A DNA stretch of 64,000 nucleotides from Longimicrobiales bacterium. Lineage in GTDB: Bacteria > Gemmatimonadota > Gemmatimonadetes > Longimicrobiales > RSA9. The position numbers and the translations under genes were made by a program. The notes beneath the pieces are model-generated. The model did not search any database, was not told the DNA's origin, and was given only the letters and a program-made list of their open reading frames with translations. Shown here piece after piece: positions 1 through 64,000 of the stretch; positions within the stretch are counted from its first letter, which is position 1; the number at the start of each line of letters is the position of its first letter. The stretch spans positions 6,410-70,409 of the forward strand of contig DASUXU010000014.1 in the NCBI GenBank assembly GCA_036377735.1, given 5' to 3'.

Positions 1-199
1 GCGTCTGCGTCTGCGACTCCATCTTCGACGCCTGGTCCACCGTCGCCACCAGATTGGGGATCAGGTCGTTGCGACGCTGCAGCTCCGCCTCGATGTTACC
101 GCTCATCTGGTTCGTCTGCTCGTCGAGCTCCTGGATGCGGTTGTAGCCGCAGCCGGACAGCACGAGGATCGCCGGCAGAATCAGGTACCGTGCTTTCAT
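1..199 (-). CDS. LemA family lipoprotein (N-terminal part only; gene runs off the left edge)
   Basis: It is absent from the ORF track because it is truncated by the window edge. The reverse complement of 1..199 reads MKARYLILPAILVLSGCGYNRIQELDEQTNQMSGNIEAELQRRNDLIPNLVATVDQASKMESQTQT. It has the lipobox LSGC and the LemA-typical QRRxDLIPNLV motif. GGGAGG lies 7 nt upstream of the ATG at 199. Confidence 0.7.
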   Translation of the reverse strand, partial: MKARYLILPAILVLSGCGYNRIQELDEQTNQMSGNIEAELQRRNDLIPNLVATVDQASKMESQTQT

Positions 200-203
200 G
201 GAA

Positions 204-914
204 CTACCTCCCGAAGGTGTCTATGAATTTCACCAGCGTTTCCGTCGACGAGTTGAATGCGTCGATGCGGGGGTCCGACAGCGGAATCGTCACCTTTGCC
301 CCGGTGCGATGCGCTTCCAGCAGCGGCAGCAGCTCTGTCACGTCCGCGCCCGTCAGCTCACCTGCCGCCCTGAGCACGCTCACACTGTCCATTGGCACTT
401 CACGACGTGCCAGCCGCAGCGCAGTCCTGAAGTAGGTGACGATAGACGGCATCATGCCGCTCAGGATGGTCCCCACCTCGTCCGGCTTCTCCGTGACGAG
501 CAGCGCGAGATAGATCTGGAGGAGCTTGCCGCGCAGCTCGCGCTCGGCCTGGAGGCGCAGGATTGGCAGTGCGATCTCGAGGTTCGCGAGCGGGTCTTCA
601 CCGCGCAGTGCGACGTGAGCGTCATGCATGTCGGCGATTTCGATCGCGAAGACGTCCGTGGCGCGCCGCCACTCGGCTGCCTCGACCACGACCGGATGGA
701 CGCCCTGCCGCACATACTTCCGGACCACGGGCGATGCCGCGCCGAGGCTCGCGCCGCTGATGTCGTCGATGAGCACGAGCACATTGATGTCGCTCCTGCC
801 CTCCACGTACTCGCCGCGCGCGGCCGAGCCGTAGAGCAGCGCACCGTTCAGGCGGGGACCGAGTGCCGCCGCGAGCTCACTGGCGAACTGCGTCGCCGTC
901 TCCTGTGCTTTCAC
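204..914 (-). CDS. Nucleotidyltransferase-domain protein (Pol-beta superfamily, ANT/KNTase-like two-domain layout)
   Basis: The GTG start at 914 is preceded by GGAGG. The minimal NTase motif is YGSAARGE..GRSDINVLVL (G-S ... D-x-D), followed by a helical C-terminal domain of about 130 aa. The stop at 204 lies 4 nt from the LemA start. Confidence 0.7.
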   Translation of the reverse strand: MKAQETATQFASELAAALGPRLNGALLYGSAARGEYVEGRSDINVLVLIDDISGASLGAASPVVRKYVRQGVHPVVVEAAEWRRATDVFAIEIADMHDAHVALRGEDPLANLEIALPILRLQAERELRGKLLQIYLALLVTEKPDEVGTILSGMMPSIVTYFRTALRLARREVPMDSVSVLRAAGELTGADVTELLPLLEAHRTGAKVTIPLSDPRIDAFNSSTETLVKFIDTFGR

Positions 915-923
915 CAGACCTCC

Positions 924-1808
924 TTACCAGCTGCGTCCTGCGCCGCCGCCGCCGAAGCCGCCGCCGCCGCCAAATCCACCAAAACCGCCGCCGCCACCGT
1001 GGCCGCCGCCAAAGCCGCCGCCGCCGAAGCCGCCCCGTCCGCCGAGCGCGCTCCCAATGATGAAGGGGAGCAGCACGTCCATGCTACCACCACCGCCACG
1101 CCGGCCTCTGCCGCCACGTCCGCCCCGCCCACCCCGGCCGCCGAGAATCGCCATCAGGATGAAAAACACGACGATGTAGATCAGGAATGAGCCGCCGCCC
1201 CGGCCGCCGGGCGCCCGCTGCGGCTGCTGAACCTGCGGCCGCGGCGGAACATCTCCGGAAAGCTCGAAGCCGTAGCGTTCGGAGTACTCGTGCGCCAGCG
1301 CGATCACGCCCGCCTCGATACCCGCACCGTAATCGTTTGCGCGGAACTGCGGCACGACGTACGTGTCGAGGATGCCGCCGGCTTCCGCGGCGGTGATGAA
1401 GGTATTGGTGCCGAGGCCGGTCGCGATGTAGACATCGCGCTCTTGAGGCGCGACGAGAAAGACCAGGCCGGTATTGCGCGCGGGATCACCGGGCTTGCCG
1501 GCCGCTCCGATCTTCCACTCCCTGCCAATCAGGCGGGCTGTCTCCTCGGCAGGCCGACCGTCGAGCGATGGCAGCGTGACCACCACCAGCTCGCCGCCCG
1601 ACTTCGTTCGGACCTCGTCGATGATGCGCGTGATGGACGCTTCGCGCTCGGGCGTAATGATGTTGGCGAAGTCGTTGACGTAGCCGGTCGGCTGCGGGAA
1701 ACGCTGGGCGTGCGCAGGCCTGAAGACTGCACTCGAGGCCAGCGCCGAGGCTGTCAGGAGGAACGCGCGGAGAGCCGACTTCGCTCGAAATGGCATGCGT
1801 GATGGCAT
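924..1808 (-). CDS. TPM-domain (YgcG-like) protein with TM anchor and Gly-rich tail
   Basis: It has a signal peptide (..RPAHA-Q), a TPM-type core (YVNDFANIITPEREA..ELVVVTLPSL) and a TM segment (FLIYIVVFFILMAILGG). The tail is a GGFGGGG low-complexity stretch. Confidence 0.8.
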   Translation of the reverse strand: MPSRMPFRAKSALRAFLLTASALASSAVFRPAHAQRFPQPTGYVNDFANIITPEREASITRIIDEVRTKSGGELVVVTLPSLDGRPAEETARLIGREWKIGAAGKPGDPARNTGLVFLVAPQERDVYIATGLGTNTFITAAEAGGILDTYVVPQFRANDYGAGIEAGVIALAHEYSERYGFELSGDVPPRPQVQQPQRAPGGRGGGSFLIYIVVFFILMAILGGRGGRGGRGGRGRRGGGGSMDVLLPFIIGSALGGRGGFGGGGFGGGHGGGGGFGGFGGGGGFGGGGAGRSW

Positions 1809-1837
1809 GCGGCCGGTCAGAGCAAGTCGGGTGCCGT

Positions 1838-3496
1838 TCAGCTCGCCTTCTTCTTCCGCTTCTCGCCGCGCGCTGCCTCGAGGACACGCTCCGTGTCGAG
1901 GCGGTCGTTGCCGCAGTGCGCGACGTATTCCTCGTATGTCCCCTGGTAGTCCACGATGCCGCCCGGCTCGATGTCCACGATGCGCGTGGCGAGCTGGTTG
2001 ATGAACCAGCGGTCGTGCGAGACCAGGATCAAAGTGCCCGTGAACGCCTTGAGTCCTTCGACGAGCGCCTCGATGGACTCTAGATCGAGATGGTTGGTCG
2101 GCTCGTCGAGCACGAGTACGTTCGGCTTTTCGATCGCAATACGCGTGAAGACCAGTCGCGCCGCTTCACCGCCGGACAGCGCGCTCAGCTTCTTCTTCGG
2201 ATCGTCGCCGGTGAACAGCATCATCGCCATCTGGCCGCGCACGTAACCCACGCCCTTGTCCGGCGCGAACTGCGTCACCCACTCCTCGGCGGTGCCGTCC
2301 TCGTTCTCGAGATCCTCGTGGTGGTCCTGCGCGAAGTATCCGACATGGGTCTCGTAGCCCCACTCCACTTCCCCATCGTCCTGCGTCGTGACGCCCATGG
2401 CGATCTTGAGCAGCGTCGACTTGCCGATGCCGTTCGGGCCCATGATGGCGAGGCGGTCGCCGCGCTGTACCAGCAGGTCGACGCCGTGCAGCACTTCCTT
2501 TTCGCCGTACGACTTCCGGATGCCCTTCAGCCTGAGAACATCGCGCCCGCTGTGGCGGTGCTCGACCAGCTTGAACGTGGGATAGCGCCGCGAGGTCTGT
2601 GGCAGCGTCTCCATCTCCGCGACCTTCTTCTCGACCTGCTTCAGCTTGCTCTGCGCCTGCCTCGCCTTGCTCGCCTTGGCCTTGAAGCGGTTCACGAACT
2701 CCATCTGCTGCTCGATCTCCTGCTCGCGGCCCGCGATGTCCTTCTCCTTACGCTCGCGCTCCGCCTGCTTCAGCTCCACGAACTTCGTGTAGTTGCCCGT
2801 ATACTTCGTCACCTGCTGATAGTCCACGTCCAGGATGTGCGTTGCGACGCCGTCCAGGAACGAGTGGTCGTGCGAGATGACGAGCACCGGACCGGTGAAC
2901 TCGCGGATGAAGCCTTCCAGCCATGCGATCGACAGGATGTCGAGATGGTTGGTCGGCTCGTCGAGCATCAGGATATCGGGGTTGCTGGCGAGCACCTGCG
3001 CCAGGAGCACGCGCAGCTTGAAGCCGCCGGACAGCGTGGAAAGCGGCTGGCGGTGGATCCGGGTCGGCAGACCGAGCCCCTCGAGGATCGTGGCTGCGCG
3101 GGCTTCGGCCGTGTAGCCGTCGTGGCGCGCGAAGGTCTCCTCGAGCTGCTGGTAGCGCTCCGCATCGAAGTGCTCGTGGGCATTCGCCAGGAGCGCGTCC
3201 CGCTCGACCATGGCCTCCCACAGCTCCGGATTGCCCATGAGCGTCACACTCAGGATCTGCTGGTCCTCGTAGAGGAACTGGTCCTGGCGCAGCACGCCGA
3301 CGCGCGCACGCTTCGGTATGGACACGGACCCCTCGCTCGCCTCCTCGTGGCCGGTCATAATGTTGAGGAGCGTTGTCTTCCCGGAGCCGTTGGCGCCAAT
3401 GAGGCCGTAGCGCTCCCCCGCATTGAGCTGGAACGAGACATCGGCGAAAAGGACGCGATCGCCGTAATATTTGGTCAGGCCGGAAACTGATATCAT
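1838..3496 (-). CDS. ABC-F family ATPase (YbiT/Uup-like, no membrane domain)
   Basis: It carries two cassettes, with Walker A motifs GANGSGKTT and GPNGIGKST and signatures LSGGFKLR and LSGGEAAR, joined by a charged inter-domain linker. I rejected the 62-aa N-terminal extension in the track ORF. The ATG at 3496 gives MISVSGLTKYYG, a typical ABC N-terminus. Confidence 0.9.
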   Translation of the reverse strand: MISVSGLTKYYGDRVLFADVSFQLNAGERYGLIGANGSGKTTLLNIMTGHEEASEGSVSIPKRARVGVLRQDQFLYEDQQILSVTLMGNPELWEAMVERDALLANAHEHFDAERYQQLEETFARHDGYTAEARAATILEGLGLPTRIHRQPLSTLSGGFKLRVLLAQVLASNPDILMLDEPTNHLDILSIAWLEGFIREFTGPVLVISHDHSFLDGVATHILDVDYQQVTKYTGNYTKFVELKQAERERKEKDIAGREQEIEQQMEFVNRFKAKASKARQAQSKLKQVEKKVAEMETLPQTSRRYPTFKLVEHRHSGRDVLRLKGIRKSYGEKEVLHGVDLLVQRGDRLAIMGPNGIGKSTLLKIAMGVTTQDDGEVEWGYETHVGYFAQDHHEDLENEDGTAEEWVTQFAPDKGVGYVRGQMAMMLFTGDDPKKKLSALSGGEAARLVFTRIAIEKPNVLVLDEPTNHLDLESIEALVEGLKAFTGTLILVSHDRWFINQLATRIVDIEPGGIVDYQGTYEEYVAHCGNDRLDTERVLEAARGEKRKKKAS

Positions 3497-3528
3497 AGCC
3501 GGCAAATCTAGCGGGAATCGGAGTTCCA

Positions 3529-5475
3529 TTGAACCCGGAAACAGCGCTTCAGGAAGACGGCGAGGCGAAGTACTACCTGCGGGTGACGCTGGTTGTGGGC
3601 GTAGCCCTGGCGGTTGGCGCGCTTCTCCAGTGGCGCGTGCCCGGCGCCCTGCCATGGCGCCATGCCCCATATCTCGTCGCATACCTCGCAGGCGGATACA
3701 GGATCGCGCTGGACAGCTGGACCGAGCTCCGGCACCGGCGTCTCAGCATCGACTTCCTCATGGGCGCCGCGGCCGTCGGCGCCGCGCTCGTCGGCAGCCC
3801 GCTCGAGGGCGTAATCCTGATCTTCCTGTTCAGCCTGTCCAAGGCGCTGGAAGCCTACGCGATGGGCCGCACGCGGCACGCGATCGCCCGTCTCATGGAC
3901 CTGGCGCCCGCGGAGGCCACCCTGAGCGATGAGCAGGGGCGCGCGCTGCGGAAGGTGCCCGTCTCCGAGCTCGAGCCCGGTCAGCTTATTCTCATCCGAC
4001 CCGGCGAGCGGCTGGCCGCGGACGGGTCCGTGAAGTCCGGCCGTTCCGAGGTCGACCAGTCGGCAATCACCGGTGAGTCGGTGCCGGTGCGGAAGGTTTC
4101 AGGCGACGATGTCTTTGCCGGCACCATCAACCAGGGCGGCTCCCTGGTCGTGGCCGTTTCCCGCCACGCGGGCGAGACCATGCTCGCGAAGATCGTACGG
4201 CTGGTCGAGGAAGCGAGAGAGGAGCGCGCACCCGCGCAGCATTTCGTCGATCGCTACGCACACCCGTATACGCTGGCTGTCCTCGGCGCGACCATCCTTG
4301 CCGCTGTCCTGCCTCCAGTCCTGTTCGGCACCGCGTGGAATGCAGCGTTTTACCGCGCGATGACACTGCTCGTGGTCGCGAGTCCCTGCGCCCTCGTGAT
4401 CTCCACACCATCCGCGATCCTGTCCGGCATCGCGAACGGTGCGCGCCATGGCATTCTCTTCAAGGGCGGCGCATTCCTCGACCTGGCCGGCACCATCGAC
4501 ACGATTGCGTTCGACAAGACCGGAACGCTCACGCTCGGTCGGCCGGAGCTCATGGACGTCGTGCTGGCGGATGGCGGCGAGGAGAACGAGATCGTCCGGC
4601 TCGCAGCAGCGGTCGAGCAGGCGTCCGAGCACCACCTCGCTCGTGCAGTCGCGAGCGCGGCGCAGGCGCGCGGCATCGAGATCCCGTTCGCGGAGGGTTT
4701 CTCGTCGCGCGCCGGCGAGGGTGTGGAGGGCGAGCTGGACGGAGTGATGGTCTGGGTTGGCAATGTGCACATGGTCGAACGCCATCAATCGTCGGTACCA
4801 CCGATCGTGCAGGGCTGGACGGCGCAGCAGACGCTGCTCGGCAGGTCCGTCGTCTATGTCGGCAGCGGTGCGGCGTTGCGCGGCGCGATGTCGTTCGGCG
4901 ACACGCTCAAACCCGGCGTTGCCGCCGCCATCCGGCATCTCAAGTATGAGGGCGTGCGCTGGATCACGGTGCTGTCTGGCGACCATCCGGAGGCGGTGCG
5001 CGCCATTGCCGCCGAGATTGGCGCGGATGAGGTACGTGCGGGACTGCTACCGCACGAAAAAGTGGAAGCGCTGCGCGTGCTGCGCGCGAGCTCGAAGGGC
5101 GTCGCCATGGTTGGGGACGGCGTGAATGACGCACCAGCCATGGCCGCATCCACGCTCGGCATCGCCATGGGCGCCATCGGCACGGATGTCGCCATCGAGA
5201 CCGCGGACGTCGTGCTGATGAGTGATGACGTGGGCAAGGTGGATTACGTGATCCATCTCGGAAAGCGAGCGCGGCGGGTGGTGCGTCAGAACGTCTTCTT
5301 CAGTATCGGCTGGATGCTGCTGCTCGTGGTGCTGGCAATTACCATCGGCATACCACTGCCACTCGCCGTAGTCGGTCACGAGGGCAGCACCCTGCTGGTT
5401 GCCGCGAACGGCCTGCGTCTGCTCGGCGGCAAGCCCCACCCGCCCATTGTGCCCGCCGGGCGACGGGCGGGCTGA
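3529..5475 (+). CDS. Heavy-metal P-type ATPase, P1B-4 subtype (Co/Ni/Zn-type exporter), no N-terminal metal-binding domain
   Basis: The motifs seen are TGES, DKTGT and GDGVNDAPA. The TM metal site is SPC (VVASPCALV) together with HEGST in the last helix, which is the P1B-4 signature. There is no Cys or HMA domain in the first 60 aa. The start is uncertain because it lies only 32 nt from the divergent ABC-F start. Confidence 0.88.
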   Translation: MNPETALQEDGEAKYYLRVTLVVGVALAVGALLQWRVPGALPWRHAPYLVAYLAGGYRIALDSWTELRHRRLSIDFLMGAAAVGAALVGSPLEGVILIFLFSLSKALEAYAMGRTRHAIARLMDLAPAEATLSDEQGRALRKVPVSELEPGQLILIRPGERLAADGSVKSGRSEVDQSAITGESVPVRKVSGDDVFAGTINQGGSLVVAVSRHAGETMLAKIVRLVEEAREERAPAQHFVDRYAHPYTLAVLGATILAAVLPPVLFGTAWNAAFYRAMTLLVVASPCALVISTPSAILSGIANGARHGILFKGGAFLDLAGTIDTIAFDKTGTLTLGRPELMDVVLADGGEENEIVRLAAAVEQASEHHLARAVASAAQARGIEIPFAEGFSSRAGEGVEGELDGVMVWVGNVHMVERHQSSVPPIVQGWTAQQTLLGRSVVYVGSGAALRGAMSFGDTLKPGVAAAIRHLKYEGVRWITVLSGDHPEAVRAIAAEIGADEVRAGLLPHEKVEALRVLRASSKGVAMVGDGVNDAPAMAASTLGIAMGAIGTDVAIETADVVLMSDDVGKVDYVIHLGKRARRVVRQNVFFSIGWMLLLVVLAITIGIPLPLAVVGHEGSTLLVAANGLRLLGGKPHPPIVPAGRRAG

Positions 5476-5488
5476 GTCGAACGCGCCT

Positions 5489-6373
5489 TCAGTCCTTCAG
5501 CGACGGCGGGATCAGCAGAACGGGACACGCAGCAGCGCGTGCGACGGCGGACGCGACACTGCCGACAAGCGCGCGTTTGATGAGACCGTAGCCGTGGGTG
5601 CCGAGGACCACGAGATCGACCTTTTCCTCGACGATGACCTGGTTGATCACGGCTGCGGGTGTGTCGCCCCACCGCACTTCTTCCCGGAGATTTACACGCT
5701 CCGCGCCCGCGACGTCCGCAATCGTGTCGCGCACCTCGCCGTGCAGATCCTGGCCGATGACGCCTTCCAGGTCCCCCGAATCCAGCACCTGCGGTATCAC
5801 GTGCAGCACCACGAGCTCCTGGACATCCTGGTCTGCAGCGGGCAGTGACTGCTGCCACTCGAGAGCAAGGTGGAGTGCACCCAGGGCCGGCTCGGACAGG
5901 TCCAGCGGGACGAGCACCCTGCGGAGCGGCAGCGAGAGCGGTGCACGCGCGATCAGCACCGGCACGTCTGCAGTCCTGACGACACGGTCTGCGGTGCTCC
6001 CCAGGAATGGGACCGTGCCGGGCTTTCCGCGGTGCGGCCCCATCACGATGATGTCCGCCTTCACAGCAGCGGCCTGCTCGAGGATCGCCTTGTGTGCGAC
6101 GTAGACCACGACCTCGCAGCTGCTCAGCTTAACTCCCTGCCGCACCGTGCGGGCGACCTGTTCGTCGAGCCGCCTGCGAGCGGCTTCCACCATGTCCGCG
6201 AACGTCAGGCCCACCCGCTTCTGCTCTGTCGGCGAAACCGCGGGGAAGTCGAATGAATGGATCGCGTGGAGTTCGGCGCCGGTCAGTGCGGCAAGCGCAG
6301 CAGCCGTGCGCATGACCTCATCGGAGTCAGCGCTGGCATCGGTTGCGACCAGGATCGATTTGACGGACCTCAT
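5489..6373 (-). CDS. Universal stress protein, tandem UspA domains
   Basis: It contains two USP repeats (ILVATDAS.. and VLVPLDLS..), each ending in a GxxG..G(9)-type ATP-binding stretch (VMGPHRG / VLGTHGYG..GSV). Confidence 0.85.
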   Translation of the reverse strand: MRSVKSILVATDASADSDEVMRTAAALAALTGAELHAIHSFDFPAVSPTEQKRVGLTFADMVEAARRRLDEQVARTVRQGVKLSSCEVVVYVAHKAILEQAAAVKADIIVMGPHRGKPGTVPFLGSTADRVVRTADVPVLIARAPLSLPLRRVLVPLDLSEPALGALHLALEWQQSLPAADQDVQELVVLHVIPQVLDSGDLEGVIGQDLHGEVRDTIADVAGAERVNLREEVRWGDTPAAVINQVIVEEKVDLVVLGTHGYGLIKRALVGSVASAVARAAACPVLLIPPSLKD

Positions 6374-6482
6374 TGCGGCACCTGCCCAACGGGTGAGTGG
6401 GATGATCGCCGCAATCTACCACGTCCCTCAATGCACCGCACAACCCGCCCCGATACCCGCCGGCGGCCCCGATCTTGTACGG

Positions 6483-7715
6483 ATGGTCCACATGGCTGAC
6501 AACGTTACCGCCGTCTTCGGACAGCACGAACCCAATACCCTGGCTCAACTCGAGGACGTCGCATCGCGGGCGGTGCGCGCGGCGCTCATGGCGGACGGCC
6601 ACCAGGGCTATGTCATGCCCATCGGTGGTGTGGCGGCATACCGCAACAGCGCGAGCGTGGTAGGCGTTGGCTTCGACATCGCCTGCGGCAATGCCGCCAT
6701 CCGCACAGACCTCACGCTGGACCATCTCCTGTCGAAGGACCTGGACGCCGTCGCCAGCCAGATACAGCGCTCGGTCAGTTTCGGCGTGGGCCGGACGAAC
6801 GCAAATCGGGACGCCCCCGTCGACCATCCACTCTTCGAGAGCGCCGCCTGGGACGCGATCCCGGGCGCGCACCGCAGTGCGCTCAGGGACAAGGCGCGTG
6901 AGCAGCTCGGAACGGTCGGATCCGGCAACCACTATGTCGATGTGTTCGCGGACGAGAACGACGCTGTCTGGGTCGGTGTTCACTTCGGTTCGCGTGGCCT
7001 GGGTCACACCATCGCGTCCGGGTTCCTCGCACTCTCGCAGAATGAGAAGTGGGGCGCGCGCGCGAAGGAAGCTGAAATTCTGCTGCCGCTCGACGCACCG
7101 ATCGGTCATGACTACTGGACCCTCATGAACCTCGCCGGCGACTACGCGTATGCAGGGCGCGAATGGGTCGCGCGCAAAGTGGTTTCCATCCTCGGCGGTA
7201 CCGAGCAGGAGCTCGTTCACAATCACCACAATTTCGCGTGGCGCGAGCAGCATGACGGTGAGGACCTCATCGTAATCCGGAAGGGTGCAACGCCGGCGTT
7301 CCCAGGTCAGAAGGGGTTCATCGGTGGCAGCATGGGAGACGACGCCGTCATCGTCGAAGGAACAGTCGATTCATCCGAAGAAACCTCGGATCTGCAGCAG
7401 CGCGCGATGTATTCGACGGTGCACGGTGCCGGTCGCGTGATGAGCCGCACCGAAGCGGGTGGCAAGTACAAGGGCTGGGGCCGCAAACGCACACTGGTGC
7501 GTCCGGGCAGGGTGTCGCCCGGGATGATGCGGGACTGGGTAGAGCGTAAAGGCGTGATCCTGCGCGGCGGCGGCCTGGACGAAAGCCCGCATGCCTACCG
7601 CCGCCTCCCCGCCGTGCTCGCGGCGCAGGGCGACACCATCCGCGTCCTGCACACGCTCCGCCCGCTCATCGTCGTGATGGCGGGCGAGAACGAGTTCGAT
7701 CCCTACAAGGACTGA
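6483..7715 (+). CDS. rtcB: RNA-splicing ligase RtcB (3'-phosphate/5'-OH RNA ligase)
   Basis: RtcB motifs are present: MADGHQGYVMPIGGV, GFDIACG, GSGNHY, HFGSRGLGH, HNHHN, RKGA, GGSMG and VHGAGR. The track ORF starting at 6147 overlaps the USP gene. The in-frame ATG at 6483 (or 6492) gives the family-typical length of about 410 aa. Confidence 0.9.
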   Translation: MVHMADNVTAVFGQHEPNTLAQLEDVASRAVRAALMADGHQGYVMPIGGVAAYRNSASVVGVGFDIACGNAAIRTDLTLDHLLSKDLDAVASQIQRSVSFGVGRTNANRDAPVDHPLFESAAWDAIPGAHRSALRDKAREQLGTVGSGNHYVDVFADENDAVWVGVHFGSRGLGHTIASGFLALSQNEKWGARAKEAEILLPLDAPIGHDYWTLMNLAGDYAYAGREWVARKVVSILGGTEQELVHNHHNFAWREQHDGEDLIVIRKGATPAFPGQKGFIGGSMGDDAVIVEGTVDSSEETSDLQQRAMYSTVHGAGRVMSRTEAGGKYKGWGRKRTLVRPGRVSPGMMRDWVERKGVILRGGGLDESPHAYRRLPAVLAAQGDTIRVLHTLRPLIVVMAGENEFDPYKD

Positions 7716-7963
7716 TCGTCTGGATCAGGCTCGGCGCGGGTGACGATGACGCGCCAGGTCTCGGGGCCCTGCTCCAGGTAGTCGAACGTGAAGCCGGTGT
7801 CGCCGCGGGTCGCGCGCAGTGTGTAGTACATGCACTGCGGATCGTGATCGACGGTAAGCTGCATCGACTCTCCTACGGCAAGCGCCTCGTAGGCGCCCAT
7901 GATCATGTCATAGCGGTCCTTCGGCGGGACCGGTCGGACATCCACATCTGTCATTGTCGGCAT
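7703..7963 (-). CDS. DUF2249 domain protein
   Basis: It shows the canonical DUF2249 pattern VRPVPPKDRYDMI..LTVDHDPQCMYY..FDYLEQGPETWRVIVTR. Its ATG at 7963 directly abuts the stop (7964-7966) of the upstream gene. Confidence 0.78.
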   Translation of the reverse strand: MPTMTDVDVRPVPPKDRYDMIMGAYEALAVGESMQLTVDHDPQCMYYTLRATRGDTGFTFDYLEQGPETWRVIVTRAEPDPDDQSL

Positions 7964-8656
7964 TTACGCACTTCCGCTGTGAATGGGAATGACTGCCTGA
8001 TTGCCGGCCTTGCTGCCGCAGCCCCAGCCGCCGCGCCGCCCGAGCCACGCGGCCCATGCAACGCGATACGACGGTGAGCTGGGGGTGAGAATGAGCGGCG
8101 CATCATAGCAGGCGACGGTGAGAGTGCGCATCAGCGCGCCGATGCCCTTCCCCTCCTGCATGGCCGACTCGGGGCCGCCACCGACCAGCCTTACGTATTC
8201 GATGCCTGCGCGCCCAAGAATGCGGGTCGCGTCATCCGCGGGATGCGCGCAGGTGGCATCGACCTGCCACGCGAACCTCACCTGCGTGGCTATCACTGTT
8301 TCCAGCCACTTCTCGACCGGACCGCGTACGAGGACGAGAGCCTCACCGCCTCGGGAGGTAATTGCCCGAACGCGTTCGATCCGCTCGCTCAGCTCGCACG
8401 CGTCAGCAACGATGACCGGTGTGGCAGTGACACGGGCGAGCGCCGACAGAGACGGAGCATCGTCAGAGTCATGACTGAGCAGACCGGAAATGCGGACGCC
8501 ATGATCGAGAGACGCCACGATTTCGCGTGCGAGCTGATAAACGTCCTCATGTCCCACGACGATCTCGAGCGCCGACAGCCCACGGGCGCTGCACGCGCTC
8601 ACCAGCTCGGCTACGGAGGCGCCCGGTGCCGCTGCCGAGCTCAACCCCAGTTGCAT
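7964..8656 (-). CDS. Hypothetical protein (possibly a degenerate TIM-barrel/xylose-isomerase-like fold), sandwiched between two DUF2249 genes
   Basis: The ORF has coding-like high third-position GC. I prefer the ATG at 8656 because it forms a TGATG junction with the upstream DUF2249 stop; the longer start at 8689 remains possible. I could not recognise any catalytic motif. The fold guess rests only on an alternating beta/alpha-like pattern. Confidence 0.5.
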   Translation of the reverse strand: MQLGLSSAAAPGASVAELVSACSARGLSALEIVVGHEDVYQLAREIVASLDHGVRISGLLSHDSDDAPSLSALARVTATPVIVADACELSERIERVRAITSRGGEALVLVRGPVEKWLETVIATQVRFAWQVDATCAHPADDATRILGRAGIEYVRLVGGGPESAMQEGKGIGALMRTLTVACYDAPLILTPSSPSYRVAWAAWLGRRGGWGCGSKAGNQAVIPIHSGSA

Positions 8657-8898
8657 CAGTCGGCGGTCCGGCTGATCTGCACCCGCCACACGGACGGGCC
8701 CTGCTCCAGGTAGTCCCAGCCGAATTTGCCGGCGTGCTCGTACTCGAACTGATAGCGCAGCGGCTTCGGGTCATGGTCATTCACCAGCACGAACGCCTCG
8801 CCGGCCGACAGCGACTTGAACGTGTCGAAGATCGTCGGGTGCTTTTCCCGGGGCGGGATGACGCGCACATCGAGGACGCGCTGTTCTGTATTCATCAC
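8656..8898 (-). CDS. DUF2249 domain protein
   Basis: It carries the canonical signature LDVRVIPPREKHPTIFDTF..LVNDHDPKPLRYQF..WDYLEQGPSVWRVQISR. Confidence 0.8.
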   Translation of the reverse strand: MMNTEQRVLDVRVIPPREKHPTIFDTFKSLSAGEAFVLVNDHDPKPLRYQFEYEHAGKFGWDYLEQGPSVWRVQISRTAD

Positions 8899-8910
8899 GA
8901 TAGCTTCCTT

Positions 8911-9762
8911 TCAGGTTGCCGCGATGCGGCTGATGAAGAGCCGGACGACGTCGCCCTGCTCACGGATGTCGTAGGAAAAGCCGCGCTCCTCGAGCAGTGG
9001 CAGGAGGAACTTCGGTACGCGGATGTTGATCTGAACGAGGGTCCCGCCTGCAGGCAGCTCCTCGAGCGCGGCCAGGGTCCGGATCATCGGCTCCGGCGGC
9101 TCGAGGCCGCGCACGTCCAGCACGACCACGCCGTCGTCATTGTCGTTCGATGTCCCATCTCCCAGCGTTGAAACTGCGTCCGGGGCAGCCGAAGCAGATG
9201 CTTCAGGCGACCGCGTATCTGCATAGAACCAGACAACCCAGTCGTCTTCGGCGCGCCGTTCGGTCCAGTGTGCCAGGTGCTGCTTCTGCATCACCGCGTA
9301 CAGCGGCACCGGCTCGAACGTCGCGCGGACACACAGCGCTCCGCCGGGCTTCACGGTCGCGCGCGCCGCCATGATGATGCTGAACGGCTCACGCCCCGCG
9401 CGCAGCTCCTCGCGTACGTCCGCCGTGACGATCATGTCCGGGGAGATACGCGCGAGCGCAGCGGGCCGGACTCCGCTCGAGGTGTCGTCGGAGTGAGTCG
9501 CATCAACATGGATTCCGACCGAAGAGTCCGGCGTTGTCGAAGGCGTGTCCGCCGTCGCATGACCATTCAAACGGTCGAGCAGCGTATCGATCTCCACACC
9601 ACCCATGCGCGCGGCCTGCTCGACCGTGACCAGGCGGGTCATCACTTTGCGCATCGCGGGATTGCGCAGCCGCTCGAATATGGGTGACAGCGAGGTGAAC
9701 ACGTCGATGAGCGATTCGTTCGCCGCAAGCACGGCCGACACGCGGTCACTGGCTCGGATCAC
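8911..9762 (-). CDS. DUF1858 (RIC/ScdA N-domain-like) fused to two DUF2249/TusA-like modules
   Basis: The N-terminus ([55 protein letters not shown]) is DUF1858-like. The middle module is [31 protein letters not shown]. The C-terminal module is [27 protein letters not shown]. The GTG start at 9762 forms a GTGA overlap with the DUF59 stop and has GGAGAG upstream. Confidence 0.65.
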
Positions 9763-10046
9763 CAGGCACTCTCCTGAATTGCCGCCGGCGACCAGGCCGG
9801 CTCCCACACCAGGATCGGCTGCACGTCCACCACGCCGGGAACCTGCCCCACCGCCTGCACGATGGCGTTCGTTATGTATTCCTCCATCGGACAGCCGTGC
9901 GTGGTCAGTGTGTAGGTGATCGCTACGCTGCCGTCGTCTGCCGTTACATCATAGACGAGACCGAGCGTAACGATATTCAGGCCGATCTCCGGATCGATCA
10001 CCGTGCGCAGTGCCTCGCGCACTTCGCCCTCGAGGATCAGGTTCAT
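9759..10046 (-). CDS. DUF59 / SufT-like Fe-S assembly family protein
   Basis: The sequence is [26 protein letters not shown]...[13 protein letters not shown], which is MIP18/DUF59 with the conserved Cys. Only the last ~95 aa of track ORF 9759..10898 is real. The ATG at 10046 forms an ATGA overlap with the upstream stop; an alternative ATG lies at 10061. Confidence 0.8.
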
Positions 10047-11299
10047 GGTCGCATTCTCCATAGCATGAACATCTGCGTGGACTCCGTCGCCGCGCCGGCG
10101 AGCATGAGCAGGGCGCCCGCGCGTGCGACCGGTGCGCTGGCGTGCGGTACGCCGACAATGAGCGTCAGTGCGCCCGTGGCCAGCAGCCCCGCCGCGGCAA
10201 ACGCGGTACGCACGGAATAGAGCTCGTTCACGCGTGGCACCGGCCGCTTCCCGGCCAGCGGGCCGAAGCGGTGATACCACACGAGGAACGGCACGATCTT
10301 GAAGTAGTGCGCCGCGACGAACAGCGAGATCGCCAGCAGCACCGTCATGATGTATGCGACGGCGATGTTGGCGTTGGCACCACTGACGATCACCGGCCAC
10401 GCGAAGATCAGCGCGAGGGCGAGAATGCCGAGCGCCCCGGCGGCGAGCCGCATGCCGGGATCGAGCGCGCGTCGGTGACGGTGGCGGTAGAAGGACCGCG
10501 CCTGCAGCAGGAACGCGATGCAGCCGAGGGCAATCAGGAGTGCGGGCAGCCAGCGGCCGACCAGCGGCGGACCGTGATGCACGAACGCAAGCAGTGCGGC
10601 GCCGGTCGCGATCAGGGCAACAGCAGCCTTTGCGAAGTGATCCTTTGCACCGTGGCTCAGCAGGAACATCGGCAGCAGCCGGTGCGCGACGCCCACCATC
10701 ACGAGCAGGACCCAGCCCGCCAGCGCGACGTGCATGTGCACGCCCAGCGCAGTCATCCGGTTTGCCCCGAGATAGCCCCAGCGCAGGTTGCCGGCGAGCG
10801 CGAGCCCGAGCACCAGCGTGACCGTCAGGAAGAAGACGGCGCAGGCGAGCGCGTACCACGTCACGTCGCGCTTCGTCGCGCGATGCAGCGTCGCGCACAT
10901 GTTGCCGATGAACAGCAGCACACCGGTCCCGAACAGGGCCGCGCCCGGAAGCATCAGCAGCGGGTGGCCCGTGCCGAGACCCGTGACGAAGAGCAGCAAT
11001 CCCGGCACGTACAGAATCAGCGTCGCATATGCCAGCCGGACGGAGCGGATCGGCTGACCCAGTGCGACCGGGAGGAACTGGTACAGCGCGCCCATGATCG
11101 ACGTCGTGATCCAGCCCAGCGTGAACAGGTGCGTGGTTGCAGTAAGGCGAGGGTCGAGATAGGAAGCAGCGGCGAGCTCATGCGCGTGCACCACCAGCGA
11201 TGTGATGCCGATCAGCAGAAAAACGAGGGCCGCAGCAAAATGGCTGCCGGGCAGCGTTCCAGGCGGGGCCTTCGCTGCGGCACTCACGGCGGCACTCAC
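10043..11299 (-). CDS. Polytopic (about 12 TM) histidine-rich membrane protein, heme-copper-oxidase-subunit-I-like or NnrS-like (tentative)
   Basis: It is hydrophobic throughout. Conserved-looking His motifs sit in TM helices ([38 protein letters not shown]). The GTG at 11299 forms a GTGA overlap with the regulator stop. I rejected the Arg-rich 50-aa extension in the track ORF. Confidence 0.7.
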
Positions 11300-12000
11300 G
11301 CGGGAATGCGGTACGAGCAGGAACGGTCGCCTGCCGGAATGTAGGCCAGCCTGGTAAGCGGCTCGCCCAGCAGCTCGCGAATGAACCCCAGCTCCGCGCG
11401 GCACGGCACGCGGCTCACGTCCACCAGGTCGCGCAGCGGGCAGTGACACAGGTGGAGCATCGGCGCGTCCTTCGCTTCGACCGCCTCGACCGCTCCGGTC
11501 GGCGTCGAGGACGCCATGAAGCCTAGCTCGGACAGGATCGCAGCCACCTCCGCTACGCGCGCATCCCCGGTCAGCCCCTCCACGCGCGCATGCGCCGCCG
11601 CGCGACGCGCGCCGATATAGCTGTCGAAGAACTCTTCCAGCACCCCTTCGGTGCCGCTCGACTTCAGGTACTGCGCGAGCGCCCGAAGCACTTCCCCCTC
11701 CCGGCGGGGAAACAGGTTCTCGGCGGCCGCCGTGAGACCGTAAACGATCTCGGGACGCCCCGCCCGCCGGATCCGAGTACCCCGGCGGAACGCGTAGCCG
11801 TGGCTCTCCAGCGCCCGCAGATGGTGGCGCACCGTCTCCACGTTCAGGCCTACCCGCGTGGCCAGGTCCGGAATCGTGCTGTCACCGCCCCGCTTCAGCG
11901 CTTCCAGCACCTGCACCTGGCTCCGCGACAGACCGGGCGCCTCGATCGAGGGTGCCGGAGTCTGCTGGCGACGGGGTTCCGCGGCTTTCGAGTCTCTCAT
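11296..12000 (-). CDS. Winged-HTH transcriptional regulator (ArsR/COG2345, SufR-like) with C-terminal Cys cluster
   Basis: The wHTH region is VLEALKRGGDSTIPDLATRVGLNVETVRHHLRALESHGY. The C-terminal motif is C-H-C-x12-C ... C (LHLCHCPLRDLVDVSRVPC...DRSCSY). The start is the ATG at 12000 (MRDSKAAEP). Confidence 0.75.
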   Translation of the reverse strand: MRDSKAAEPRRQQTPAPSIEAPGLSRSQVQVLEALKRGGDSTIPDLATRVGLNVETVRHHLRALESHGYAFRRGTRIRRAGRPEIVYGLTAAAENLFPRREGEVLRALAQYLKSSGTEGVLEEFFDSYIGARRAAAHARVEGLTGDARVAEVAAILSELGFMASSTPTGAVEAVEAKDAPMLHLCHCPLRDLVDVSRVPCRAELGFIRELLGEPLTRLAYIPAGDRSCSYRIPA

Positions 12001-12027
12001 GATTCCAAGATGACCGGTCTGCTCCGG

Positions 12028-12053
12028 ATTATCAAGAGGATGTTCTTGACAAT
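12028..12053. promoter_or_regulatory. Imperfect 26-bp palindrome (ATTATCAAGAGGA/TGTTCTTGACAAT), a candidate operator in the divergent regulator/bla intergenic region
   Basis: 10 of 13 positions are self-complementary, with the core TCAAGA-n6-TCTTGA. It overlaps a TTGACA hexamer (12046-12051). It lies 28 nt upstream of the regulator start codon. Confidence 0.3.
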
Positions 12054-12128
12054 GGGCCGTGCGGTCGGCGGGCTGGCTTGATATCGTGAGCAGTGAAGCC
12101 CTGACAGCCATGAACCCTGGAGCGGCGA

Positions 12129-13055
12129 ATGCTCACAACCCTGCTGACGGCAACCCTGCTGGCCGTGTCCGGACCGACGCCTTTACAGCCGAACGCGTTC
12201 AATGCGACGGCGGACACCGCGCGGCTGAGAGCGTCGATCATGCGGCTGGTGGATGCACACCAGGGGACGGTTGGTGTGAGCGTCCGGAACCTTGCGACGG
12301 GGGAATCGCTTTCAATCCGGGGCGACGAGACGTTCCCGACCCAATCCACTATCAAGGTGTCGCTGCTGGTGGCGCTGCTGGACGAGGTTCAGAAGGGGCG
12401 TGTGCGGCTGGAGGAGCGGACCGGTCTTATCGACCGTGACAAGGTTGGGGGAACGGGTGTGCTGCGCTTCATGTCGTCCGGCACCCTGCCCACGATGGCG
12501 GACCTGGCCTGGCTCATGATCACATTGTCGGACAACACCGCGACGAACCTGCTGCTCGACAAGATCGACGCCCGCACGGTGGGCGTGAAGATGGAAGCGC
12601 TGGGGCTGCCGCACACGAAGATCCACTCGAAGACGTTCCGCCGCGAGACATCGATCGCGCCGGACTCCTCGAGGCTGTACGGCCTCGGGGTGACCACGCC
12701 GAACGAGATGGTGGAGCTGTTCGCGCTGCTGAGCGCCGGTCGCGCCGTGTCGCCCGCCATGGATTCCCTGGCGATGCGCATGCTCGCGGCCAACCAGGAC
12801 GACGCGATGATGACGCGCTGGTTGCCGGGCAATACTCGCGTCGCGAACAAGACCGGCACCGGCGAGGATTCTCGAATCGACTGCGGCGTGATGTTCTCAC
12901 CCGCCGCGCCGCTCGCATTGTGCGTGATGACGAAAGGCAACGCCGATACATCCTACGCAGTCGACAACGCCGCGCACCTGGTGATCGGCAGTATCGCGCG
13001 GACGGTGTTCGCGCATTACAACCCGGGGGTGGCGTTGCCGGCGTTACCCAGGTAA
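12129..13055 (+). CDS. Class A beta-lactamase family serine hydrolase
   Basis: The class A motifs occur in the correct order: S-x-x-K (QSTIKV), SDN (LSDNTATN), an omega-loop Glu candidate (RRETS) and KTG (NKTGTG). The N-terminus is hydrophobic and signal-like. Confidence 0.8.
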   Translation: MLTTLLTATLLAVSGPTPLQPNAFNATADTARLRASIMRLVDAHQGTVGVSVRNLATGESLSIRGDETFPTQSTIKVSLLVALLDEVQKGRVRLEERTGLIDRDKVGGTGVLRFMSSGTLPTMADLAWLMITLSDNTATNLLLDKIDARTVGVKMEALGLPHTKIHSKTFRRETSIAPDSSRLYGLGVTTPNEMVELFALLSAGRAVSPAMDSLAMRMLAANQDDAMMTRWLPGNTRVANKTGTGEDSRIDCGVMFSPAAPLALCVMTKGNADTSYAVDNAAHLVIGSIARTVFAHYNPGVALPALPR

Positions 13056-13146
13056 GAGGGCGAAGGCCAGGGCCAAAGGCCAAATGCCAATTGTGGTGGA
13101 TCGAGATTCCGGCTCTCGCCGCCAGGCGAGCTACTGAGGGCGGGTT

Positions 13147-13267
13147 AACTGCCCCCGACGCGGTGTTTCAATTTACCGGGGCAATCCTGGCGACGCCTAC
13201 GGTAGCCAATCGCTCCCAAAACGGTGCCGCGAGGCGTGCCGGGGGCAGTTCGCCACCGTAGGCGTCG
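13147..13267. repeat. Two interleaved perfect inverted repeats (11 bp and 13 bp) in the largest intergenic gap
   Basis: Arm A is AACTGCCCCCG (13147-13157) and pairs with CGGGGGCAGTT (13240-13250). Arm B is CGACGCCTACGGT (13191-13203) and pairs with ACCGTAGGCGTCG (13255-13267). The order is A-B-A'-B', a pseudoknot topology. The element lies between the convergent 3' ends of bla and the NTP-transferase gene. Confidence 0.5.
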
Positions 13268-13273
13268 GGAGAT

Positions 13274-14071
13274 TCAGAGCACGGGAGTGAAGCCTTCCAG
13301 TGCGGCGGTGACGGCGGGGATGTCGGAGCGCTGCGTGAGATCGAGCACGCCGTCGTGGAAGGTGAGCACGTGGAATCGGACCCCCAGTGTGTCGATCGCG
13401 TACTGCACGGCGGACTGGATCTCGAGCTCGCCGCGTGGCGATGGCGTGATTGCGCGGCAGGCGTCGAAGATTTCCGGCGGCATGGACCAGCTGTTCATGC
13501 TCACATATGCCGGATCGGGCAGTGCTGCAATGGCGTCGGTCCCGGGCTTTTCGACGATCCTCTCCAGCACGCCGTCCGCCGAAAACTCGACGACGGCATA
13601 GCTCGCGATGCGGTCCGCGCTGATGTTGCTGCCGCGGATGAGCGCATCCCGCTCGAAGACAGCGGCGCCCGGCCCGTTCAACTCCCGCAGTGCGCGCAGC
13701 GTGTGCACTTTATAGTAGTTGTCGGAATTGAGGACGAGGACATGGTTGCCGGCCGCGAACGACTCGGCGGCCAGGAGCGCGTCCGCCGTCCCGAGCGGCT
13801 CGGCCTGCGTGGCGAAATTGATCCGCACGCGTCGCGTCGTCATCGCACCGTAGTACTCGTGAACCGCTGCGTGCTCGGGCCCGATGACGAGGCACACGTC
13901 AAGGATGCCGGCGTCGGCCAGAGCGCTGATCACGTAATCGAGGAACGGCCTGCCGACATCGATCATTCCCTTCAGGCCCGCTTCCGCAAACTGATCCCGG
14001 TCTCCGGCGAAAGCGCGGCGCATGCGCGTGCCGAGTCCGCGGGCAAGAATCACGGCCTTTGTGGTCGACAT
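13274..14071 (-). CDS. Sugar-phosphate nucleotidyltransferase family protein (RmlA/GlmU-N-like)
   Basis: The N-terminus AVILARGLGTRMR matches the G-x-G-T-R signature. It also has the ..QAEPLGTADAL.. motif and a length of about 265 aa. Confidence 0.8.
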   Translation of the reverse strand: MSTTKAVILARGLGTRMRRAFAGDRDQFAEAGLKGMIDVGRPFLDYVISALADAGILDVCLVIGPEHAAVHEYYGAMTTRRVRINFATQAEPLGTADALLAAESFAAGNHVLVLNSDNYYKVHTLRALRELNGPGAAVFERDALIRGSNISADRIASYAVVEFSADGVLERIVEKPGTDAIAALPDPAYVSMNSWSMPPEIFDACRAITPSPRGELEIQSAVQYAIDTLGVRFHVLTFHDGVLDLTQRSDIPAVTAALEGFTPVL

Positions 14072-14094
14072 GTCAGAACGCGCGATCGATGGCG

Positions 14095-15204
14095 TCAGCG
14101 GGCAGGGCCCAGGACCGCGTCCACGGCCTGGCCGATCGGATGATCACTGGCGTATTCCACGCCGAGCAGGCGCGCAATCGTCGCCGCGACCTGGTTCTGA
14201 TACAGCGGCTGCGCGGTCGCAGCGGCGCCGCGCGCGGGCGTGTCCGGCCCGATCGCCATGAGCCAGATGTGCTGCGAGCCTTCGTAGCCGACGCCGTGAC
14301 CGACCCACTGATCGCCGTTACCCCGACCGTGGTCGCCCACGATGATCACCGTCGTCGAGCCGCGATAGGATGGCTGGCTCTCGATGAACGTCCAGAGGTC
14401 GCGCAGGAATGCGTCCGTGCGATGGACGGCATCGAGGTAGTGGTCGAACCGCCCATCATGTGCGAAATCGTCCGCTTCGCCGTATGCGATGTGAATGAGC
14501 CGCGGGTGCTCGCGCCGCATGTACTCGAGCGCGAACTGGTGGGTAAACACGTCGAGGCGCACGGCCGGCCAGAGCACAGGCGTCTGCGCCTCCAGCGCAT
14601 TGAGCCAGGACTCCCGCTCACTGATGTTGCCCGCGGCCGTATCGTAGCCCGCGTTCACGGGCACACCGCTGCGCGCTTCGTTGATGATGAACGGGAACAC
14701 ATCCCACGAACCGAACATCGCCACCCGGCCCTTGAAGCCCGTGAGATCGTTGACCGCCTCGAGGATCGTCCTGTTAGGGTTGGGGATCTTGTTGTTGCTG
14801 TTGATGCGCGGGTCTGCGAAGCCGGTGAGAATCTCGTTGTACCCCGGGTAGGAGAAGCGGTGGCGGTTGGTGACGTCGACGTAGCTCCCCGTCCTGCGGT
14901 CGCCGTAGATCTGACCCCGTGTGACGAGTGTGCTCCAGACGAACGGCATCAGTGCATCGCGGCGGGCGACCGGGTCCGGCCGCCAGAATCGCCTGACTGC
15001 GTCTGCGGTGTCCGGTGTGAAGCGCCGATCCCGGATCAGCGCCGAGTCGGCGCCGGCGAACAGCTCCTGCCAGCGCAGGCCGTCGATCGTCACCAGGACG
15101 ACGTTCCGTGTCTGCCGCGCCTGCGCGTGCGCTGTCCCCGTCGCCCAGCAGAAGGCCAGGACGAATGCGACGGCGAACAGCGTTCCTGAAGTGCTGTGCT
15201 TCAC
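14095..15204 (-). CDS. Secreted alkaline-phosphatase-superfamily metalloenzyme (type I phosphodiesterase/sulfatase-like fold)
   Basis: The GTG start at 15204 has GAGGAG upstream. The signal peptide is TLFAVAFVLAFCWATGTAHA-Q. The metal-site-like motifs are NVVLVTIDGLRW and IIVGDHGRG. Confidence 0.7.
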   Translation of the reverse strand: MKHSTSGTLFAVAFVLAFCWATGTAHAQARQTRNVVLVTIDGLRWQELFAGADSALIRDRRFTPDTADAVRRFWRPDPVARRDALMPFVWSTLVTRGQIYGDRRTGSYVDVTNRHRFSYPGYNEILTGFADPRINSNNKIPNPNRTILEAVNDLTGFKGRVAMFGSWDVFPFIINEARSGVPVNAGYDTAAGNISERESWLNALEAQTPVLWPAVRLDVFTHQFALEYMRREHPRLIHIAYGEADDFAHDGRFDHYLDAVHRTDAFLRDLWTFIESQPSYRGSTTVIIVGDHGRGNGDQWVGHGVGYEGSQHIWLMAIGPDTPARGAAATAQPLYQNQVAATIARLLGVEYASDHPIGQAVDAVLGPAR

Positions 15205-15314
15205 GCAACGCTCCTCACTCTGATGGGGGTCTGTGCGGCCCGCGCTGCATTGTGCTGCCGCGCGCGTGCATGATATCGTGCGCATGAGCAGGACGCATCT
15301 CCGCGGGAGGAATC

Positions 15315-15734
15315 ATGGCCGGGACGTCAGGCGAGTATGTCGTGCGGGAGCGGGTGCGCTGGAGCGACGTGGATGCCGCCGGGATCGTCTGCTTCGGGAT
15401 GTATCTGCGGTTCTTCGAGCTCGCGGAATCCGAGCTGTTCCGCACCTCGGGACTGCCGGTTCGGACACTCTCGGAAACCCATCGCCTGTGGCTCGTCCGC
15501 CGCCACATCGAGTGCGACTTCTTTCAACCCGTGTTCCTCGATGAGGAGCTGGAGATCGGCGTGCGGGTCAGCAGGGTTGGCCGCACATCCCTCGAGCTCA
15601 CATTCCGCGCGGGCCGCGTGGGAGAGTCCATGCCGACGGCCACCGGCCGCTATGTCCTGGTCGCCGTCGACCGTGATTCGCTGAAGCCTGTGGGAATTCC
15701 GGATGCCGTAAAGTCGGCCCTGGCAGAGCGTTGA
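15315..15734 (+). CDS. Acyl-CoA thioesterase, 4HBT/YbgC-like hotdog fold
   Basis: The motif VRWSDVDAAGIVCFGMYLRFFE is YbgC/4HBT-type with a catalytic Asp. The protein is 139 aa. Confidence 0.8.
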   Translation: MAGTSGEYVVRERVRWSDVDAAGIVCFGMYLRFFELAESELFRTSGLPVRTLSETHRLWLVRRHIECDFFQPVFLDEELEIGVRVSRVGRTSLELTFRAGRVGESMPTATGRYVLVAVDRDSLKPVGIPDAVKSALAER

Positions 15735-15746
15735 GGCCGGCAGAAC

Positions 15747-15820
15747 CACCCTGGAAATGCGCCCGGCTGGATTCGAACCAGCGGCCCTCGGTTTAGGAAA
15801 CCGATGCTCTATCCACCTGA
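15747..15820 (-). tRNA. tRNA-Arg (anticodon CCT)
   Basis: The reverse complement folds as a cloverleaf: acceptor GCGCCCG/CGGGCGC, D stem GCTC/GAGC, anticodon stem TCGGT/ACCGA with loop TT-CCT-AA, and T stem GCTGG/CCAGC with loop TTCGAAT. The discriminator is A. No 3' CCA is encoded. Confidence 0.9.
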
Positions 15821-15983
15821 GCTACGGGCGCTCGAGCCATCAATGTAACACGCGGCCTCACCTCTTTCGAGGTCGGCGCATGGTCAGCTTGTCCGCCCGC
15901 CGAACCGCGGCATAGATTGCCGTTCGGCACACCGTACGTGCGGGCTTCATCGGATGGGCCGAACCTCCAGGATCCGGATTCCC

Positions 15984-17876
15984 ATGCAAAGACTGATGCG
16001 CCGCCGCCGGCCGTTCGTGTGTCTATCCGCGTGCCTGCTCGTTGCAGGCCTTGCCACGTGCACGGACAGCCCCACCACCACCGCCGATGCCGTAATCACC
16101 GTCGAACCCGCTGACCAGAGCGTGGTCGCCGGGGCGACGGCAACGTTCGCCGTGACAGCCAGCAACGCCACTTCGTACAAATGGCAGTCCAGGACGGGCC
16201 TCGCCGCTCCCTTCGTGGATATAGCGGGCGCCTCGAGTCCAGGCTACACGACGCCGGCAACGGTTCTCGCGGATCACGGCAAACTCTTCAGGGTGATCGC
16301 CATCGGTGCGAACAATGCCGATACGAGCGCCTCGGCAATGCTGAGTGTAACATCCGCGGCCGTAGCACCCGTGATCACCGCGCACCCCGTGGCGCAGGTC
16401 GTCACCGCCGGCAGCGACGCCACCTTCTCCGTTACCGCGACCGGAACGTCGCTCACATACCAGTGGCAGTGGAGCATCGACGGCGGCACGTCGTTCACCA
16501 ACCTTGCTTCGGAGACGAGCCCGACGCTCATCCGAGGCGTGGTGACACTCGCCGCCAGCGGCCTGCAGTTCCGGGTCGTCGTGACCAATGCCGTCGGCTC
16601 GGTAACGAGCAACCCGGCCCTCCTGACGGTTACTCCCGCACCGGTCGCTCCGGCATTCACTACACAGCCGGACGATCAGAATATCCTCGCGCCCGCTACC
16701 GCAACCTTCACCGCAGCGGCCAGCGGCGTGCCCGCACCGACTCTCCAGTGGCAGGTGAGCACGGGCGCGGCGTTCACCAGCATTCCCGGTGCCACCGGCA
16801 ATGCCTACACGACGGCTGCCACCAGCGGCGCCGACGACGGCAGGATGTTCCGCGCCGTCGCCACGAACGCGTCCGGCTCTGTTGTGAGCAATACAGCCAC
16901 GCTGACCGTCACCGTACCGGTCGCGCCGGTCTTCACGCAGCATCCGCAGGACGTCGTGATTATCGAGGATCAGAATGCGCAGATGACGGTCACAGTGACA
17001 GGCATACCGACACCCACGCTGCAGTGGCAGGTAAGCGCAGCCGGCAGCGCCCTGTGGAACGACATTCCTGGTGCGACCGCAGCGACCATCAGCCTGCCAA
17101 ATACGCTTTCCGTGGACGGTAACAAGTACCGCGTTATCGCCACCAACGGTGTGGGCACACCTGTCGCCAGCAACGTTGCTACACTTACAGTGACCGCGGC
17201 AGCTCCCCCTCTGTCCATTGTGACGACATCACCGCTTCCCGACGCCACGACGAACCTGCCTTACACCGCCACGTTCTCCGCCGCGGGCGGATCACTGCCG
17301 TACACGTGGAGCATGGTGGCCGGTCCGCAGGCTGGGTGGACGCTCGATCCGACCACCGGCCTGCTCAGCGGGACACCCGTATCCGAGGGGTCAGCACGTT
17401 GGACGGTCCGGGTGACCGACAGCTCGAACCCGCCGCAGACGGCTCAGAAGGACTTCGACATCACGATCCAGTTCCAGTGTGACAGGGGATTCGGCTTTGC
17501 GTCGGTCGCAAACGCGCCGCCGACCGTCGAGGGAAGGTTCTGCCCGGGATCATTCAATCCTCCTGGCGACCCGTCCGGTGGACAGGTTTCGGCCGTGTGG
17601 TTCGAGCAGTATCCGTACGGTAACGGGTCTTACTTCGAGTCCCTTGCAGTGAACTACAACGGTCTGACCGGCGAGCTGCTCGCGGTGTCCTTCCACCTCA
17701 GCGATCCCACGAGGACGATTACCTATTTGTGCCTCCCGGTAGGAGACGCCAACCATCCGTCGTGCACCGGCGTGACGTTCAACCTGGGATCCGGAGTCAT
17801 CAGGTTCGAAAATACGCTGGTCTCCAGCGGCAGCTCCCCGGGCTACATCCTGAACGGCGAGCTGTTCATGCACTAA
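15984..17876 (+). CDS. Cell-surface/secreted lipoprotein with four tandem Ig-like repeats, one He_PIG/cadherin-like Ig domain and a Cys-containing C-terminal domain
   Basis: The signal peptide carries a lipobox-like LATC. Four repeats of about 93 aa each contain a [YL]xWQ motif and end in L(T/L)VT. These are followed by LPDATTNLPYTATFSAAGGSLPYTWS. The last ~150 aa contain 5 Cys and no motif I recognise. The start at 15984 is the second in-frame ATG of track ORF 15954. Confidence 0.75.
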   Translation: MQRLMRRRRPFVCLSACLLVAGLATCTDSPTTTADAVITVEPADQSVVAGATATFAVTASNATSYKWQSRTGLAAPFVDIAGASSPGYTTPATVLADHGKLFRVIAIGANNADTSASAMLSVTSAAVAPVITAHPVAQVVTAGSDATFSVTATGTSLTYQWQWSIDGGTSFTNLASETSPTLIRGVVTLAASGLQFRVVVTNAVGSVTSNPALLTVTPAPVAPAFTTQPDDQNILAPATATFTAAASGVPAPTLQWQVSTGAAFTSIPGATGNAYTTAATSGADDGRMFRAVATNASGSVVSNTATLTVTVPVAPVFTQHPQDVVIIEDQNAQMTVTVTGIPTPTLQWQVSAAGSALWNDIPGATAATISLPNTLSVDGNKYRVIATNGVGTPVASNVATLTVTAAAPPLSIVTTSPLPDATTNLPYTATFSAAGGSLPYTWSMVAGPQAGWTLDPTTGLLSGTPVSEGSARWTVRVTDSSNPPQTAQKDFDITIQFQCDRGFGFASVANAPPTVEGRFCPGSFNPPGDPSGGQVSAVWFEQYPYGNGSYFESLAVNYNGLTGELLAVSFHLSDPTRTITYLCLPVGDANHPSCTGVTFNLGSGVIRFENTLVSSGSSPGYILNGELFMH

Positions 17877-18493
17877 CGGTCGCGGCCGCGCGCTCCCAGG
17901 GCGAGCACCATCGCCAGGAGCGCGATTGCCAGCGCACCGAGCGACACGAACAGCGGCAGCTTCGCCGGGTTGCCGCTGTCCGTGTCTTCTGTCGCATCAG
18001 AAGCCGTATCCGAGCCGTTCGTGGCAGCAGACGCGTCGCCGACAGCAGTCACGGACGCCGGCTTGTCCGACCCGGGCGCGCCGGTCCACTCGACGCGCTC
18101 GCCGTCCGCATACGTCTGATATGCCGGCCACGTGATCTGTGCGGCCTCACGCGGATTCACGGCAATGAATGGAAACTCGACGAACCGCGCGGGCGCGAGC
18201 GTACCGGTCCATGACGCGCCGATGATGCGCTGCGCGGAATCCTTCTGCACTTCGAGCGCCCAGCCTTCCACGTCACCGAACGAGACCACAGTGACATTCG
18301 CCGGAAACCGGATCTCGACGCGCGTCGTCGCGATGTCGCGCTCGTTCGGAACGCGCAGCACGTAACGTTCGTACGCGCCGGGTTTTGCAGCCGCCGGATA
18401 AACCACTGCATGAGCCAGTACCTGTGATGCTGCAACCGCCATCAGCGCGAGCAGCAGCCCGGGAGGAAGCATGCGACGGATACGTTCACTCAT
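17873..18493 (-). CDS. ycnI: YcnI/DUF1775 family copper-binding protein with C-terminal TM anchor
   Basis: Signal cleavage at ..VLA-HAVVYP would expose an N-terminal His. The protein has the DUF1775 core (YERYVLRVPNERD), a Thr/Ser/Asp linker and a TM tail. Its start forms an ATGA overlap with the CopCD stop (18490-18493). Confidence 0.8.
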   Translation of the reverse strand: MSERIRRMLPPGLLLALMAVAASQVLAHAVVYPAAAKPGAYERYVLRVPNERDIATTRVEIRFPANVTVVSFGDVEGWALEVQKDSAQRIIGASWTGTLAPARFVEFPFIAVNPREAAQITWPAYQTYADGERVEWTGAPGSDKPASVTAVGDASAATNGSDTASDATEDTDSGNPAKLPLFVSLGALAIALLAMVLALGARGRDR

Positions 18494-19875
18494 GGCATTA
18501 CCATCGACTGGAGAGAGTCAGCAGCGGCCGGGCTTTCCGGCGGCGACGTGTATGCGAGCGCGCCCGCGAGCAGGAACGCCAGTACGATTACGACGACCTC
18601 GAGGACCACCGTCCGCCGCAGCCGGTCCACCGCCTCGCCTCGCAGTACGGCGGGCAGGTTCCGGAACTTGTTGATCGCGCCCATCGCAATCAGCACCACG
18701 AGCACGCCCGCCTTCGCAAGGGACAGCACACCGTATTTCGTCGTGAGGATCTGCCCGGGCGTGAGCAGAACGAGGGACTGCGCCACGCCGGAGGCCGCGA
18801 GCAGGACCACACCGATCAATGCGACGGTGGACACGCGCAGCGCAGTATCCGCGATGACCGTGGCCTCGACGTGAGGCGGCGTCCGGCGCAGCAGCACCAG
18901 CAGCCCGCCGAGCCACATGGCGGCGGCGGCAAGGTGGACGGCCTTGAGCGGCAGCAGGAGCAGCGGATGGATCGCCGCTGCATGGCCGATCGCAACGGTG
19001 GCAAAGAGAGCGAGCCACGCGAACGCCGTCGCCCACGCGATCCGGCGGGTGATGACCACGCACGCGAGTGCGATCAGCGTGAACACGACGCGCGCGATCT
19101 CCGCGCGCGCCGCGGCCGTCCCGAGTGCGCGCATACTCGACCCCGGCGCGTCCCCCGTCGCATAGAAGGACCACGCCACTGCGTGCGCCGCCGACAGCAG
19201 GAACGCGCCCGCGGCGAGCCAGGTCAGCAGGCCGTGCGTGTCGCGGCGGCGCTCTTCGTCCGTGCGCCAGCCGATGAATGCGAGCAGGCCCGCGGTCGCG
19301 AGGATGAAGAAAGCGGCAGCCGCACGCAGCATGGCAGGCAGCACCGGTACCTCGGGCCACGCCTCGAGGCGCTCATGCTCTACCTGAGCCGCGTCCCGTG
19401 CGGAGTCCACCGTCGCACCTGAGACCGGTGGCGTCAGCGCCGGAGTCGCCGCGGAATCGGCGGTGGCCGTGTCTCCCTCCACAGTGAATGCGAACGAGCC
19501 GTCGACGGGATGACCGTCGGCTGACACCACGTGCCACACCACGCTGTATTTCCCTGCCCCGCCGCTGAGCCAGTCGGACAGCGCCGCGTGCACGTCACGG
19601 CCGTCCGCACGCACGCGCAGCTGCCTCGCCACGCCGTCCGGTCCGGTGATCGTGATGGTGGCGAGCGATGCCTCGATCGGCTCACTGAACACCAGACGTA
19701 CGGGTATGTGCACGCCCGGACGGAGTATGGTATCTGCGGCGGGCGTGGAGGACAGCAGACGCGTGTGCGCGCTGGCGGGCGATGCAATGGCGAGAACGGC
19801 CAGCGTGCACAGCGTTAGGAGCCCCGCGAGCCGGAACAGCCGGCCCGCGGTGGGAACGAGTGTCAGTGCTGCCAT
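18490..19875 (-). CDS. CopC-CopD fusion protein (YcnJ-like copper transporter)
   Basis: Signal cleavage at ..ASA-HTRLLSSTP is followed by a CopC domain with the SADGHPV motif. A multi-TM CopD domain of about 330 aa follows. The gene overlaps the TonB-receptor stop by 13 nt. Confidence 0.85.
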   Translation of the reverse strand: MAALTLVPTAGRLFRLAGLLTLCTLAVLAIASPASAHTRLLSSTPAADTILRPGVHIPVRLVFSEPIEASLATITITGPDGVARQLRVRADGRDVHAALSDWLSGGAGKYSVVWHVVSADGHPVDGSFAFTVEGDTATADSAATPALTPPVSGATVDSARDAAQVEHERLEAWPEVPVLPAMLRAAAAFFILATAGLLAFIGWRTDEERRRDTHGLLTWLAAGAFLLSAAHAVAWSFYATGDAPGSSMRALGTAAARAEIARVVFTLIALACVVITRRIAWATAFAWLALFATVAIGHAAAIHPLLLLPLKAVHLAAAAMWLGGLLVLLRRTPPHVEATVIADTALRVSTVALIGVVLLAASGVAQSLVLLTPGQILTTKYGVLSLAKAGVLVVLIAMGAINKFRNLPAVLRGEAVDRLRRTVVLEVVVIVLAFLLAGALAYTSPPESPAAADSLQSMVMP

Positions 19876-22199
19876 TGCACCCCCGCGTAGATCGACCGGC
19901 GATCCGCCGGCAGGAAGGAACGGCCCGCTGCGTCATCGACGGTGACCGCGGCGGCATACACCCGGTCCGTGATGTTGCGGGCCTCGACGAACAGCTTTGC
20001 CTGTAGTGTCGGAATCAGCATTTCCGCTCTGCCTGAGAATACGAGCCAGCCATTGTTGTTGACTGTGTTCGCGCTGTTCACCCAGTAGTCGCCGGTGACC
20101 CACTGCACATTGGGCCGCAGGATCAGCCCGGTCGGGTGTCTGTAGGTGAGCTCCGCGTCCAGTGTGTGGTCCGGCGCACCGGGGAGCTTGTTGCCCGCGT
20201 AGGCGGAGTCCCGCATGAACCGGAAATCGCTGCGCGTATACGCCAGTCGGCCGGTCAGAATGTCCCCGCCCGCCGCATCCGTGAGCAGTCCGGAGCCGAG
20301 CTGCCGCTGAACGCCGAGCTCGATGCCGCGGTGGCGCGTGCGCTCCGCGTTACGATACGTGGGCACCGTGAAGGGCGCATCCGGGAACGGCTGCACGTTC
20401 TCGTTGAGGATTTCGTCCCTCACCGTGATGTGGTAGACGGCCGCGTCCCAGTTCCATCCGTGTGCGTTGCCGCGCGTGCCGACCTCGAGCTGCCGCGCAT
20501 CCTGCGCGCGCACGTCCACGAACCCTGGTGTCGCCAGGCTGTTGAGCTCCAGCAGCAGCGGCGGCTCGAACGTGCGGCTGGCATTCGCATAGATCTGGCC
20601 GTTCACGGATGGCAGCTCGTACAGCAACCCGGCGCGCGGCGTGAACGCCTCGAACCGCCTGCGTCCTGTCTGGTCCCCGTCCGAGAGGAAGTGGTCGTCG
20701 ACGGAGCGCAGCGAAGAGGCCCAGCGCAGGCCGAGCACGGTGCTGAGCCGCGGCGTGGCGTAGAAGCGGTCCTCGAGGTAGAGCGCCAGCGTGCCTGCCT
20801 CATCGAGTTGATCCTTCCGCCGCTCCCCCTCTTCCCCGGCGATGTTGTCGAAGTTGCGGTTGTCCACGTTGCCGAACGCGTACTGCACGCCCACGCTCAG
20901 CCGGTTCTGGCGTGATCCCAGGGCGCCGGTGTTCTCGTAGCGCACCTCCGTCCCCGCGTCGCGGCTGATCTGGTCGATGACGCGGAAGATCGGGTGGACG
21001 ATATCCCGATACTGGATGTACGGCGCAACCTCGATGCGTTGTGTCTTGCTCAGCTGAGCCCGGAGCTGCACACCCAGGTGGTGCAGCGTGTAGTCCCGGC
21101 CGTGTCGGTTCGCCACGTTGCCGGCGACTGCCGCGCGCGGATTCGCCGCCAGCTCTTCTGCGGTCAGCGACCCGGGTAGCTCCTCGGAGATGTCGGCGAA
21201 CAGGTAGAACGCCCGCGCATCCACGTTCGGCGAGACCAGCCAGCCCGCATGCAGGTTGACCCGGTCGCGCTGCTGTGCGGACCACGCGCGGTAGCCGTCC
21301 ATCTGGGTGCGCGCGTAGCTGGCGTAGTAGTCGAACGGTCCCTGCACGCCGCCGGAGGACACCTGGCCCTTGAAGAACCCGTAGGCGCCGCCCTGCGCGT
21401 TCACACTCAGCGCATCCGCGTTGTAACCCGTGCGGGTCTCGATGTCCACCGCGCCGCCGAGTGTGGAGCCGCCGAAGCGGAACGCGGATGCGGCCTTGTA
21501 GACCTGGACGCTCTGCGCAGTGAGCAGCTCGATCGACTCGAAGTCCGTGAACCCGTCCGCGTTCCGGTACGGCATCCCGTTGATCAGCAGGTTGATGCCG
21601 CGCAGATGGAAGTTGTTGCGCAGACCACTGCCCCGCACCGAGAGCTGCGTTTCGTCCGCGGCGCCGAACCGCGGCTGCGCGAAGACGCCCGGCGTGTAGC
21701 GCAGTATGTCCGGCAGATTGGCCTGGCGCGTGGCCCGCAGCTCCCGCGGCTCGATCATCGCCACGGAGCCCGGGTTGTCCCTGAGCTGTTCCCGGAGCTC
21801 TGCCGTTGCGCGCCCGCTGCCGATGACGGTTACCGCGCCCAGATCGACGGCGCTCGGCACCAGGGTGATGGTAAACGCCGCAGCGTCAGTCGATGCGGAC
21901 ACGGCATCCTGTGCGACGCGAGCCGCGGTGTAACCAATCCGCTCCACGCTCACGCCGTAGCGGCGTTCACTCAGGCCGCTGACGCGATAGCGGCCGTCGT
22001 CACCGGTGACCACGCTGAGCCGGGTCCCTTCCACAGTGACCGTGGCGCCTGCTACCGGCGCGCCCGACGTGTCCTGGACGACACCGCGGAGAGCGGCACC
22101 CTGTGCGTTCAGATCCCGCGGCGTCGCCACCATGAGCGCCGTACCCACGACTACGAACGCTGCACGCAGAGCGCGCAGATATTTCGATTTGCCCGACAT
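19863..22199 (-). CDS. TonB-dependent outer-membrane receptor with N-terminal CarboxypepD_reg-like domain
   Basis: It has a signal peptide, a GVVQDTSGAPVAGATVTV carboxypeptidase-regulatory-like domain, a plug (LPDILRYTPGVF) and a long beta-barrel. The C-terminus ends aromatic (VQWQH). Confidence 0.9.
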   Translation of the reverse strand: MSGKSKYLRALRAAFVVVGTALMVATPRDLNAQGAALRGVVQDTSGAPVAGATVTVEGTRLSVVTGDDGRYRVSGLSERRYGVSVERIGYTAARVAQDAVSASTDAAAFTITLVPSAVDLGAVTVIGSGRATAELREQLRDNPGSVAMIEPRELRATRQANLPDILRYTPGVFAQPRFGAADETQLSVRGSGLRNNFHLRGINLLINGMPYRNADGFTDFESIELLTAQSVQVYKAASAFRFGGSTLGGAVDIETRTGYNADALSVNAQGGAYGFFKGQVSSGGVQGPFDYYASYARTQMDGYRAWSAQQRDRVNLHAGWLVSPNVDARAFYLFADISEELPGSLTAEELAANPRAAVAGNVANRHGRDYTLHHLGVQLRAQLSKTQRIEVAPYIQYRDIVHPIFRVIDQISRDAGTEVRYENTGALGSRQNRLSVGVQYAFGNVDNRNFDNIAGEEGERRKDQLDEAGTLALYLEDRFYATPRLSTVLGLRWASSLRSVDDHFLSDGDQTGRRRFEAFTPRAGLLYELPSVNGQIYANASRTFEPPLLLELNSLATPGFVDVRAQDARQLEVGTRGNAHGWNWDAAVYHITVRDEILNENVQPFPDAPFTVPTYRNAERTRHRGIELGVQRQLGSGLLTDAAGGDILTGRLAYTRSDFRFMRDSAYAGNKLPGAPDHTLDAELTYRHPTGLILRPNVQWVTGDYWVNSANTVNNNGWLVFSGRAEMLIPTLQAKLFVEARNITDRVYAAAVTVDDAAGRSFLPADRRSIYAGVQWQH

Positions 22200-22271
22200 T
22201 CAAGATCTCCATGCATGCGGCCGCGCCCGGCGCGATGTGCACAGGCACGCGGGTCCGTCATTCGTTCAGGT

Positions 22272-22724
22272 TCAGCCCTGGATCGAAGACGGTGCTGCTG
22301 GAGGAGCGATGCCGTACGGCAGGAGGTCCAGCTGGAGCGATGCCGGCGCGCCCGATGCTGCCGGAGCATGCGGCACCACGGTGACGTGCGTGCTGCCGTC
22401 GGCCAGTGCGTCGGCATGCGGGACGGGGACGGCCGCAGCGATCGAACAGGTGCCGAGGCACGTGCAGATGTCCGCGTGACCGCCGTCGTGCGTGGCTCCG
22501 TCACCGGACGGCGCGGCGTGGCCGTCATGACCCGCATGAGGCGACGGCGTGCCCGCTGACGGCTGCGCGGGGGCCGAGGCTGTATCGTGAGCGGCGGCCG
22601 AGAGGCTATGATGCTGGCAGGGATCGAGGCCGAACGCGTCCGTGGCGATCCCGCCGAGCAGCAGGACCGACAGGAACAGCGCCACCATGCGCTGCACCGG
22701 ACGGACGGACGAAGAGCGCCTCAT
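22272..22724 (-). CDS. Small secreted His-rich protein with C-x-C-x3-C motif (possibly DUF2946-like)
   Basis: The ATG at 22724 gives MRRSSSVRPVQRMVALFLSVLLLGGIATDAFG, a signal peptide. The mature part contains many His (CQHH, HAGHDGH, THDGGH, PHADA, HVTVVPH) and ICTCLGTC. It is the first gene upstream of the TonB receptor on the same strand. The family assignment is from memory only. Confidence 0.55.
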   Translation of the reverse strand: MRRSSSVRPVQRMVALFLSVLLLGGIATDAFGLDPCQHHSLSAAAHDTASAPAQPSAGTPSPHAGHDGHAAPSGDGATHDGGHADICTCLGTCSIAAAVPVPHADALADGSTHVTVVPHAPAASGAPASLQLDLLPYGIAPPAAPSSIQG

Positions 22725-22805
22725 AACCGTGGATTCTAGGCTGAAAACGGGTTCGTGGCAATCACCGCGGGCCTGTCCGGCACCGACTTTGCCCCTTGGG
22801 AGACC

Positions 22806-24146
22806 ATGACTCAGGACACCGCCGGACCCCGCTCGCGGCCCCTGTCGCCGCACAGGCTCTTCGGCCAGCCCAAGATGGCTGCGCTCCTCATTCTCGGCTT
22901 CTCCTCCGGCCTGCCGCTGTTCCTGACCAGTCGCACCCTCCAGGCCTGGATGACCATCGAGAATGTCGACCTCACCACGATCGGACTGTTCAGCCTCGTC
23001 GGCCTGCCCTACTCCCTGAAGTTCATCTGGGCACCCTTCATCGACCGCTTCATACCCCCGCTCCTGGGGCGCCGTCGCGGATGGATCCTGATCGCGCAGG
23101 TCATGCTCATGCTGATGATCGGCTGGATGTCTATGCGCGATCCGGAGCGCGGTCTCCAGCTGCTCGCGTTCAATGCCCTGATGATCGCATTCTTCAGCGC
23201 CACGCAGGACGTGGCGATCGATGCCTACCGCGCGGATGTGCTCGACGAGCGCGAAATGGCCGGTGGCGCCGCGATCTACGTCGTCGGCTACAGAATCGCG
23301 CTGATCGTCGCAGGCTCCGTCGCCTTCATTCTCGCGGACCGCATCGCATGGCCCGCCACGTATCTCGTACTCTCCGGCCTGATGCTCATCGGCATCATCG
23401 GCAGCTTCATGGCGCCGGAGCCGAAGATGTATGAGTCGCCGCCGCGCAGCTTCCGGGACGCCGTCTACCTGCCGTTCGCGGAGTTCTTCACACGCGCGGG
23501 CGTCGGCAAGGGTTTCGCCGTTCTGCTCTTCATCATCCTCTACAAGCTCTCGGACAGCCTCGCCCAGAACATGGCGACGCCGTTTCTGCTCGACACCGGT
23601 TTCTCGCAGACGGACATCGGTGCAATTGCAGGAGGTCTGGGGCTTGGTGCAACGATCGTCGGGGCACTGGTGGGCGGTGCGATTGCGGGGCGCATCGGCA
23701 TCAACCGCTCGCTGTGGGTCTTCGGCGGGCTCCAGGCGGTCAGCAACCTGATGTATTACTTCCTCTCAGTCATCGGGAAGAGCTACCCGTTCCTGGTGAG
23801 CACCATGCTCGTCGAAAACTTCTGCACGGGTCTCGTCACTGCCGGCTTCCTCGCGTTCCTCATGAGCATGTGCAGCGTGCGGTTCTCTGCGACGCAGTTC
23901 GCGCTGCTGTCGAGTCTCATGGCGGCCAGTCGCGACATCATCGTCGCGCCTGCGGGCGGCATTGCCGATGCGACGGGATGGCCGTCGTTCTTCCTGATCA
24001 CACTGGCTGCGGGGATTCCGGGACTACTGCTGCTGCCGGTGTTCGCGCCGTGGAACGCAGACCGGCCGACGGTTGCAGCGACGCATACTGGTGAAACGGT
24101 GGACCCGCGCGACGCACTGGAGTCGGCGAGGAAAGGCGAGGACTGA
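22806..24146 (+). CDS. ampG: AmpG family muropeptide MFS permease
   Basis: FGQPKMAALLILGFSSGLPLFLTSRTLQAWM matches the AmpG N-terminal signature. The protein is polytopic. The ATG at 22806 has GGGAGA upstream; the track start at 22755 remains possible. Confidence 0.85.
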   Translation: MTQDTAGPRSRPLSPHRLFGQPKMAALLILGFSSGLPLFLTSRTLQAWMTIENVDLTTIGLFSLVGLPYSLKFIWAPFIDRFIPPLLGRRRGWILIAQVMLMLMIGWMSMRDPERGLQLLAFNALMIAFFSATQDVAIDAYRADVLDEREMAGGAAIYVVGYRIALIVAGSVAFILADRIAWPATYLVLSGLMLIGIIGSFMAPEPKMYESPPRSFRDAVYLPFAEFFTRAGVGKGFAVLLFIILYKLSDSLAQNMATPFLLDTGFSQTDIGAIAGGLGLGATIVGALVGGAIAGRIGINRSLWVFGGLQAVSNLMYYFLSVIGKSYPFLVSTMLVENFCTGLVTAGFLAFLMSMCSVRFSATQFALLSSLMAASRDIIVAPAGGIADATGWPSFFLITLAAGIPGLLLLPVFAPWNADRPTVAATHTGETVDPRDALESARKGED

Positions 24147-24149
24147 GGG

Positions 24150-25055
24150 CTACTGCGGCCCGTCTGCGTCGACCTGCTCCGCCTCGTGCGCGAGGTAGCC
24201 GGCGAGCACTCCAGCCAGCAGTGTGTCGACCGGGCGATGGTCCGCGTCGAGCACGATCAGACCGGGGAAGCCTTCGCTTCGCAGGCGGGACGCCATGGCG
24301 TCCAGCCGGTACGCGAGCTCTTCCGCAATCTCACCCTGTACCGCCTCCGCGTGCTCCAGGCCCTTTGGCAGACGTTTCGCGTGCGGCGGGATGATGAACG
24401 CATCCAGCGGGAAGCTTGCATCTTCGCCGGCTGATTCCGCGATCTCGTCGGGGATCATTACGCCTTCGTCGTCGAGACGCGGCGCCGGTGTGAACGCGAC
24501 CTCCTCCGCGGCCTTCTCGTCACCCCATGCCGGGACCGCCTCGCCACCCTCTCCCTCGAGCGACCCTTCCCACGCCTCGAGCGCGCGCCCATCACCGGTT
24601 CGATCCGGCTCGACGACAGCAGGCTCAGCATCATCGACAGGAGGTTCCTCGCGCGATGCGGTCTCGTCCGCTGCGGCCTGCATCGCAGCCGCCTGGGCCG
24701 CTTCGAGCAGCGTGTATTCCTCCCACGGCATCAGCTCGCTGTACGACGGCGGCTCCGGTATCGCTACCGGCTCCGCAGGCAGTGCCGGCGTAACCTCGAT
24801 CTCCGCGGGCTCTGAGTCGAACATGCGCACGACAGGCTCCGGCTCGAGCGCGTGAGACGGGCGCGGCTCGTGGCTTGGTCTGGCTGAGAGGGAGGGTGCG
24901 GGGTTGATCCGGGGCTGGGTGGCTTCGGCGCCGGGAAGGTAGGGCGGAGCGAGTGAAGACGACGAATCATCGAGCCTGGATTCCGGAGATCTCCAGCGCG
25001 TCGTGACCGGTGGGAGCGGCGCGTGGGGATTCGCGCTTTCCGTCTCACCCTGCAT
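24150..25055 (-). CDS. Hypothetical acidic Pro/Glu/Ala-rich protein with a structured C-terminal domain of about 90 aa
   Basis: This is a long ORF co-directional with dedA. Third-position GC is high, especially in the 3' half. I recognise no family motif. The true start may be an internal ATG. Confidence 0.45.
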   Translation of the reverse strand: MQGETESANPHAPLPPVTTRWRSPESRLDDSSSSLAPPYLPGAEATQPRINPAPSLSARPSHEPRPSHALEPEPVVRMFDSEPAEIEVTPALPAEPVAIPEPPSYSELMPWEEYTLLEAAQAAAMQAAADETASREEPPVDDAEPAVVEPDRTGDGRALEAWEGSLEGEGGEAVPAWGDEKAAEEVAFTPAPRLDDEGVMIPDEIAESAGEDASFPLDAFIIPPHAKRLPKGLEHAEAVQGEIAEELAYRLDAMASRLRSEGFPGLIVLDADHRPVDTLLAGVLAGYLAHEAEQVDADGPQ

Positions 25056-25129
25056 TCGTTCGGCCGTCTCCGTCCAGGCGTCGTCGTGAGTTGCGCTAAG
25101 ATACGCGCAAGACTCGCCTCAGGCCAGAC

Positions 25130-25774
25130 TTACGATTCTTCCGGCGCTCGTCCGCGGTGGCGGATGTATTCCACGATCGGCGGCAGGATCGACAATCCGA
25201 TGATCACCATGATCACGATCGTGAAGTTGTTCTCGACCGCAGGGATGCGTCCGAAGAAGTATCCGGCGAAGAGAAGCAGGCCGACCCAGAGCACGCCGCC
25301 GACCACATTGAACATCAGGAATCGCGGGTAGTCCATGGCACCGACGCCCGCCACGAAAGGTGCGAACGTGCGGATGATCGGCATGAAGCGCGCGATGATG
25401 ATCGTCTTCCCGCCGTGCTTCTCGTAGAACGCATGCGTCCGCTCGAGGTGCTTGAGCTTGATGCCCGGGATCGACGTGGCGTTGCTGCCCACGCGCTTGC
25501 CGATCAGGTAGTTCACGCTGTCACCGACGATGGCTGCCGCGCACAGCAGGACGAACAGCAGCAGGACGTTGAAGCTCCCCTTCGCTGCGAACGCGCCTGC
25601 TGCGAACAACAGCGAGTCGCCGGGCAGGAACGGCATGATGACCAGCCCCGTCTCGACGAAGATGATCAGCGCCAGGATGCCATACGACCAGGCGCCGTAC
25701 TGGCGGATGATGCCATCCAGGTGGACGTCGATGTGCATTATGAACGAGACGACCTCTTTGATCCAGTCGATCAT
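25130..25774 (-). CDS. dedA: DedA family (VTT domain) membrane protein
   Basis: ETGLVIMPFLPGDSLLFAAG is the DedA core motif. The protein has multiple TM helices and is 214 aa. Confidence 0.85.
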   Translation of the reverse strand: MIDWIKEVVSFIMHIDVHLDGIIRQYGAWSYGILALIIFVETGLVIMPFLPGDSLLFAAGAFAAKGSFNVLLLFVLLCAAAIVGDSVNYLIGKRVGSNATSIPGIKLKHLERTHAFYEKHGGKTIIIARFMPIIRTFAPFVAGVGAMDYPRFLMFNVVGGVLWVGLLLFAGYFFGRIPAVENNFTIVIMVIIGLSILPPIVEYIRHRGRAPEES

Positions 25775-25775
25775 G

Positions 25776-26438
25776 CTATGTTGCCCAGCCGAAGCGGCCG
25801 ATGAGAGGAACGAACGTCACGTTTGCGACGTCCTCGGTTTCAACACCGCCGGGTGTCTTCCGCACGAGCTTGAGCTTCTGCTCCGTCCGGTCACCGACAG
25901 GAATCAGCATGCGGCCGCCCGGTGCGAGCTGCTCCACCAGCGCGTCCGGAACCCCCGGCGCTGCCGCCGCTACCAGAATGGCGTCGAACGGCGCGTACTT
26001 CGACCAGCCGATCGTGCCGTCGCCCGTAAGCAGTGCGACGTTGGAGATGCGGAGCGAGTCGATGATGGTGCGGGCGCGCGTGGACAGCTCGCGGATCCGC
26101 TCGACGGAGTAGACGTGTCCCGCGAGCGACGCCAGCACCGCCGTTTGAAAGCCGGTCCCGGTTCCGACCTCCAGCACCTTGTCAGTCGGCTGGAGATCGA
26201 GCAGCTGCATGTAGAGCGCCTGCAGCGACGGCTGCGACGCCGTCTGCCCGAACCCGATCGGGATCGGAGCATCCTCGTACGCCCGGTGCTGCGCCGCCTC
26301 CGGCAGGAAGATGTGACGGGGGACCATGTCGAACGCGCGGAGCACCGCGAGATCGTGAATCCCGCGGTCTCCAATGGTCTCGATCAGCTGACGCCGCGCG
26401 CGCTCGTAGCGGCGGTCGTTCAGAGCGTCAGACTCCAA
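25776..26438 (-). CDS. pcm: Protein-L-isoaspartate O-methyltransferase
   Basis: The SAM motif is VLEVGTGTGFQTAVLA. The N-terminal helix RRQLIETIGDRGIHDLAVLRAF..VPRHIFLPEA aligns with the Pcm family. Retaining that helix requires a non-ATG start (TTG at 26438) that overlaps the surE 3' end. I rejected the long Arg-rich extension in the track ORF. Confidence 0.82.
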   Translation of the reverse strand: MESDALNDRRYERARRQLIETIGDRGIHDLAVLRAFDMVPRHIFLPEAAQHRAYEDAPIPIGFGQTASQPSLQALYMQLLDLQPTDKVLEVGTGTGFQTAVLASLAGHVYSVERIRELSTRARTIIDSLRISNVALLTGDGTIGWSKYAPFDAILVAAAAPGVPDALVEQLAPGGRMLIPVGDRTEQKLKLVRKTPGGVETEDVANVTFVPLIGRFGWAT

Positions 26439-27169
26439 CGCCCGATCTCCTCCAGCAGCTTGTAATTGGTGAGGTCCAGGTGCAGCGGCGTGACGGAGAT
26501 ATAGCCGTCGTGCACCGCGCGAAAGTCGGACTCTTCCCCGCCCCACCACTTGCTCTCGCCGCCGCCGATCCAGAAGTACTCCCGCCCGTTCGGGTCGAGT
26601 GCGCGCGTCAGTGAGCCGACGTATGCGCGTCGCCCCAGCGTCGTCACGCGCACACCCTTGAGGTCCGCGGGATCGATCGGCGGGATGTTCACGTTGAGCA
26701 GTGTCTCCGACGGATAGCTCTCCCGGGCGAGCAGCTGCGCCAGCAGCTCCGAGAGCCGTTCGGACCACTCAGGGATCCTCGCCGCGTCACGGCCTGCGTA
26801 CGAAAAAGCAATGGCGGGGATCCCGAGCATGGTGGCCTCCATCGCGGCCGACACCGTGCCGGAATACAGCACGTCGTCGCCCATGTTGGCGCCGTGGTTC
26901 ACGCCGGACAGCACGAAGTCCGGCTTCTCCTCGAGCAGCTCGCCGAGACCCAGCATCACGCAGTCGGTCGGCGTGCCGTCGACGATCTGCGTTCCGTCCG
27001 GTGCGGTCCGCACGCGCAGCGGGTGGTGCAGCGTCAGTGAATGGCTGGTAGCACTCTGCTCGCGGTCCGGCGCCACGACGTGCACCGTGCCCAGCGCGCG
27101 CGCCGCGTCCGCCAGGGTATGGATGCCGGTCGCCGCGAAGCCGTCATCATTGGTGACGAGGATCCGCAT
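26420..27169 (-). CDS. surE: 5'/3'-nucleotidase SurE
   Basis: MRILVTNDDGFAATGI is the SurE signature. The protein is 249 aa. Confidence 0.9.
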   Translation of the reverse strand: MRILVTNDDGFAATGIHTLADAARALGTVHVVAPDREQSATSHSLTLHHPLRVRTAPDGTQIVDGTPTDCVMLGLGELLEEKPDFVLSGVNHGANMGDDVLYSGTVSAAMEATMLGIPAIAFSYAGRDAARIPEWSERLSELLAQLLARESYPSETLLNVNIPPIDPADLKGVRVTTLGRRAYVGSLTRALDPNGREYFWIGGGESKWWGGEESDFRAVHDGYISVTPLHLDLTNYKLLEEIGRWSLTL

Positions 27170-27807
27170 CAGTTCGCGGATCCCGACAACGCGCGCCGGA
27201 GCTCGGCAACATCCTGCCTCAGCATGTCGATCAGCTCACGGTCCAGCGCGGCGTTCGCCGTGGCGGGCAGCGAGCCGCCCTTCCGCAGCTGGTCCAGCCG
27301 CGCCTTCGCGCCCTCGATCGTATACTTGTCTTCGTACAGCAGCTGCTTCACCAGCAGGATGAGACGGATTTCCTTGCGCTGGTATGCACGGTTGCCGGAG
27401 CGGTTCTTGGACGGGTTCAGCACCGGGAACTGTGCTTCCCAGTACCGCAGCACATGCGCCGGAAGTCCGACCAGCTCGGACACCTCGCCGATCGAGTAAT
27501 ACTCCTTCCGTGCGATCCTCGCCCGCGGCTGAGACCGGTCGCGGGAGGCGAATGGCGCGCCAATCTCATCGTTTGCAGCCAGGTCAACCGCCGTTGGCGC
27601 CATTGAAAGCGACGCTGGCCTCGCCTGCGACGCCGGCTTGGCAGCTGCATCCTGCCCTGCATTCGGATCCTGCTTCGCGGCGCTGTCCGGCGTCGCGGGC
27701 GGGTGATAGTCACCGGCCGGCGTATCATCGAACATGTCCTGCTCGCCCGTCGCGTCCTGGCGGGCGTCGTCCTCCCAGGGGAAGATCGAAGGCTGGTTCA
27801 TTGCCAC
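27169..27807 (-). CDS. MerR family transcriptional regulator with long low-complexity N-terminus
   Basis: The HTH region is YYSIGEVSELVGLPAHVLRYWEAQF...RAYQRKEI. Confidence 0.8.
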   Translation of the reverse strand: MAMNQPSIFPWEDDARQDATGEQDMFDDTPAGDYHPPATPDSAAKQDPNAGQDAAAKPASQARPASLSMAPTAVDLAANDEIGAPFASRDRSQPRARIARKEYYSIGEVSELVGLPAHVLRYWEAQFPVLNPSKNRSGNRAYQRKEIRLILLVKQLLYEDKYTIEGAKARLDQLRKGGSLPATANAALDRELIDMLRQDVAELRRALSGSAN

Positions 27808-28808
27808 AGCTCCGGCTTCGGCTCTCTCAACATGAGGTTCTCCACCGCCTGGCGTGCGGTACGCGCCTCGAACAGGACGGCGTAGACCTCTTCCACGATC
27901 GGCATCTCGATCTCGCTTCGCTGCGCCAGCATGTACGCCGCGCGCGCAGTCTGCACACCCTCCGCCACCATCACCATCTCGCCCAGGATGTCCTCGATCG
28001 AGCGACCCTTGCCGAGCTCCACACCAACATGACGGTTGCGGCTCAGGTCACCCGTACATGTGAGTATCAGGTCACCCATCCCGGACAGACCCGCGAGTGT
28101 AAGCGGATTCGCTCCCATCTTCATGCCGAGACGCGAGATCTCCGCGAGCCCGCGCGTGATCAGCGCCGCGGTGGCGTTATGGCCGAGACCGAGGCCCACA
28201 CCCATACCGGACGCGATCGCAATCACGTTCTTGAGTGAACCACCGAGCTCGATACCGATGACATCGTCGCTCGTGTAGACACGGAAGTAGGAGTCCTGGA
28301 AGAGCTGTTGTGCACGCTCCACGGCGGCTGGCACACGACCGGCGATCGTGACCGCCGTGGGCAGCTCGCGCGCAACCTCCAGCGCGAAGCTCGGCCCTGA
28401 CAGATAGCAGGAGCTCGCGCCGACACCTTTCGGCAGCACCTCCGCCAGCACGTGCGCCATCGTTTTCAGCGTACCGGTCTCGATCCCCTTCGACGCACTC
28501 ACGACCAGCGCGTCCGGGCCGATGAACTCGCAGGCCTGCATCATCACGGAGCGGACGTGCTGCGCCGGGCTCACCGACAGGATCGCGTCCGCACCCCGCA
28601 CGACTTCCTCCAGCGAGGTGGAAGCGCTCAGCGTCGGCGCCAGCGTGATGCCCTTCATGTACTTCGTGTTCTCGTGCGACCCGTTGATCGTATCGGCGAC
28701 ATCCGCCTCGTACGACCACATCCTCACGGTGTGCCCTTTCTTCGCCAGCAGATTGGCCAGCGCCGTGCCCCAGCTGCCCGCGCCAACGACTCCGACGGTC
28801 TGCATCAT
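27798..28808 (-). CDS. gpsA: NAD(P)H-dependent glycerol-3-phosphate dehydrogenase
   Basis: The Rossmann motif is VGVVGAGSWGTALA. GpsA-typical motifs follow (..NTKYM.., GLSGMGDLILTC..SRN). Confidence 0.92.
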   Translation of the reverse strand: MMQTVGVVGAGSWGTALANLLAKKGHTVRMWSYEADVADTINGSHENTKYMKGITLAPTLSASTSLEEVVRGADAILSVSPAQHVRSVMMQACEFIGPDALVVSASKGIETGTLKTMAHVLAEVLPKGVGASSCYLSGPSFALEVARELPTAVTIAGRVPAAVERAQQLFQDSYFRVYTSDDVIGIELGGSLKNVIAIASGMGVGLGLGHNATAALITRGLAEISRLGMKMGANPLTLAGLSGMGDLILTCTGDLSRNRHVGVELGKGRSIEDILGEMVMVAEGVQTARAAYMLAQRSEIEMPIVEEVYAVLFEARTARQAVENLMLREPKPELWQ

Positions 28809-29407
28809 GGCGTGCGTGCCTTTCGTCCGAACCGGTGCTCCTCACCGCGCGCGAGACGACGCAGGTTCGCGCGGTGTGCGTAGATCACGAAGGCCGCGAG
28901 GCCGCACGCCAGCCAGAGGACGGGTCCGGTGCCTGTGAGCACATAGACCAGAACGGGCATCAGTGCGGCAGCGACGACCGATGCGAGTGAGACGTAGCCG
29001 GTCAGGAAGACCAGCGCGATCCACACGCACAACGCAATGAGGATAGGCTTCGGCGCGAGTGCCAGAAAGACCCCGGCGCTCGTGGCGACGCCCTTGCCGC
29101 CGCGCATGCCGACGTAGACGGACCAGACGTGACCGACGATCGCGGCCGCGCCATATGCGAGCGCCCATTCCCAGGCCGCACTGCCGTCCAGATCCGGGAA
29201 CAGGAAGACGGGCAGCCAGCCCTTCGCGATGTCGATGATGAAGATCGGGGTGGCGGCGCGCCATCCGAGTACGCGGTAGGCGTTCGTCGCGCCTAGATTG
29301 CCACTGCCGTGCTCGCGCAGATCGATACCGCGCACGGCCCGCGCCACGATGTAGCTGGTGGGGATCGCACCGATGAAATAGCTCGCCAGTACGAGCAGCC
29401 ACGTCAT
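28805..29407 (-). CDS. plsY: Glycerol-3-phosphate acyltransferase PlsY
   Basis: The sequence MTWLLVLASYFIGAIPTSYI..HGSGNLGATN carries PlsY motifs. The ATG at 29407 forms an ATGA overlap with the der stop. Confidence 0.9.
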   Translation of the reverse strand: MTWLLVLASYFIGAIPTSYIVARAVRGIDLREHGSGNLGATNAYRVLGWRAATPIFIIDIAKGWLPVFLFPDLDGSAAWEWALAYGAAAIVGHVWSVYVGMRGGKGVATSAGVFLALAPKPILIALCVWIALVFLTGYVSLASVVAAALMPVLVYVLTGTGPVLWLACGLAAFVIYAHRANLRRLARGEEHRFGRKARTP

Positions 29408-30744
29408 TGCGTGATCTCCGACTCCTTCTCGCGGCGGCCCTTCAGCCGCAGGCGCAGCGGCGTGCCCGCAAACTTCCACGCTGCGCGGAATCCGTTCTGC
29501 AGGTACCGCATGTAATGCTCGGGCACACCCTTGGGATGATTGACGAAAATGACGAACGTCGGCGGCGCGACTGCGGCCTGCGTGGCGTACATCATCTTGA
29601 CCGGCATGCCGCGGTAGTGCGGCGGGTGCGTACGCGCGATCAGCTCGCGCAGCACTTCATTCACCTCGCGCGTCGCCACGCGGCGGTCCCGCTGCTCGGC
29701 CACTTCCAGAATGGTCTCCAGCACCTTGTGCACGCGCTGGCCCGTGAGCGCGGACGCGAAGATCATCGGAACCCAGCGCAGGGACGGCACGCGCTCGTGC
29801 AGCTTCTTCTCGAACTCCGCCGCGGTGTTCGTCTCCTTCTCGACCAGGTCCCACTTGTTCACGATGATGATCAGCGAGCAGCCGGCTTTCCACGCCTTCC
29901 CTGCGATCCGCAGATCCTGCACATGCGTCTCCTCCGACCCGTCGACGAGCAGCAGGCAGATGTCAGCCCGCTCGATGGCGATCTCCGTGCGCAGCATGCT
30001 GTAATACTCGAGGCTCTCGTCGATCTTCGCCTGCCGCCGGAGACCGGCCGTGTCGACGAAGATCAGGTCGCGGCCGTGATAGCGCATCGGTGTGTCGATG
30101 CTGTCCCGCGTGGTGCCCGCCACATCGCTGACGACCATGCGGTCCTCGCCCAGGAGCCGGTTCACGAAGCTCGACTTGCCCACGTTCGGCTTGCCGATCA
30201 CCGCGATATGGAGACCCTGGTCTTCCTCATCCGAGTCGGCGGGGGGCAGCTTGCCGACAATCGCGTCGAGCAGGTCGCCCGAGCCGCGGCCCACCATCGA
30301 GCTGACGGGAAGCGGCTCGCCGAGACCCAGCTCCCAGAACTCGTGCTGTGCGGTCTCGTTCGGGATGCGGTCCAGCTTGTTGACGGCGAGGACGACGGGG
30401 AGGTTCGTGCGGCGCAGGAGCTCGGCAACACGATGGTCGGACGGATGCGGACCCGCCATGCCATCCACCATGAATACGATCACGTCGGCCTCCGCGAGCG
30501 CTGCAACGACCTGCGTCCGGATCGCATCCGCCATGAAGTTCTGCGTGTCCGGCTCCAGCCCGCCCGTGTCCACCAGATAGAACTGCCGTGCGTTCCACTC
30601 GGCGACCGCGAAGTTGCGGTCGCGCGTCACGCCCGGTGTGTCCTCCACGATCGCGCGGCGCTCGCCCAGAACCCGATTGAAGAACGTGGACTTCCCCACG
30701 TTCGGTCGCCCCACAACGGCGACCACCGGCCTGCCCCGCCTCAC
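29404..30744 (-). CDS. der: Ribosome-associated GTPase Der (EngA)
   Basis: It has two G domains (GRPNVGKST and GKPNVGKSS) plus a KH-like C-terminus. The GTG start forms a GTGA overlap with the upstream stop. Confidence 0.95.
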   Translation of the reverse strand: MRRGRPVVAVVGRPNVGKSTFFNRVLGERRAIVEDTPGVTRDRNFAVAEWNARQFYLVDTGGLEPDTQNFMADAIRTQVVAALAEADVIVFMVDGMAGPHPSDHRVAELLRRTNLPVVLAVNKLDRIPNETAQHEFWELGLGEPLPVSSMVGRGSGDLLDAIVGKLPPADSDEEDQGLHIAVIGKPNVGKSSFVNRLLGEDRMVVSDVAGTTRDSIDTPMRYHGRDLIFVDTAGLRRQAKIDESLEYYSMLRTEIAIERADICLLLVDGSEETHVQDLRIAGKAWKAGCSLIIIVNKWDLVEKETNTAAEFEKKLHERVPSLRWVPMIFASALTGQRVHKVLETILEVAEQRDRRVATREVNEVLRELIARTHPPHYRGMPVKMMYATQAAVAPPTFVIFVNHPKGVPEHYMRYLQNGFRAAWKFAGTPLRLRLKGRREKESEITQ

Positions 30745-32015
30745 AGCGAGCCCAGCGCGTCCACGAGGTCGAAGGCGGGCACGACAACCGCAGGCGCAAG
30801 AGCGGCGCGCACATCGTCCAGCGGGATGTCATCGATGAACCGCTCGTCGTCATTCAGCGCTTCCGCTGATATGAGAACCGCGTCATAAGACTGCCCTGAG
30901 AGCGCTGCGAGCATCGATGCGGCGGGCATCAGGCCCGCCGTATTCACCGTCGGTCCGAACATCCCGTTCTCTACGCCGATCACCGTCGCGGCAGCACCGC
31001 GCGCGGCGTTGTAACGCTCGATCAGCGGTGTGAACACGGGCGCCATCCGGGTCCCGGTCACAACCGCGATGCGGCGGCCCGGAGCATCCGGCAGCGCTTC
31101 GATACCTGCGTCGAACTCGTCCAGAATGCGCCGCACCGCGCCAACGCCATTCTCGGTGAGCGGCCAGTCGTCGTAATACGACGCGGGCGGCATCTCGTGG
31201 CCGGCAATGAAGAACATCTCGTCGCCGACGTAGGCCCAGCCCGTGCCACGCTCCGCGAACGAGCGTTCGCGCGCACCGTTCACCAGCCGGATCGCATCCG
31301 CGGCCTCGGCCGGCGTCAGCAGCCGGATCGGCCTGTTGAGGTTGTACTGCGTTAGACCGACGGGCACCACGGAAAGCGAGAGCACGCGCTCGCCCAGCGA
31401 CCACAGATCGTCCAGCGTGCGCTGCAGCGCCGCGCCGTCGTTCCACTCCGGGCACAGCACGATCTGCGTGTGGACCTCGAGGCCCGCGTCCGTCAGGGCG
31501 CGGAGCTGTCCCACGATGTCGCCGCCGCGCGGGACGCCCAGAAGCCGCTCACGCAGCTCAGGCTCCGTCGCATGAACACTGACATACAGCGGGGAAAGCC
31601 GCTGCTCGATCAGACGCTCGAACCCCTTCGGACCGAGGTTCGTCAACGTGACGTAGCTGCCGTACGTGAACGAAAGGCGGAAGTCGTCATCCTTGAGGTG
31701 CAGCGACTTGCGCGCGCCCTCAGGATTACCGTCGATGAAGCAGAAGACACATTTGTTGGCGCACTGCCGGACCTGGTCGGCGGCCGGGATGATGCCCAGG
31801 CCTTCGCCCTCATCCTTTTCGATCTCGTACAGTGTGCGGTTGCTGCCGCAGCCGTCCGTGACCTCGACTTCCAGCGTGCCGTCTGCCTCGAGGAAGCGCA
31901 GGTCCAGCGTGTCCCGGACTACCTCGCCGTTGATGCGCACGATCCTGCTCCCGATCTCCAGCTGGAGCTCGTCGGCGATCGTGCCCGGCAGTATGTCCGC
32001 GATCCGAACCATCAC
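30741..32015 (-). CDS. DUF512 protein (PDZ domain plus radical-SAM-like CxxxCxxC core)
   Basis: The N-terminus is PDZ-like. The motif is CANKCVFCF. Its position immediately upstream of der is the usual one for this family. Confidence 0.8.
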   Translation of the reverse strand: MMVRIADILPGTIADELQLEIGSRIVRINGEVVRDTLDLRFLEADGTLEVEVTDGCGSNRTLYEIEKDEGEGLGIIPAADQVRQCANKCVFCFIDGNPEGARKSLHLKDDDFRLSFTYGSYVTLTNLGPKGFERLIEQRLSPLYVSVHATEPELRERLLGVPRGGDIVGQLRALTDAGLEVHTQIVLCPEWNDGAALQRTLDDLWSLGERVLSLSVVPVGLTQYNLNRPIRLLTPAEAADAIRLVNGARERSFAERGTGWAYVGDEMFFIAGHEMPPASYYDDWPLTENGVGAVRRILDEFDAGIEALPDAPGRRIAVVTGTRMAPVFTPLIERYNAARGAAATVIGVENGMFGPTVNTAGLMPAASMLAALSGQSYDAVLISAEALNDDERFIDDIPLDDVRAALAPAVVVPAFDLVDALGSL

Positions 32016-32106
32016 AATCCTCGAGGTATGCAGGCCGGGCCCGGCCCCGTGGCGGGACCGGCGTTCCGATTGCAGCCCTTGAATTTAGCAGGAGCGGGCG
32101 GGTCTC

Positions 32107-32649
32107 TCAAGCGAGAGAGGTGGGTAGAACGGCCTGGCACGAGGTGCACCGGTCCTGCCCCCGTTCGAACGGCTCGCCGCATTCCTCACAGGCGAAAGCC
32201 AGCTCGCCGTCGGGCGTCATGTGCCCTGCCACTATTTCCACTGCGTCCAGGTAGTCGAACGCGGGCACGAGTACGCGAACCGGGGCCAGATCCCCGACCT
32301 CGACACGGAATGTCTGGTCCTGCTGGGAGAGAACCTCAGCGTCGATCCCCTCGGCCCGGAGGTTATCACGGATGAGACCCGCCTCCACATCGTCGTTGTT
32401 CGTGTAGACCTGTGCCCAGCCCTCATAGAACGGGATGGAGCAGTGGTCTGCACACGCGTAGTAGCTGCCGTCGGCCTCGTTGCAGTCCCCGCACACGGCA
32501 ATGCCGCAGAAGACGCACTGTCCCTCAGCCTGCCGGTCCGGATGTGTCGCGCACGGGGCAGGCTCGCGCAGGTGACCACACGCAGGACAGCCCGCCTCGC
32601 CAGCATCGAACTGCTGCGCGCACCGCGCGCACTTCACAGTCTCACTCAT
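32107..32649 (-). CDS. Zinc-ribbon/B-box-like Cys-rich protein with DUF2007-like domain
   Basis: There are multiple CxxC pairs (CARC..CPAC; CVFCG..CGDC; CEEC..CTSC). The central segment VYTNNDDVEAGLIRDNLRAEGIDAEV resembles DUF2007. The ATG at 32649 is preferred over the track start at 32694. Confidence 0.6.
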   Translation of the reverse strand: MSETVKCARCAQQFDAGEAGCPACGHLREPAPCATHPDRQAEGQCVFCGIAVCGDCNEADGSYYACADHCSIPFYEGWAQVYTNNDDVEAGLIRDNLRAEGIDAEVLSQQDQTFRVEVGDLAPVRVLVPAFDYLDAVEIVAGHMTPDGELAFACEECGEPFERGQDRCTSCQAVLPTSLA

Positions 32650-32723
32650 TGCATCTTTCCGTTCGTTCGGGTTCCGTCCCGTCACGGGTTGCAAGATATG
32701 TGCTTCGCAGGCCGTGTACGTCT

Positions 32724-32761
32724 CAAAGAAAACGGGGGCGCGCCGAATGGCACGCCCCCGT
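32724..32761 (-). terminator. Rho-independent terminator after the TPR gene
   Basis: The minus strand reads ACGGGGGCG-tgccattcggcg-CGCCCCCGT followed by TTTCTTT. That is a 9-bp GC stem plus a T-tract, located 26 nt downstream of the stop at 32787. Confidence 0.7.
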
Positions 32762-32786
32762 CCTCACGGTCGATTCGAGCTTATGC

Positions 32787-34232
32787 TCAGATCACTTCGT
32801 ACTTCCAGGAAACCGCGGATTCCGGTGCGTCCATTTCCACGCTGAACGGCGCGCGCTCATCCTTCGCGGGGACGGTGATCGTCGCTTCCTTCTGCGCAAC
32901 GGAGTTGCCGTCCTTGTCGAGCAGGTGGAAGCGGAGCTTTGCCTGCGAACCCGGCTTTGACAGGCCATAGATCGTGCCGGTCAGTGTCACCGATTTGTCG
33001 GACGTCGCAGTGTGTATTTCAGAGATCGAGAACGGGAGCGCCTCGTTCTTCTCGAGGGTCGCGAGCACCTTGTTGCGCCAGTCGGCAGCGTTCGGCGCGT
33101 CGATGTCGGACATGCCGCGCTGGGCCGCCGCGAGGCGCATCAGCATGGTTGCATTCATCGGCGCGAGCTTGAGGCCGCTCTCTGCCGCAGCAATGATCGC
33201 CTGGTATTGCGTCTTGAGCTTCGCGTCGACGGCGGCCGCGGCCGCACCGGTCTTGCCCTCCTTCTCCTTGTTGAGAGCGTCGACAATACCTGACCGGGAG
33301 TTCACGGCGAAGTCGAGGACATCGACGGAGTACGGGTTCATCTCCGAGGCGCGGGTGAACGCATCAGCGGCGCGGTCATACTGACCGGCGTTGTGCAGCG
33401 CGATACCCACGTTCAGGAGCTGAGTGCCCGTAAGGTCCGTGCGCCCGAGGAGCTTTGCGTAGATGTCGTTCGCCTCGGCGGTCTTGCCGCCGCGGCTGAG
33501 CATCAGCGCGAGATTGGACATGACGGCCGGGTTCTCGGGCGAGCGGGACAGCAGCTCGCGATACATCGCTTCGGCATCACCGAAGCGATCCTGCTGCGCC
33601 AGCATGGTGGCCAGCGCGCGCACTGCGCTCAGCTCGGCCTCCGCCCATTCCGCTTCCTTCTTCTCATCCAGACCCTTGCGGTTCGGGCCCCGCAGGATCG
33701 TCAGCTCATCGCGGTACGCCTTCTCGGCGTTCGCGAGATCGCCCATCTGGAGGTAGATCGAGCCGAGCGTCTGCAGCGCCTCGGGACGGCCGCGGTAGAT
33801 CCTGTCGGCAAGCTTGAGATCGGCGATGCCCGCCTGCGCGTCACCGGCCTGGATCTTCTTCACGGCGTTGTTGAACGCCGTCACCCACATGCTCTGCCGC
33901 TGCTTGTCGATGTCCGCCTTGTACTCCGGGTACATCGACTCGGCCTTCGCATAGGACGTGTCCGCTCCGACGATGTCGCCGAGCAGCTCATACGCCTTGC
34001 CTCGCTGGAACCACAACTTCGGATTGTTCGGGTCCTTCTGAAGTCCCTCTGCCGTGATGGAAAGAGCGAGCTCCAGCTGCTCCTTCTTCTCGCTGTCGAG
34101 GTTCGACTTGGCGGCGTTGTCGAAGTACACGTCAGCGCTGCGCGTCTCCTTCGAGTTCGATGGCTTCTGCGCGTGCGCAACAGCCGGTACCAGGGTCGAG
34201 AGGGCAAGCAGCAGCCCTGCAACACGCTTCAT
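32787..34232 (-). CDS. Secreted TPR-repeat protein with C-terminal beta-rich domain
   Basis: The ATG at 34232 gives MKRVAGLLLALSTLVPAVAHA-Q. Multiple TPR-like repeats follow (..AYELLGD.., ..IYLQMGDL..AEKAY.., ..ALHNAGQYDRAADAF..). Confidence 0.75.
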   Translation of the reverse strand: MKRVAGLLLALSTLVPAVAHAQKPSNSKETRSADVYFDNAAKSNLDSEKKEQLELALSITAEGLQKDPNNPKLWFQRGKAYELLGDIVGADTSYAKAESMYPEYKADIDKQRQSMWVTAFNNAVKKIQAGDAQAGIADLKLADRIYRGRPEALQTLGSIYLQMGDLANAEKAYRDELTILRGPNRKGLDEKKEAEWAEAELSAVRALATMLAQQDRFGDAEAMYRELLSRSPENPAVMSNLALMLSRGGKTAEANDIYAKLLGRTDLTGTQLLNVGIALHNAGQYDRAADAFTRASEMNPYSVDVLDFAVNSRSGIVDALNKEKEGKTGAAAAAVDAKLKTQYQAIIAAAESGLKLAPMNATMLMRLAAAQRGMSDIDAPNAADWRNKVLATLEKNEALPFSISEIHTATSDKSVTLTGTIYGLSKPGSQAKLRFHLLDKDGNSVAQKEATITVPAKDERAPFSVEMDAPESAVSWKYEVI

Positions 34233-34282
34233 CCACCAACCTCCGTCTACTGGGATAAGGGCAATTCCAGACTCAACAGCAT

Positions 34283-35479
34283 TCATTCTGATACTCCGTT
34301 CGCCGGGTTTTGTGGCATTTCCTCGTCCAGTGCACGCCGCACTTCGAACGCACTCAGACCGAGTGCCGCAGCCGCCCGTGCCACGTCTTCATACTCCGGC
34401 TTCGACCGCGATGTGCCATCCGGCAGGGTCACACGCTTGAATCCGATCTCCTGACCCCGCCAGATCCGCACTTCCTGGGTCCGCTCCAGCGTTTCGCGGC
34501 TGACCGGCCAGAACCGGACCCCGATCGTACTGCTCCCCTGAAACAGGGCACGGATGACGGCATCCCTGCATTCAGCGCTCACCAGCAGGTCCAGACGGTG
34601 TCCCAGCCGGCCTTTCTTCATAGTAACCGGCACGGCGACCGCGTCCAGCGCTCCGGCCGCCAGCGCCGCCTCCTGGGCCGCGGACAGGTACTCCGGGGCC
34701 ATGTCGTCGATATCGGCCTGCAGGGCGAAAACAGCCCCCGCCGGCACTGCCTCGAATGCGGGTTCCGCCGCGATGAGCCGGAGGCAGTTCGGATGTTCCT
34801 GCGGGTCCCTGGTGCCGCCCCCGAAGCCGGTCCGGCGCGGCAGTATCCCGGTGGGCGGGGTCCGCCCTCCCGTCAGTGTGGCGATAATCGCCGCACCCGT
34901 CGGCGTCGTACACTCGCCGGGGAGCTCGAGCCCAGTAGTGGGAACCCCTTCCAGGATGCGCAGGGTGGCGGGAGCCGGGACGGGGAACCTGCCGTGGGCG
35001 ATCTCGATCCAGCCGCTGCCGAGGGCCACGGGCCTCGTGTAGAACTCCGTGAATCCGAGCTCATCCACGGCTGCCATGGTGCAGAGGATGTCCAGGATGG
35101 CGTCCACCGCGCCCACCTCGTGGAAATGCACGCGTTCAACCGTGGTGCCATGGACCGCGGCCTCCGCTACCGCGATCAGGCGGAATGCGTCCTTCGCGCG
35201 CTCCTTTGCGCGCTCCGGTGCGCGGCTGCGGTCGATGATCTCGACGACGTGCCGCAGATGCCGGTGCGCGTGCTCGTGCGGCAGATCAAAAACGATGTGC
35301 GCGCAGTCGATTCCCTTCCGGTTCACGCGGGTGACCGCGACACCGATGTCACCGAGACCGAGCGACGCAATGAATTCGCGCAGCCAGGATTCGGACAGAC
35401 CCAGGTCCAGCAGCGCGGCGAGGGTCATGTCCCCGCTGACGCCCGCGAACGGGTCGAAGATGAGGGCGCGACCGGTCAT
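34283..35479 (-). CDS. larC: LarC family nickel-insertion protein (DUF111)
   Basis: LIFDPFAGVSGDMTLAALLDLG is the N-terminal signature. The motifs HFHEVGAVDAILDI and a C-terminal LarC2-like domain are present. The ATG is at 35479. Confidence 0.85.
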   Translation of the reverse strand: MTGRALIFDPFAGVSGDMTLAALLDLGLSESWLREFIASLGLGDIGVAVTRVNRKGIDCAHIVFDLPHEHAHRHLRHVVEIIDRSRAPERAKERAKDAFRLIAVAEAAVHGTTVERVHFHEVGAVDAILDILCTMAAVDELGFTEFYTRPVALGSGWIEIAHGRFPVPAPATLRILEGVPTTGLELPGECTTPTGAAIIATLTGGRTPPTGILPRRTGFGGGTRDPQEHPNCLRLIAAEPAFEAVPAGAVFALQADIDDMAPEYLSAAQEAALAAGALDAVAVPVTMKKGRLGHRLDLLVSAECRDAVIRALFQGSSTIGVRFWPVSRETLERTQEVRIWRGQEIGFKRVTLPDGTSRSKPEYEDVARAAAALGLSAFEVRRALDEEMPQNPANGVSE

Positions 35480-35519
35480 CGGATCTCCTGCATGTGACGT
35501 ATCGAGATTCTCGCGCACG

Positions 35520-37352
35520 TCACCGGCCGAGGTGCTCGAGGATCTTCACGCCCAGCGCAGCGGAGAAGCCGGGCACCTCGCCGATCTGCTGCGGCGTCGC
35601 GCTGCGGAGAGCACGCACACTGCCGAAGCGCTCGAGAAGCGCGCGCTGGCGCGCGGGGCCGATGCCGGGAATGGTGGACAGCTCGCTGGACAACGTGCGC
35701 TTACCCCGCAGTTTACGGTTGTACGTGATCGCGAAACGGTGCGCCTCGTTGCGGATCCGCTGCAGCAGCCGCAGCGCGTCTGCGGTGCGCGGCAGGCGCA
35801 GGGGATCCGGGCGGCCGACAAGGTAGATTTCCTCCTCGCGCTTCGCCAGACTCGCGAACACGACCTCGAGGGCACCGACTTCCTTCGCCGCCTCGACTGC
35901 GGCGCCGAGCTGTCCCCTGCCGCCGTCGATCAGCGCCAGCTCCGGCAGGGGAAGATTCTCCTCTATGCGACGTCGGAAATAGCGCTGCACCACTTCCGCC
36001 ATCGACCTGAAATCGTCGTTGCCCCAGTCGCCACGGATACGGAACCGCTTGTATTCCGACTTGTACGGCTCGCCGTTCTGGAACACCACGCCGCTGCCTA
36101 CCACCTCCGAGCCCTGCGTGTGCGAGATATCGAAGCACACGATCAGCCGTGGCACCACCTTCATGCCCAGCGCTTCCTGCAGGTCGTAGAGCGCGTCGTC
36201 GGCGCGCGTATCGACGCGTTCACGCATCACCGCGCGCTCCTCCAGCAGGTGTCGCGCATTCTGCGCAGCCAGGTCGAGCAGCCGCTGCTTGTCTCCCTTG
36301 ACCGGCACGAACGTGTTGACCTTCCGTTTCGCCCGCTCGTTCAGCAGACCCTCGATGATCACGCGGTCCTCGAACTCGTCGGGGAACAGCACCTCATGCG
36401 GCAAGTCACGCAAGCCGATGTCGCCCCGTCCGAAGTAGACACGCGTGGCCGCCGTCGCCAGCAGCTCCGCATCATCCTCCTCCGCGACGTTCTCGAAGAA
36501 GTCGACTTCCCGTCCGAGCAGCTTGCCATTGCGGATGCGCAGCAGCACGGCACATGCGCGCTCGCCGTCGCGTGCCGTTCCGATCACGTCCACATCCCGG
36601 CCACGCACGTCCAGCGCTCGCTGGCGACGCTCGATCGACTCCAGACCCGTCAGCACGTCACGCATCGTGGCCGCCCGTTCGAAGTCGAGTGACGCAGCAG
36701 CCTCCTTCATTCCCTGCTCCACCCGCTTACGCACGCCGTCCGTCTTGCCGCCAAGCACTTCCATGACGTCCTGGATCATGCTGCGATAGGACGCCTGTGA
36801 CTGCAGACCCACGCACGGCGCCTGGCAGCGGCCGATGTGGTAGTCGAGACACGGGCGGTCGGGCGACTCCTTCGGCAGGTCGTAGCGGCAGCTGCGCACG
36901 GTGAACAACCGCTTCACGAGTTCCAGCGCCTGCCGCATCGCGCTCACTTCCGTGAACGGGCCGAAGTAGCGGCCGCCGTCGTTGTCCAGGCGACGGGTCA
37001 CGTAGACGCGCGGAAACGGCTCCTGCAGCGTCACCTTGATGTAGGGGTACCGTTTGTCGTCCCGGAGCTGGATGTTGAAGCGCGGCTTGTGCTCCTTGAT
37101 GAGGTTCGCCTCGAGCAGGAGCGCCTCCGCCTCAGACCCCACCACGATCGAGTCGATGTCCGCAACCCGTCGCAGCATTTCCCGGTTCTTGAGCGACGTA
37201 GCGCCATCGATGGCGAAATGGCTGCGCACACGCGCGCGCAGCGAGTTCGCCTTGCCGATGTAGATGAACTCGCCGGCCGCGTCCTTGAACAGGTACACGC
37301 CCGGCCGGGCCGGCAGGTGCTGAAGCTTTCTGTCGAGGTGGTCTGACTGCAC
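35520..37352 (-). CDS. uvrC: Excinuclease ABC subunit C
   Basis: It has a GIY-YIG N-terminus (GVYLFKDAAGEFIYIGKA), a UVR domain, an endonuclease domain and a C-terminal (HhH)2. The start codon is GTG. Confidence 0.95.
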   Translation of the reverse strand: MQSDHLDRKLQHLPARPGVYLFKDAAGEFIYIGKANSLRARVRSHFAIDGATSLKNREMLRRVADIDSIVVGSEAEALLLEANLIKEHKPRFNIQLRDDKRYPYIKVTLQEPFPRVYVTRRLDNDGGRYFGPFTEVSAMRQALELVKRLFTVRSCRYDLPKESPDRPCLDYHIGRCQAPCVGLQSQASYRSMIQDVMEVLGGKTDGVRKRVEQGMKEAAASLDFERAATMRDVLTGLESIERRQRALDVRGRDVDVIGTARDGERACAVLLRIRNGKLLGREVDFFENVAEEDDAELLATAATRVYFGRGDIGLRDLPHEVLFPDEFEDRVIIEGLLNERAKRKVNTFVPVKGDKQRLLDLAAQNARHLLEERAVMRERVDTRADDALYDLQEALGMKVVPRLIVCFDISHTQGSEVVGSGVVFQNGEPYKSEYKRFRIRGDWGNDDFRSMAEVVQRYFRRRIEENLPLPELALIDGGRGQLGAAVEAAKEVGALEVVFASLAKREEEIYLVGRPDPLRLPRTADALRLLQRIRNEAHRFAITYNRKLRGKRTLSSELSTIPGIGPARQRALLERFGSVRALRSATPQQIGEVPGFSAALGVKILEHLGR

Positions 37353-37421
37353 GTGTCTGTTCGCCTGGCTGATGTGTGGGCTGTTATACCCCGCACCGTT
37401 TCCGCGTGTCCCCCTGGGGCG

Positions 37422-39125
37422 TCAGCGTCGAAGCACCCGGTTCACCAGCCGGCGGGACTGCGGCACACCGGCGAGACCGGTCAGCAACAGGTAGAGCAGA
37501 CCGACCGGCGGCAGGACGACGACCGCGCGCATCAGCGGTGAATCGATCGGTGCGAACTGGGCGATCGCCCGTCCTGCCGCGGCTGCCACGATGGCCGCAG
37601 CGAACATCCGCGTGAGAATGCCGGCACCCGCCCCGACGTGGCCGACCTTACCGCCCAGTGTGCGTCGCAGCGTCCACCACTCGTACCACGCCGCGATCGA
37701 GGAACCGAGTCCGAGCCCGGCAGCGCCCAGCGCGAGCTCCGAATTGACATGAATGCGGTCGAACGGAAACATGAGCGCCGCGCCAAGCACGCCCGCGATG
37801 ATGACGCGCCAGAACGCCACCTTTGCCGGCGTGCGCGTGTCGCCCAGCGCAAAGAAAGTCGATGAGAAGAGCCGCGTACCGGTGGATGCCACGAGGCCCA
37901 GACTGAATGCGGCAAGAATCACGTATGTCTGGAGCGTTTCCGCCGGGCCGAACACGCCATTCTGCAGGATGCCGCCGACAATGACGTCACCGAGGACCAC
38001 GAACGCAATGAAGGACGGTACCACGAAAAAGTAGATCTGGCGCAGTCCCGAGTTTACGCGCTCCCGCATCTGCTCTGCCCCGCTCAACCGCTCACGGGCC
38101 AGGTCCGGCAGCTCCGACGCCGCTACAGACATTCCGAACAGGCTGATCGGCAGCATGTAGAGCAGCAGCGCGTTCTGCATGGCCGTTACGGATCCAGTGG
38201 AAATCAGTCCCGCGAGCCATATGTCCAGCAGTGCGCTCGCCTGCACAACACCCCTTCCGGCGATGGCGGGTCCTGCGGTGTGGACGATCTCGCGGACTTC
38301 CGGAAGCTTCGGCGCCCAGCCTACGCGCAGGCTCCGCTCGAGACGCAGCACGAACGGCACCTGTATCAGGAACTGGAGAACGCCACCGATGAGAGCGCCC
38401 CATGCCAGCGCTACCGTCAGTCGGCTCAGCCACTCGGCGACAGCGGGAGCCGTCAGTCCGCCCTCCGGGCGGGACCGTCCGAACAGGATCAGTGTGGCAA
38501 TGATCGCCGCGTTCCACAGAACCGGCGCTACGTAGGAGACGAAGAACTTGCGATGACTGTTCTGCACGCCGAGCGCCCACGCCGAGAGCACCAGGACGGC
38601 TGTCATGGGGAAGATGATACGAACGCAGGCAATGGTGAGCGCGCGCTGTTCACCAACCCACTTCGGCGCCCCGATGGTGACCAGCAGTGGGGCGGCAAAA
38701 AAGCCCACAAGCCCGAGGATTCCTGCCAGCACGAGCAGCAGCGCGAAGACCGCGCCAGCCACCCGTCCTGCCTCTTCCTTCCGCCCTTCCTTCAGCAGCC
38801 TGCTGTATACCGGTATGAACGACGCGCTCAGCGTTCCTTCACCCAGCAGGTTCTGAAGGAAGTTTGGCATCCGGAGCGCGAGATTAAACGCGTCGCTGTA
38901 CAGGGAGACGCCGAGTGCGCCCGCGATGAATCGCTGCCGCACGAGACCGGCGATGCGGCTGAGGAAGATACCGGCCGCTACGAGATAGGCGGCAGAGCCG
39001 CCGCGTGGCTCTGCGCGCGGACCATCCGGTGTTTCGACTGACGATGGCCCGGGCGACTCCTGATCGGACGCCTCAGCCGGGCCGGGCCGCATGGCGCTGC
39101 CCTCCTGTTCACGCCTCTCGGACAT
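37422..39125 (-). CDS. murJ: Lipid II flippase MurJ (MviN)
   Basis: MurJ-like features are GIFLSRIAGLVRQRFIAGALG near the N-terminus and about 14 TM helices. The ATG at 39125 has AGGAG 4 nt upstream; 39092 and 39203 are alternatives. Confidence 0.85.
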   Translation of the reverse strand: MSERREQEGSAMRPGPAEASDQESPGPSSVETPDGPRAEPRGGSAAYLVAAGIFLSRIAGLVRQRFIAGALGVSLYSDAFNLALRMPNFLQNLLGEGTLSASFIPVYSRLLKEGRKEEAGRVAGAVFALLLVLAGILGLVGFFAAPLLVTIGAPKWVGEQRALTIACVRIIFPMTAVLVLSAWALGVQNSHRKFFVSYVAPVLWNAAIIATLILFGRSRPEGGLTAPAVAEWLSRLTVALAWGALIGGVLQFLIQVPFVLRLERSLRVGWAPKLPEVREIVHTAGPAIAGRGVVQASALLDIWLAGLISTGSVTAMQNALLLYMLPISLFGMSVAASELPDLARERLSGAEQMRERVNSGLRQIYFFVVPSFIAFVVLGDVIVGGILQNGVFGPAETLQTYVILAAFSLGLVASTGTRLFSSTFFALGDTRTPAKVAFWRVIIAGVLGAALMFPFDRIHVNSELALGAAGLGLGSSIAAWYEWWTLRRTLGGKVGHVGAGAGILTRMFAAAIVAAAAGRAIAQFAPIDSPLMRAVVVLPPVGLLYLLLTGLAGVPQSRRLVNRVLRR

Positions 39126-40767
39126 CGAGCTCCTGCTGCATGTCGCATTTGACGCCGGTCCAGTCCGGGACCGAACGGTCCAGGACCACCGGCATGGCGT
39201 CATGCATTGCCTGAATCAGGCCACGGCCCCATTTCGCCAGGAACGGGACAATGTTGAGCACGCGCTCCTGCGGCGCGCCACCCGGGTATATTACCGCTGC
39301 CGCCTTCCGCAGCTGCTCGATCCGCGCCTCATTGTTACGACGGAACTGCGCCTCGATTCGCTTCTCCGTGCGCTTCACCTCCGCGGCGGCGCGGTAGCCG
39401 GCGCTCCGGACCGGGCCCGCAAGCGTCGGATCCACCGCCGGCACACTCCGCTCGACCTCGCCGAACGCACTGGTCACGGCTTCTTCCGCCGTCGCCAGCG
39501 CGGCACGTACACCCGCCGGCAGGTCCCGCCTGACCATCTCACCCACCAGCCGGCCGAACGGCGCGCGCACGGAGTTCACGCTATGGCCGACACGCTCGAG
39601 CGCATGCTCGGTCTTGTGATCGACGATCGTCAGGCCATGACGGGGGAACACCACGGGCGGCATGATGTCGTGCGCCTCGAAGAGGCAGCCGATCTGTGCG
39701 AAATACGTGGTCTCTGCGGGCCCACCGACGTACGAGAGGGTCGGAAACACCGAGCTTTCAATCACCGGCCGCAGGAACACGTTCGCGGAAAGCATCTCGG
39801 GATCCGCCTGCACCTGCGCGAGCAGATCGTCATGCTCGATGCGTTCGCCCGTTCGTCGGAGCGACCAGCCGCCGCGCTGACGCACCAGGCGGTCGCGCCC
39901 TGCGTCGCGCAGCAGGAACACGTTCGACGCGGACGGCGTCACCGTAACCTGCGGCTTATAGCCTGCCGCTCGCACGAGCTCGGTCTGCGTGCTGACCAGC
40001 TGCTCGTGTGCCGCCGCATTCTCCAGCTCGTAGAGCATCACCGGCAGCGACGCCTGCTTCACGGCCTGATGCGCGGAGCTTACGATGGCGATCGGAAAAT
40101 CGGCGAGAATCTCCGCGAGCATGTCCTCGAACGCGGCTGCCACGCTCCGGCCTGCGGTATATGTCCGACGAACCATCTCGAGCGTATCCCGCCCGAAGCC
40201 TTCCTGCGGCAGCGTTTCCGAGACCGCCGCAACCGCCTCGTCTATGCCGCCGCCGAGCAACCGCCGCGACATCGGCCACGGCGGCGCGTCCTTATCCGCC
40301 GGCACGCGCACCGTACGGAGGTAGTGCTGCTCGTCGAGCAGGTCGATGTGGTCGACCTCCGCCCAGTCATGGTCATCCGCAGCGACCCAGAACACGGCGA
40401 GCACCGGACATCGCAGATGCCGCTCGAGCTCGGCCGCCAGCCGAACCGCCGACAATGCCTTGTAGATCGTGTAGAGCGGGCCCGTAAAAAGACCGGCCTG
40501 CTGTCCGGTCGTTACGACAAACCCCCGCCCCTGCATGACCGCGTCCAGCTTCGCGCGCGCCGCACCGTTCAACGGGCGATACGCCTCCCGCACCCGCTGC
40601 CGAACGGCAGGCGTCATTCGAGCGTGTACCTCGAGCGCCTTTCGCGTGTATGCCGCAGGATCGAGCGGATGACCGGAGTAGAACCGCGCGAGCGCAGGCG
40701 CACCGGCGAGGTAGTCGTTGAGGAACCGGGAGGAAACCGGGGTCGGGAGAACACGGGGAAGATTCAT
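39109..40767 (-). CDS. bshC: Bacillithiol biosynthesis cysteine-adding enzyme BshC
   Basis: VVTTGQQAGLFTGPLYTIYKALSAV is the BshC signature. The protein is about 550 aa. The ATG at 40767 forms an ATGA overlap with the rlmH stop. I rejected the 80-aa Arg-rich extension. Confidence 0.8.
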   Translation of the reverse strand: MNLPRVLPTPVSSRFLNDYLAGAPALARFYSGHPLDPAAYTRKALEVHARMTPAVRQRVREAYRPLNGAARAKLDAVMQGRGFVVTTGQQAGLFTGPLYTIYKALSAVRLAAELERHLRCPVLAVFWVAADDHDWAEVDHIDLLDEQHYLRTVRVPADKDAPPWPMSRRLLGGGIDEAVAAVSETLPQEGFGRDTLEMVRRTYTAGRSVAAAFEDMLAEILADFPIAIVSSAHQAVKQASLPVMLYELENAAAHEQLVSTQTELVRAAGYKPQVTVTPSASNVFLLRDAGRDRLVRQRGGWSLRRTGERIEHDDLLAQVQADPEMLSANVFLRPVIESSVFPTLSYVGGPAETTYFAQIGCLFEAHDIMPPVVFPRHGLTIVDHKTEHALERVGHSVNSVRAPFGRLVGEMVRRDLPAGVRAALATAEEAVTSAFGEVERSVPAVDPTLAGPVRSAGYRAAAEVKRTEKRIEAQFRRNNEARIEQLRKAAAVIYPGGAPQERVLNIVPFLAKWGRGLIQAMHDAMPVVLDRSVPDWTGVKCDMQQELDVREA

Positions 40768-41243
40768 TCCCCACCTTTGTGGTAGGGCTCCCGCCGCGCA
40801 ATAGTGCCGGCGCGATAGAGCTGCTCTGCGAGCACGAGTCGTGCGAGCTCGTGCGGGAGGGTGAAGTTCGAGAGGCGCAGCTGGCGGTTGGCGCGGCCCA
40901 GGACGTTGGACCCCAGGCCGATCGCGCCGCCGATGACGAACGCGGCACCTGCAGTGCCGCGCACGCCCAGGTCCTGCAGGTATTCCGTGAGCCGCGTGGA
41001 CGGCCACGCGTCACCAACGCGCGTGAGCGCAACTACGTCGAAATCGTCCGGCACGCGCTGGAGGATGCGGTCGCCCTCCGCCTCGCGGATCGCATCATCC
41101 GGAACGCCCTTCCGTGCGCGCTCCTCCTTCACTTCGGCGACATCGAGACTCCAGTAGCGCTGCGCGCGCTGCTCGTACTCGGCGATCGCCGCCGCCAGCA
41201 GACGACCGGGCTTGCCGACGGCGACAATCCGCACCTTCAGCAC
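40764..41243 (-). CDS. rlmH: 23S rRNA (pseudouridine1915-N3)-methyltransferase RlmH
   Basis: This is a SPOUT family protein of 159 aa, with ..FVIGGAIGL.. and a C-terminal ..LVLAEQLYRA motif. Confidence 0.9.
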   Translation of the reverse strand: MLKVRIVAVGKPGRLLAAAIAEYEQRAQRYWSLDVAEVKEERARKGVPDDAIREAEGDRILQRVPDDFDVVALTRVGDAWPSTRLTEYLQDLGVRGTAGAAFVIGGAIGLGSNVLGRANRQLRLSNFTLPHELARLVLAEQLYRAGTIARREPYHKGGE

Positions 41244-41253
41244 AGCGAACGCG

Positions 41254-42531
<1,278 letters not shown>

Positions 42532-42548
42532 GATCTCTTCTTCAACTC

Positions 42549-44135
42549 CTATGTTTCGCTTCCGCCGGCTTCGATCACAGTATCCCGGAGAAAACGCTCG
42601 TTGTCACGATATGGATAGTCCTCATTGTGGTGCAGCCCCCTGCTCTCCCGCCGACCGATTGCGCACCGGACGACCAGTTCTGCGACACACGCCAGGTTCC
42701 TGGCTTCCACGGCCTCAGGCTCCAGCGGAGTCACCGTGCGGATCGCCTCGATTTCGCCCAGAAGAGCTGAAAGCTCTTCCCGCGCTTCCTCGAGCTGCGC
42801 CGTGTGACGCACGATGCCGGCCTTTTCCCACATCAGGTCGCGGATCCTGCCGCGCAGGTCGGCCAGTGTTCCGGTTCCGGTACCTGCGCTTCCGTTACGC
42901 GGCGGAGTCCGGACCACCGCATCCCGGCAGGTGATCGCTATCTCGGATGCGACCTGCTCGCTGGCGCGATGGCTGTAAACCACCGCTTCCAGCAGAGAAT
43001 TTGATGCTAGGCGATTCGCCCCATGGACGCCAGTGCACGCGACCTCTCCCGCGGCGTACAGACCGGGTATGGTCGTGCGGCCGTCGCCATCGGTCATTAC
43101 GCCGCCGCAGGCGTAGTGCGCGGCGGGCACGACCGGTATGGGTGCCGTGAGGATATCGAGGCCGCGGGCGGCGGTTTCGGCCAGGATGCCCGGGAACCGG
43201 TCACGGATTTCCGCGTGATCGATCGGCGACAGGTCGAGCATCGCATGCGGCGCCCCGGAATCCTTCATGTAGCGGTCGATATGCCGGGCAACGATGTCGC
43301 GCGGCGCGAGCGATCCGAGTGCGTGGTCGATCGGCAGCAGGTCGCCCTCGATCGTACGCAGCACCGCGCCCTCGCCGCGCACGGCTTCGGAGATCAGGAA
43401 TGCACGCTGCTCGGCTGGATAGAGGGCGGTCGGGTGGAACTGCACAAATTCGAGGTTGGCTACGGCGGCACCGGCACGCGCGGCCATTGCGACACCATCT
43501 CCGGTGGCGATTTCGGGGTTGGTGGTGTGCCGGTATGCCTGGCCGATCCCGCCCGTGGCAATGAGCGTCACGCGCGCGTGTATCGTCTGCAGCGTTCCTG
43601 CCCGGTGGTCCAGGACGAGGGCGCCGCCTGCACGCGGCCTGCCAGTGTGGTCGCGCCCCACGAGCAGGTCTATTGCGACGGTGTCCTCGCACAGATCGAT
43701 GCGCGGATGGTCCGCCACCGCCTGGAGGAGCGCCCGCTCTATCTCCTTACCCGTGAAATCACCCGCGTGCAGGATGCGACGCCGGGAGTGGCCGCCTTCG
43801 CGGCCGAAGGAAAAGTCATCGCCGCTGCGCGAGAAGCGGACGCCCCAGTCGATCAGGTCATGGACCCGATCGGGCCCCTCGGCGACGAGCGCGAGCACCG
43901 CCTGCGTGTGACAGAGACCAGCGCCGGCAACGAGCGTGTCGCGGACGTGAAGTGCAGGCTCGTCCTCGGGCGCCATGACCGCTGCGATGCCGCCCTGCGC
44001 GTAGTTCGTGCTCGAGACCGCGCGTTCCTTCTTCGTCACAATGGCGACCGTGCCATGCGCAGCGGCTTTCAATGCGTATGTAAGGCCGGCAATGCCGCTG
44101 CCCAGTACGAGGACGTCGGTCTCGCGCTCGTTCAT
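42549..44135 (-). CDS. nadB: L-aspartate oxidase
   Basis: The FAD motif is [12 protein letters not shown]. The ..RHTTNP.. and ..[11 protein letters not shown].. motifs are present. The ATG at 44135 forms an ATGA overlap with the lpxK stop. I rejected the 109-aa extension in the track ORF. Confidence 0.9.
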
Positions 44136-45145
44136 GCGACGAGTCCGCGTACTGCCGTCAGCATCGCATCCACCCCGGCTTCCGGCTCGACCTGCTGATG
44201 CAGCACCCACACGCGCTCGCGCGGCAGCAGCCGTTCCAGCTTCACCCAGTCCTTCGCGGTCGTCACGATCGCTCCGTTTCCTGCCTTCTCGAGAATGGCT
44301 GCGGCGTCGGCTTCTGAATAATCGTGGTGATCCGGGAAGAATGCACGGCCGGTCAGCGTGGCACCGGCCGCGCGCGCATTCTCCTCGAACGACGCCGGCT
44401 GTGCGATGGCGGTTACGAGGAGCGCACCGGCCGCGGGCGGCGCTGCTGCCGGTCCGTCCCATGCACGGTCACCCCGTCGCCAGGTTGCCGCATTCAGGTG
44501 CACGATCGCGACCTCTCCAGGAAAGAACCGGCGGATTCCGCCCGCCACCATCATCGCGGTTTCGCTGTCCACGCTGCGGCGGGTCACGATGATGTGGGTT
44601 GCGCGGCGGAGCGCGTGCTCCGGCTCACGCCACGGGCCGCGCGGCAGCGTACGCCGGCGTATGCCCCAGGTCTCTGCAGCGACGAGCACAATATCGATGT
44701 CGCGTTCGAGACGACGGTGCTGGAATCCGTCATCGAGCACCAGGACATCGGCGCCTGCACCGATCGCGGCACGTCCGGTCTCGACCCGGTCCCGCCCGGC
44801 AATAACGGCAATGTCGGGGTTGAGCTTCTGATGCAGTGCAGGCTCGTCTGGTGCGTAGCCGCCGTGCAGTACGGCAGGATGCCGGCCTGCATCGCGCAGC
44901 ACGCGCGCCAGCCACGCCGTTACAGGTGTCTTGCCAGTCCCACCGATCGCGACGTTGCCGACGCTCAGAACAGGTGCCGGCAGACGCACGCTCTGCAGCG
45001 AGCCGCCGTCGTACAGCGCGTTGCGGGTGGACGTGATCCCGCGGTAGAGGGCCTCTGCGGGTGCCGTGATCACATCGAGCGCTCTGCCGGTCCCGCCGAG
45101 ACGGCCATCCCACCAGTCGAGCACTGCATCATGCAACGACTTCAT
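44132..45145 (-). CDS. lpxK: Tetraacyldisaccharide 4'-kinase
   Basis: The P-loop is VGNVAIGGTGKTP. The protein is 337 aa. Confidence 0.87.
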   Translation of the reverse strand: MKSLHDAVLDWWDGRLGGTGRALDVITAPAEALYRGITSTRNALYDGGSLQSVRLPAPVLSVGNVAIGGTGKTPVTAWLARVLRDAGRHPAVLHGGYAPDEPALHQKLNPDIAVIAGRDRVETGRAAIGAGADVLVLDDGFQHRRLERDIDIVLVAAETWGIRRRTLPRGPWREPEHALRRATHIIVTRRSVDSETAMMVAGGIRRFFPGEVAIVHLNAATWRRGDRAWDGPAAAPPAAGALLVTAIAQPASFEENARAAGATLTGRAFFPDHHDYSEADAAAILEKAGNGAIVTTAKDWVKLERLLPRERVWVLHQQVEPEAGVDAMLTAVRGLVA

Positions 45146-45776
45146 CGAGCTCCCGGGTCAGCGCATCGAGCGCGTGCTTGAGCTGAAGTCCTATCGCATC
45201 GAGTGCGGACTCGTCCGCATCGCGCGGAACGTGGATCGGTTCGCCGAAGCCCAGCACGACACGCGCAAACGGTTTCGGAATCAGGAACCGGTCCCAGCCG
45301 CCCAGCCACCAGGCGCGGGTGGCAGCAGCGCTCGCCGGAACGATCGGCAGGCCGGTGAGCTGCGCCGCAATCAGCACACCCGGCTTCACCTCTTCGCGCG
45401 GTCCGCGCGGTCCGTCCGGCGTGAACACCAGCATCTTCCCGGCGCGCGCATACCGCAGCATCTCCCGCAGCGCCTGCGTTCCGCCGCGGCTCGACGAGCC
45501 GCGCACCGGGTTGAACCCCCAGTTCTGCACAATGCGCGCGATGTATTCGCCGTCGCCGGACCTGCTGATGATCGGCACCAGTCCGCGGTTGCGGTGGTGG
45601 TACGTGAGCGGCATCAGGCGACCGTGCCAGTGCGCGAAGATCAGTCCCGAATTGGTCTTCCAGTTCCCGGCATAACGCTCGCCGCCGCGCACCTCCCAGC
45701 GGCACGAGCCGAGCAATGCGCTGAGCGCGGCCTGCCCGGCTCGACTGCCGAGGCGATAGCGCCACTCTTCCTTCAT
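45129..45776 (-). CDS. DUF374 domain protein (lysophospholipid acyltransferase-like, lipid A cluster-associated)
   Basis: The motifs are IFAHWHGRL and FTPDGPRGP. It sits between lpxB and lpxK, with an ATGA overlap to the lpxB stop. Confidence 0.75.
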   Translation of the reverse strand: MKEEWRYRLGSRAGQAALSALLGSCRWEVRGGERYAGNWKTNSGLIFAHWHGRLMPLTYHHRNRGLVPIISRSGDGEYIARIVQNWGFNPVRGSSSRGGTQALREMLRYARAGKMLVFTPDGPRGPREEVKPGVLIAAQLTGLPIVPASAAATRAWWLGGWDRFLIPKPFARVVLGFGEPIHVPRDADESALDAIGLQLKHALDALTRELDEVVA

Positions 45777-46921
45777 CGATGTCCCGCCATGAGCTCCGCC
45801 GCCATCTCCGTCACGCGCGCGGCCGCACCCGGCGATCCGGCCGGTGCGTGCAGCCGCGCACGCACGCGCGCCAGTCCGTCCAGTGCGCGCGTTCGCGCTG
45901 GTGACTCCTGCAGCAGCGGCAGAATCTCAGCCGCAACAGCCTCAGGTGTAACGGCGTCCTGGATCAGCTCCGTTGCGAGTCGCTCGTCGGCGACGAGATT
46001 TACGAGCGCGACATGCGGAACTTCCACCACGTGACGGGCGATCAGGTAGCTCAGCGGATTCATTACGTAGCCCACCACAAGCGGCGTGTCTGCAATCGCA
46101 GCCTGCAATGTCCCCGTTCCGGATTTCACGACTGCCGCGCGCGCGTGATACAGCAGCTCCCACGCATCCGGCGTACGCGGCAGCTTCGTCGAACCGTACA
46201 GATCCGCGCTCAATCCGCTACCTGCTGCGATTACGGTCTGCACCGTCGGCATCTGTCTCATGACGATGTCCGCCGCGGCTGTGAATGGCGCGACGAGCCG
46301 TTCCACTTCCTGGCGGCGGGATCCGGGAAACAGCGCGAGGATTGGACGCTCCGGATCGAGACCGAGGGACTCGCAGAACTCCGCGCGCGGCCTGGCCGGC
46401 GGTGGCGAGTCGAGCAGCGGATGCCCCACGAAATGCGCGTTCGCACCCGCATCGCGGAACAGCTTCTCCTCGAATGGAAGAATCAGGGCGAGCGCGTCCG
46501 TCACGTCGGCCAGGTCATGGATGCGGCTCCGATGCCAGGCCCATACCTGCGGCGCGATGTAGTACAGCACCGGGATGTGGCGGTTCTGCGCCATGCGTGC
46601 GAGCCGCATGTTGAAGCCCGGGTAGTCGATCGGAATGACCAGGTCAGGGGGTGAGGCGCGCAGGCTGTCGCGCGCCTGCTGGAGCAGGTTGATGAAGAAG
46701 GGGAGCCTGCCGATTACCTCGGCGAACCCCATGACCGCCAGGTCGTCGACATGGGCCATGAGCTCGACGCCCTCCGCGGCCATCCGCGGACCGCCCAGGC
46801 CATACAGCGTGGCACCCGGCCAGCGCTGCCGCAGCGACCGCGCGAGTGCGGCACCGTGATGGTCTCCGGAAGGCTCGCCCGCCGACAGGAATATCCGCGG
46901 CGCGCTTCGTTGGGGAGGCAT
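45773..46921 (-). CDS. lpxB: Lipid-A-disaccharide synthase
   Basis: The N-terminus is IFLSAGEPSGDHHGA. The protein is 382 aa. Confidence 0.9.
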   Translation of the reverse strand: MPPQRSAPRIFLSAGEPSGDHHGAALARSLRQRWPGATLYGLGGPRMAAEGVELMAHVDDLAVMGFAEVIGRLPFFINLLQQARDSLRASPPDLVIPIDYPGFNMRLARMAQNRHIPVLYYIAPQVWAWHRSRIHDLADVTDALALILPFEEKLFRDAGANAHFVGHPLLDSPPPARPRAEFCESLGLDPERPILALFPGSRRQEVERLVAPFTAAADIVMRQMPTVQTVIAAGSGLSADLYGSTKLPRTPDAWELLYHARAAVVKSGTGTLQAAIADTPLVVGYVMNPLSYLIARHVVEVPHVALVNLVADERLATELIQDAVTPEAVAAEILPLLQESPARTRALDGLARVRARLHAPAGSPGAAARVTEMAAELMAGHR

Positions 46922-46923
46922 CG

Positions 46924-47952
46924 TCAGGCCAGCTGCTGCTGCCCCGCAATGTGACGGCCGATCCGCTCGATGATCTCCAGTGCGACGGCGAGCGCGCGTC
47001 TTCCATCATCACCAGTGACAGGTACCGGCGCATCGCCCCGGACTGCTGCAATGAAGCTGGCCAGCTCGAGCGCGAGCGGCTCGCCCTCGACACCCTGCAG
47101 CGGAATGCGCTCGATGAGACTGAGGAGCCCTGCCGGGAAGGGCGATGCGGCCGCACCGCCGCTGCCCGCCGCCGCCGCAGCAGCCTGGAGCGCTTCCAGC
47201 GAGACACCCGGCTTGAGACGCAGGAACTCACCCTTCCCTGCCGCCAGATCCAGGCTGATGTAGCCCGAGCGCTGGAAGAACCTGATCTTGCGCATCCGCT
47301 CCATCGAGATGCGGCTCGCCGTGAGGTTGGCCACACCGCCGCCGTCGAACTCCAGCCGCGCGTTCGCAATGTCCGGGCTCGTCGTCAGAACAGGCACACC
47401 AACAGCAGCGATCGTTTTCACGTCGCGCCGCATGAGGCTCAGAACCAGGTCCAGGTCATGGATCATCAGGTCCAGTACGACTGCGACGTCGGTGCCGCGC
47501 GCGCCGAACGGCGCGAGACGATGACTCTCCACGAACATCGGCTCCTCGATGTACGGCTCGCACGCGCGCAACGCTGCATTGAACCGCTCGACGTGCCCGA
47601 TCTGCACCAGCGCATTCGCCTCCTGTGCCGCTGCCAGGATGCGGTCCGCAGCATCCGTGGTCGGTGCAATCGGTTTCTCGATGAGAACGTGGACACCGCG
47701 CTCGAGCGCCGGAACAGACACCGCTTCGTGTGCGCTTGTGGTAACGGCCACGACGACCGCGTCCGTGCGGTCCAGCAGCTCGCGCAGATCCGCAAACGCC
47801 TGCGTCTCGAGTGTCGCCGCGACCTCGGCCGCGCGCGCCTCGCTGGCATCATGGATACCGACCAGCCGTGCGCCGGGCAGGCTTTTCAGAATGCGCGCGT
47901 GATGGAAACCGAGACTGCCTGTGCCGACGACACCGACCCGGACGTCGCTCAC
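46924..47952 (-). CDS. Gfo/Idh/MocA family NAD-dependent oxidoreductase embedded in the lpx cluster
   Basis: The Rossmann N-terminus is VRVGVVGTGSLGFHHARIL. The EKP motif is present (VLIEKPIA). The GTG at 47952 lies 2 nt after the lpxA stop. Confidence 0.8.
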   Translation of the reverse strand: MSDVRVGVVGTGSLGFHHARILKSLPGARLVGIHDASEARAAEVAATLETQAFADLRELLDRTDAVVVAVTTSAHEAVSVPALERGVHVLIEKPIAPTTDAADRILAAAQEANALVQIGHVERFNAALRACEPYIEEPMFVESHRLAPFGARGTDVAVVLDLMIHDLDLVLSLMRRDVKTIAAVGVPVLTTSPDIANARLEFDGGGVANLTASRISMERMRKIRFFQRSGYISLDLAAGKGEFLRLKPGVSLEALQAAAAAAGSGGAAASPFPAGLLSLIERIPLQGVEGEPLALELASFIAAVRGDAPVPVTGDDGRRALAVALEIIERIGRHIAGQQQLA

Positions 47953-47953
47953 G

Positions 47954-48751
47954 TCAGACCGTGACGCCGCGTTCGCTGTGCTCGACGAAGTCCAGCAGCA
48001 GATCGAGCTCTGGGGCGGACGGCAGCGTCGCACGGGCTTCGGCAAGCGCGTCGCGCACGTTCAGGCTGGACTGGAAAAGCAGGCGATACGCCCGCCGGAT
48101 GTCGACACGCACTTCCCGGCTGAACCCCCGTCGCTGCAGGCCGACGGAGTTGAGACCGAAGAGACGCATGGGATGGCCGGAGGCCTTCACATACGGCGGT
48201 ACGTCCTTGCGCACACCCGACATGCCGCCCACGAAGGCGTGCGCGCCGATGCGCGCGAACTGGTGCACCGCCGACAGGCCACCCACGATCACCCAGTCGC
48301 CAACCGTGACATGGCCACCCATGTTCACCGCGTTCGCGATGACGACGTGGTCGCCGATCACGCAGTCGTGTGCGACGTGCGCGTAGGCCATGAACAGGCA
48401 GTCGCTGCCGATGTTCGTGCTGCCGCGCGCGGCCGAGCCACGGTTGAGCGTGACGAACTCGCGGATGACCGTGCGGTCACCCACCACGAGGCGCGACGAT
48501 TCGCCCGCGTATTTGAGGTCTTGCGGGTCGCCGCCGAGAACGGCGGCGGAATGGATCCGGCAGTCCTCACCGATCGTCGTGTCCCGCTCGATCACGACGT
48601 GAGCGCCGACACGCGTCCGCGCACCGATCGTGACGTTCGGGCCGATCACCACGTACGGACCGATGGTCGCGTCCGCAGCTATCACCGCGGTCTCATCGAT
48701 CACGGCGGAAGAATGAATGCTTCCGGGGGCTGTCGCGTCCGGCTGGATCAT
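47954..48751 (-). CDS. lpxA: Acyl-ACP--UDP-N-acetylglucosamine O-acyltransferase
   Basis: It consists of hexapeptide repeats (IHSSAVIDETAVIAADATIGPYVVIGPNVTIG..). The C-terminal helical domain has ..GLNSVGLQRRGFS... The ATG is at 48751. Confidence 0.9.
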   Translation of the reverse strand: MIQPDATAPGSIHSSAVIDETAVIAADATIGPYVVIGPNVTIGARTRVGAHVVIERDTTIGEDCRIHSAAVLGGDPQDLKYAGESSRLVVGDRTVIREFVTLNRGSAARGSTNIGSDCLFMAYAHVAHDCVIGDHVVIANAVNMGGHVTVGDWVIVGGLSAVHQFARIGAHAFVGGMSGVRKDVPPYVKASGHPMRLFGLNSVGLQRRGFSREVRVDIRRAYRLLFQSSLNVRDALAEARATLPSAPELDLLLDFVEHSERGVTV

Positions 48752-48761
48752 TCGGCGTGTC

Positions 48762-50048
48762 TCACTTGTCCACGATCCTCGCCATGAACTCCGCTTCTGC
48801 CACCGCTGCGCCGTCCACATACCCCACGCCGCGCATGCGGCAGACATGGCGGCGGAACTGCAGCATCTCCACCTCGAACCGCACCTGGTCACCCGGTGTC
48901 ACCGGGCGACGCCACTTCACGTTGTCCATCGACATGAAGTAGACAACCTTCTCGTCGAGATCCTCGATCGAGTCCATCATCAGCAGGCCGCCGACCTGTG
49001 CCATTGCCTCGATGATCAGCACACCCGGCATGATCGGGTGGCCGGGGTAATGCCCCATGAAGAATGGCTCATTGATGGTGACATTCTTGATGCCGACGAT
49101 CCGCTTTCCAGCCTCGAACTCCAGGATCCGGTCCACCAGCAGCATCGGATATCGGTGCGGCAGGTGCTGCATGATCTTGATGATGTCGACGATCGGCTTC
49201 CCGCCGGTCTGTTTCGCGTCCGCTTCCAGCAGCGCGCGCGCTAGGGCTAGATTGCCGGCATGGCTCGGCCGGTCCGCGATCACATGGCCGCGAATGCGGC
49301 GACCGACGAGCACCAGGTCACCTACGATGTCGCCCGTCTTGTGGCGAACGAATTCGTCCGGCCAGCGCAGGTCGCCCGAGATGAGCTTTTCCTCATCGAG
49401 CACCACGGCGTTTTCCAGCGTCACGCCCCGCGCGAGACCGCGGTTACGAAGCGCCTCCGCATCTTTCAGGAAGCCGAATGTGCGCGCGCCAGCCAGCTGA
49501 TCGGCAAAAGCCGATGCGCCGACGTCGAACGATCCGAACTGGCGACGGATGAGGGGGTGTGGAAACTCGATCGTGCTGGAAATGCGGTAGCCGTCGAACG
49601 GCACCGCGACATAGCTCTCGCCGCGCTCCGCAGACGCGCTGACGGATTCCGTAACGACCAGCATCTTCGCGGCCGCCTCCTGTTCCTTCAGACCCGCGCC
49701 CTGGAGGACATCGAAGAACGGACGGAAGCTGCCGTCGAGGATGGGAATCTCCGGACCGTCCAGCTCGATCCGCAGGTTGTCGATGCCGAGCGCGCCCACG
49801 GCGGCCAGCAAATGCTCGACGGTGTGCACCGACGCGTCGCCTGCCGCCAGCGTGGTACCGCGGTCCGTACCGGACACGTTCGCCGCCAGTGCCGGCACTT
49901 CGGGCGTGCCCGGCAGGTCCCTGCGCACGAAAACGACGCCGGCGTCCACAGCACCCGGGACAAAGGTCAGGCGGGCCTGCTGCCCGGTGTGAAGACCGAC
50001 GCCCTCGAGCGTCGCGCCATCTGCAATCGTCTGCTGTTTCGCCGTCAT
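48762..50048 (-). CDS. lpxC/fabZ: Bifunctional UDP-3-O-acyl-GlcNAc deacetylase / 3-hydroxyacyl-ACP dehydratase (LpxC-FabZ fusion)
   Basis: The N-terminal LpxC part shows GVGLHTG, TVEHLLAA and the HV..D..SH region. The C-terminal FabZ part shows LPHRYPMLLVDRI and GHYPGHPIMPGVL. Both lie in one uninterrupted 428-aa ORF. Confidence 0.9.
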   Translation of the reverse strand: MTAKQQTIADGATLEGVGLHTGQQARLTFVPGAVDAGVVFVRRDLPGTPEVPALAANVSGTDRGTTLAAGDASVHTVEHLLAAVGALGIDNLRIELDGPEIPILDGSFRPFFDVLQGAGLKEQEAAAKMLVVTESVSASAERGESYVAVPFDGYRISSTIEFPHPLIRRQFGSFDVGASAFADQLAGARTFGFLKDAEALRNRGLARGVTLENAVVLDEEKLISGDLRWPDEFVRHKTGDIVGDLVLVGRRIRGHVIADRPSHAGNLALARALLEADAKQTGGKPIVDIIKIMQHLPHRYPMLLVDRILEFEAGKRIVGIKNVTINEPFFMGHYPGHPIMPGVLIIEAMAQVGGLLMMDSIEDLDEKVVYFMSMDNVKWRRPVTPGDQVRFEVEMLQFRRHVCRMRGVGYVDGAAVAEAEFMARIVDK

Positions 50049-51070
50049 GACTCCGTTGTTGCTTCCCCGCCACCCTTCCCGCCGCGCAGCTGGCGGAGCA
50101 GGGACGGCAGTCGATTAATGGCTGCCTGCACCCGCAGCGCTTCCTTGTGCGGCCGGGCCGGATATCCGCTGTACGTCGCACCCGCCGGTACATCGCCGAA
50201 TACGCCGGCCTGACCGGCGATCGTCGCGCCGTCACCGATCCGGATATGACCGTTGATCCCCGCCTGCCCCGCCAGTGTGACACCCCGTCCGACTCGCGTG
50301 CTGCCCGCAACACCGACCTGCGCGATGATCACGGTATGCGCACCGATCCGGCAGTTGTGCCCGATATGAACGAGGTTGTCGATCTTGCAGCCGTCCCCGA
50401 TCTCGGTGGCACCCACGGAGCCGCGGTCGATCGTTGTGTTCGCGCCGAGCTCCACGTCCCGACCGATCACGCACGTTCCAACCTGCGGAATCTTCCGGTG
50501 ACCGCCCGCGGTGAAGTGGTAGCCGAAGCCGTCCACTCCTACGCGCACGCCCGAATGCAGGATACTGCGCTCACCAACCCGCGTGCCGTCATACAGCGAT
50601 ACCTGCGGGTGAAGGTAGGCATCGTCACCGAGCACGCAATCCCGGCCGATCACGGTGTGCGCACCCACGTGACACCGGTCGCCCAGGCGTGTCCCCTCGC
50701 CGATTACCGCGAATGCACCGATCGTCACGTCGGCACCGAGCTCCACGCTCGCGCCGATGACCGCCGTGGCATGCACACCGGGCTCCGGCACACGCGGCGG
50801 GTAGAGCCTGGGCAGTATTCCACCCAGCGCCGCATACACGTCGCCCGTGACGAGCCTGGCAACGGTCGAGGGGACGTGGTCGGCGAGGGCTGCCGGGACG
50901 AGGACCGCGCCGGCGCGCGTGGCGCCCGCATCATCCGCGTAGCGCGCACTGGAGAGGAAGGAGAGGTCTGACGGACCGGCACGATCGAGGGGAGCGATCC
51001 CGGTGAGTTCCGGATCCGCTCCCCCCTGCAACGTGGCGCCGACCGCTGCGGCTGCTTCGGACGCTTTCAC
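50045..51070 (-). CDS. lpxD: UDP-3-O-acylglucosamine N-acyltransferase
   Basis: It has the LpxD N-domain followed by a long hexapeptide-repeat left-handed helix. The protein is 341 aa and starts with GTG. Confidence 0.9.
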   Translation of the reverse strand: MKASEAAAAVGATLQGGADPELTGIAPLDRAGPSDLSFLSSARYADDAGATRAGAVLVPAALADHVPSTVARLVTGDVYAALGGILPRLYPPRVPEPGVHATAVIGASVELGADVTIGAFAVIGEGTRLGDRCHVGAHTVIGRDCVLGDDAYLHPQVSLYDGTRVGERSILHSGVRVGVDGFGYHFTAGGHRKIPQVGTCVIGRDVELGANTTIDRGSVGATEIGDGCKIDNLVHIGHNCRIGAHTVIIAQVGVAGSTRVGRGVTLAGQAGINGHIRIGDGATIAGQAGVFGDVPAGATYSGYPARPHKEALRVQAAINRLPSLLRQLRGGKGGGEATTES

Positions 51071-51095
51071 GCCGCGCGGAACCGATGCGGCTGCG

Positions 51096-51635
51096 TCAGT
51101 TTCCGCTCGCCGTGGCGCCCGGCGCCTTCAGGCGTGCCAGCACCTTCTGCGTCAGGTCCAGTGACGGGTCCGCTGCGACCATTGCTTCGGTGGCCGAATC
51201 GAAGATGATTGCGTAGCCCTCGGCCGTGCGCAGCTCCGTGATTGCCGCCTGAACCTTGTCCATGATTGGCGTGAGCAGCTCCTTCTGGCGGTCGGTCGCC
51301 TTCTGCTGCAGCTCCTCGTAGCGCGCCTGGAAGGAATTCTGCTTCGCCACGATGTCCGCCTGCTTCTTCTGCTTCGCATCCGGCGACATCACCAGCGACT
51401 GCTTCTCGAAGTCCGCCACCATCGTCTTGATCGAGTCCTCCGACGCGGCCAGCTGCGCCCGCCAGCTCGTCAGCTCCTTCTGCAGCGTCTGTGTCACTTC
51501 CGCCGCACCGGGCGCGTCACGCAGGATGATGCGGGAATCGACATAGCCGATCTTCGTCGGCGCCTGCGCCGAGGCTGTGCCTGAGAGCGCCGCAATGCCT
51601 GCGACTGCGAATACGAACGTCATTGCCTTACGCAT
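51096..51635 (-). CDS. skp: OmpH/Skp periplasmic chaperone
   Basis: The signal peptide is MRKAMTFVFAVAGIAALSGTASA-Q. The body is coiled-coil rich with Lys, Glu and Gln. It sits between bamA and lpxD. The ATG at 51635 is preceded by AGGGG. Confidence 0.8.
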   Translation of the reverse strand: MRKAMTFVFAVAGIAALSGTASAQAPTKIGYVDSRIILRDAPGAAEVTQTLQKELTSWRAQLAASEDSIKTMVADFEKQSLVMSPDAKQKKQADIVAKQNSFQARYEELQQKATDRQKELLTPIMDKVQAAITELRTAEGYAIIFDSATEAMVAADPSLDLTQKVLARLKAPGATASGN

Positions 51636-51652
51636 TATGCACATACCCCTGG

Positions 51653-54094
51653 TTAATATCCCTGACCAAACTTGAAGTGGATCTGCCAGCTCGGACGGTC
51701 CTTGTCGAAGCCGTACGCGTAGTCCAGTCCGATCGGACCGAATGGCGTGACGATCATGGCTCCGATGCCGGCACCGCGCAGCAGCTGCGTCGGATTGATT
51801 TCTGACGCGCCGCGCCACGTGTTGCCCGCATCGTAGAACAGGCTGAGCGAGATGTTGTCCTGGAACCGCATCGCGATCTCCGAGGACAGACGCATGTAGG
51901 CGTCGCCGAGCCGGTCCTCGAGGCGGATGTTACACCCCGGCTCCCCAAAAGTGCAGCGGGCGCGGTACCCCAGCGGCGTGATGGTGGTCTCGTCGTACCC
52001 GCGCAGCGGCCGGCCGAACTGGACACCGCCCATCCAGAAGCGGTCGAACGGGAACCGCGATGCGTCCCCGACGATCGAGCCGCCCTCCGCCGTCAGGCCG
52101 AGCGTGAACCGGATCGGCTTCTGCTGAGCCTGCGCCGACCCGATCGCACCGACCGGGACGAACCAGCTGCCTGCATACGAATACTTCTGGAACTGACCGT
52201 CGCCCTGGAGGAAGCCACCCGTGAACTCGGACTCGAGCGTCTGCGAGCTGCCGGATGTCGGGAACAGCGGGTGGTCCAGCGTAGACCGGCTCAGTCCGAG
52301 CGAGAATGTGCTCTGGACCCCGGGCGGCAGCGAGAACAGGGACTCGGTCTCATCGTCGTCGAAGTTCTCGTAATGCGTCCGGGAGAGGGAGTAGCCGAAG
52401 CTGAAGCGCGTCCGGTTGTCGCCCGGCACCGGGATGCCGAAGCGCAGGGATCCGCCGGTCCGCTTGCGGCGTCCCTCGGAGAACGTGAAGAATCGGTCGG
52501 TCGAGCTGAAGAGCGATACTGCACCACTGAGCCAGGACCCACGGATGGATGGGTCGCTGTAGCTTGCCTCGAAGTTGTTGGAGTACCGGCCGAACTCCAG
52601 GCGCAGGTGCCCGGTCTTCGCCTGGCCGAACAGGTTCGGCGAGTCGTAGCCAAGGAAGCCCGCCAGGCCGCCGTAGCCGCCGAGCGACGTGCCGAAGTTT
52701 ACCGACCCCGTCTGTTTCTCCTTCACGTCGAACGCGATGTTCACCTCGCCCGTCTCAGGGTCAGTCGACATCGCTGGCGGCGCGAGGGGTGTCTCGAAGA
52801 AGCCCGTACCCGCAATGCTGCGATAGCTCTGAAGCAGCAGCTCCTCACTGTATACGTCACCCGGCAGCAGAAGGAGCTGGTTGCGGATGATGTTCTCATG
52901 CGTGTACGTGTTGCCGCGGATGCTGACCGTTCCTACCGTTGCCAGAGGACCCTCGTTGATCGTCCACGCAACCTTCACGGCCGGCAGACCCGTGCTGTCC
53001 GCCGGCAGCCGCTCGATGACCGGCTGGACCTCTACGTAGAGGTAGCCATCCGAGCGATAGACTCCCTCCACGTCCCGCGTAGCGCGCTCGAATGCGAGGG
53101 CGTCGAATATGTCACCTGCGTTGTTGCGCGTGGTCCGGATGCCCAGGCCGCCCAGCACGCCGCTGCCCGTCTGATTCACGAAGTACTGCCGCAGCTCCTC
53201 CGCAGGATAGCGCCGCGCTCCCTGCACCTCGAAGTCCGCCAGCCTGTACTGCTGTCCCTCAGAAACACGGACCAGCAGACGCGCCTTACCCGTCTGCGGA
53301 TCCACGATCAGCGAGTCGCCCGTCACCACGAAATCAATATACCCCTTCGAGCCGTAGAATGCGGGCAGGTTGGCGCGCAGGTCCTCACGCACCTGCTCCT
53401 CGTTGTACTCACCCTTCCGGAACCAGAAGAACCCTTCCTTCTTCGTACTGATCTGGCCCTCGAGCTCGTCGTCGTCGAAAACGGTATTGCCCTCGAATTC
53501 GACATCGGCGATCGCCACGTGCTGACCCTCTTCGACATCGATGATCAGCCGCACTTCGTTCGGCCGGTCCGCAATCGGCTCGGTCCTGTCCTGGATGCTC
53601 GTGACGCGGAATCCCTTCTCACCGAGCAGCTGACGCGTCATGGATTTCGCGCGGGCGATCTTCTCCGGATTCAGCGGCTGGCCTGCGGCAAGCCCCGCAG
53701 TGTCGCGGATCACCGACGCACGCATGTTCTGCAGGCCGCGGATCTCGATGTCGCTGACGATCGGCTGCTCCTTCAGAACGAACCGCAGTGTGACACCGGC
53801 CGAGGCTGCGGCACTGTCCGGCTCGACCGCGTCCACACTGACGTCCGAGAACTGCGCCGTCGCCCACAGTCGATGAATCGCGTCGTCAATGTGACCGAGC
53901 GTCACCGAATCACCGGGATTGATTGCGATCAGCTGCCTGATCGTCGCCTCCGGCACGCGCATGTTGCCCGTGACCTCGACCGCCTGGACGGGCTGCGGAC
54001 CGCGCGCCTGCGGGTCCTGCGCCGTCGCCGCGCCTGCGGAAATGGAAAGGGCCGCCGCCACCGCGGCGGCCCTCACAAACTGAGCTGGAGTCAC
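51653..54094 (-). CDS. bamA: Outer-membrane protein assembly factor BamA
   Basis: It has POTRA repeats followed by an Omp85 beta-barrel ending ..FKFGQGY. The GTG at 54094 gives the signal peptide VTPAQFVRAAAVAAALSISAGAATA-Q. The ATG at 54148 is possible but would overlap clpC by 38 nt. Confidence 0.9.
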   Translation of the reverse strand: MTPAQFVRAAAVAAALSISAGAATAQDPQARGPQPVQAVEVTGNMRVPEATIRQLIAINPGDSVTLGHIDDAIHRLWATAQFSDVSVDAVEPDSAAASAGVTLRFVLKEQPIVSDIEIRGLQNMRASVIRDTAGLAAGQPLNPEKIARAKSMTRQLLGEKGFRVTSIQDRTEPIADRPNEVRLIIDVEEGQHVAIADVEFEGNTVFDDDELEGQISTKKEGFFWFRKGEYNEEQVREDLRANLPAFYGSKGYIDFVVTGDSLIVDPQTGKARLLVRVSEGQQYRLADFEVQGARRYPAEELRQYFVNQTGSGVLGGLGIRTTRNNAGDIFDALAFERATRDVEGVYRSDGYLYVEVQPVIERLPADSTGLPAVKVAWTINEGPLATVGTVSIRGNTYTHENIIRNQLLLLPGDVYSEELLLQSYRSIAGTGFFETPLAPPAMSTDPETGEVNIAFDVKEKQTGSVNFGTSLGGYGGLAGFLGYDSPNLFGQAKTGHLRLEFGRYSNNFEASYSDPSIRGSWLSGAVSLFSSTDRFFTFSEGRRKRTGGSLRFGIPVPGDNRTRFSFGYSLSRTHYENFDDDETESLFSLPPGVQSTFSLGLSRSTLDHPLFPTSGSSQTLESEFTGGFLQGDGQFQKYSYAGSWFVPVGAIGSAQAQQKPIRFTLGLTAEGGSIVGDASRFPFDRFWMGGVQFGRPLRGYDETTITPLGYRARCTFGEPGCNIRLEDRLGDAYMRLSSEIAMRFQDNISLSLFYDAGNTWRGASEINPTQLLRGAGIGAMIVTPFGPIGLDYAYGFDKDRPSWQIHFKFGQGY

Positions 54095-54110
54095 TGTGCC
54101 TTCACCAGGA

Positions 54111-56585
54111 TCATGTCTTCGTTGACAGCACCCGGAACTCGAGCGCATCGCCGTCTGGGTTCACGTCCACTTCGATCTCTTCGCCCGCCGGGAACTCGTT
54201 CGACAGGATCCGCTCCGACAGCGGGTCCTCGATGAACCGCTGGATCGAACGCCGCAGCGGCCGTGCACCGAACTTCTCGTCGTAGCCGCGCTCCACCAGG
54301 AACTCGAGCGCAGCGTCCGTCAGGTGCAGCTTCAGGTTCTCCTCCGCCAGGCGGTTGTGCACTTCCTTCAGCATGATGTGCACGATCTCGGCGATCTGCT
54401 CCTTCGCCAGCGGGTGGAAGACGATGATATCATCCACACGGTTCAGGAACTCCGGGTTGAACGCGCGCTCGATCTCCTCACGCACCCGCTCCCGCATCGA
54501 CTCGTACGCCGCGCCCTCGCGTGTGTGGAAGCCGAGACCCTTCCCCTTCTGGATATCACGCGCGCCGAGGTTCGACGTCATGATGATCACGGTGTTCTTG
54601 AAGTCGATCACGCGACCGTAGTTGTCGGTGAGACGGCCTTCATCGAGCACCTGCAGCAGGATGTTGAACACGTCCGGATGTGCCTTTTCGATCTCGTCCA
54701 GCAGCACGACGGAATACGGGCGACGGCGGATCGCCTTCGTCAGTGTGCCGCTGTCCTCGTAGCCGACGTATCCGGGCGGTGCGCCGATGAGGCGTGACAC
54801 GGAGAACTTCTCCATGTACTCGCTCATGTCCACGCGGATCAGCGCGTCGCGGTCAGCGAACAGGAACTCCGCAAGCGCGCGCGCCAGCTCGGTCTTACCG
54901 ACGCCCGTCGGACCACTGAAGATGAAGCTGCCGATGGGGCGGGACGGATCCTTCAGGCCCGCACGGCTCCGGCGGATCGCGCGGCTGATCGCCTTGATCG
55001 CTTCATCCTGGCCGATCACGCGCTCGTGCAGCTCGCCTTCCATGTTCACCAGGCGCGCGGTCTCCGCTTCCTTCAGGCGCGTGACCGGGATGCCGGTCCA
55101 GCGGCCCACGATGAAGCCGATGTCCTCGTCATTGATGACCGGACGATGGGTCTTGCGCTCCTGCTCCCACTCCTCGCGCTTCCGGCGGATCTCGTTCTGC
55201 AGATCGCGCTCCTGGTCGCGCAGCTCCGCGGCCTTCTCGAAGTCCTGGTCCCGGATCGCCTCGTCCTTGCCGACCGCGAGACCGTCCAGCATGTGCTCGA
55301 GGTCCGACACTTCCGGCGGCGGCACCTGCGTCGCCAGCCTGGCCCTCGCACCCGCCTCGTCGATAACGTCGATCGCCTTGTCCGGCAGGAAGCGGTCGGT
55401 GATATAACGCTCCGACAGGCGCGCAGCCGTCACGAGCGTCTCGTCGGGGATCACGATCTTGTGGTGATCCTCGTAGTGCTTGCGGATCCCCTTCAGGATC
55501 TCGATCGCTTCATCGATCGACGGCGGATCCACGATGATCGGCTGGAAGCGACGCTCGAGCGCGCCATCCTTCTCGATGTACTTGCGATACTCGTTCAGTG
55601 TAGAGGCGCCGATGCACTGCAGCTCGCCGCGTGCAAGCGCCGGCTTCAGCATGTTGGACGCGTCGATCGCGCCTTCCGCTGCGCCCGCGCCGACCAGCGT
55701 GTGCAGCTCGTCGATGAACAGGATCACATTGCGGTTCTGCGCGATCTCGTTCATGATCGCCTTCAGCCGCTCCTCGAACTGACCGCGATACTTCGTACCC
55801 GCGATCACGGCCGCCATGTCCAGAGCGAGAACGCGATTGTCCTTCAGGCTGTCCGGACACGTACCCGCGGCGATGAGCTGCGCGAGGCCCTCCACGATCG
55901 CCGTCTTGCCCACGCCCGGCTCCCCGATCAGCACCGGGTTGTTCTTCTTGCGGCGGGACAGAACCTCCATCACGCGCTCGATCTCCTTCGCGCGGCCGAT
56001 CGTCGGGTCCAGCTTGTTCTCACGCGCAAGCTCCGTCAGGTCACGGCAGAAATGATCGAGTGCCGGAGTCTTTGACTTCTTTTCGCCCTTCGGGGTTGCC
56101 GCACCACCCGAACCACCCTGCGATCCGCCCGGCGGCGTGGGGTTCACCTCGCTGCCGAGCAGCTTGAGCGTCTCGGCCCGGGCGTCCTCGAGCGATACGC
56201 CCAGCGAGTTCAGCACGACGGCGGCAATGCCCTTCTCTTCGCGCAGCAGGCCCAGCAGCAGATGCTCGGTGCCGACATACGAATGGTTCAGCTCGCGCGC
56301 CTCTGCCATCGCATACTCCAGCACCTTCTTGGCGCGCGACGTGTATGGCAGCTCCCCCAGCGCAATCGTCGCCTTGCCCTTGCGCACGGACTCCTCGATG
56401 CGCTCGTGGATCTGCTCCAGATCCACGTTCAGGTTCATCAGCACCGCCGCAGCGACGCCCTCACCCTCCCGGATCAATCCGAGCAGGATGTGCTCCGTGC
56501 CGACGTAATCGTGCTGCAGGCGGATCGCTTCCTCGCGCGCCATCGCGAGGACCTTCCGCACTCTGTCCGTGAAGTTGTAATTCAT
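54111..56585 (-). CDS. clpC: ATP-dependent Clp protease ATP-binding subunit ClpC
   Basis: It has Clp_N repeats, two AAA+ modules (GEPGVGKTA; GPTGVGKTE) and a UVR-type middle domain ([11 protein letters not shown]). The protein is 824 aa. Confidence 0.95.
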
Positions 56586-56627
56586 CGAATGTCCCTCTTG
56601 CCGGAGACCAGTGTCCCGAGCAGCAAT

Positions 56628-57746
56628 CTATGCGTCGGCGGGCCGCGGCGAACCCCCTCCCGCATCGGGGGCAATCTCCCCCTCCGCGGCAAGGATCCGG
56701 CGGACGTACGCGGCCCGGTGGTAGTCGTTCTCCGCCTCCGTGAGCGGGCGGCCGGCTGCCTGCTCCAGGTGGGCGTCCTGGCCGTAGATCATGATCTTGT
56801 TGAGCGTGTATACACGGAGCCCGGAAACAATGTTCAGGCTCAATCCGAGCCGCACACCGCTCAGCAGATTCATTACTTCCTCGAATGACAGACTGCGTGC
56901 GTACCGCAGCAGTCCGTACGCGCGCCAGATCTTGTCCTCGATCACGGTCGGTGCATCCCGCATCAGGATCTCGCGCGCGCCCAGCTCGTGCTCGATCACC
57001 TGCGCGACGGTCCGGTCCAGGTGATCGATCAGGTCTTCCTCGCTTCGTCCCAGCGTCGTCTGGTTCGAGATCTGGAAGAAGTTCCCCACCACTTCGGACC
57101 CCTCGCCGTACAGACCGCGGAATGTCAGGCCGAGCTGCGCGATCCCCTGAAGAACGCGTCCGATCTCCTTCGTCAGGACGAGTCCCGGCAGGTGGATCAG
57201 GATCGAGGCCCTCAGACCGGTACCGACGTTCGTCGGGCAGCTCGTCAGGTAGCCGTACTCGTGGTGGTACGCGAAGGGCAGCTCAGCGCCGAGCTCCTCG
57301 TCGAGCAGGTCCACCGAGCGGTACGCCTCACGGAGGCGCAGGCCGGCCATCAGGGCCTGCATGCGGAGGTGGTCTTCCTCGTTCACCATCACGCTCACGG
57401 CATCCCGGGGCCCGATCAGGAGACCGGCACCCTGGACGGGGGCCTCGGCACCGAGCCCCGCCAGCTCGCGGGAGACCAGGTGGCGTTCGTGGAGGACCTT
57501 CCTGGAATTGAGGGAAAGCGCGGCCAGGTCGAAAGCCATGCCGCCCTTGATGTCCGAGCGCTCCACCGCCTGCCGCACGCGCTCGAAGATCTGCGCCCGT
57601 TCCGCGTCCCGCGTGCGGGTATTGAACGCATGGCCCTGGAGGTTGCGGGCAAGGCGGACGCGGGTAGACAGGACGACGTTCGCATGGGGACCCGTCCCCT
57701 CGAGCCAGCCCAGGCCGAAATCCGAGATCGAGGTGGTGTCGCGCAT
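56628..57746 (-). CDS. mcsB: Protein arginine kinase McsB (ATP:guanido phosphotransferase)
   Basis: The guanido kinase catalytic domain motifs are VNEEDHLRMQ and CPTNVGTGLRAS. Confidence 0.9.
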   Translation of the reverse strand: MRDTTSISDFGLGWLEGTGPHANVVLSTRVRLARNLQGHAFNTRTRDAERAQIFERVRQAVERSDIKGGMAFDLAALSLNSRKVLHERHLVSRELAGLGAEAPVQGAGLLIGPRDAVSVMVNEEDHLRMQALMAGLRLREAYRSVDLLDEELGAELPFAYHHEYGYLTSCPTNVGTGLRASILIHLPGLVLTKEIGRVLQGIAQLGLTFRGLYGEGSEVVGNFFQISNQTTLGRSEEDLIDHLDRTVAQVIEHELGAREILMRDAPTVIEDKIWRAYGLLRYARSLSFEEVMNLLSGVRLGLSLNIVSGLRVYTLNKIMIYGQDAHLEQAAGRPLTEAENDYHRAAYVRRILAAEGEIAPDAGGGSPRPADA

Positions 57747-58234
57747 CAGGCCACCTCCTCCAGCGTTCGGATCATGTCGCGGATCTGTGCCGCCCGCTCG
57801 AAGTCTTCGCTCTCCACGGCGTGATCCAGCTTGCGACGGAGTCCGGCCAGTCGCTCCTGCCGCTCTGCCTGCGTCGGGTCAGGCGGGAGGTAGACCTTGC
57901 CGAGATGCTGTGTCCCGCTGTGCAGGCGGCGGAGCAGCCCCTTGAGGTGCGGCTCGAACGCGACGTAGCACTGGGGGCAGCCGAGCCGGCCGAGCTTCTT
58001 GAACTCCTCGAGCTTCATGCCGCAGTACGGGCACGGCGCGGGCGGCACGGCGTCCGAAGCCTTGCCAACCTGTGCAATGAAGTCCGACAGCGGATAGCTG
58101 CCCGCGGTCGCACCCGTATCGAGTCCCTTCTCCGATGCGCACCCCTCGCAGAGGTGTGAGGTGTTCATCTGGTTGTTCTCGATCTGCGTGAGGTGAATGA
58201 TCGCCTCGTTCTCGCCGCAGCGTTCACAAAGCAT
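57746..58234 (-). CDS. mcsA: McsA-like activator (zinc-finger plus UVR domain protein)
   Basis: The CxxC pairs are CERCG..CEGC and CPYCG..CPQC. The C-terminal UVR motif is EDFERAAQIRD. The gene lies immediately upstream of mcsB. Confidence 0.8.
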   Translation of the reverse strand: MLCERCGENEAIIHLTQIENNQMNTSHLCEGCASEKGLDTGATAGSYPLSDFIAQVGKASDAVPPAPCPYCGMKLEEFKKLGRLGCPQCYVAFEPHLKGLLRRLHSGTQHLGKVYLPPDPTQAERQERLAGLRRKLDHAVESEDFERAAQIRDMIRTLEEVA

Positions 58235-58964
58235 GTGGCTGCTCCGCCTTCACCGGATGGAGGTGTCCCTCCTTGAGCTGCAGCACCCGGTCCGCGCGCT
58301 GCGCGAGCTCCAGGTTGTGCGTCGCCACCACCATTGCCACGTCGTGCTCACGGCGCAACTCGAAGAAGAGGTCGTGGAGGTTTTCCGCGGTGTGTGTATC
58401 GAGATTGCCGCTGGGCTCATCCGCGAGCACCAGGCGGGGACGATTCGACAGGGCGCGCGCCACTGCTACCCGCTGCTGCTCGCCGCCGCTCAGCTCGGAC
58501 GGGCGGTGCGTGGCACGCGCACCCAGGCCGACCTGCTCCAGCAGCAGGTGCGCCCGGTCAGCGGCCTCGCGCCGGTTCCGTCCGGCAATCAGCATTGGCA
58601 GCATGACGTTCTCGATCGCAGAAAAATCCCGCAGAAGATGATGGAACTGGAAGACGAAGCCGATGCGCTCGTTGCGGAGCGCGGCCAACTGCCGGGCATT
58701 CAGTGAGGCGACGGCGGTACCGTCCAGAACCACGGACCCCGCGCTCGGTCGATCCAGGCAGCCGAGCAGCTGGAGCAGTGTGGACTTCCCCGATCCGCTG
58801 GCCCCGACGACAGCCACCACCTCACCCGTGCTGACTGTGATCTCTACCCCATCCAGAATGGTGAGTTCACTGCCATCCTCCTCGCGGTAGACCTTGCGCA
58901 GCGCCGTCGCACGCAACACCTCGCGGCCCGGATTCGACCCAGCGGCCAACGGTGTCTCAGTCAT
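58224..58964 (-). CDS. lolD: Lipoprotein-releasing ABC transporter ATP-binding protein LolD
   Basis: The Walker A motif is GASGSGKST, the signature is LSGGEQQRVAVARAL, and the Walker B motif is LVLADEP. Confidence 0.85.
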   Translation of the reverse strand: MTETPLAAGSNPGREVLRATALRKVYREEDGSELTILDGVEITVSTGEVVAVVGASGSGKSTLLQLLGCLDRPSAGSVVLDGTAVASLNARQLAALRNERIGFVFQFHHLLRDFSAIENVMLPMLIAGRNRREAADRAHLLLEQVGLGARATHRPSELSGGEQQRVAVARALSNRPRLVLADEPSGNLDTHTAENLHDLFFELRREHDVAMVVATHNLELAQRADRVLQLKEGHLHPVKAEQPHAL

Positions 58965-60216
58965 GGCGAATAGCCTCGACCGGCACCAGCCGGGACGCGC
59001 GCCAGGCCGGGTAGATCGTGGCGAGGAACGCGATCAGCAGGCTTACGATGACGACCAGTCCGACATCCACGGGATCGAGCTTCACGGGCAGCTTGTCGAG
59101 GAAGTACACCTCAGGCGGCAGGTCGATGAGACCGAACCGGTCGATCACGTAGACGATACCGAGACCCGCAACGAGCCCGAGCGATGTGCCGACCAGGCCG
59201 ATGATCAGCCCCTGCACCATGAAGACCCGCAGCACGGATGCATCCGTCATCCCCATCGATTTCAGGATGCCTATTTCGCGTGTCTTCTCCGTCACCAGCA
59301 TCATCAGTGTGCTGACAATGTTGAACGAGGCGACAAGGATGATCAGCATCAGGATGACGGACATCGCAAGCTTCTCGAGCTTCAGCGCATTGAAAAGCGC
59401 GCCATTGAGCGAAGTCCATGTACGCGTGCTGTAAGCCTGGCTGCCGCCCAGCCGCTCCTCGATCGTGCGGGCCATCTCGTCAGCGCGCCATGGATCCACC
59501 ACATTCACGGCAATCCCTGCGACGGTATCCGGTGACAGCCCCGCGAACGCCTGCGCCGCCGCCAGGTCCGCGTAGACGTTCATCCGGTCATACTCGTACA
59601 TCCCCGTCTCGAATGTGCCCGTCACCTCGAACGATTCCATGTTGGGCGAAATGCCGCCGAACGCGGTCGGCTCGAGGTTCTCGAACGTCGCAATGACGAC
59701 GGTATCCCCGGTGAACAGCCGCATCTCCGTCGCGAGACGGTAACCGATGAGCACGCCGGGCAGGCCGCTGCGCGTCGGGCCCCACGGCAGATTGCCCTCG
59801 CGGATGTCCCGCTCCACCTGTGTGAGCGGCACCTTCGACGCGAGCGGATCGATGCCCTGAAGGATGGCGGGCTTGGACCACTTGATGTCGGACGGGCGGA
59901 CGAGAACGACGTTGTTGTAGGTGAAGGGTTCGGCGCCGACCACACCCGGCGTTTCGCGCGCTTCCGCCATTGCCTGCTGCCAGTTGCCGACGCGGAAGTC
60001 GCCTGCGGGGCCCATGACGTACACGTGCGGCGAGCTGCCGAGAATCTTCGCCTGGAGGTCGCGCTGCAATCCCGTCATTACGGCGATCACCACGAGCAGC
60101 GCCATGACACCGACGGCCACGCCCAGGATGGAGATCATCGTCGAAAACGAGCCGAACCGCCCTTTCCGGGCGGACGACAGGTACCTGCGCGCGACGAACC
60201 AGTCGAGTCGCTTCAC
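58957..60216 (-). CDS. Lipoprotein-releasing system permease LolC/LolE family
   Basis: It has the MacB-like periplasmic domain between TM1 and TM2 and a C-terminal FtsX domain. The protein is 419 aa. It overlaps lolD by 8 nt. Confidence 0.85.
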   Translation of the reverse strand: MKRLDWFVARRYLSSARKGRFGSFSTMISILGVAVGVMALLVVIAVMTGLQRDLQAKILGSSPHVYVMGPAGDFRVGNWQQAMAEARETPGVVGAEPFTYNNVVLVRPSDIKWSKPAILQGIDPLASKVPLTQVERDIREGNLPWGPTRSGLPGVLIGYRLATEMRLFTGDTVVIATFENLEPTAFGGISPNMESFEVTGTFETGMYEYDRMNVYADLAAAQAFAGLSPDTVAGIAVNVVDPWRADEMARTIEERLGGSQAYSTRTWTSLNGALFNALKLEKLAMSVILMLIILVASFNIVSTLMMLVTEKTREIGILKSMGMTDASVLRVFMVQGLIIGLVGTSLGLVAGLGIVYVIDRFGLIDLPPEVYFLDKLPVKLDPVDVGLVVIVSLLIAFLATIYPAWRASRLVPVEAIRHD

Positions 60217-61766
60217 TCCGCCTCGGGCCGCATGGTCGGAAACAGGATCACGTCGCGGATGGACACCTGGTTCGTCAGCAGCATCACGAGACGGTCTACG
60301 CCGATGCCGACGCCGCCGGTCGGCGGCATGCCATACTCGAGCGCGCGCAGATAGTCCTCGTCGAGCTGCTGCGCCTCCTCGTCGCCGCCCGCACGCAGAC
60401 CCATCTGCGCCTCGAACCGCTCGCGCTGGTCGAACGGGTCGTTCAGCTCGCTGAATGCATTCGCGATCTCGCGCCCCGCGATCATCAGCTCGAAGCGCTC
60501 CACAAGCTTCGGATCCCGGCGATTGGGTTTCGCGAGTGGTGACAGCTCGCGCGGATGGTCCATGACGAACACGGGCTGGATCAGTCGGTGCTCGACCAGT
60601 TCCTTGAACAGCTCGTCCAGCAGCTGCGGCCGGCTCATGCCGGCTGCACCCTCGATATTCAGCTTCGCGGCACGCGCGCGCAGGTCCGCATCCGATGCCG
60701 CGCCCGGATCGAAACCGCCGTGCTCCTCGAGCAGTCCCATGAAGGACGCGCGGCGGAACGGCGGCGTGAAATCGATCTGGTGCTCATCGAACGGCAGCAA
60801 GAGCCCGTCGGGCGACACGGCCCGCACCGCATCGACGATCAGCTCCTCCACCATCACCATCATGTCCTCGTAGTCCGCGAACGCTTCGTAAAATTCGAGC
60901 ATCGTGAACTCGGGATTGTGCGTGCGGTCGATGCCCTCGTTGCGGAAATCCTTGGAGATCTCGTAGACGCGGTCGAGCCCGCCGACAATGAGGCGCTTGA
61001 GATAGAGCTCGTCTGCGATCCGCAGGAACAGCGGGATGTCCAGCGCATTGTGATGTGTTACGAACGGCCGCGCGGACGCACCGCCATACAGCGGCTGCAA
61101 CACGGGCGTTTCCACCTCGATGTAGCCGCGATCGTCGAGGAAGCGGCGGATGGTCGAGACGATGCGCGCCCGCCGAACAAACACGTCACGCACCGCGGGG
61201 TGGACAGCCAGGTCGGCGTAGCGCTGGCGATAGCGCTGCTCGACATCCGTGAACCCACCGTGCATTACGGTCTCACCTGTGTCCGCGTCCACTTCCGCTT
61301 TGCCGATGGGCAGTGGCCGGACGGTCTTCGCGAGCAGCGTCCATTCCGCCACCTGCAGAGTGACCTCGCCCGCGCGCGTCCGCATCAGCTCGCCTTCGAC
61401 ACCGATCCAGTCGCCGATGTCCAGCTGGTTCAGACGCGCGAAAGATTCCGCGCCCAGCTCTGCCTGCTTGAGATACAGCTGGAGTCTGCCTTCGCGGTCG
61501 GTAAGGTCCGCGAACATCGTCTTGCCGTGTGAGCGGATCGCGGTAAGACGGCCGGCCAGGCGCAGTATCTCGACCGGCTCGCGCACACCAGCGTCGACCG
61601 GAGCATTTGCAGCGCGGCTCGACTCGAGCGCCTCGAACGCCGCGCGCGCCCCGGCCGTACGATGCGTTACATCGTAGGCGTACGCATAGGGCTCGACACC
61701 CTCTGCGCGCAGTGCTTTCAGCTTCACCAGCCTGTCCTCTACGACCTGACTGCGCCGCTCCTCCAT
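60213..61766 (-). CDS. lysS: Lysine--tRNA ligase (class II)
   Basis: It has an OB-fold anticodon domain and the class II motifs (DFRNEGIDRTHNPEFT; GGVGIGVDRL). The ATG at 61766 has GAGGAG 6 nt upstream; 61772 and 61796 are alternatives. Confidence 0.95.
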   Translation of the reverse strand: MEERRSQVVEDRLVKLKALRAEGVEPYAYAYDVTHRTAGARAAFEALESSRAANAPVDAGVREPVEILRLAGRLTAIRSHGKTMFADLTDREGRLQLYLKQAELGAESFARLNQLDIGDWIGVEGELMRTRAGEVTLQVAEWTLLAKTVRPLPIGKAEVDADTGETVMHGGFTDVEQRYRQRYADLAVHPAVRDVFVRRARIVSTIRRFLDDRGYIEVETPVLQPLYGGASARPFVTHHNALDIPLFLRIADELYLKRLIVGGLDRVYEISKDFRNEGIDRTHNPEFTMLEFYEAFADYEDMMVMVEELIVDAVRAVSPDGLLLPFDEHQIDFTPPFRRASFMGLLEEHGGFDPGAASDADLRARAAKLNIEGAAGMSRPQLLDELFKELVEHRLIQPVFVMDHPRELSPLAKPNRRDPKLVERFELMIAGREIANAFSELNDPFDQRERFEAQMGLRAGGDEEAQQLDEDYLRALEYGMPPTGGVGIGVDRLVMLLTNQVSIRDVILFPTMRPEAE

Positions 61767-61776
61767 CCCCATCTCC

Positions 61777-62884
61777 TCACGCCACGCGGGCGCCATACTC
61801 CTTCAGGTAGGCCTCGATGAACTCATCGATGTCGCCATTCATGACGCGCTGTACGTCTCCGACCTTGAGCTCCGTGCGGTGATCCGTGACCTGCGTGTAC
61901 GGCTGGAACACATATGACCGGATCTGGTTCCCCCACGCATTGTCCGTCTTCGTAGCCTCGATCTTGAGACGCTCCGCCTCGCGCGCCTCGAGCTCACGCT
62001 CGTACAGGGCCGCGCGCAGCATCTTCATTGCGGTTGCCTTGTTCTGGAACTGGCTCCGCTCGTTCTGACACGCTACCACGATATTCGTCGGGATGTGCGT
62101 GATGCGCACCGCGGAGCTCGTCTTGTTGACGTGCTGGCCGCCCGCGCCGGACGCGCGGTATACGTCCACACGCAGGTCCTTCTCCTCGATCTCGATGTTG
62201 ATCGAGTCGTCGATCACGGGATAGATGAAAACAGATGCGAACGAGGTGTGCCTGCGGCTTTGCGAGTCGTAGGGCGAGATGCGCACCAGGCGGTGCACAC
62301 CTTTCTCCGCCTTCAGGTAGCCGTACGCATACTGCCCCTTGAACTCGAGTGTCACACTCTTGATCCCGGCTTCCTCACCGGGCAACAGATCCAGGATGTT
62401 CACCTCGTAGCCATGCGACTCGCCCCAGCGGGTGTACATGCGCATGAGCATTTCCGCCCAGTCCTGGGACTCCGTGCCACCCGCGCCCGGATGCACCGTA
62501 AGCAATGCATCCCGCCCGTCGTCCGGGCCGCGCAGCATGGTGCGCACCTCGAGCTTCTCGAGATCGTGCTCGAGCGTCGTGAGACTGGCTTCGAGTTCGG
62601 CCTCCAGAGCGTCATCGGGATCCTGGTCCAGCAGCTCGCCCAGCTCGAGCAGCTCGACGGAGCGGGCCTTGAGCTGCTCCCACGGCTCGACCCAGCCCTT
62701 CAGCTCATTGGCTTCAGCAATCACTTCCTGCGCCGCGTTCTGATTGTCCCAGAACGAGGGCTCTGTCATCCGGCTCTCGAGCGCGGCTATGCGCTCGCGT
62801 TTGGCCGTGAGGTCAAAGAAAGCCTCCGAGCACGTCTACGCGCTCCCGGCTTTCATCCAGACGCCGTGTTGTATCGTTATTCAT
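61777..62884 (-). CDS. prfB: Peptide chain release factor 2, requiring a programmed +1 frameshift
   Basis: Frame 0 from the ATG at 62884 reads MNNDTTRRLDESRERVDVLGGFL then TGA. A +1 shift at CTT-TGA-C continues DLTAKRERIAALESRMTEPSFWD... into track ORF 61777..62769. The GGQ motif (SGAGGQHVNK) is present, and the recognition loop reads SPY. Confidence 0.9.
62812..62827 (-). promoter_or_regulatory. prfB +1 frameshift cassette (internal SD-like GGAGG plus CTT TGA C slippery/stop site)
   Basis: The minus strand reads GGAGGCTTTCTTTGAC. CTT occupies 62818-62816, the in-frame TGA occupies 62815-62813, and a C follows at 62812. Confidence 0.88.
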
Positions 62885-62998
62885 GTCTCTTCCCCATCTA
62901 CGAAAGGCCGGCCATCGGGTGGACGGCCCCGCCGATCAGCGCCGCAATCTAACAGCCGGACGCGGCAGTTCCAATTCCGCGCGCCGTCCTCCGTCGCG

Positions 62999-63817
62999 CT
63001 AGAAGACGGACTGCCCCTTCGCCAGGATGGCGTTGAGCGCGTCGCGGAAATAAGGCGTCGACTTGGCCGTCTCCACTCCGACCTGTGCGACGTATTCCTC
63101 CCAGCTCTTCATGATCTCTTCGCGGAAGTCCTGGCGCATTGTGCCGCGCGCCAGTGACTCCTCCCGCTTCTTGGGATGATACGCCACAATGTCCGACACG
63201 AGTGCGCGCGCCATGCGCTGCGCCCGCGCGGCCGGATCACGCGATCCGAAAATGGCCGGGCGCGGCTCGCCGGCGGAATTCGCCGGTGCGTGCGCCGGAC
63301 GGGGCGACGGGAAGGACGTTGCGCGAGGGGCCGCCGGCGCGGGCGCAGGCACCGTACCGCTCACGGAAGGGGTAACCGGGGCGGACTGCGTGGCGCCGGC
63401 AGACGGTACGGCGTCCCAGGTGCTGGTCGTGCCGGCCGGGCCATCCGCTGGCCGCTCGCCACTTTCGCTTTCCGCGTCGTCGCCCGCGCTGCTACCGCCG
63501 TCCATGGCTGTCGAAACAGAGCGAACTGCTGCATCCACTGCGGCAGCCGTCGCACCGGCCATTGCGGCCGCGCCTGCCGCCATGGTTCCCATCATCGATC
63601 CCGCGGTTCCCGCGAGGCCCTGGGCCATGGAGGGTGCGGCGGCAGTCTGGGTTCTGTCATCCGCCTGACCGGCACTGCTCAGCGGAGCCGCAGTGGCGTT
63701 CAGCGTAACGGGGAACGTCGCGTTGCAGCGCGCGCAGCGCGCGCGCACGCCACCGGCGGGGATGCGCGAGGGATCGACGCGGAAAGTCGTCTGACAGCTG
63801 GGGCAGCGAATGTTCAT
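62999..63817 (-). CDS. MJ0042-type zinc-ribbon protein with low-complexity linker and helical C-terminal domain
   Basis: MNIRCPSCQTTFRVDPSRIP..ARCARCNATF is an MJ0042-family zinc finger. An Ala/Gly/Ser/Thr-rich middle region follows. The conserved-looking C-terminus is ARALVSDIVAYHPKKREE..EEIMKSWEEY. Confidence 0.7.
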   Translation of the reverse strand: MNIRCPSCQTTFRVDPSRIPAGGVRARCARCNATFPVTLNATAAPLSSAGQADDRTQTAAAPSMAQGLAGTAGSMMGTMAAGAAAMAGATAAAVDAAVRSVSTAMDGGSSAGDDAESESGERPADGPAGTTSTWDAVPSAGATQSAPVTPSVSGTVPAPAPAAPRATSFPSPRPAHAPANSAGEPRPAIFGSRDPAARAQRMARALVSDIVAYHPKKREESLARGTMRQDFREEIMKSWEEYVAQVGVETAKSTPYFRDALNAILAKGQSVF

Positions 63818-64000
63818 AGTTCCGTTGAGACCTCGAGCTCGTCTGCGGAAACGAGGGAGCGACCGTAGAATGCGCCGTGCGCGTCGGAGCGGCGGTCTAC
63901 TGCGTAAACCGAGCCAGGCAGTTTCTTCGCGAACGTCTTCATTTCCGTCGCGAGCTCGCTTACACGGGCCGTATGGGTGAAGCTGCGATGCTCATTCGTG
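63814..64000 (-). CDS. 3' end of an unidentified CDS entering from the right edge
   Basis: The open frame reads ..TNEHRSFTHTARVSELATEMKTFAKKLPGSVYAVDRRSDAHGAFYGRSLVSADELEVSTEL-stop. Its TGA overlaps the downstream ATG (ATGA at 63814-63817). I recognise no family. Confidence 0.4.
   Translation of the reverse strand, partial: TNEHRSFTHTARVSELATEMKTFAKKLPGSVYAVDRRSDAHGAFYGRSLVSADELEVSTEL

Follow-up and report, generated by a model that had tools for sequence, protein, structure and literature searches.

The domain family DUF2249, which we take to be the one numbered COG4309, and the family DUF59 have, to our knowledge, no demonstrated chemistry. Comparative genomics connected COG4309 with NO reductase; in rhizobia and beta-proteobacteria its genes share transcripts with nor genes and are controlled by NnrR/NsrR (Rodionov et al. 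2005, PMC1274295). Denitrifying conditions in Haloferax induce DUF2249 genes, one of which forms a fusion with a P-loop Fe-S carrier within the nar operon (PMC11218638); Pei et al. 2014, as cited there, linked DUF2249 to homologs of the heme-copper oxidases (HCO).

The drpA-drpB genes of Thermus thermophilus, located downstream of narCGHJIKT, have been studied genetically (Chahlafi et al. 2018, PMC6282519). They are induced by anoxia together with nitrate, and DrpB is membrane-associated though it has no TM segment. The double mutant contains nitrate reductase protein at the normal level with little activity. The nar and dnr promoters become constitutive without DrpB, and nitrate dependence disappears when both proteins are missing; the authors interpret these phenotypes as nitrate sensing by a bicistronic sensor. 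The oxidase-like and DUF59 genes found downstream go unmentioned in that study (PMC6282519).

Layout of the seven-gene operon

Seven closely packed genes (g1-g7) form an operon between positions 7703 and 12000 on the minus strand of the 64-kb window, the window being the whole stretch of DNA analysed. The seven reading frames and six junctions lie where a sequence-only reading had placed them, as read from the sequence with start codons and stop codons recomputed.

g1, 11296-12000, minus strand: winged-HTH regulator of SufR-like architecture, 234 aa, C-terminal C185-H-C187, C200 and C228; start ATG, stop TGA
g2, 10043-11299, minus strand: HCO superfamily homolog, 418 aa, 18 His, 12 TM; start GTG, sharing GTGA with the g1 stop
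g3, 9759-10046, minus strand: DUF59 / FeS_assembly_P protein, 95 aa, Pfam PF01883 (E 1e-19), conserved Cys52 in HGCP; joined to g2 by an ATGA overlap
g4, 8911-9762, minus strand: DrpB-like protein, 283 aa, Pfam DUF1858 plus two DUF2249 modules; joined to g3 by a GTGA overlap
g5, 8656-8898, minus strand: DrpA-like lone DUF2249, 80 aa, conserved K-H and NDHDP motifs, zero Cys; 12-nt gap after g4 holding a Shine-Dalgarno-like AAGGAAG
g6, 7964-8656, minus strand: xylose-isomerase-like TIM barrel, 230 aa, invariant C-terminal W..WLGRRGGWGCGS tail; joined to g5 by a TGATG overlap
g7, 7703-7963, minus strand: lone DUF2249, 86 aa, Pfam E 2e-20, conserved DHDP-x-CMYY motif with Cys44; the g6 TAA abuts its ATG (TAAATG)
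Candidate operator, 12028-12053, no strand assigned: imperfect palindrome ATTGTCAAGA-N6-TCTTGATAAT, 28-53 nt 5' of the g1 ATG

The 3' end of g7 overlaps a convergent RtcB gene by 13 nt. Pfam agrees with the earlier domain calls for g1, g3, g4, g5 and g7 and gave no match for g6. In the deposited annotation g2 begins four codons further downstream (414 aa), which would turn the GTGA overlap into an 8-nt gap; against this, the regulator/g2 junction is a 4-nt overlap in 7 of 18 cases among relatives. From the packing of the genes, and since promoter or terminator matches inside the seven-gene block do not rise above chance, we infer that the seven genes share one mRNA.

Recurrence in other genomes

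The synteny comparison covered 80 low-GC metagenome loci and 83 loci from genomes of at least five named phyla. Absence of co-occurrence outside this genome had been named beforehand as grounds for abandoning the idea; the genes clearly do co-occur elsewhere, with the same neighbours recurring in the 83 loci. The reading as a single, tightly coupled and conserved unit carrying its own regulator is supported. A core of the oxidase-like protein, DUF59 and a DrpB-like protein, usually with a DrpA-like protein, is shared by Gemmatimonadota, Actinomycetota, Myxococcota, Acidobacteriota and Bacillota, and also by Thermus, rhizobia and one low-GC lineage, and its 4-nt overlaps are conserved. Homologs of g4 lie beside g2 homologs in 79 of the 83 genome loci and 71 of the 80 metagenome loci, while the genome loci place DUF59 beside g2 in 67-70 cases and a g5 homolog in 58. 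At the g3/g4 junction about 30 of 40 loci show a 4-nt overlap, as do 41 of 42 at the g2/g3 junction (ATGA); this last count and the same neighbours in 83 related loci put the arrangement far beyond chance. The trio is permuted to DrpB > g2 > DUF59 in 71-72 of the 80 metagenome loci.

Natural fusions were also observed. Three g2 homologs (P0092, P0198 and P0238) end in a C-terminal DUF59 fusion, a fusion of a g2 homolog with DUF2249 plus ScdA_N was seen once, and DUF2249 is joined to ScdA_N and hemerythrin (RIC) in 26-28 loci. In the low-GC lineage the DUF2249 fused to RIC is of the DrpA type. The core often lies beside NirK, RIC, NnrS or Nar genes. The best NCBIfam match of the NirK-like neighbours is Cu nitrite reductase (E 1e-56, below the cut-off), whereas the RIC neighbours are full-length and exceed the equivalog cut-off; further neighbours are 4-TM COX1-like proteins, CopD, heme A synthase and cytochrome c. 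None of the nirK, nor, RIC, cupin and 4-TM partners lies in the 64-kb window, so the N-oxide link rests wholly on other genomes, where these neighbours, the Thermus nar operon and the DUF2249-RIC fusions back the proposed connection to NO and Fe-centre damage.

The di-iron repair protein RIC (YtfE, ScdA) is a recurrent neighbour. The window operon encodes no hemerythrin di-iron domain. The DUF1858 called at the start of g4 is present, but its equation with the N-domain of RIC did not hold, as that domain is ScdA_N (PF04405) and g4 matches the related family DUF1858 (PF08984) instead.

The Thermus drp locus corresponds in g5 (64% identity to DrpA, E 1e-34), in the architecture of g4 (34% identity to DrpB across 95% of g4 length) and in the g2 homolog-DUF59 pair, where a 383-aa g2 homolog of the nar island (32% identity, E 5e-28) is followed by DUF59 with a 4-nt overlap. 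However, the order there is drpA, drpB, a 4-TM COX1-like gene, protoglobin, the g2 homolog and DUF59, without a SufR-like regulator, TIM barrel or third DUF2249, and the window operon is not beside nar genes. On pSymA of S. meliloti, a g2-like / 2xDUF2249 / DUF59 trio lies between hemN and nnrS-nirK. Its DrpB-like protein has no DUF1858, that stretch showed no stand-alone DrpA, TIM barrel or SufR-like regulator, and the regulator of the rhizobial COG4309 genes and trio is NnrR, of the FNR type. The view that no operon of this composition had been characterised survives for the combined system but not for its pieces, which are partly known (DrpA/DrpB, PMC6282519; COG4309, PMC1274295; the DUF2249-HCO link).

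We tentatively favour, at somewhat below an even chance, the explanation that g1-g7 constitute a self-regulating, NO/denitrification-linked module for the protection or maturation of metal centres. It would be the form taken in Gemmatimonadota by a module widespread across phyla; g2, g3, g4 and g5 would be the core, to which the g6/g7 pair and the dedicated regulator g1 were added here.

The oxidase-like membrane protein

The AF2 model of g2 (pLDDT 90.4) contains 12 helices, and the top 22 Foldseek matches in the PDB are all HCO/NOR catalytic subunits, among them cbb3 CcoN (TM 0.73) and cNOR NorB; the TM-scores to NorB and CcoN subunits are 0.64-0.73. The description of g2 as a His-rich 12-TM protein is retained, while an anonymous polytopic protein gives way to an HCO/NOR subunit-I fold with an incomplete canonical His set. 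Helices 1-4 resemble the last four helices of canonical oxidases, and the predicted topology, with both termini cytoplasmic, is that of NorB and CcoN. In contrast to these, g2 has an identity of about 12-15%, an incomplete six-histidine set and no NorC or CcoO/P partner subunits, and it stays below Pfam and NCBIfam thresholds, the Pfam COX1 match being weak.

The g2 family comprises 1995 representatives of 50% clusters (E<=1e-3). Only H57 (TM2) and H188 (TM6) are invariant histidines in the family alignment; H57 is aligned by profile with the heme-b His of NorB TM2 in RMVHTNLL. The Gemmatimonadota clade conserves His 57, 188/190, 241-242 and 331, spaced and ordered like the canonical TM2, TM6, TM7 and TM10 ligands by NorB numbering. 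Thermus, rhizobial and low-GC members have lost both the TM7 pair and the TM10 His, and a complete TM10 HxH occurs in no family member. HCO-homology (HCOH) families of three units, NnrS included, were reportedly described by Pei, Li, Kinch and Grishin in 2014 (Protein Sci 23:1220). With 12 TM, the HCO fold, two family-wide His, and homologs in denitrification/NO-linked contexts beside DUF2249, g2 resembles these families. The NnrS Pfam model has no match in g2, and in S. meliloti the true NnrS lies a few genes from the g2 homolog, so the two are distinct proteins.

These features bear on the doubtful alternative that g2 is a divergent HCO-superfamily NO (or O2) reductase served by the soluble proteins as assembly factors or electron or iron donors. 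The fold, the clade's ligand-like histidines, the clustering with NirK as an NO source, and heme A synthase and CopD near some loci would fit such a catalyst, but the two-histidine family minimum, the incomplete TM10 motif, the sub-threshold COX1 score and the lack of a cytochrome c or CuA-type subunit and of a recognisable quinol site argue against it. Under the favoured module for protection or maturation, g2 is probably the heme-binding membrane core. H57 and H188 would ligate at least one heme, and in the Gemmatimonadota clade g2 might hold a second metal at positions tracking the CuB/FeB histidines.

Regulation and proposed role

Pfam places g1 in the winged-HTH families HTH_24, HTH_5 and MarR_2, and the CHC-x12-C...C pattern claimed for its C-terminus was found; the four Cys are retained in 29-31 of 31 homologs from related loci. 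As in SufR, the cyanobacterial Fe-S repressor (TIGR02702, COG2345), an N-terminal winged HTH is joined to a C-terminal cysteine cluster and the gene lies upstream of those presumably under its control. The SufR model aligns over the full length with 41.9 bits against a cut-off of 178.8, so that SufR-like applies to architecture and not to equivalog membership; furthermore, no suf genes are close by, and the candidate operator reads TTATCAAGG-N6-CCTTGACAA, whereas the SufR site is CAAC-N6-GTTG. The palindrome at 12028-12053 occurs once in the window, with a -35-like TTGATA within its downstream arm. Palindromes of the TTATCAAGG-N6-CCTTGACAAT type lie immediately 5' of regulator, RIC or cupin genes in homologous clusters (e.g. 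L006, L009, L010, L011, L014, L015, L016, L019, L024, L027 and L033), and we infer that g1 binds the one found here. Probably, g1 is an Fe-S-sensing autorepressor, its cluster being assumed from cysteine conservation. With a cluster on the four Cys, it would repress the operon through the palindrome overlapping the -35 region until NO or oxidants damaged the cluster, a step suggested by its architecture and the conserved operator.

A homologous regulator adjoins g2 in 26 of the 83 loci. This matters to an unlikely alternative, in which g2 acts in the membrane as a heme-based receptor of NO, O2 or nitrate/nitrite and DrpA/DrpB relay its state to a transcription factor, g1 here and DnrS/DnrT in Thermus, where nitrate sensing was the authors' proposal. 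The constitutive nar/dnr promoters and lost nitrate dependence of the Thermus mutants (PMC6282519), the regulator co-encoded and translationally coupled with g2 in many loci, and protoglobin, a typical sensor domain, inside the Thermus cluster speak for signalling. However, neither DUF59 nor RIC fusions nor a TIM barrel are components of signalling systems, the regulator is far less regular than the near-universal DUF59 and DrpB-like genes, and loss of enzyme activity at normal protein level points to maturation. Polar effects on the downstream g2 and DUF59 genes may also have contributed to the Thermus phenotypes.

A further alternative, general SUF-type Fe-S biogenesis or a TusA-like sulfur relay apart from nitrogen oxides, is highly improbable. 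It could draw on SufR-like g1, on g3 as a member of the SufT family and on a weak Pfam TusA hit to g4's second DUF2249 module. But g3 falls below the SufT/SUF_assoc and PaaD equivalog cut-offs; every SUF-specific NCBIfam model likewise stays under its cut-off; no sufBCDSE or cysteine desulfurase was found in the window flanks or among annotated genes of the related loci inspected; and the recurrent neighbours are N-oxide genes. All four DUF2249 modules (two in g4, g5 and g7) lack the TusA active-site Cys, the most TusA-like having EPPEP at that position and g5 being Cys-free, which makes the relay of the sequence-only reading unlikely. That reading stands in part: its coupling and NO/Fe-centre link are retained, its relay and anonymous membrane protein are not.

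In the protection or maturation module, DUF59, DrpB and DrpA would dock on the cytoplasmic face of g2 as partners in fixed stoichiometry, as conserved translational coupling and natural fusions suggest. Two observations weigh against this: the conserved histidines of g2 sit towards the outer face, whereas the proposed partners are cytoplasmic, and Thermus DrpA is reported as periplasmic (PMC6282519). The assembly may protect, repair or mature the iron-containing centres of NO-sensitive enzymes, membrane N-oxide reductases among them; these centres would be Fe-S, non-heme Fe and possibly heme/Cu. It would act together with RIC or substitute for it; the neighbourhoods, the DUF2249-RIC fusions and the Thermus phenotype of normal protein with little activity point to such a role.

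Finally, g6, the 230-aa protein said to have no recognisable motif, has no Pfam match, nor have 50 family members, but a fold could be assigned. Its AF2 model (pLDDT 90.0) has an eight-fold beta-alpha pattern, with Foldseek matches to 3lmz, 7vpf and 4xsl (TM about 0.6), and the tail at 212-226 has pLDDT <50; the invariant columns, including the tail, were taken from the family alignment. The Cys-bearing tail of this barrel and the Cys-bearing g7 would be a lineage-specific add-on. Homologs of g6 occur in 27 of the 83 loci after g5 or g4 (-1/-4 overlaps), and g7 follows g6 wherever the contig continues (22 junctions scored), mostly with a -4 overlap. The consensus of 30 g7 homologs defines a DUF2249 subtype distinct from that of g5, whose conservation pattern is based on 58 homologs.

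Gene layout and surroundings

A total of seven ORFs were found on the minus strand between 12000 and 7703 when the sequence was reread, in the places given by the sequence-only reading, whose domain calls for five of the genes (g1, g3, g4, g5 and g7) were also borne out by Pfam and NCBIfam searches. The names DrpA and DrpB are those of the products of drpAB beside the nar operon of Thermus thermophilus.

Genes of the operon, with position in the window, strand, product and junction
g1, 11296-12000, minus: winged-HTH regulator; first gene, ATG start
g2, 10043-11299, minus: oxidase-like membrane protein; GTG start, GTGA overlap with g1
g3, 9759-10046, minus: DUF59 protein; ATGA overlap with g2
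g4, 8911-9762, minus: DrpB-like protein; GTGA overlap with g3
g5, 8656-8898, minus: DrpA-like protein; 12-nt gap after g4, with AAGGAAG inside the gap
g6, 7964-8656, minus: predicted TIM-barrel protein; TGATG overlap with g5
g7, 7703-7963, minus: second stand-alone DUF2249 protein; ATG immediately after the TAA of g6

On inspection of the operon sequence, GGAG- or GGAAG-like motifs were observed within the 3' ends of the preceding genes. The TGATG junction of g5 and g6 is confirmed by the g6 homologs, in which Met1 and the N-terminus MRLGLSS are invariant. The deposited g2 protein (P0001, 414 aa) starts four codons later, unlike the regulator/g2 junction in relatives, which is often a 4-nt overlap. 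A sigma-70 consensus scan of 7400-12300 returned no promoter, and the two terminator-like matches in the same region were both at chance level. The G+C content of the window is 64-68%, and its proteins have identical counterparts, annotated as 'hypothetical proteins', in a Longimicrobiales MAG (Gemmatimonadota).

The flanks of the operon encode RtcB, a tandem Usp protein, a P-type ATPase, an ABC-F protein and a beta-lactamase-like protein; judged by gene content, a defence system or mobile element was rejected. The RtcB RNA ligase gene (6147-7715, plus) is convergent with g7, and the two share 13 nt at their 3' ends. In its longest form the RtcB ORF has a further overlap of about 230 nt with the tandem-Usp gene (5489-6373, minus), so the true RtcB start probably lies further downstream. 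Metal-handling genes occur nearby, namely the P-type ATPase with an SPC motif (3529-5475, plus) and a CopC-CopD fusion protein (18490-19875, minus), both within 10 kb of the operon. A tRNA-Arg(CCT) at 15758-15831 (minus) is the sole Rfam/ARAGORN match in the window. A marker scan of the 64-kb window found no nirK, RIC (the di-iron repair protein YtfE/ScdA), cupin or 4-TM partner gene, and the link of the source genome to N-oxides is therefore by homology only. Among the flank genes examined, which lie within about 10 kb on each side of the operon, no nar gene was seen; the operon differs in this from the drp locus, which is defined as lying immediately downstream of the nar operon.

Regulator and soluble proteins

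Pfam and NCBIfam identify g1 as a winged-HTH regulator. It aligns with the SufR model TIGR02702 over the full model length, scoring 41.9 bits against an equivalog cut-off of 178.8. The winged-HTH and Cys4 architecture of SufR is found in g1 as well, whereas suf genes are absent from the window flank genes examined, on which ground a SUF operon was rejected. Of 31 homologs, 29-31 retain the four C-terminal cysteines (C185, C187, C200 and C228), through which g1 would be a putative Fe-S sensor.

The palindrome at 12028-12053 occurs once in the window. Its exact core, TCAAGA-N6-TCTTGA, was found in none of 86 other loci; what is conserved is a looser form, TCAAG-N8-CTTGA, whose arms are extended. 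Palindromes of the TTATCAAGG-N6-CCTTGACAAT type lie immediately upstream of the regulator gene in related loci, and in clusters headed by RIC or a cupin they are found upstream of that gene instead. The raw count of TCAAG-N8-CTTGA, 30 against 8-20 in shuffles, is modestly above chance, and the case for an operator draws on where the element lies and on its extended consensus. Within the right arm there is usually a TTGACA, so that binding of a protein would block a -35 box. From this phylogenetic footprint we infer that g1, in response to a sensed signal, may bind the candidate operator and regulate its own operon. A second, paralogous Cys regulator (G/S-C in place of C-H-C) lies divergently at the far end of some clusters (L002 12758-13474, L008, L027, L059 and L060).

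Pfam places g3 in DUF59/FeS_assembly_P (PF01883, the family of SufT, PaaD and CIA2) at E 1e-19, its 71 bits exceeding the cut-off of 23.5, and the conserved Cys52 lies in HGCP; towards the SUF_assoc, SufT and PaaD equivalogs it stays below cut-off. Pfam assigns DUF1858 and two DUF2249 domains to g4, and DUF2249 to g5 (E 1e-30) and g7. With 64% identity to T. thermophilus DrpA over 69 residues (E 1e-34), g5 belongs to the DrpA type. Likewise, g4 aligns with Thermus DrpB in tblastn at 34% identity over 95% of its length (E 1e-29), shares all three Pfam domains with it and is of the DrpB type; towards RIC/YtfE/ScdA it matches DUF1858 only. Neither hemerythrin nor ScdA_N was found by Pfam in any of the seven operon proteins.

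A weak TusA match is present in g4 (residues 214-278, 30.5 bits), where EPPEP occupies the position of the CPxP active-site motif. The g5 protein has no Cys, and the single Cys of g7 and that of g4 lie away from the motif position. A TusA-like sulfur relay, put forward in the sequence-only reading, was rejected because this active-site Cys is missing from all four DUF2249 modules. As every SUF-specific model also stayed below cut-off and the flanks lack suf genes, we consider a role of the SUF or TusA type very improbable.

Pfam, NCBIfam and PDB sequence searches gave no match for g6, and Pfam searches with 50 homologs returned scattered noise only, with PF01261 (AP_endonuc_2), a family with a metal-binding Glu/Asp/His/Glu set, matching none of them. 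Its structure was predicted confidently as an eight-fold beta/alpha barrel (pLDDT 90.0), for which Foldseek found xylose-isomerase-like putative sugar isomerases/epimerases (TM about 0.6). The 'unknown 230-aa protein' of the first description is thus still without a Pfam or NCBIfam match, but its predicted fold is recognisable. The family is small (273 matches), with conserved residues E31, W130, E163 and S193-S194 at strand ends and an invariant C-terminal tail, W..WLGRRGGWGCGS (residues 201-215 of the protein encoded at 7964-8656), which is disordered in the AlphaFold model. The g7-type DUF2249 neighbours of g6 carry a conserved Cys of their own (DHDP-x-CMYY), and a thiol- or metal-based hand-off between the g6 tail and these proteins is conceivable.

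The oxidase-like membrane protein

Searches of PDB sequences with single g2, g6, g4 and g5 sequences gave nothing useful, while profiles and fold searches did. The structure prediction and Foldseek search once proposed for 10043-11299 yielded a 12-helix AF2 model of g2 (pLDDT 90.4, built on 47 homologs), whose top 22 PDB matches are all subunit I chains of heme-copper oxidases (HCO) or NO reductases (NOR), with probability 1.0 and TM 0.61-0.76, including cbb3 CcoN, cNOR NorB, aa3, ba3 and qNOR. On this model the predicted fold of g2 is that of the HCO/NOR superfamily, of the 12-TM catalytic-subunit type with three four-helix units. The Pfam COX1 model gives 24.8 bits, below its cut-off of 34.8. 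NnrS was rejected as an identity for g2, as PF05940 gave no match at E<=0.01; the same Pfam method detects the true NnrS (E 2e-113) beside the Sinorhizobium meliloti g2 homolog.

Canonical HCO/NOR proteins are recognised by six histidines (one each in TM2 and TM6, two in TM7 and HxH in TM10), and this set is incomplete in g2. Only H57 (TM2) and H188 (TM6) are invariant in a diverse alignment of the family, and the one TM10 histidine (H331) is confined to the close clade, with Met or Gln elsewhere. Within the Gemmatimonadota clade, H20, H57, H188, H190, H216 and H343 are invariant and H91, H241, H242 and H331 are each at least 90% conserved. By the NorB numbering, we take positions 57, 190, 241-242 and 331 to track the canonical TM2, TM6, TM7 and TM10 ligands in order and spacing. 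These extra histidines are the main point in favour of g2 being a catalytic NO or O2 reductase, a reading that we regard as improbable.

In profile comparisons, TM1-3 of the diverse family are in register with Pseudomonas aeruginosa NorB, H57 falling on the TM2 His of RMVHTNLL. The profile aligns better still, out of register, with TM9-12 of CcoN, where H57 becomes the second His of the TM10 HVH. Three-unit 'HCO homology' proteins with such register behaviour and two invariant histidines were reportedly described by Pei et al. in 2014. The C-terminus of g2 would be cytoplasmic, judging from the positive-inside loop pattern and the HCO topology. The clade-invariant H20, H216 and H343 are at predicted cytoplasmic helix ends, where soluble partners would dock, and could be a cytoplasmic-face metal site.

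Recurrence, the Thermus drp locus and a possible role

The g2 family comprises 1995 representatives of 50%-identity clusters (E<=1e-3), and a scan of one genome per species gave at least 569 confirmed matches. The scan was seeded with the closer subset of the alignment, the diverse one being too divergent. The best 80 of these matches and three other loci were analysed with a phmmer screen of all ORFs. Most belong to Gemmatimonadota, with others from Thermoleophilia, Gaiellales, Labilithrix, Kofleriaceae, Polyangiales, Acidobacteriota and Bacillota. Many contigs end within the loci, so the neighbour counts are lower bounds.

Genes found near g2 in the 83 loci (lower bounds)
DrpB-like gene: 79/83
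DUF59: 67-70/83
DrpA-type DUF2249: 58/83
g7 type: 30/83
g6: 27/83
SufR-like regulator: 26/83
NirK-like genes (E<1e-50): 8/83
full-length RIC: 6/83

The co-occurrence of these genes outside the source genome, which had been in question, is thus established, the DrpB-like gene being the most frequent neighbour. Cupins, 4-TM COX1-like proteins, CopD, heme A synthase and cytochrome c were also found. The junctions recur as well, with a 4-nt overlap of g2 and g3 in 41 of 42 loci and of g3 and g4 in about 30 of 40. Sixteen of 20 g5/g6 junctions overlap by 1 or 4 nt and the remaining four have gaps of 1-4 nt, while g6 and g7 overlap by 4 nt in most loci.

A low-GC branch was represented by 80 metagenome loci of 27-55% GC. 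Here the trio is permuted to DrpB > g2 > DUF59 in 71-72 loci and adjoined by RIC in 26-27. RIC has an additional DUF2249 domain at its N-terminus there, as a Pfam check showed, and this DUF2249-ScdA_N-Hemerythrin form is found beside the trio in 26-28 of the 80 loci (for example L093 4170-5138 and L160 7686-8651). Three separate representatives of 50%-identity clusters are g2 homologs with DUF59 fused at the C-terminus, and one combines a g2 homolog with DUF2249 and ScdA_N. Such natural fusions add evidence of a probable physical link among the proteins. Together, the comparisons show the oxidase-like, DUF59 and DrpB-type proteins as one conserved, apparently translationally coupled and sometimes fused unit.

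Rhizobial plasmids carry a trio of g2, DUF2249 and DUF59. On pSymA of S. meliloti 2011 (L086 7600-9790, about 687066-689256 in the record), the g2 homolog has 29% identity (E 3e-17) and forms, together with a 2xDUF2249 protein and DUF59, an unbroken row between hemN and nnrS-nirK. The trio is unannotated in the PLSDB table. In a limited literature search, we found no paper on its genes or on the locus tags SMa1255-1262, and none linking DUF59 with denitrification and nitric oxide. COG4309 is presumably the COG number of DUF2249. The position of the trio agrees with the proposal of Rodionov et al. (2005), who found COG4309 in NnrR/NsrR regulons and suggested relevance to NO reductase (PMC1274295).

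The Thermus plasmid has the order narGHJI, two transporters, drpA, drpB, a 144-aa 4-TM COX1-like protein, a protoglobin, a 383-aa 'hypothetical protein' and DUF59, and T. parvatiensis pTP143 (L167) has the same layout as T. thermophilus. Homology to g2 extends over the full length of the 383-aa protein (32% identity, E 5e-28), and DUF59 overlaps the gene of this protein by 4 nt. The drpAB genes were published as bicistronic, the genes downstream being left undiscussed (PMC6282519). They may instead head a six-gene unit, which makes polar effects in the published mutants possible. Both proteins are induced by anoxia plus nitrate; DrpB is membrane-associated yet has no TM segment, and loss of DrpA/DrpB deregulates the nar and dnr promoters, while the double mutant has normal levels of nitrate-reductase protein with little activity (PMC6282519). 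A signalling module, as the Thermus authors propose, is a serious rival, although we think it unlikely.

Instead, the module quite possibly protects, repairs or matures iron-containing centres when cells are exposed to NO or respire N-oxides, a reading we favour at somewhat short of even confidence. It is favoured by the neighbouring NirK, Nar, NnrS and, above all, RIC genes, by the DUF2249-RIC fusions, by the Thermus phenotype of protein present and activity missing, and by the Haloferax nar operon, in which DUF2249 is fused to an Fe-S carrier (PMC11218638). The DUF59 and DrpB/DrpA-type proteins would sit on the cytoplasmic side of g2, itself HCO-like and probably heme-binding, and the module would be expressed once g1, the putative Fe-S regulator, is inactivated. 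More tentatively, DrpA, DrpB and DUF59 may be cytoplasmic subunits of an unrecognised HCO-superfamily membrane complex in Thermus, Gemmatimonadota and rhizobia that, with RIC or replacing it, sustains the iron centres of N-oxide respiration under NO. Were this so, the three would be neither free-standing sensors nor generic Fe-S helpers, and the Thermus 'nitrate sensor' phenotypes would be consequences of losing the complex.

Parts of this unit have been noticed before. DUF2249/COG4309 was flagged beside denitrification genes, specifically nor genes, in 2005 (PMC1274295), DrpA/DrpB genetics was published in 2018 (PMC6282519) and haloarchaeal DUF2249 genes were found induced under denitrification in 2024 (PMC11218638). 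Non-canonical HCO homologs with DUF2249 neighbours were flagged beside denitrification genes in 2014 by Pei et al., who tie DUF2249 to the HCO superfamily according to the paper that cites them (PMC11218638). The finding holds up and is of interest, yet it has more precedent than was supposed at first, when no characterised operon of this composition was known to the reader. In a limited literature search, we found no description of a welded, sometimes fused unit of HCO-like, DUF59 and DrpB (with or without DrpA) proteins, Thermus included, of a dedicated Cys4 regulator with a conserved candidate operator, or of the TIM-barrel/Cys-tail and Cys-type DUF2249 add-on. An annotation gap thereby becomes a testable hypothesis on metal-enzyme protection in denitrifiers and NO-exposed bacteria, with a bearing on N2O and NO emissions, rhizobial symbiosis and general NO stress. 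The unit is present in tractable organisms (T. thermophilus and S. meliloti pSymA), and the results suggest that the Thermus drpAB studies merit revisiting with the downstream genes considered.

Finally, 4-TM proteins of about 145-150 aa with weak COX1 matches were observed to flank many clusters (L002 5526-5972, L002 12295-12750 and L085 9798-10232). On T. thermophilus pTthSNM6-6b (L085 9798-12584), the start of the 4-TM COX1-like gene overlaps the drpB stop by 1 nt, and the protoglobin of the cluster has a ThiS/SAMP-like C-terminus. The 4-TM proteins look like single-unit HCO homologs that could trimerise, and one of them matches g2 itself (E 3e-6).
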